Position numbers and translations under genes: made by a program
In this document: positions 1 to 12,727 of the stretch, piece after piece
How the letters are laid out: each line of letters starts with the position of its first letter
How positions within the stretch are numbered: the first letter of the stretch is position 1
The notes under the pieces: generated by a model
Seen by the model: only the letters and a program-made list of their open reading frames with translations
What the model was told of the DNA's origin: nothing
Databases searched by the model: none
Assembly: GCA_031385045.1 (NCBI GenBank)
Contig: JANNBC010000032.1
Location: forward strand, 1 to 12,727
Length of the DNA: 12,727 nt
Direction: 5' to 3'
Origin: a bacterium
GTDB taxonomy: Bacteria > Bdellovibrionota_C > UBA2361 > CALJRW01

Positions 1-113
1 AATTCAGGCAGTGTTCTAAACGAACCACTCTATGAAAGAAACCCTTAAGCATCTTTACATTATAGAGCAGAATAACCTTATCTTAAGAATTTGAGATCTC
101 CAAGTAAAATCTG

Positions 114-143
114 CTATTTTTTGGGGCATGCCCCAAAAAATAG
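114..143. terminator. Perfect 30-bp palindrome; bidirectional intrinsic terminator and/or DGR target-recognition hairpin
   Basis: CTATTTTTTGGGGCATGCCCCAAAAAATAG is its own reverse complement. It has a GC-rich core with T6/A6 arms and lies 58 nt past the stop codon of the 202-999 gene. Confidence 0.7.
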
Positions 144-146
144 AAA

Positions 147-201
147 CCAAGAACCAAAATTCAATTTTCCAAGTTAGATCAAAGTTCCAAGTACCAAGTA
201 C
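147..201 (-). repeat. Short CTTGG-core repeats immediately after the stop codon of the left putative DGR target (IMH-like region)
   Basis: Minus strand reads TAG-GTACTTGGTACTTGGAACTTTGATCTAACTTGGAAAATTGAATTTTGGTTCTTGG. Exact CTTGG copies lie at 147-151, 169-173, 187-191 and 194-198, plus variants. Confidence 0.6.
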
Positions 202-336
202 CTATTTAGAAATCCGAGAAACGCCAAGCCCGACAATGTCATTACAATTGTCAGGCGCGTAATCGTTCGCGTAAGCCTTGTCATCGTAGTCGTCGCCAAC
301 CACCAAGCGCGGGGACGAGCCACGTGCCCAAGGACC
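202..336 (-). repeat. Putative DGR variable repeat VR-A
   Basis: Aligns to 2718-2849. The last 33 nt match at 32/33, the variable core is 235-294, and the invariant codons are nearly A-free on the coding strand. Confidence 0.75.
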
Positions 337-999
337 TTTAAAGTACGAGTCTTCTCTACCAGACTCAAGTCTCTTTAATGCTACAGCCATGTACTGCTCA
401 GCAGGATTACCCGCTTCAAAATCTTCTGGGATTTTTGCAATGGCAGCATCTCTAGAAATTCCAGTAGTATCTGGTAATACTTCTCTTAACATCAGGACGA
501 AGCGATCCCCTGCTCGACTACTTCCGATTTGTTGTGAATACGAATCAAGATAGGCAACATTAGCAAGCTTTTGCTCAGTTGCTTCAGCATTTACTTTGCC
601 ACCAAACTCATGTGCTGAATAATCTCCTGGAATTGGAACTATTGCAACTAATTTGCGTAACTCTTCAGAAAGATTCTCCACAAACCTAACGTCAGACTCA
701 CTTAATGGGACAGCAGGATTAAAAGGACGACCAATTACTTGCTCACACACTTTAGCATCAATTACATCTGCTCCTAAGGATTTTAGTTGAGTGATTACAG
801 ATACACTTATATCAGGAGTTACAGTTGTAACTTCCTCTTTAACAACACTAGGAACTGGAACTAAGGCGGCGAGACCAAGAACGATTTGCTTTACTTCCTC
901 AGGCGGACGACTAAAAAGTGCATTTATTGTTGCTATTGCATTTTCACCTTGCAATTCCATAGCTAATTTTGCGGATGAAATCTGTTCTGCTGCTCCCAT
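202..999 (-). CDS. Putative DGR target protein A (C-terminal variable region, probable C-type lectin-like fold); paralog of 2718-3506
   Basis: The ORF track starts at TTG 1011, but ATG at 999 (MGAAEQI) aligns with the paralog start MGAAQEI. The C-terminus WARGSSPRLVVGDDYDDKAYANDYAPDNCNDIVGLGVSRISK has the Asn/Asp/Tyr-rich, NNY-codon pattern of DGR variable regions ending in a G-x-x-x-x-R motif. No signal peptide is apparent. Confidence 0.75.
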   Translation of the reverse strand: MGAAEQISSAKLAMELQGENAIATINALFSRPPEEVKQIVLGLAALVPVPSVVKEEVTTVTPDISVSVITQLKSLGADVIDAKVCEQVIGRPFNPAVPLSESDVRFVENLSEELRKLVAIVPIPGDYSAHEFGGKVNAEATEQKLANVAYLDSYSQQIGSSRAGDRFVLMLREVLPDTTGISRDAAIAKIPEDFEAGNPAEQYMAVALKRLESGREDSYFKGPWARGSSPRLVVGDDYDDKAYANDYAPDNCNDIVGLGVSRISK

Positions 1000-1021
1000 A
1001 CCAACTCTCAAAATTAAAAAA

Positions 1022-1058
1022 ATCTTGAGTAAGATAACAGATTCTAAGTATTACTCAA
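1022..1058. promoter_or_regulatory. Inverted repeat (ATC)TTGAGTAA-N18-TTACTCAA upstream of paralog A
   Basis: TTGAGTAA at 1025-1032 and TTACTCAA at 1051-1058. The same motif with the same spacing is upstream of paralog B. Confidence 0.5.
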
Positions 1059-1074
1059 CTGTGATGAACAAAAC

Positions 1075-1102
1075 TTGACTTTATGAATCTCAGGTTTATC
1101 TT
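1075..1102 (+). promoter_or_regulatory. Candidate sigma70 promoter of hipBA
   Basis: TTGACT (1075-1080), 16-nt spacer, TATCTT (1097-1102). The -10 box overlaps the first operator palindrome. Confidence 0.4.
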
Positions 1103-1213
1103 CCCGCTCAGGAAGATTCATCTTCCCTTCTGGGTTGGTATATGGAATAATTACCGTACGGGAATAAAATCCTTTTTTCTAACAAAGAAAGGCTTAATCT
1201 TCCCGATCGGGAA
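1101..1213. promoter_or_regulatory. Array of HipB operator palindromes, consensus TTCCCGNNCGGGAA
   Basis: TTCCCGCTCAGGAA (1101-1114), TTACCGTACGGGAA (1151-1164) and perfect TTCCCGATCGGGAA (1200-1213) are about 50 bp apart, with a degenerate copy at 1123-1136. Multiple palindromic operators are typical of hipBA autoregulation. Confidence 0.75.
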
Positions 1214-1234
1214 TTTGTGATTTAAAATCTAAAA

Positions 1235-1438
1235 ATGAAAGTAAAAGACATTGGACAGTTAATCTCAAAGCGACGAGAAGATCTAAAGTTAAGTCAGGTA
1301 GACTTATCAATTACTTCTGGAACTGGCATACGTTTCATTGGAGATTTAGAACGCGGAAAAGAAACATGTCAAATCGGTAAAGTATTAAAAGTTTTAGCTA
1401 CACTTGGAATTAAATTTGAACTTAATTCTCAAGATTAA
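1235..1438 (+). CDS. hipB: HipB-like XRE-family helix-turn-helix antitoxin
   Basis: 67 aa with XRE HTH motif RREDLKLSQVDLS...GTGIRFIGDLERGKETCQIGKVLKVLATLGI, located 8 nt upstream of hipA. Confidence 0.9.
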   Translation: MKVKDIGQLISKRREDLKLSQVDLSITSGTGIRFIGDLERGKETCQIGKVLKVLATLGIKFELNSQD

Positions 1439-1446
1439 AATTAATT

Positions 1447-2685
1447 ATGTTACGAAAGCTATTCGTTTTTTTTGAAGACAAAAAAGTTGGAACCTTAGAA
1501 CAAGATCGTCATGGAGCACTTTCATTCCAGTATGAAGACTCTTGGATTAGTAATCCAAAAAGTATCCCTCTCTCCATTTCCTTACCGTTAAGATCGGAGC
1601 GTTTTAAAAAAAATGATTGTCGACATTTCTTTGCAGGGCTACTACCAGAAGAAACAAATCGGGAACTACTTGCTAAGCAACTTGGCATTAGTAATCAGAA
1701 TGATTTTGCCTTGCTAGAAAAGATTGGATTAGAGTGCGCCGGTGCGCTCAGTTTTCGAGAATCAGAAGTTGTACCACTTTATCAAACAAACCAATATGAA
1801 CTTTTGACAGAGAAGCAGCTCCACGAAAAGATTCTGTCATTACCTAAAAACCCATTACTTACTGCCGATCCGCGCATTCGCCTATCTCTAGCGGGAGCAC
1901 AAAATAAAATGGTGGTTAAGATTGAACAGAATCAAGTCTATCTAACAATAAATGGTGCCCCAAGTACACATATTATAAAACCCCAAAGCCAATTTTTTCC
2001 AAACATTGTTGAGAATGAATTTTTTTGTATGCAATTAGCATTAAAAGTTGGACTAGATGTTGCAGAAACTAAAATTCGCCAGATTCAAGAGCTAATGACC
2101 TTACAGATTACCAGATTCGATCGTGAGCACCTGAGTCAAAACATCAAACGACTACATCAGGAAGACTTTTGCCAAGCTTTAGGATTCCCACCAGAAAGAA
2201 AATATCAAAAGGAAGGTGGTCCAAAGTTTAGTCAGTGCTTTGAATTAATTCGTAACCACTCCTCGGTACCTGCGGTTGATCTATTGAAACTATTAGATGC
2301 TTCCATCTTCAACTATTTAATTGGCAATAACGATGCTCATGCTAAAAACTTTTCACTAATCTATAAAGCAAAACAAACAAGACTTGCGCCCCTCTACGAC
2401 TTAGTTTGCACAACAGCCTATCCGGAACTAACAGAAGAAATGGCTATGAAAATTGGAGCTGCAATTAAACATTACCAAGTAATAATCACTGATTGGAGGG
2501 AATATCTAGAGGATATTCAGTTAAATAAAACCACTACAATAAAAAGAATTATTGAATTTACAAACAAAGTACGTGCAACGACGGAAGAGATAGCTAAGAA
2601 ACAGCAAGGAATTACTGTAAAAATTTCCCAAATTATCCTTAGTAATTGTGAAAAACTAATTGAAGTCTTGAGTAAACATAAATGA
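1447..2685 (+). CDS. hipA: HipA family serine/threonine kinase toxin
   Basis: N-terminal coupling domain (VGTLEQ, SFQY, PLSISLP, FFAGLLPE) and kinase motifs SLAGAQNK, HIIKP, ENEFFCMQLA, RFDR, HQEDFCQALG, GNNDAHAKNFS, LAPLYD. Confidence 0.96.
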   Translation: MLRKLFVFFEDKKVGTLEQDRHGALSFQYEDSWISNPKSIPLSISLPLRSERFKKNDCRHFFAGLLPEETNRELLAKQLGISNQNDFALLEKIGLECAGALSFRESEVVPLYQTNQYELLTEKQLHEKILSLPKNPLLTADPRIRLSLAGAQNKMVVKIEQNQVYLTINGAPSTHIIKPQSQFFPNIVENEFFCMQLALKVGLDVAETKIRQIQELMTLQITRFDREHLSQNIKRLHQEDFCQALGFPPERKYQKEGGPKFSQCFELIRNHSSVPAVDLLKLLDASIFNYLIGNNDAHAKNFSLIYKAKQTRLAPLYDLVCTTAYPELTEEMAMKIGAAIKHYQVIITDWREYLEDIQLNKTTTIKRIIEFTNKVRATTEEIAKKQQGITVKISQIILSNCEKLIEVLSKHK

Positions 2686-2717
2686 AATGACCTCAACAAA
2701 AAATAACAACCAAGAAC

Positions 2718-2849
2718 CTATTTAGAAATCCGGGAAACGCCAAGCCCGACACCACCAATATAATAAGAAGGGTACTTGTCCGCGCAAGCCCTATCAAGGC
2801 AGTCGGCGCCAACCACCATCCCCGGGGATGAGCCACGTGCCCAAGGACC
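2718..2849 (-). repeat. Putative DGR variable repeat VR-B
   Basis: Aligns to 202-336. The variable core is 2751-2807, one codon shorter than VR-A. Confidence 0.7.
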
Positions 2850-3506
2850 TTTGAAATATGTATCCTGATTATTTGTTAAAAATCTCTTTTGAACTATCGC
2901 AATGAACTGCTCAGCAGGATTCCCAGGTTCAAAACCATATGGAATATTTTTAATTGCAGAATCTCTAATACCACTAGACTCTGGCACAACTTCCCTTAGC
3001 ATCAGAACCCAACGATCTTCCTCACGACTACTGCCGATATCCTTAGAATATGAATTAAGATAAGCAACATCTCTGATATGTTTCCTGCCTGCCTTAACGT
3101 TTGCGAGCTTACCAAACTTATTTGCGGAGTAATCACCAGGAATTGGGACAATTGCTACTAATTTGCGTAATACTTCAGGAAGGTTTTCTACAAACTTAAT
3201 GTCATTTTTACTTATTGGAGTTTTTGGATTAAAAGGGCGACCTGTTATTTGCTCGCACACGCTGGCATCAATTACATCTGCTCCTAAAGATTTTAGACGA
3301 GTGACTATATCTGGGGTTATCTTAGGACTTGCAGCTTGGGACTTTTTTTCTACTTCACTTACAGGAACTAAGGCGGCGAGACCATGGATGACTTTTTTTA
3401 CTACATCTTTTGGACGTTGCAGAAGAGATTCTAATGCTCCTTCCGCGTTTGGACCTCGTAGATTCTTAACTAATCCTGCTGGCAAAATTTCTTGTGCTGC
3501 TCCCAT
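2718..3506 (-). CDS. Putative DGR target protein B; paralog of 202-999
   Basis: Colinear with protein A over the full length (e.g. LKSLGADVIDA, LRKLVAIVPIPGDYSA, GNPAEQ, YFKGPWARGSSP, VGLGVSRISK). The variable C-terminal segment is ADCLDRACADKYPSYYIGG. Confidence 0.75.
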   Translation of the reverse strand: MGAAQEILPAGLVKNLRGPNAEGALESLLQRPKDVVKKVIHGLAALVPVSEVEKKSQAASPKITPDIVTRLKSLGADVIDASVCEQITGRPFNPKTPISKNDIKFVENLPEVLRKLVAIVPIPGDYSANKFGKLANVKAGRKHIRDVAYLNSYSKDIGSSREEDRWVLMLREVVPESSGIRDSAIKNIPYGFEPGNPAEQFIAIVQKRFLTNNQDTYFKGPWARGSSPGMVVGADCLDRACADKYPSYYIGGVGLGVSRISK

Positions 3507-3528
3507 ACCCTACTCTCAAAATTAAAAA

Positions 3529-3568
3529 ATCTTAAGTAAAATAACACACTTCAAACCTTACTCAAGAT
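3529..3568. promoter_or_regulatory. Inverted repeat ATCTTAAGTAA-N18-TTACTCAAGAT upstream of paralog B
   Basis: 11-bp arms with one mismatch (3529-3539 and 3558-3568), homologous to 1022-1058. Confidence 0.5.
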
Positions 3569-3669
3569 ATCGTTAAAAGCCGTTATTTTTGCCTGAGACT
3601 GCGCCTGCGTAAGAAATGAAGTATGGACACCAGAATTTTCCTCGGGGCTATAAATAATGAGAAGATTAC

Positions 3670-3731
3670 GTCCGCCTACGCTTCCACCTACGCTAAAACT
3701 TCGGCGGACAAGAACGCTCTGGCGTGACAAG
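3670..3731. repeat. Self-nested REP-like palindromic element, copy 1
   Basis: Reads TCCGCCTACGCT[TCCACCTACGCTAAAACTTCGGCGGACAAG]AACGCTCTGGCGTGACAAG, a hairpin unit inserted into the loop of a second copy. GC-rich and just downstream of ftsA. Confidence 0.7.
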
Positions 3732-3755
3732 ATCATTTCTAGACTTCTTTGAAGT

Positions 3756-4997
3756 CTAGAAATGATCTTGAAACCAATTTGTGATTCGATGATAAGACCT
3801 TGATATTACGTTCTGATTAGAGACATAAACAGACTTTGGCTCACGGACATAATTCTGAATTAACCCAACTACATTGGCAAATTCTGGATTATCAACAAAG
3901 TCAGCTAAGCCATTAATATTCAAAGGTCTTCCAACTCTTACTGGCATATTGAAAATATCTTCTGCTAAAGTTGTGATTGCTTTTAGATTTGCAGTACCCC
4001 CTGTTAAAACAATACCACCTGTTAAGAAATGCTTCAGGTTAGATTTTTCAATCTCTTCTAATAAACACTCAAAAATCTCAGTCACTCTTAGTTTAATTAT
4101 TCCAGAGATTTCTCCCAAGCTAACAATCTTACTGACTTGATTACTAATCGATTTAACCTCAACTCGTTTTTCTCCAATAATTGCTTGTGGGGTTGCAAAA
4201 CCGTGCTCGCATTTTAATTTTTCAGCATTAAGCACCCCAGTTCTTAAACCAGAAGCTAAATCACGAGTAATCAATCCCCCACCAAGTGGCAGGACTTTAG
4301 AATAACGAAGCTCACCATTACTATAGATAACCATATCCGAAGTCCCTGCTCCGATATCAATCACACAAACACCTTGTGCCCGCTCCTCAGGAGAAGTTAC
4401 TGCTTGAGCAGAAGCAATCCCATTAAAAGTTAAGTCCTTCGCTCTAAATCCACAACGATTCATACACTTCAAACTATTTTGGATTGCGTTGCGTGATGCC
4501 GTAACAATATGAACTGAGCTTTCTAAACGCACAGCAGAAATCCCCAATGGATCTTGAATCCCAGATTGACCATCAACAGTATAACTTTGTGGCAAGACAT
4601 GAATTATCTCACGATCATGCGGAACGGCGATAGCCTTAGCAGCTTCTAACACAGCATTAGTATCTGAACTACTAACCTCATTATACTTAACCTTCACAAC
4701 CCCATTACTAGAAAAACCTTCAAGGTGAGCGCCGCTAATTCCTAAAATTATCTGAGAAAGATTAGTTAACGCCAGGGCTTCTGCTTGGCGAATAACTTCT
4801 CGAATGTTCTCCACAGTGTAATCGATATTTATCACGACACCCTTTCGAATCCCTTTACTTTCTGTTTGACCAACTGAGGAAATATAAAATTTATCCCCCT
4901 GTTCATTAGCAGACAAATCAATCACGACAGCTTTAATTGAACTTGTACCAAGGTCGAGAGCGGCGATAATGTTTTTGGAATTACTACTATTAGACAT
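3756..4997 (-). CDS. ftsA: Cell division protein FtsA
   Basis: Actin-like motifs ALDLGTSSIKAVV, SKGIRKGVVINID, IIHVLPQSYTVDGQ, RLESSVHIVT, VIDIGAGTSD, AEKLK, GIVLTGG, PVRVGRP and C-terminal amphipathic ITNWFQDHF. Confidence 0.96.
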   Translation of the reverse strand: MSNSSNSKNIIAALDLGTSSIKAVVIDLSANEQGDKFYISSVGQTESKGIRKGVVINIDYTVENIREVIRQAEALALTNLSQIILGISGAHLEGFSSNGVVKVKYNEVSSSDTNAVLEAAKAIAVPHDREIIHVLPQSYTVDGQSGIQDPLGISAVRLESSVHIVTASRNAIQNSLKCMNRCGFRAKDLTFNGIASAQAVTSPEERAQGVCVIDIGAGTSDMVIYSNGELRYSKVLPLGGGLITRDLASGLRTGVLNAEKLKCEHGFATPQAIIGEKRVEVKSISNQVSKIVSLGEISGIIKLRVTEIFECLLEEIEKSNLKHFLTGGIVLTGGTANLKAITTLAEDIFNMPVRVGRPLNINGLADFVDNPEFANVVGLIQNYVREPKSVYVSNQNVISRSYHRITNWFQDHF

Positions 4998-5005
4998 AGC
5001 AAATT

Positions 5006-5032
5006 ATTGTAACAGAGTTTGATTTTTGACAA
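5006..5032 (-). promoter_or_regulatory. Candidate ftsA promoter with extended -10
   Basis: Minus strand TTGTCA-N15-TACAAT with TG extension (TGTTACAAT, 5006-5014), ending 8 nt before the ATG. Confidence 0.4.
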
Positions 5033-5053
5033 GAGCAAATCGTTAGAAAACTA

Positions 5054-5848
5054 CTAACTTTTTACTGCCACTGGCGTAGCAACCACTTTTAACACCGGAT
5101 GCTTAGGTCGAAGATCTAAGCTCCAAGCCGAAGCTTCCGGAACCTTTTGAGAGTGAAAGAAACTTTTTAGATTCTGAATGTCAGCATTAAACTTATCTGG
5201 ACTAAGGTCAGCATTAGAAAAGAAGATTTCTCCAGTATTATCCTTAAGTAATAGCTTTAGTTCATTACTAGTCTGTAATTGCAGACTAACCGGTTGAATC
5301 CCCTGACTGACTAACTGGTCATTAAGCGCAACTAAATATCGTAAACGAGTCCCTAAAAACTCAATATTTTTACCAGAGAACAACAAGTCCTCTAAACGTG
5401 GCAACTGAGAAAAATACTCCTCGGCCTTAAGTTGGTTAATTGGCAAAAGAAAATCTCCTCCCCGTGTTACCAACCACCAATTATTATTTGCCACCTTATA
5501 TAAATAATCTGGTCGATATTCGACAATCTTAACTTGATAACAATCAACAGACCACTGCGTACAAGACGTGACCTCTGCTTTTTCAATTAACGGCTCTCGC
5601 TCTAATGCTTGCTCAATCTGATTTGGCATCAAATACCAACTGAGGTTAGTTGCTATAGGAATACGAGCTAAAAGTTGCTCCTCAGAAACTAGATGATTAC
5701 CCTCAAAGTTGATTGTCCGACGAGAGAATTCTTGTGGGAGATATTCGTTGGCAAGCGGAGTTAGCCGATAGGTCTGAACTATCGCTAGGGATACGACCAA
5801 AAATGCCAGAAAAAAGATCCAAAACCTCATACCTATATGAAATAACAT
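5054..5848 (-). CDS. ftsQ: FtsQ/DivIB-like cell division protein (divergent)
   Basis: Single N-terminal transmembrane segment, POTRA-like region (INFEGNHLVSEEQL...IEQALEREPLIEKAEV...VKIVEYRP), C-terminal LDLR motif, and position directly upstream of ftsA. The start may be the ATG at 5830. Confidence 0.8.
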   Translation of the reverse strand: MLFHIGMRFWIFFLAFLVVSLAIVQTYRLTPLANEYLPQEFSRRTINFEGNHLVSEEQLLARIPIATNLSWYLMPNQIEQALEREPLIEKAEVTSCTQWSVDCYQVKIVEYRPDYLYKVANNNWWLVTRGGDFLLPINQLKAEEYFSQLPRLEDLLFSGKNIEFLGTRLRYLVALNDQLVSQGIQPVSLQLQTSNELKLLLKDNTGEIFFSNADLSPDKFNADIQNLKSFFHSQKVPEASAWSLDLRPKHPVLKVVATPVAVKS

Positions 5849-5942
5849 GCTTTTTGAAATACAACCAGATGCGATCTTGACCTTTTGGCATTAGTGACTA
5901 ATTCAAAAGTCAGTCTGGTTAGTTTAAAATGAATATAGTATT

Positions 5943-6161
5943 ATGCATGCTATGATTAGATTAATTATTGTCCTTACCTTAGTAACTCTTTGCTCTTGTA
6001 AAAATACGACTGATAGCAAAGCTACACAAAGCGCCCCACATGGTAATCCTGCCCTAAAAGACTATGTTAAAATTCCCTTAGATCGCGCTAAACTTGCTGG
6101 TAAAATTAATGACAAGCACAATCAAAAAGTTGCTGATCAAATTAAAGAGCTAGATCAGTAA
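5943..6161 (+). CDS. Small predicted lipoprotein
   Basis: Signal peptide MIRLIIVLTLVTLCSC with a lipobox-like LCS-C. The start is possibly 5952. Confidence 0.65.
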   Translation: MHAMIRLIIVLTLVTLCSCKNTTDSKATQSAPHGNPALKDYVKIPLDRAKLAGKINDKHNQKVADQIKELDQ

Positions 6162-6282
6162 ATTTAGCTGTCAAGGAATTTATCACCACCTAGAACAAGA
6201 ATTCAGAATTACTTTTAGTCAATACCTATCAATCGCTTAACATCTGGCATTTTGGCCTGGCACTTTATTTTTATAAATAGCC

Positions 6283-6882
6283 ATGTCAATCAGAACTCCA
6301 GAGGGCAATCAAGAATCGGCGCGCGAACTCTTTGAAAGATACCACCGCCTAATTCCCTTTTTAGTCGGTCGCATGACATATCGCTCTAGCCTAGTATCTA
6401 ACATTGATCAGGAAGATATTATCTCTAAAACATACTTAATGCTTTGGGAGATTTGTCTAAAACAAAGCAAGGTTCAAGCTAATGCTTTTAAAGCCTATGT
6501 TTACATTAGAATTAAGGGCACAATTATTGATGAACTAAGAAAGAAAAAGAAAATTTATGACCGAGCAATTTTTTATGCTGATTACCTTAGTAATATCCTA
6601 GAAGAAAATGGCTATAACGCTCACAATGCTCCCGATCTAACAAATATAATTGAACAGACAGAATTACAAGAACTCCTCCGAGAGGCCCTAGAGAAACTAA
6701 ACCCGAAAGAGCAAACTGTAATAACTGAATTTTATTTGCAAGAAAAAAAGTTTTGCCAGATAGCGAATGAAAATCAAGGACTCAGCAAATCTTGGGTCTC
6801 AAAAATCCATCGCCAAGCACTTAAAAAACTAAAGAATCTCATCTCCAGTGCTGAAAGCCAGCTAGTCGCAACCCAGAAGTGA
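6283..6882 (+). CDS. RNA polymerase sigma-70 family factor, FliA/WhiG-like, short
   Basis: Region 2 (FKAYVYIRIKGTIIDELRK) and region 4 HTH (LNPKEQTVITEFY...GLSKSWVSKIHRQALKKLK). Confidence 0.85.
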   Translation: MSIRTPEGNQESARELFERYHRLIPFLVGRMTYRSSLVSNIDQEDIISKTYLMLWEICLKQSKVQANAFKAYVYIRIKGTIIDELRKKKKIYDRAIFYADYLSNILEENGYNAHNAPDLTNIIEQTELQELLREALEKLNPKEQTVITEFYLQEKKFCQIANENQGLSKSWVSKIHRQALKKLKNLISSAESQLVATQK

Positions 6883-6963
6883 CTTATCTGCATATTTTTG
6901 CTACTTTTTGGCAGATTGCGGTACAATCTATGTGCCGATTTTTTTGCAATTTACTCTAAATCC

Positions 6964-7989
6964 ATGCCAATAGTTAACAAAGAACAATATTTAAAATTAA
7001 TCCAAAAAGCTAAAGCTGAAAAATATGCTTACCCTGCAATTAACGTTGTAAACATCGAAGGAATCCTTGCTGCGCTAGAAGCTTTTACTGAGGCTAAGTC
7101 TGACGGTTTTATCCAGTTCTCTTTAGGTGCTGGTGCTCACGTAACTGGTAGTATTAAAGATTCTGTTCTTGGTGCAAAAATTTTAGCTGAGGCGACTCAT
7201 CAACTTGCTGCAAGGTATCCAGTGAACGTAATCCTCCACACAGATCATTGTATCCCAGAAAAAGCTCCTGGATTTTTAGATCCATTATTTGCTATTAGCA
7301 AAGAAAGAGTTGGGAATGGATTAGCTCCGCTTTTTAATAGCCATATGTTTGATGGTTCCGAATTAAACTTAGCCGATAATATTAAAACTGCTAAGAAATA
7401 CTTAGAAATGGCTAGCTCAGCGCAAATGCTGCTAGAAGTAGAATCTGGTGTAGTTGGTGGCGAAGAAGATGGAATTGATAATTCTCATGCACCTGCTGAG
7501 AAGCTTTACACTAGCCCAGAAGATATGATTAGTTTCTACAAAGAACTAAAAGATATTGGAGAGTTCTTATACGCAGCAACTTTTGGAAATGTTCATGGAG
7601 TTTACAAACCAGGGAATGTTAAACTTAGCCCAAAAATTCTTCGTGATGGACAAGAAGCAGTAGCTAAAGCTTATAAGCTTTCTGCTAATCCACTAAACTT
7701 GGTGTTCCATGGGGGTTCAGGTTCCGAGCTGTCTGATATCCATGAAACTTTAGGTTACGGGGTAGTAAAAATGAATGTTGATACTGATACTCAGTATGCC
7801 TTCACTAAGCCAATCTTTGATCATATGCTTAAAAATTATGATGGTATCTTAAGAATTGATGGTGAAGTTGGTGATAAGAAAACTTATGATCCACGCGCCT
7901 ACATGAAGAAAGGTATCGCTGGTATGAAAGCAAGAATTATCAAGGCTTCTGAAGAATTAAAATCTGCCGGCAAAAGCTTAGGACAATAA
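6964..7989 (+). CDS. fbaA: Class II fructose-bisphosphate aldolase
   Basis: Motifs YAYPAINV, LHTDHC, PLFNSHMFDGS, GVVGGEEDG, AATFGNVHGVYKPGNV, LVFHGGSGS, GVVKMNVDTDTQYAF, KKTYDPR. The ATG at 6964 (MPIV) is preferred over TTG 6898. Confidence 0.96.
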   Translation: MPIVNKEQYLKLIQKAKAEKYAYPAINVVNIEGILAALEAFTEAKSDGFIQFSLGAGAHVTGSIKDSVLGAKILAEATHQLAARYPVNVILHTDHCIPEKAPGFLDPLFAISKERVGNGLAPLFNSHMFDGSELNLADNIKTAKKYLEMASSAQMLLEVESGVVGGEEDGIDNSHAPAEKLYTSPEDMISFYKELKDIGEFLYAATFGNVHGVYKPGNVKLSPKILRDGQEAVAKAYKLSANPLNLVFHGGSGSELSDIHETLGYGVVKMNVDTDTQYAFTKPIFDHMLKNYDGILRIDGEVGDKKTYDPRAYMKKGIAGMKARIIKASEELKSAGKSLGQ

Positions 7990-7995
7990 TTCGAG

Positions 7996-8029
7996 ATAAG
8001 TAGAGGCGCAGAAATACGTCTCTACTTAT
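7996..8029. terminator. Hairpin between convergent fbaA and IMPase-family genes (GTAG...CTAC REP-like)
   Basis: ATAAGTAGAGGCG (7996-8008) pairs with CGTCTCTACTTAT (8017-8029) with one G-U, around a central GAAA. Confidence 0.6.
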
Positions 8030-8870
8030 TTAAAATATCTAACATCTGCTTCTGAATCTCAGAATCAATACACCAAAGTAACTCTGGAATTGTAGCTCCA
8101 GGGTGAGCAACGAATAAAGAGATTTCATTTCCTGAAAAATCAGTCATTAATCCCCCACCTTCCATCGCAATAAAAGCAGAAGCTGTATTATCAATTAGCT
8201 GAGCATCTTGTCGAATACTGGCATAAATCTCTCCTGTCATTAAGCGACTAGCAGTAATTAATGGATGGTGCAAATCAGCCGATTTAATATTAGGTAATAA
8301 TTTTAAATTAGTTTTTAAAAACTTATCTCTAATCTGCTCATTCCAAGAGGCATCAATCCAATAAGGATTTTGTTTGGTAATCTTAAACGGTTTTCCTAAC
8401 TGATTACTAACTAACTCAGCATCAGTAACAACCCAAGCTCCCAAGCCTCTTACTGCATAATATCCAAGCTCCTCGTAGGGAACATAAATAATGGAAGCTT
8501 CAATAATTCCAGCCTTAAGAATTGTAATGATAATAGAAAATCGTGGCGAGTTTTCTTGGTATGGCAAAGTGCCATCAATTGGATCAATAAAAATTTGGTA
8601 TTCAGAGTTGCGATTAAAATATTTATCATTATAGGAGCTAGCATACTCTTCCCCAGCAAACATCACTTTGGGATTTTGAGCTAAAGAAATTACCTCAAAA
8701 AATGTTTGGATTGAAAGATCGGCGTCGGTTAAGGCCTCAGCAAAAATATTGGCCATATTATCTTTCTTTTTCTTATCAACATTTTTCTGAATTGCCTTGG
8801 CATATTTCCCAGCGATGGGTAAATATGGGAAGTATTGTCGTAGAAGTTCTAAAGCCATAAAACTAACCAT
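8022..8870 (-). CDS. Inositol monophosphatase (FIG superfamily) protein
   Basis: Motifs TDADLSIQ, GEE, IDPIDGT, and IDNTASAFIAMEGGGLMTDFSG (variant of WD-x-AAG-x-x-I-x-x-EAGG). The start is uncertain: ATG 8870 or 8858 is more plausible than TTG 8927. Confidence 0.88.
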   Translation of the reverse strand: MVSFMALELLRQYFPYLPIAGKYAKAIQKNVDKKKKDNMANIFAEALTDADLSIQTFFEVISLAQNPKVMFAGEEYASSYNDKYFNRNSEYQIFIDPIDGTLPYQENSPRFSIIITILKAGIIEASIIYVPYEELGYYAVRGLGAWVVTDAELVSNQLGKPFKITKQNPYWIDASWNEQIRDKFLKTNLKLLPNIKSADLHHPLITASRLMTGEIYASIRQDAQLIDNTASAFIAMEGGGLMTDFSGNEISLFVAHPGATIPELLWCIDSEIQKQMLDILNK

Positions 8871-9127
8871 TAAATCTCGGTTAAAAGTATTAGTACTAAA
8901 GCTAGCAGTTTCCTTGGGTCTCAACAATTGGCGTTACAGCATCAATGCTTAGCAAAAAAGGTTAACATGCTAATTTAACTTTATTTTTTGATAAATTTAG
9001 TTCAATTTAAAAGTATATTTTGTTCGCAACTAAATATGCCGAATAAGCATCTAAATATTTGATTTAAATCATCAAATTACAATTTTCATGTTTTTAAAAA
9101 CAAGGCTGTCTTTTTCTAGAGTAACCA

Positions 9128-10264
9128 ATGCTTGCTAAAGGTTCCTCTGCAATTACCTCAAGTAGCTTAACCCAAGATCAGAGCTACGCCCAAAATTTAG
9201 CAATAAATGCCAGAGAGATTGTAGAAAGCTTAACGCTGATTCCAATGATTCAATCTGGTCCAACGGTTGACTACCTTCTAAATGAACTTGATAAACAAGG
9301 TAAAGATCATTTAATTATTCTTGATCAAAAAGTACAAGGAATTGAACAGATTGCAGTGCGTACAAACTATGGCTACGAATATCAATCTGGCAATAAAAAA
9401 ATTACGGTGATTGATCACCATGTAAATGACCCAGAATTTTCCAGATTATCAACAGGTAATTTAGCAATTGAATATTTCAAAGCTTTCCCTGATGGCCCCC
9501 CGAAAGAGGCCCTAATCACGATTACACATGGTGACTGCGATAGCGTTATCTCCGCACTGATCATGAAAAAACAAGTACCAGCAGAACCAGCTTTTGGAGT
9601 AGCGGTGATGTCAGCGGATCACAACTTTGAAAAAAATAAAATTGCAGATTTGTTACAAGCATTAGAATCAACTCCAGGACTTAATGAAACTGTAAGAAGT
9701 TTTATTCCAACAGCCGAGGAGCTCATAGCTGAAGATCCACTAAGGGCATATCGACTAGACTTGCCAGAGAAACCTTTCATTCCCTCATTAGAGCTTTCAG
9801 TTAGAAACTTAGGATTGTTGCTGGCGAATAATGAGCTAGATCCAGACGCCCAAATGAAAGTTCAACAAAGAACCGATGCTAGACTTAAATGGATTGAAAG
9901 AATTGAAAACCAACAAGTTGTAGCTTTAGAGAATGGGACTAATTATTGTATTATTCCAGATAAGATCACCAGTGATCCCTACCCGGAATTTCTGCAAGCA
10001 CTACTACCAAATGCCAAGATTATTTTGGTATTTCACAATCCTCCAGAAGACTTTAATTTCATGCAAGTCAGAGCAATTTTGGGGAATGCTGCACCTAGTC
10101 AGATAGCCCTTAATGATGGTTTATTGATTCCTCAAGATCTAATTCCAGGCTTTGGTGGCCGACGTGATGCTGGATCAAATCGTCGTAATATGATTAGCCT
10201 AGTGGCCGATCCAAAACTTGTAGCAGAACAAGTCGACTCAAATCTTTGGAGACAATTGAAATAA
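9128..10264 (+). CDS. Hypothetical protein with DHH-like phosphoesterase motifs
   Basis: ITVIDHH, ITHGDCDSVISAL, SADH and C-terminal FGGRRDAGS (DHHA-like GG motif). Confidence 0.6.
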   Translation: MLAKGSSAITSSSLTQDQSYAQNLAINAREIVESLTLIPMIQSGPTVDYLLNELDKQGKDHLIILDQKVQGIEQIAVRTNYGYEYQSGNKKITVIDHHVNDPEFSRLSTGNLAIEYFKAFPDGPPKEALITITHGDCDSVISALIMKKQVPAEPAFGVAVMSADHNFEKNKIADLLQALESTPGLNETVRSFIPTAEELIAEDPLRAYRLDLPEKPFIPSLELSVRNLGLLLANNELDPDAQMKVQQRTDARLKWIERIENQQVVALENGTNYCIIPDKITSDPYPEFLQALLPNAKIILVFHNPPEDFNFMQVRAILGNAAPSQIALNDGLLIPQDLIPGFGGRRDAGSNRRNMISLVADPKLVAEQVDSNLWRQLK

Positions 10265-10455
10265 TTTTTTAGTTGTTCGATTCTTGCTTTACAAAGTTCT
10301 AGTGCCGAGAAGTGAGAAGCTTGATAGGGCTAAACTTGCGAAAGATTTTGTGAATATGATTAGGATTTGAAGGATATCGTCCGTCTCTTTTTGCAAGGCA
10401 AAAAAGATGTGGATACAGGTAAAATAGTATCTATTGAGTTAAGTTTGGAAATAGA

Positions 10456-10510
10456 GTCCGACTTCGCTTCCTCTTTAGCTAATGCTACAGCAAACAAGAA
10501 AGCTAAGTCG
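10456..10510. repeat. Self-nested REP-like palindromic element, degenerate copy 2
   Basis: Ungapped 39/55 nt match by my count to 3670-3724. CGACTTCGCTT (10459-10469) pairs with AAGCTAAGTCG (10500-10510). Confidence 0.6.
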
Positions 10511-10565
10511 TTACCAATTCACTTCCAGTGGATTTATCACGACGAAGCGCCGATAGGCGCGAAGT

Positions 10566-10642
10566 TGGAGCGGGTGAAGGGATTCGAACCCTCGACCTCC
10601 TCCTTGGCAAGGAGGCGCTCTAGCCAGCTGAGCTACACCCGC
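10566..10642 (-). tRNA. tRNA-Gly (anticodon GCC), CCA encoded
   Basis: Reverse complement GCGGGTGTAGCTCAGCTGGCTAGAGCGCCTCCTTGCCAAGGAGGAGGTCGAGGGTTCGAATCCCTTCACCCGCTCCA folds as a cloverleaf with anticodon loop TTGCCAA and T-loop TTCGAAT. Confidence 0.97.
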
Positions 10643-10662
10643 AGGTCGATTAGGTGGTAATA

Positions 10663-10689
10663 ATTATAGTAATGATAATTTATTGTCAA
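10663..10689 (-). promoter_or_regulatory. Candidate sigma70 promoter of tRNA-Gly
   Basis: Perfect TTGACA (10684-10689) and TATAAT (10663-10668) with a 15-nt spacer, 20 nt upstream of the tRNA. Confidence 0.6.
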
Positions 10690-10806
10690 TTATCGGTGTT
10701 TAGGTTAAATTTTTATAAGTGAATATAGGATTTTATGTTCAAAAAGGAACTGTCAAAGGTTAGCAAATAACATCTCTCCAAGAATGATTTTTATACAAAT
10801 TTTACA

Positions 10807-11088
10807 ATGAATGACGAATTAAACAAACGTGGCAAGGCTTTAGAAGATGGTTATTTTGCTCAAAAAGATCATCGAATCTTAGAGAAATTAAATACTAAAG
10901 CCAGCATTCGCCTCTGCCCTGCCGACCAAACAAAGCTAACTACAATTATGCAAGATGGAGTAGAGATTGATGTCTGTGAAAAGTGTGGTGGTCTTTGGTT
11001 AGATAATGGTGAATTAGAAAAAATAATTGCTCATTCCAAAGAACAAAATAAAAGTTGGCTTGATGAACTAATCAATAAAATCGTTTAA
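10807..11088 (+). CDS. zf-TFIIB-type zinc-ribbon protein
   Basis: CPAD...DGVEIDVCEKCGGLWLDNGELEKI, preceded by a charged helix RGKALEDGYFAQKD. Confidence 0.85.
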   Translation: MNDELNKRGKALEDGYFAQKDHRILEKLNTKASIRLCPADQTKLTTIMQDGVEIDVCEKCGGLWLDNGELEKIIAHSKEQNKSWLDELINKIV

Positions 11089-11101
11089 TTTTTAATTAAT
11101 A

Positions 11102-11632
11102 ATGTTAGCAAAATTACAATTAAGCTTTGCTAATTTTTTCTTTGCCAAACCAGAACTTAGAAAAACCAGAGTTAGATTAAGAGCTCCAAGAATTAGTGTA
11201 ACAAAATCAGAACCTGAGCTACTTAAGATTTGGGATAAGTTAAAACAAGAATACTTCCCTACTCATCAGGAGTTAAATAAGTATCAAATTGCTTGGAGTA
11301 CCAGAGCTCAAAAGAGAACTCTTGCTTCCTGTAATATTCAATACAAACGAGTAGTTGTGGCAAGAGAGCTTAATTATCCAAATTACCAGCAGTGGCTGGA
11401 GCCACTAATTTACCATGAGATGTGCCACGCGGTAATTGGTTTTAATGTTAAAAAAAATCGTAAAGGTCGCGCTTGGCATGGTGCTGAATTTAAAAATTTA
11501 GAAAGACAACATCCTCAAATGGCTGAGTTCGATCTCTGGGCTAAATCTGGAGGCTGGCTTACAGCTGTGCGTAGCGATCGTGGAAGAAGAGTGGCAGCAA
11601 GAAGATTTAAAATCAAACTGAGTACTAATTAG
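11102..11632 (+). CDS. SprT-like zinc metalloprotease domain protein
   Basis: HEMCH zincin motif with downstream WHGAEFK and upstream IAWS...RTLASC. Confidence 0.8.
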   Translation: MLAKLQLSFANFFFAKPELRKTRVRLRAPRISVTKSEPELLKIWDKLKQEYFPTHQELNKYQIAWSTRAQKRTLASCNIQYKRVVVARELNYPNYQQWLEPLIYHEMCHAVIGFNVKKNRKGRAWHGAEFKNLERQHPQMAEFDLWAKSGGWLTAVRSDRGRRVAARRFKIKLSTN

Positions 11633-12540
11633 TGATTAGTAGAAGAGACTTTCTTAAGGGCGTTTCTGCCAGTATCCTACTCAGTAGTACTTGGGCATCT
11701 GCCGCAGAGCTTAGTCAACAAAATGTCCTTCTTAATCAACAAATAATTAAAATAAAAAACCTCAGGCCAAGCTTTAAAGATTACAGAATTCTATTTATCA
11801 GCGACATACACCATGGACCATTCTTGCCAGAAAGTTGGTTTGCAGAAACTATCAATTACATCAGAACTCTGGAATATGACATTCTTGTTTTAGGTGGAGA
11901 CTACCTCTGCCTTCCAGATAGTTATCTAAAACAAAATATCTATCCTTGGCATAATCAAACCTATAAACATTCTTTTCCACTTAGTAAAATAAAAGGTTTA
12001 ATTTTTAAATCACTATGTGGAGAATTAGACGATCTAAAAGTTAAGGATGGAATCATTGCTACTTATGGCAATCATGATCGCTGGTCAGCACAAGATATTT
12101 GTTATCCATCATTTAAAAAAATTGGAGCATCTTTTCTAGTTAATCAGCCAAAGATTATTAAGCGAGGAGAAGACAAACTACTCTTTCTTGGCGTTGATGA
12201 TTTCTGGACTGGATTTCCAAAAGTTAATATTAAAGATTTTAACGATCCAAGCATTAACCATCGAGTGATTATTAGCCATAACCCTGACTTTATTAGCACA
12301 CAATTAAGTAACGAACAGATTCCGTTTGATTTGGCACTATGTGGGCATACTCATGGTGGACAAATTAGAATTCCTGGTCTTGGTGGACTTTATTATAATA
12401 TTAAAGATACACGACTAGCTACCGGATTATTCACTGAAAATGAGAAGCAAGTCCTGACAAATAATGGTGTCGGAACAGTAGAACTGCCCTATCGTTTTAA
12501 TTGCCCCCCCGAGGTTTGCTTACTAACGCTGGCTGCCTAA
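11632..12540 (+). CDS. Calcineurin-like metallophosphoesterase with Tat signal (YkuE/YaeI-like)
   Basis: Twin-arginine motif SRRDFLK and motifs SDIH, GGD, GNHD, SHNPD, GHTHGGQ. The GTG start overlaps the upstream TAG by 1 nt. Confidence 0.92.
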   Translation: MISRRDFLKGVSASILLSSTWASAAELSQQNVLLNQQIIKIKNLRPSFKDYRILFISDIHHGPFLPESWFAETINYIRTLEYDILVLGGDYLCLPDSYLKQNIYPWHNQTYKHSFPLSKIKGLIFKSLCGELDDLKVKDGIIATYGNHDRWSAQDICYPSFKKIGASFLVNQPKIIKRGEDKLLFLGVDDFWTGFPKVNIKDFNDPSINHRVIISHNPDFISTQLSNEQIPFDLALCGHTHGGQIRIPGLGGLYYNIKDTRLATGLFTENEKQVLTNNGVGTVELPYRFNCPPEVCLLTLAA

Positions 12541-12603
12541 GCCGCTTTTCGGCAAGCTTTTAGTTGCATAGCTTGATCAATCAGCTATATACTAAAACCC
12601 ATT

Positions 12604-12727
12604 AGAGACTCTGTTAATAGTCAATAAAAAACAATTAAATGTTTTAAATATGTTGAGTTAAATATCGGTCACTAGACCATTGTTTTCCGTCCCGCACCAT
12701 CGCATTTAAAGTAATTAGTAGCTTTCT
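12604..12727 (-). mobile_element. Right end of an IS110-family insertion sequence (continues beyond the window)
   Basis: Transposase-like C-terminus followed by TTGACTATTAACAGAGTCTCT, i.e. a -35 box and a terminal CT, as in IS110-group right ends. The boundary is inferred. Confidence 0.65.
12644..12727 (-). CDS. IS110-family transposase/recombinase, C-terminal 27 aa (partial)
   Basis: My translation of the minus strand gives RKLLITLNAMVRDGKQWSSDRYLTQHI*, matching the typical IS110 ending RKLL-x-x-LNAM-x-RDG-x-x-W. It is not in the ORF track. Confidence 0.8.
   Translation of the reverse strand, partial: RKLLITLNAMVRDGKQWSSDRYLTQHI

Follow-up and report, generated by a model that had tools for sequence, protein, structure and literature searches.

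DGRs diversify genes with a complex of reverse transcriptase (RT) and Avd that reverse-transcribes a template RNA, erring opposite adenines, and the cDNA then replaces the 3' variable repeat (VR) of targets marked by a hairpin. The locus described here shares with the DGR of Bordetella phage BPP-1 (mtd-avd-TR-brt) an RT, Avd, a template repeat (TR) with its VR, an IMH-like end, a downstream inverted repeat and, as far as weak fold scores tell, a CLec-like target (structure searches list Mtd itself at Z 4.6). Unlike BPP-1, it is chromosomal rather than directed at a phage tail gene, its avd follows the TR in antisense orientation, and a leader upstream of the TR, instead of the TR-RT spacer, apparently houses the structured RNA. 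In layout it belongs to the known 'B3' type of CPR bacteria; as described in the accessible text of Wu et al. 2018 (PMC5758913), that type shares with it the gene order TR-(avd)-RT with a reverse-strand avd, a target preceding the TR, A-to-N substitutions confined to codon positions 1-2, VR ends rich in GC and an optional downstream inverted repeat. The non-CPR host is less expected: here the system occupies, apparently in two near-identical copies, the chromosome of a 2.8-Mb non-CPR bacterium. DGR clade 2, in the parts of Roux et al. 2021 (PMC8144416) available, is likewise cellular and aquatic, with targets devoid of transmembrane or recognisable domains, but is described as restricted to Patescibacteria, outside which our host falls; the function of CPR-type DGR targets is given there as an open question. 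As in the clade 5 DGRs of multicellular bacteria (PMC10907252, as far as its accessible text goes), we see several loci in one genome, duplicated recently, with soluble, weakly CLec-like targets that may be served in cis and in trans; unlike the cytoplasmic CLec sensors of that clade, the present targets lack a STAND, NACHT or vWA effector, and the RT is CPR-type. Among the accessible titles and abstract openings surveyed, there was no DGR described for Bdellovibrionota or Bdellovibrio and no account of a DGR leader RNA or of DGR gene conversion.

We analysed a stretch of 12,727 nt (the window), a whole contig terminating at position 1, from a metagenome-assembled genome (95% complete, contamination 0.31%) of an LpxC-bearing bacterium whose order is labelled Bdellovibrionota. 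The original prediction held that two paralogous genes, A and B, end in DGR-type variable regions. The DGR is real, and both genes carry variable repeats of the DGR kind; the genome also holds a TR, an Avd and an RT of DGR type. As the prediction had noted, neither TR nor RT lies inside the window, but the contig breaks off at position 1. Recomputing reproduced its figures. Between the cores (235-294 and 2751-2807) there are 20 substitutions and a 3-nt gap; 16 of the substitutions sit at codon positions 1-2, and 13 of these have an A in one copy. As a control, the 243 aligned body codons of A and B show an ordinary third-position excess (70/48/92 differences at positions 1/2/3). Core A is preceded by 42 nt with a single A and followed by 21 nt without any, and GC is 0.57 at 211-330 versus 0.40 at 601-720. 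The last 33 nt of gene A (202-234) are identical to B at 32/33 positions and fully identical to C, a third paralog introduced below; by analogy with Wu et al. 2018, we label this segment IMH-like.

Table 1. Coordinates of the features discussed. Positions refer to the window unless preceded by a contig name.
Feature	Position	Strand	Remarks
Near-identical segment of both cassettes, left part	1..645	.	~2 kb in all; collapsed in assembly
Putative template-RNA leader, start	1..58	-	continues in C55 (1043->887) into TR
Sigma-70-like promoter TTAAGA-16-TATAAT	59..86	-	10/12, towards template-RNA leader; consensus match only
Perfect palindrome	114..143	.	13-bp stem, 4-nt loop, ~60 nt past gene A stop; cruciform-like target mark
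Target gene A	202..999	-	265 aa; probably cassette-adjacent DGR target; ORF; VR equals TR outside adenines
GC-rich constant 3' end, IMH-like by analogy	202..234	-	TR homology stops at 213
Variable repeat A	213..319	-	107 nt alignable with TR; 5 differences from TR
Inverted repeat TTGAGTAA...TTACTCAA	1025..1058	.	upstream of A; operator-like, putative function
HipB-like HTH antitoxin	1235..1438	+	Pfam HTH_3 below cut-off, E 0.002; probable identity, from position
HipA toxin kinase	1447..2685	+	between genes A and B; Pfam HipA_C 1e-58, Couple_hipA 3e-28
Target gene B	2718..3506	-	262 aa, ORF intact; probably out of service of present TR
Variable repeat B	2729..2832	-	27 differences from TR and 3-nt gap
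Left edge of insertion	3670..3730	.	beside dispersed REP-like repeat; G001 synteny stops at 3670
ftsA, host flank	3756..4997	-	ftsZ comes after RT on contig C31
TR	C55:780-886
avd, antisense	C55:398-763	+	Avd profile matches
RT	C55 from ~380		completed on C31 or C40

The word-7 blastn search proposed at the outset located a TR of the predicted form on another contig, C55, which holds the TR, antisense avd, the start of the RT and gene C in a single array. Every difference between VR A and the TR falls at a TR adenine (25 A in 107 nt; hypergeometric P=5e-4), as do 13 of 13 in VR C, and VR and TR part ways directly after their common 3' GC block. The predicted template stood in part: 11 of its 19 specified core codons are exact (hand count), but eight codons predicted as AAY are not, because the prediction derived a single template from A versus B, which require different ones. 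Avd scores 83.4 bits against NCBIfam NF033474 (cut-off 80) and 4e-19 against Pfam bAvd. The RT clusters with avd-linked RTs, and its motifs GNLTSQ and YADD occur in both of the 3' halves assembled, with the frame open across a 141-nt overlap. A further RT, on contig C10, was ruled out as the DGR enzyme because no avd adjoins it and it matches DRT/UG-type models. The avd/RT junction shows no simple-repeat switch. At TR position 70 the assembly has A where runs X1, X3 and X4 have C, and the hairpin loop is polymorphic between assembly and runs. Gene A starts with ATG, a TTG at 1011 being a possible alternative. The 13-bp hairpin stem follows A and C and is missing after B and after the TR; the inverted repeat upstream of A recurs upstream of B (3531-3566) and is degenerate upstream of C.

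The prediction had put A and B forward as candidate remote targets; remote targets, in the available text of Wu et al. 2018 (PMC5758913) lie >100 kb from any TR/RT. The first ~645 bases of the window match C55:1044-1690 at 91-100% identity per 100 nt, and C55 continues from this stretch into TR-avd-RT. Its end shares an overlap of 141 identical nt with each of C31 and C40, which yields two 3' halves for the RT, 87% identical to each other and one of them directly before ftsZ. TR-avd-RT looks like a collapsed two-copy repeat: in run X1 its contig reaches a depth of 26.1 versus 11.9 for unique flank (2.2 times), VR A pieces 8.6-11.9, the VR C piece 11.4 and a 36-nt piece common to TR and VR A 33.8, all of these being contig depths, which are not copy numbers. 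In a genome of the same genus (G001; FtsZ 98% identical to the host's), the ftsA flank on the window contig, C3, and the ftsZ flank on C31 map 41 nt apart, and the two genes are adjacent in 14 of 20 relatives (hand count). Since G001 joins ftsA to ftsZ, B-hipBA-A-TR-avd-RT is probably a ~5.4-kb insertion; the REP-like repeat at its edge has 12 similar copies on six other contigs. We rejected the cassette as a CPR contaminant contig because its flanks are host ftsA and ftsZ.

Gene A thus most likely lies directly upstream of its own TR-avd-RT, severed from it by the collapsed repeat. The putative join to C31 places the TR ~370 nt from the gene A stop and ~2.9 kb from gene B, at odds with remoteness; no single read or contig carries an A-specific allele through from gene A to the TR, and run X1 leaves the stretch 887-1250 uncovered. 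We give very little credence to A and B being true trans targets of a single C55 cassette, their common flank a duplicated target-plus-hairpin unit. Such an arrangement would fit the assembly of just one TR and one avd, the equality of VR A and the C55 TR everywhere outside adenines, and the non-adjacent targets known from the accessible text of Wu et al. 2018 (PMC5758913), but it sits badly with two RT halves sharing the same overlap, one of them before ftsZ, with the doubled depth, with G001 synteny setting C3 beside C31, and with an identity that does not stop at the hairpin but covers the TR promoter and the leader as far as the contig goes. Quite improbable, too, is that the cassettes derive from two co-assembled strains, or that the island bearing gene C exists in part of the population, rather than from one chromosome: although this is a metagenome-assembled genome with polymorphic TR position 70 and hairpin loop, contamination is low, the flanks differ (ftsA/ftsZ versus a tRNA-Leu island with a repeated tRNA end), and pieces of VR A and of VR C are about equally deep in X1.

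Three distinct A-only alleles on near-identical backbones (A, C and one from run X4 of another study, all as contigs) show that the DGR was recently active. The X4 allele, a single contig of depth 3.2, differs from VR C at 16 positions, all in TR-A columns, and from the TR at 14, all adenines, with one difference in 255 flanking nt; the element has therefore been active. Nucleotide identity between A and C rises from 67% (columns 1-120) to 98% (121-239), and that of gene B to both is ~70%. VR B differs from the TR at 16 adenines (P=3e-6) and 11 non-adenines. Out of register with the TR through these non-A changes, the 3-nt gap and the missing hairpin, gene B is therefore probably a stranded former target, unmatched to the present TR. 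Word-7 blastn found no B-matching template in the assembly, and the history of B is hence a reconstruction. Continued diversification of B, whether from a second TR missing from the assembly or from the present one in spite of the mismatches, strikes us as rather doubtful. The intact ORF, an end far closer to A than its body, the 16/27 differences at TR adenines and a 95% complete genome in which repeats collapse speak for it; against it, the non-A differences run throughout the VR, some near the 3' end, the hairpin is gone, the 3' motif was found once, and run contigs contained no B-like TR at 80% likeness, a weak absence.

What the targets are can be approached from their predicted structure. 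C-type-lectin folds ranked first in structure searches, including the DGR targets TvpA, Mtd and TaqVP, and 44 of the best 50 structural rows are CLec-type (judged from titles), with the VR C-terminal. Scores in this fold check, which had been proposed at the outset, are weak: the best Z, 6.4 with the full model (100 aligned at rmsd 2.9) and 4.8 with the domain, stays below the usual chance level of 7-8, and Foldseek against PDB and BFVD returned nothing at E<=0.001. The proteins look soluble, without a membrane helix, in keeping with the cytoplasmic location originally suggested, and their helical N-terminus of ~60 aa carries no STAND, NACHT or vWA effector domain. They matched nothing in Pfam, NCBIfam, PHROGs or PADLOC; a ComX match on gene B fell below cut-off and was disregarded. 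The 5.8-billion search returned only the three proteins themselves, the profile adding P0006, and the 1.84-billion profile search gave three singleton relatives. The query was unmatched in 123 other host-phylum genomes and, in a search that reaches close relatives only, in contigs from metagenomes and viruses. The A2 profile does not recognise the targets of related cassettes, and a hairpin lies within 150 nt of the target in one of seven such cassettes (L020). Atlas look-alikes (0.96) provide a lead only, two of the three clusters shown being mostly Minisyncoccota. The targets thus appear to form a soluble, weakly CLec-like, near-orphan family.

Surface adhesins for prey or host recognition, comparable to the CLec-tipped Bd2740 fibre of Bdellovibrio, seem an unlikely identity for them. 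The top structural match is indeed the Bd2740 C-terminal CLec domain, and the host carries the Bdellovibrionota label, but that match is 7% identical and within 1 Z of cytoplasmic or periplasmic FGE-type proteins, the fibre stalk is missing, and the N-terminus is not hydrophobic (maximum 19-residue hydropathy 1.06-1.55). Tentatively, the targets may act inside the cell as binders or sensors in conflicts with mobile elements, a possibility we hold below even.

The template RNA of this element appears to be self-contained, with a predicted start near window position 52 and a predicted end in the U-tract that follows the TR. A promoter scan gave five sites versus 2.0 expected, among them the one in Table 1, which is identical in window and C55 (1129-1102). 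In 10 of the 20 host-order loci covered by the scan (nine distinct), a GGAGAYAGAA motif in the leader pairs with TTCTRTCTCC just past the TR; this count comes from a motif search in related sequences and is inflated by kinship. The covarying pairs of the duplex (C-G 5, T-A 3, T-G 1) include none broken. The motif pair was absent, as a strict pattern, from 32 CPR-side loci, leaving its generality unsupported; RNAalifold derived no consensus structure from the TR-flank alignment, and tRNA was the only Rfam family matched.

Eighteen RTs from the host order form one branch, sister to Peribacteria RTs (99/95), and in our own tree host-order RTs nest among CPR RTs; a root separating the CPR and host groups also passes the AU test (p=0.076), and the direction of transfer is not established. 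The RT is a putative member of clade 2. It is 38-53% identical to RTs in 26 of 121 CPR genomes and present in 20 of 124 host-phylum genomes; an antisense, upstream avd occurs at 26 of 30 CPR loci and 15 of 23 host-phylum loci.

We consider it likely that the chromosome carries two CPR-type B3 cassettes (target-TR-(avd)-RT), the first split by assembly. Cassette 1, inserted between ftsA and ftsZ, would run gene B, hipBA (its hipA stop 32 nt from the gene B stop), gene A, hairpin, template-RNA gene, antisense avd, RT; cassette 2, with gene C and the same core, would occupy a ~13-kb integrase island at tRNA-Leu that also holds two AbiE toxin-antitoxin pairs. A template RNA starting inside the window, its leader presumably pairing just behind the TR, would feed retrohoming in which up to ~15 codons for the ligand-binding face of the CLec-like target are randomised anew. 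Recent gene conversion may have homogenised ~2 kb between the cassettes, replacing the template that formerly served B, whose hairpin may have been lost upon hipBA insertion. This model builds on the observed TR, Avd and RT, the A-only differences in A and C, the independent allele, the synteny and the two-copy depth. A wider reading would have a CPR-born DGR lineage jump once into this order and spread through at least six of its families, retaining its leader-closed template RNA but exchanging its targets for unrelated orphan ones; in the present genome, inter-cassette concerted evolution would have replaced a template and so frozen a paralog as an archive of a selected variant, and the hypermutated soluble CLec proteins would be intracellular sensors tied to the neighbouring HipBA and AbiE modules. 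This combined reading is improbable.

As a DGR the system is ordinary, a recently active element of a known kind. A 'remote target' called close to a contig end can be an artefact that arises when duplicated cassettes are assembled. The locus appears to record template replacement via inter-cassette conversion, with the stranded paralog as witness, and the compact covarying duplex that would close the template RNA offers a direct test of RT positioning in B3 systems without a BPP-1-type spacer. CPR-type DGRs form a coherent lineage in larger-genome, non-CPR bacteria, which provides a second background for asking what the soluble targets bind.

Recomputation reproduced all of the counts behind the original prediction for the cores of genes A and B, the two paralogous DGR targets in the window: of 20 substitutions, 16 fall at codon positions 1-2, 13 of these involving an adenine, with 32/33 identity at the 3' end and a GC content of 0.57 at 211-330 versus 0.40 at 601-720. 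Over the gene bodies (243 codons), differences number 70/48/92 at codon positions 1/2/3, the usual third-position excess. The window is one entire contig (C3) of a 2.83-Mb, 95% complete genome (G000); the contig edge lies 201 nt past the end of gene A. The template repeat (TR) predicted to lie elsewhere in that genome was indeed recovered by word-7 blastn, as a non-coding 107-nt copy on contig C55, as was a third paralog, C. Variable repeats (VRs) A and C differ from it exclusively at TR adenines (5/5, P=5e-4; 13/13, P=3e-10), and VR B at 16 adenines and 11 other positions, plus a 3-nt gap. Both partners expected beside the template are present on C55: avd adjoins the TR on the opposite strand (NF033474, above cut-off), as does the start of the reverse transcriptase (RT) gene, which is truncated by the contig end. 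With 25 TR adenines, ~10^13.7 protein variants are possible. The system is a real, recently active DGR of known architecture, the B3 type (TR-(avd)-RT) of CPR bacteria (Wu et al. 2018, PMC5758913).

In run X4, from another study, one contig differs from VR C at 16 positions, 16/16 in TR-adenine columns, and from the TR at 14, 14/14 at adenines, with a single change in 255 nt of flank. An error process would not yield this pattern (P=5e-13), although it comes from one contig of low depth (3.2). At TR position 70 the assembly and the X4 VR have A; the TR contigs of X1, X3 and X4, like VRs A and C, have C. The template itself appears polymorphic, possibly as two alleles side by side, and may have undergone an A-to-N change within the TR.

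The view of gene A as a target remote from template and RT was not borne out. Window positions 1-645 are nearly identical to C55:1044-1690, beyond the hairpin into the promoter and the leader running to the TR. The C55 end shares one 141-nt overlap with both C31 and C40, contigs that carry two RT 3' halves, 87% identical and each with GNLTSQ and YADD motifs. On C31, ftsZ comes next after RT, and ftsQ-ftsA precede gene B in the window; in the same-genus genome G001, the two flanks are separated by 41 nt. By hand count, ftsA and ftsZ are adjacent in 14/20 relatives, the other six having them apart, on different contigs, or lacking ftsZ. In run X1, the TR-avd-RT contig reached a depth of 26.1, the unique flank 11.9 and the piece common to TR and VR A 33.8; the assembly may itself derive from X1, which is hence not independent, and such contig depth does not equal copy number. 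No contig spans the join between gene A and the TR. Taken together, the shared segment, two RT halves, synteny and depth make a remote position of gene A very improbable; its remote look is most likely an assembly artefact. The same evidence points to a first cassette of ~5.4 kb that would read ftsA / B, hipBA, A, hairpin, TR, (avd), RT / ftsZ. At this insertion's left edge lies a dispersed REP-like repeat (12 similar copies on six other contigs), and over the ftsA stop a perfect 20-bp inverted repeat, whose G001 counterpart is similar with different inner letters. A second cassette, made up of C, TR, (avd) and RT, would sit in a ~13-kb island that has a repeated tRNA-Leu end and encodes a tyrosine integrase and two AbiE pairs. 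Two pilin-like ORFs (labelled by eye) and a fragment of an IS91-type transposase also lie there.

Identity between A and C rises from 67% in the 5' half to 98% from ~codon 120 onward, and that between the two RT halves drops from 100% to ~77% after ~400 nt, whereas B is ~70% identical to both A and C over its whole length. Judged from these sequence comparisons, a ~2-kb stretch appears to have been homogenised recently between the cassettes. For B, remoteness is most likely the wrong kind of explanation. Its stop lies 32 nt from the hipA end; it retains the near-identical 3' end and has no hairpin, and its 11 non-adenine mismatches run all through the VR. We infer that an earlier template once served B, which has since been left stranded; that a second, unassembled TR serves it seems improbable.

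A sigma-70-like promoter match (10/12) lies upstream of the putative template-RNA leader, and the 342-nt stretch that runs from this match as far as the U-tract following the TR has a more stable predicted fold than its shuffled versions (z -3.46). The aligned leaders of seven host-order cassettes share GGAGAYAGAAMTTC, complementary to a motif immediately past the end of TR homology. Among 20 host-order loci scanned, 12 have the 3' motif and 10 (9 distinct) both elements, the other two being cut by contig ends; the variable duplex position pairs in 9/9 distinct loci (C-G 5, T-A 3, T-G 1). The strict pattern occurs in 0/32 CPR-side loci, and folding the TR flanks from their alignment yielded no structure. 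For these reasons, and as the loci are kin, we regard the duplex as a supported lead, not a proven structure. Just before the TR, a second GGAGACAG segment is fully complementary to the 3' motif and U-tract; it could compete with the leader duplex or make a long-range terminator.

The host lies outside CPR: LpxC is encoded in its genome, and NCBI labels genomes from the order Bdellovibrionales. RT matches (E<=1e-40) occurred in 20/124 host-phylum and 26/121 CPR genomes. In a 48-row RT tree, whose bootstrap had not fully settled, one branch (96/83) holds 18 host RTs from six families and is sister (99/95) to two Peribacteria RTs. The tree left out the long branches L074 and L022, L096 (a host RT placed among CPR RTs in a first tree), L001 and seven rows <200 aa, and grouped L020, whose 0.6-Mb genome bears the label Gammaproteobacteria, with CPR. 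Transfer of the RT from CPR to host is likely, yet not established, because the outgroups, including host locus L045, do not fall on one side of a branch and a root separating host RTs from CPR RTs survived an AU test (p=0.076). L045 is a DGR of another layout from the same order; its avd and RT share a strand, and its RT sits on a distant branch. Misbinning may affect short contigs in other genomes; in G000, host genes anchor the cassette.

The target matched no family in any family search run, and only three relatives, distant singletons, emerged among 1.84 billion representatives. AlphaFold, given six sequences, returned pLDDT values of 76.5 (whole protein) and 84.9 (residues 60-265, pTM 0.86), with a helical, poorly predicted N-terminus. 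VIA-align placed C-type-lectin folds on top almost throughout, with weak scores (Bd2740, Z 6.4, rmsd 2.9, 100 aligned; PvdO 5.5, TvpA 5.5, Mtd 4.6, TaqVP 4.4; best Z 4.8 for a domain-only model), and Foldseek with the target models against PDB and BFVD gave no match at E<=0.001. The Bd2740 domain is described as a CLec variant (PMC10769870). A divergent CLec fold is likely from the models, not proven. The target has no stretch of transmembrane strength, like the CPR clade 2 DGR targets described as lacking transmembrane or recognisable domains (Roux et al. 2021, PMC8144416). Our best guess, drawn from the HipBA and AbiE neighbours only, is that the target may act as a variable binder inside the cell, in conflicts with phages or mobile elements. 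HipBA and AbiE modules are common passengers of islands too. Upstream of all three targets lies an inverted repeat, TTGAGTAA...TTACTCAA, degenerate in C and overlapping the likely promoter, which looks like a putative common repressor site.

On contig C10 there is a third RT gene, which overlaps the gene of a large membrane protein and has a phospholipase-D-like ORF (by eye) after it.

Positions of the DGR parts and of other features (C, contigs of G000; L, DGR/RT loci, L004 holding the C55 cassette)
Feature	Location	Remark
Gene A	window 202-999 (-)	target
Gene B	window 2718-3506 (-)	target
Gene C	C55:1245-2057	third paralog
TR	C55:780-886
TR position 70	L004:817 (C55)
Promoter match	window 86-59
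Second GGAGACAG segment	L004:905-920
Repeat upstream of targets	window 1025-1058, 3531-3566; C55 ~2085-2120
REP-like repeat	window 3670-3730
Inverted repeat, ftsA stop	window 3728-3770
IS91-type fragment, pilin-like ORFs	L004:5846-7366
DGR of other layout	L045 (G015:C215)
Sigma-70-family factor	window 6283-6882	ordinary host gene
DHH-like orphan (378 aa)	window 9128-10264	ordinary host gene
tRNA-Gly	window 10566-10642	ordinary host gene
Third RT	L005:7637-8977 = C10:22636-23976	unrelated; 446-aa frame, YGDD, DRT/UG-like scores

The value of this DGR lies in its non-CPR host lineage, its twin cassettes with probable template replacement, its orphan targets and a testable RNA duplex.
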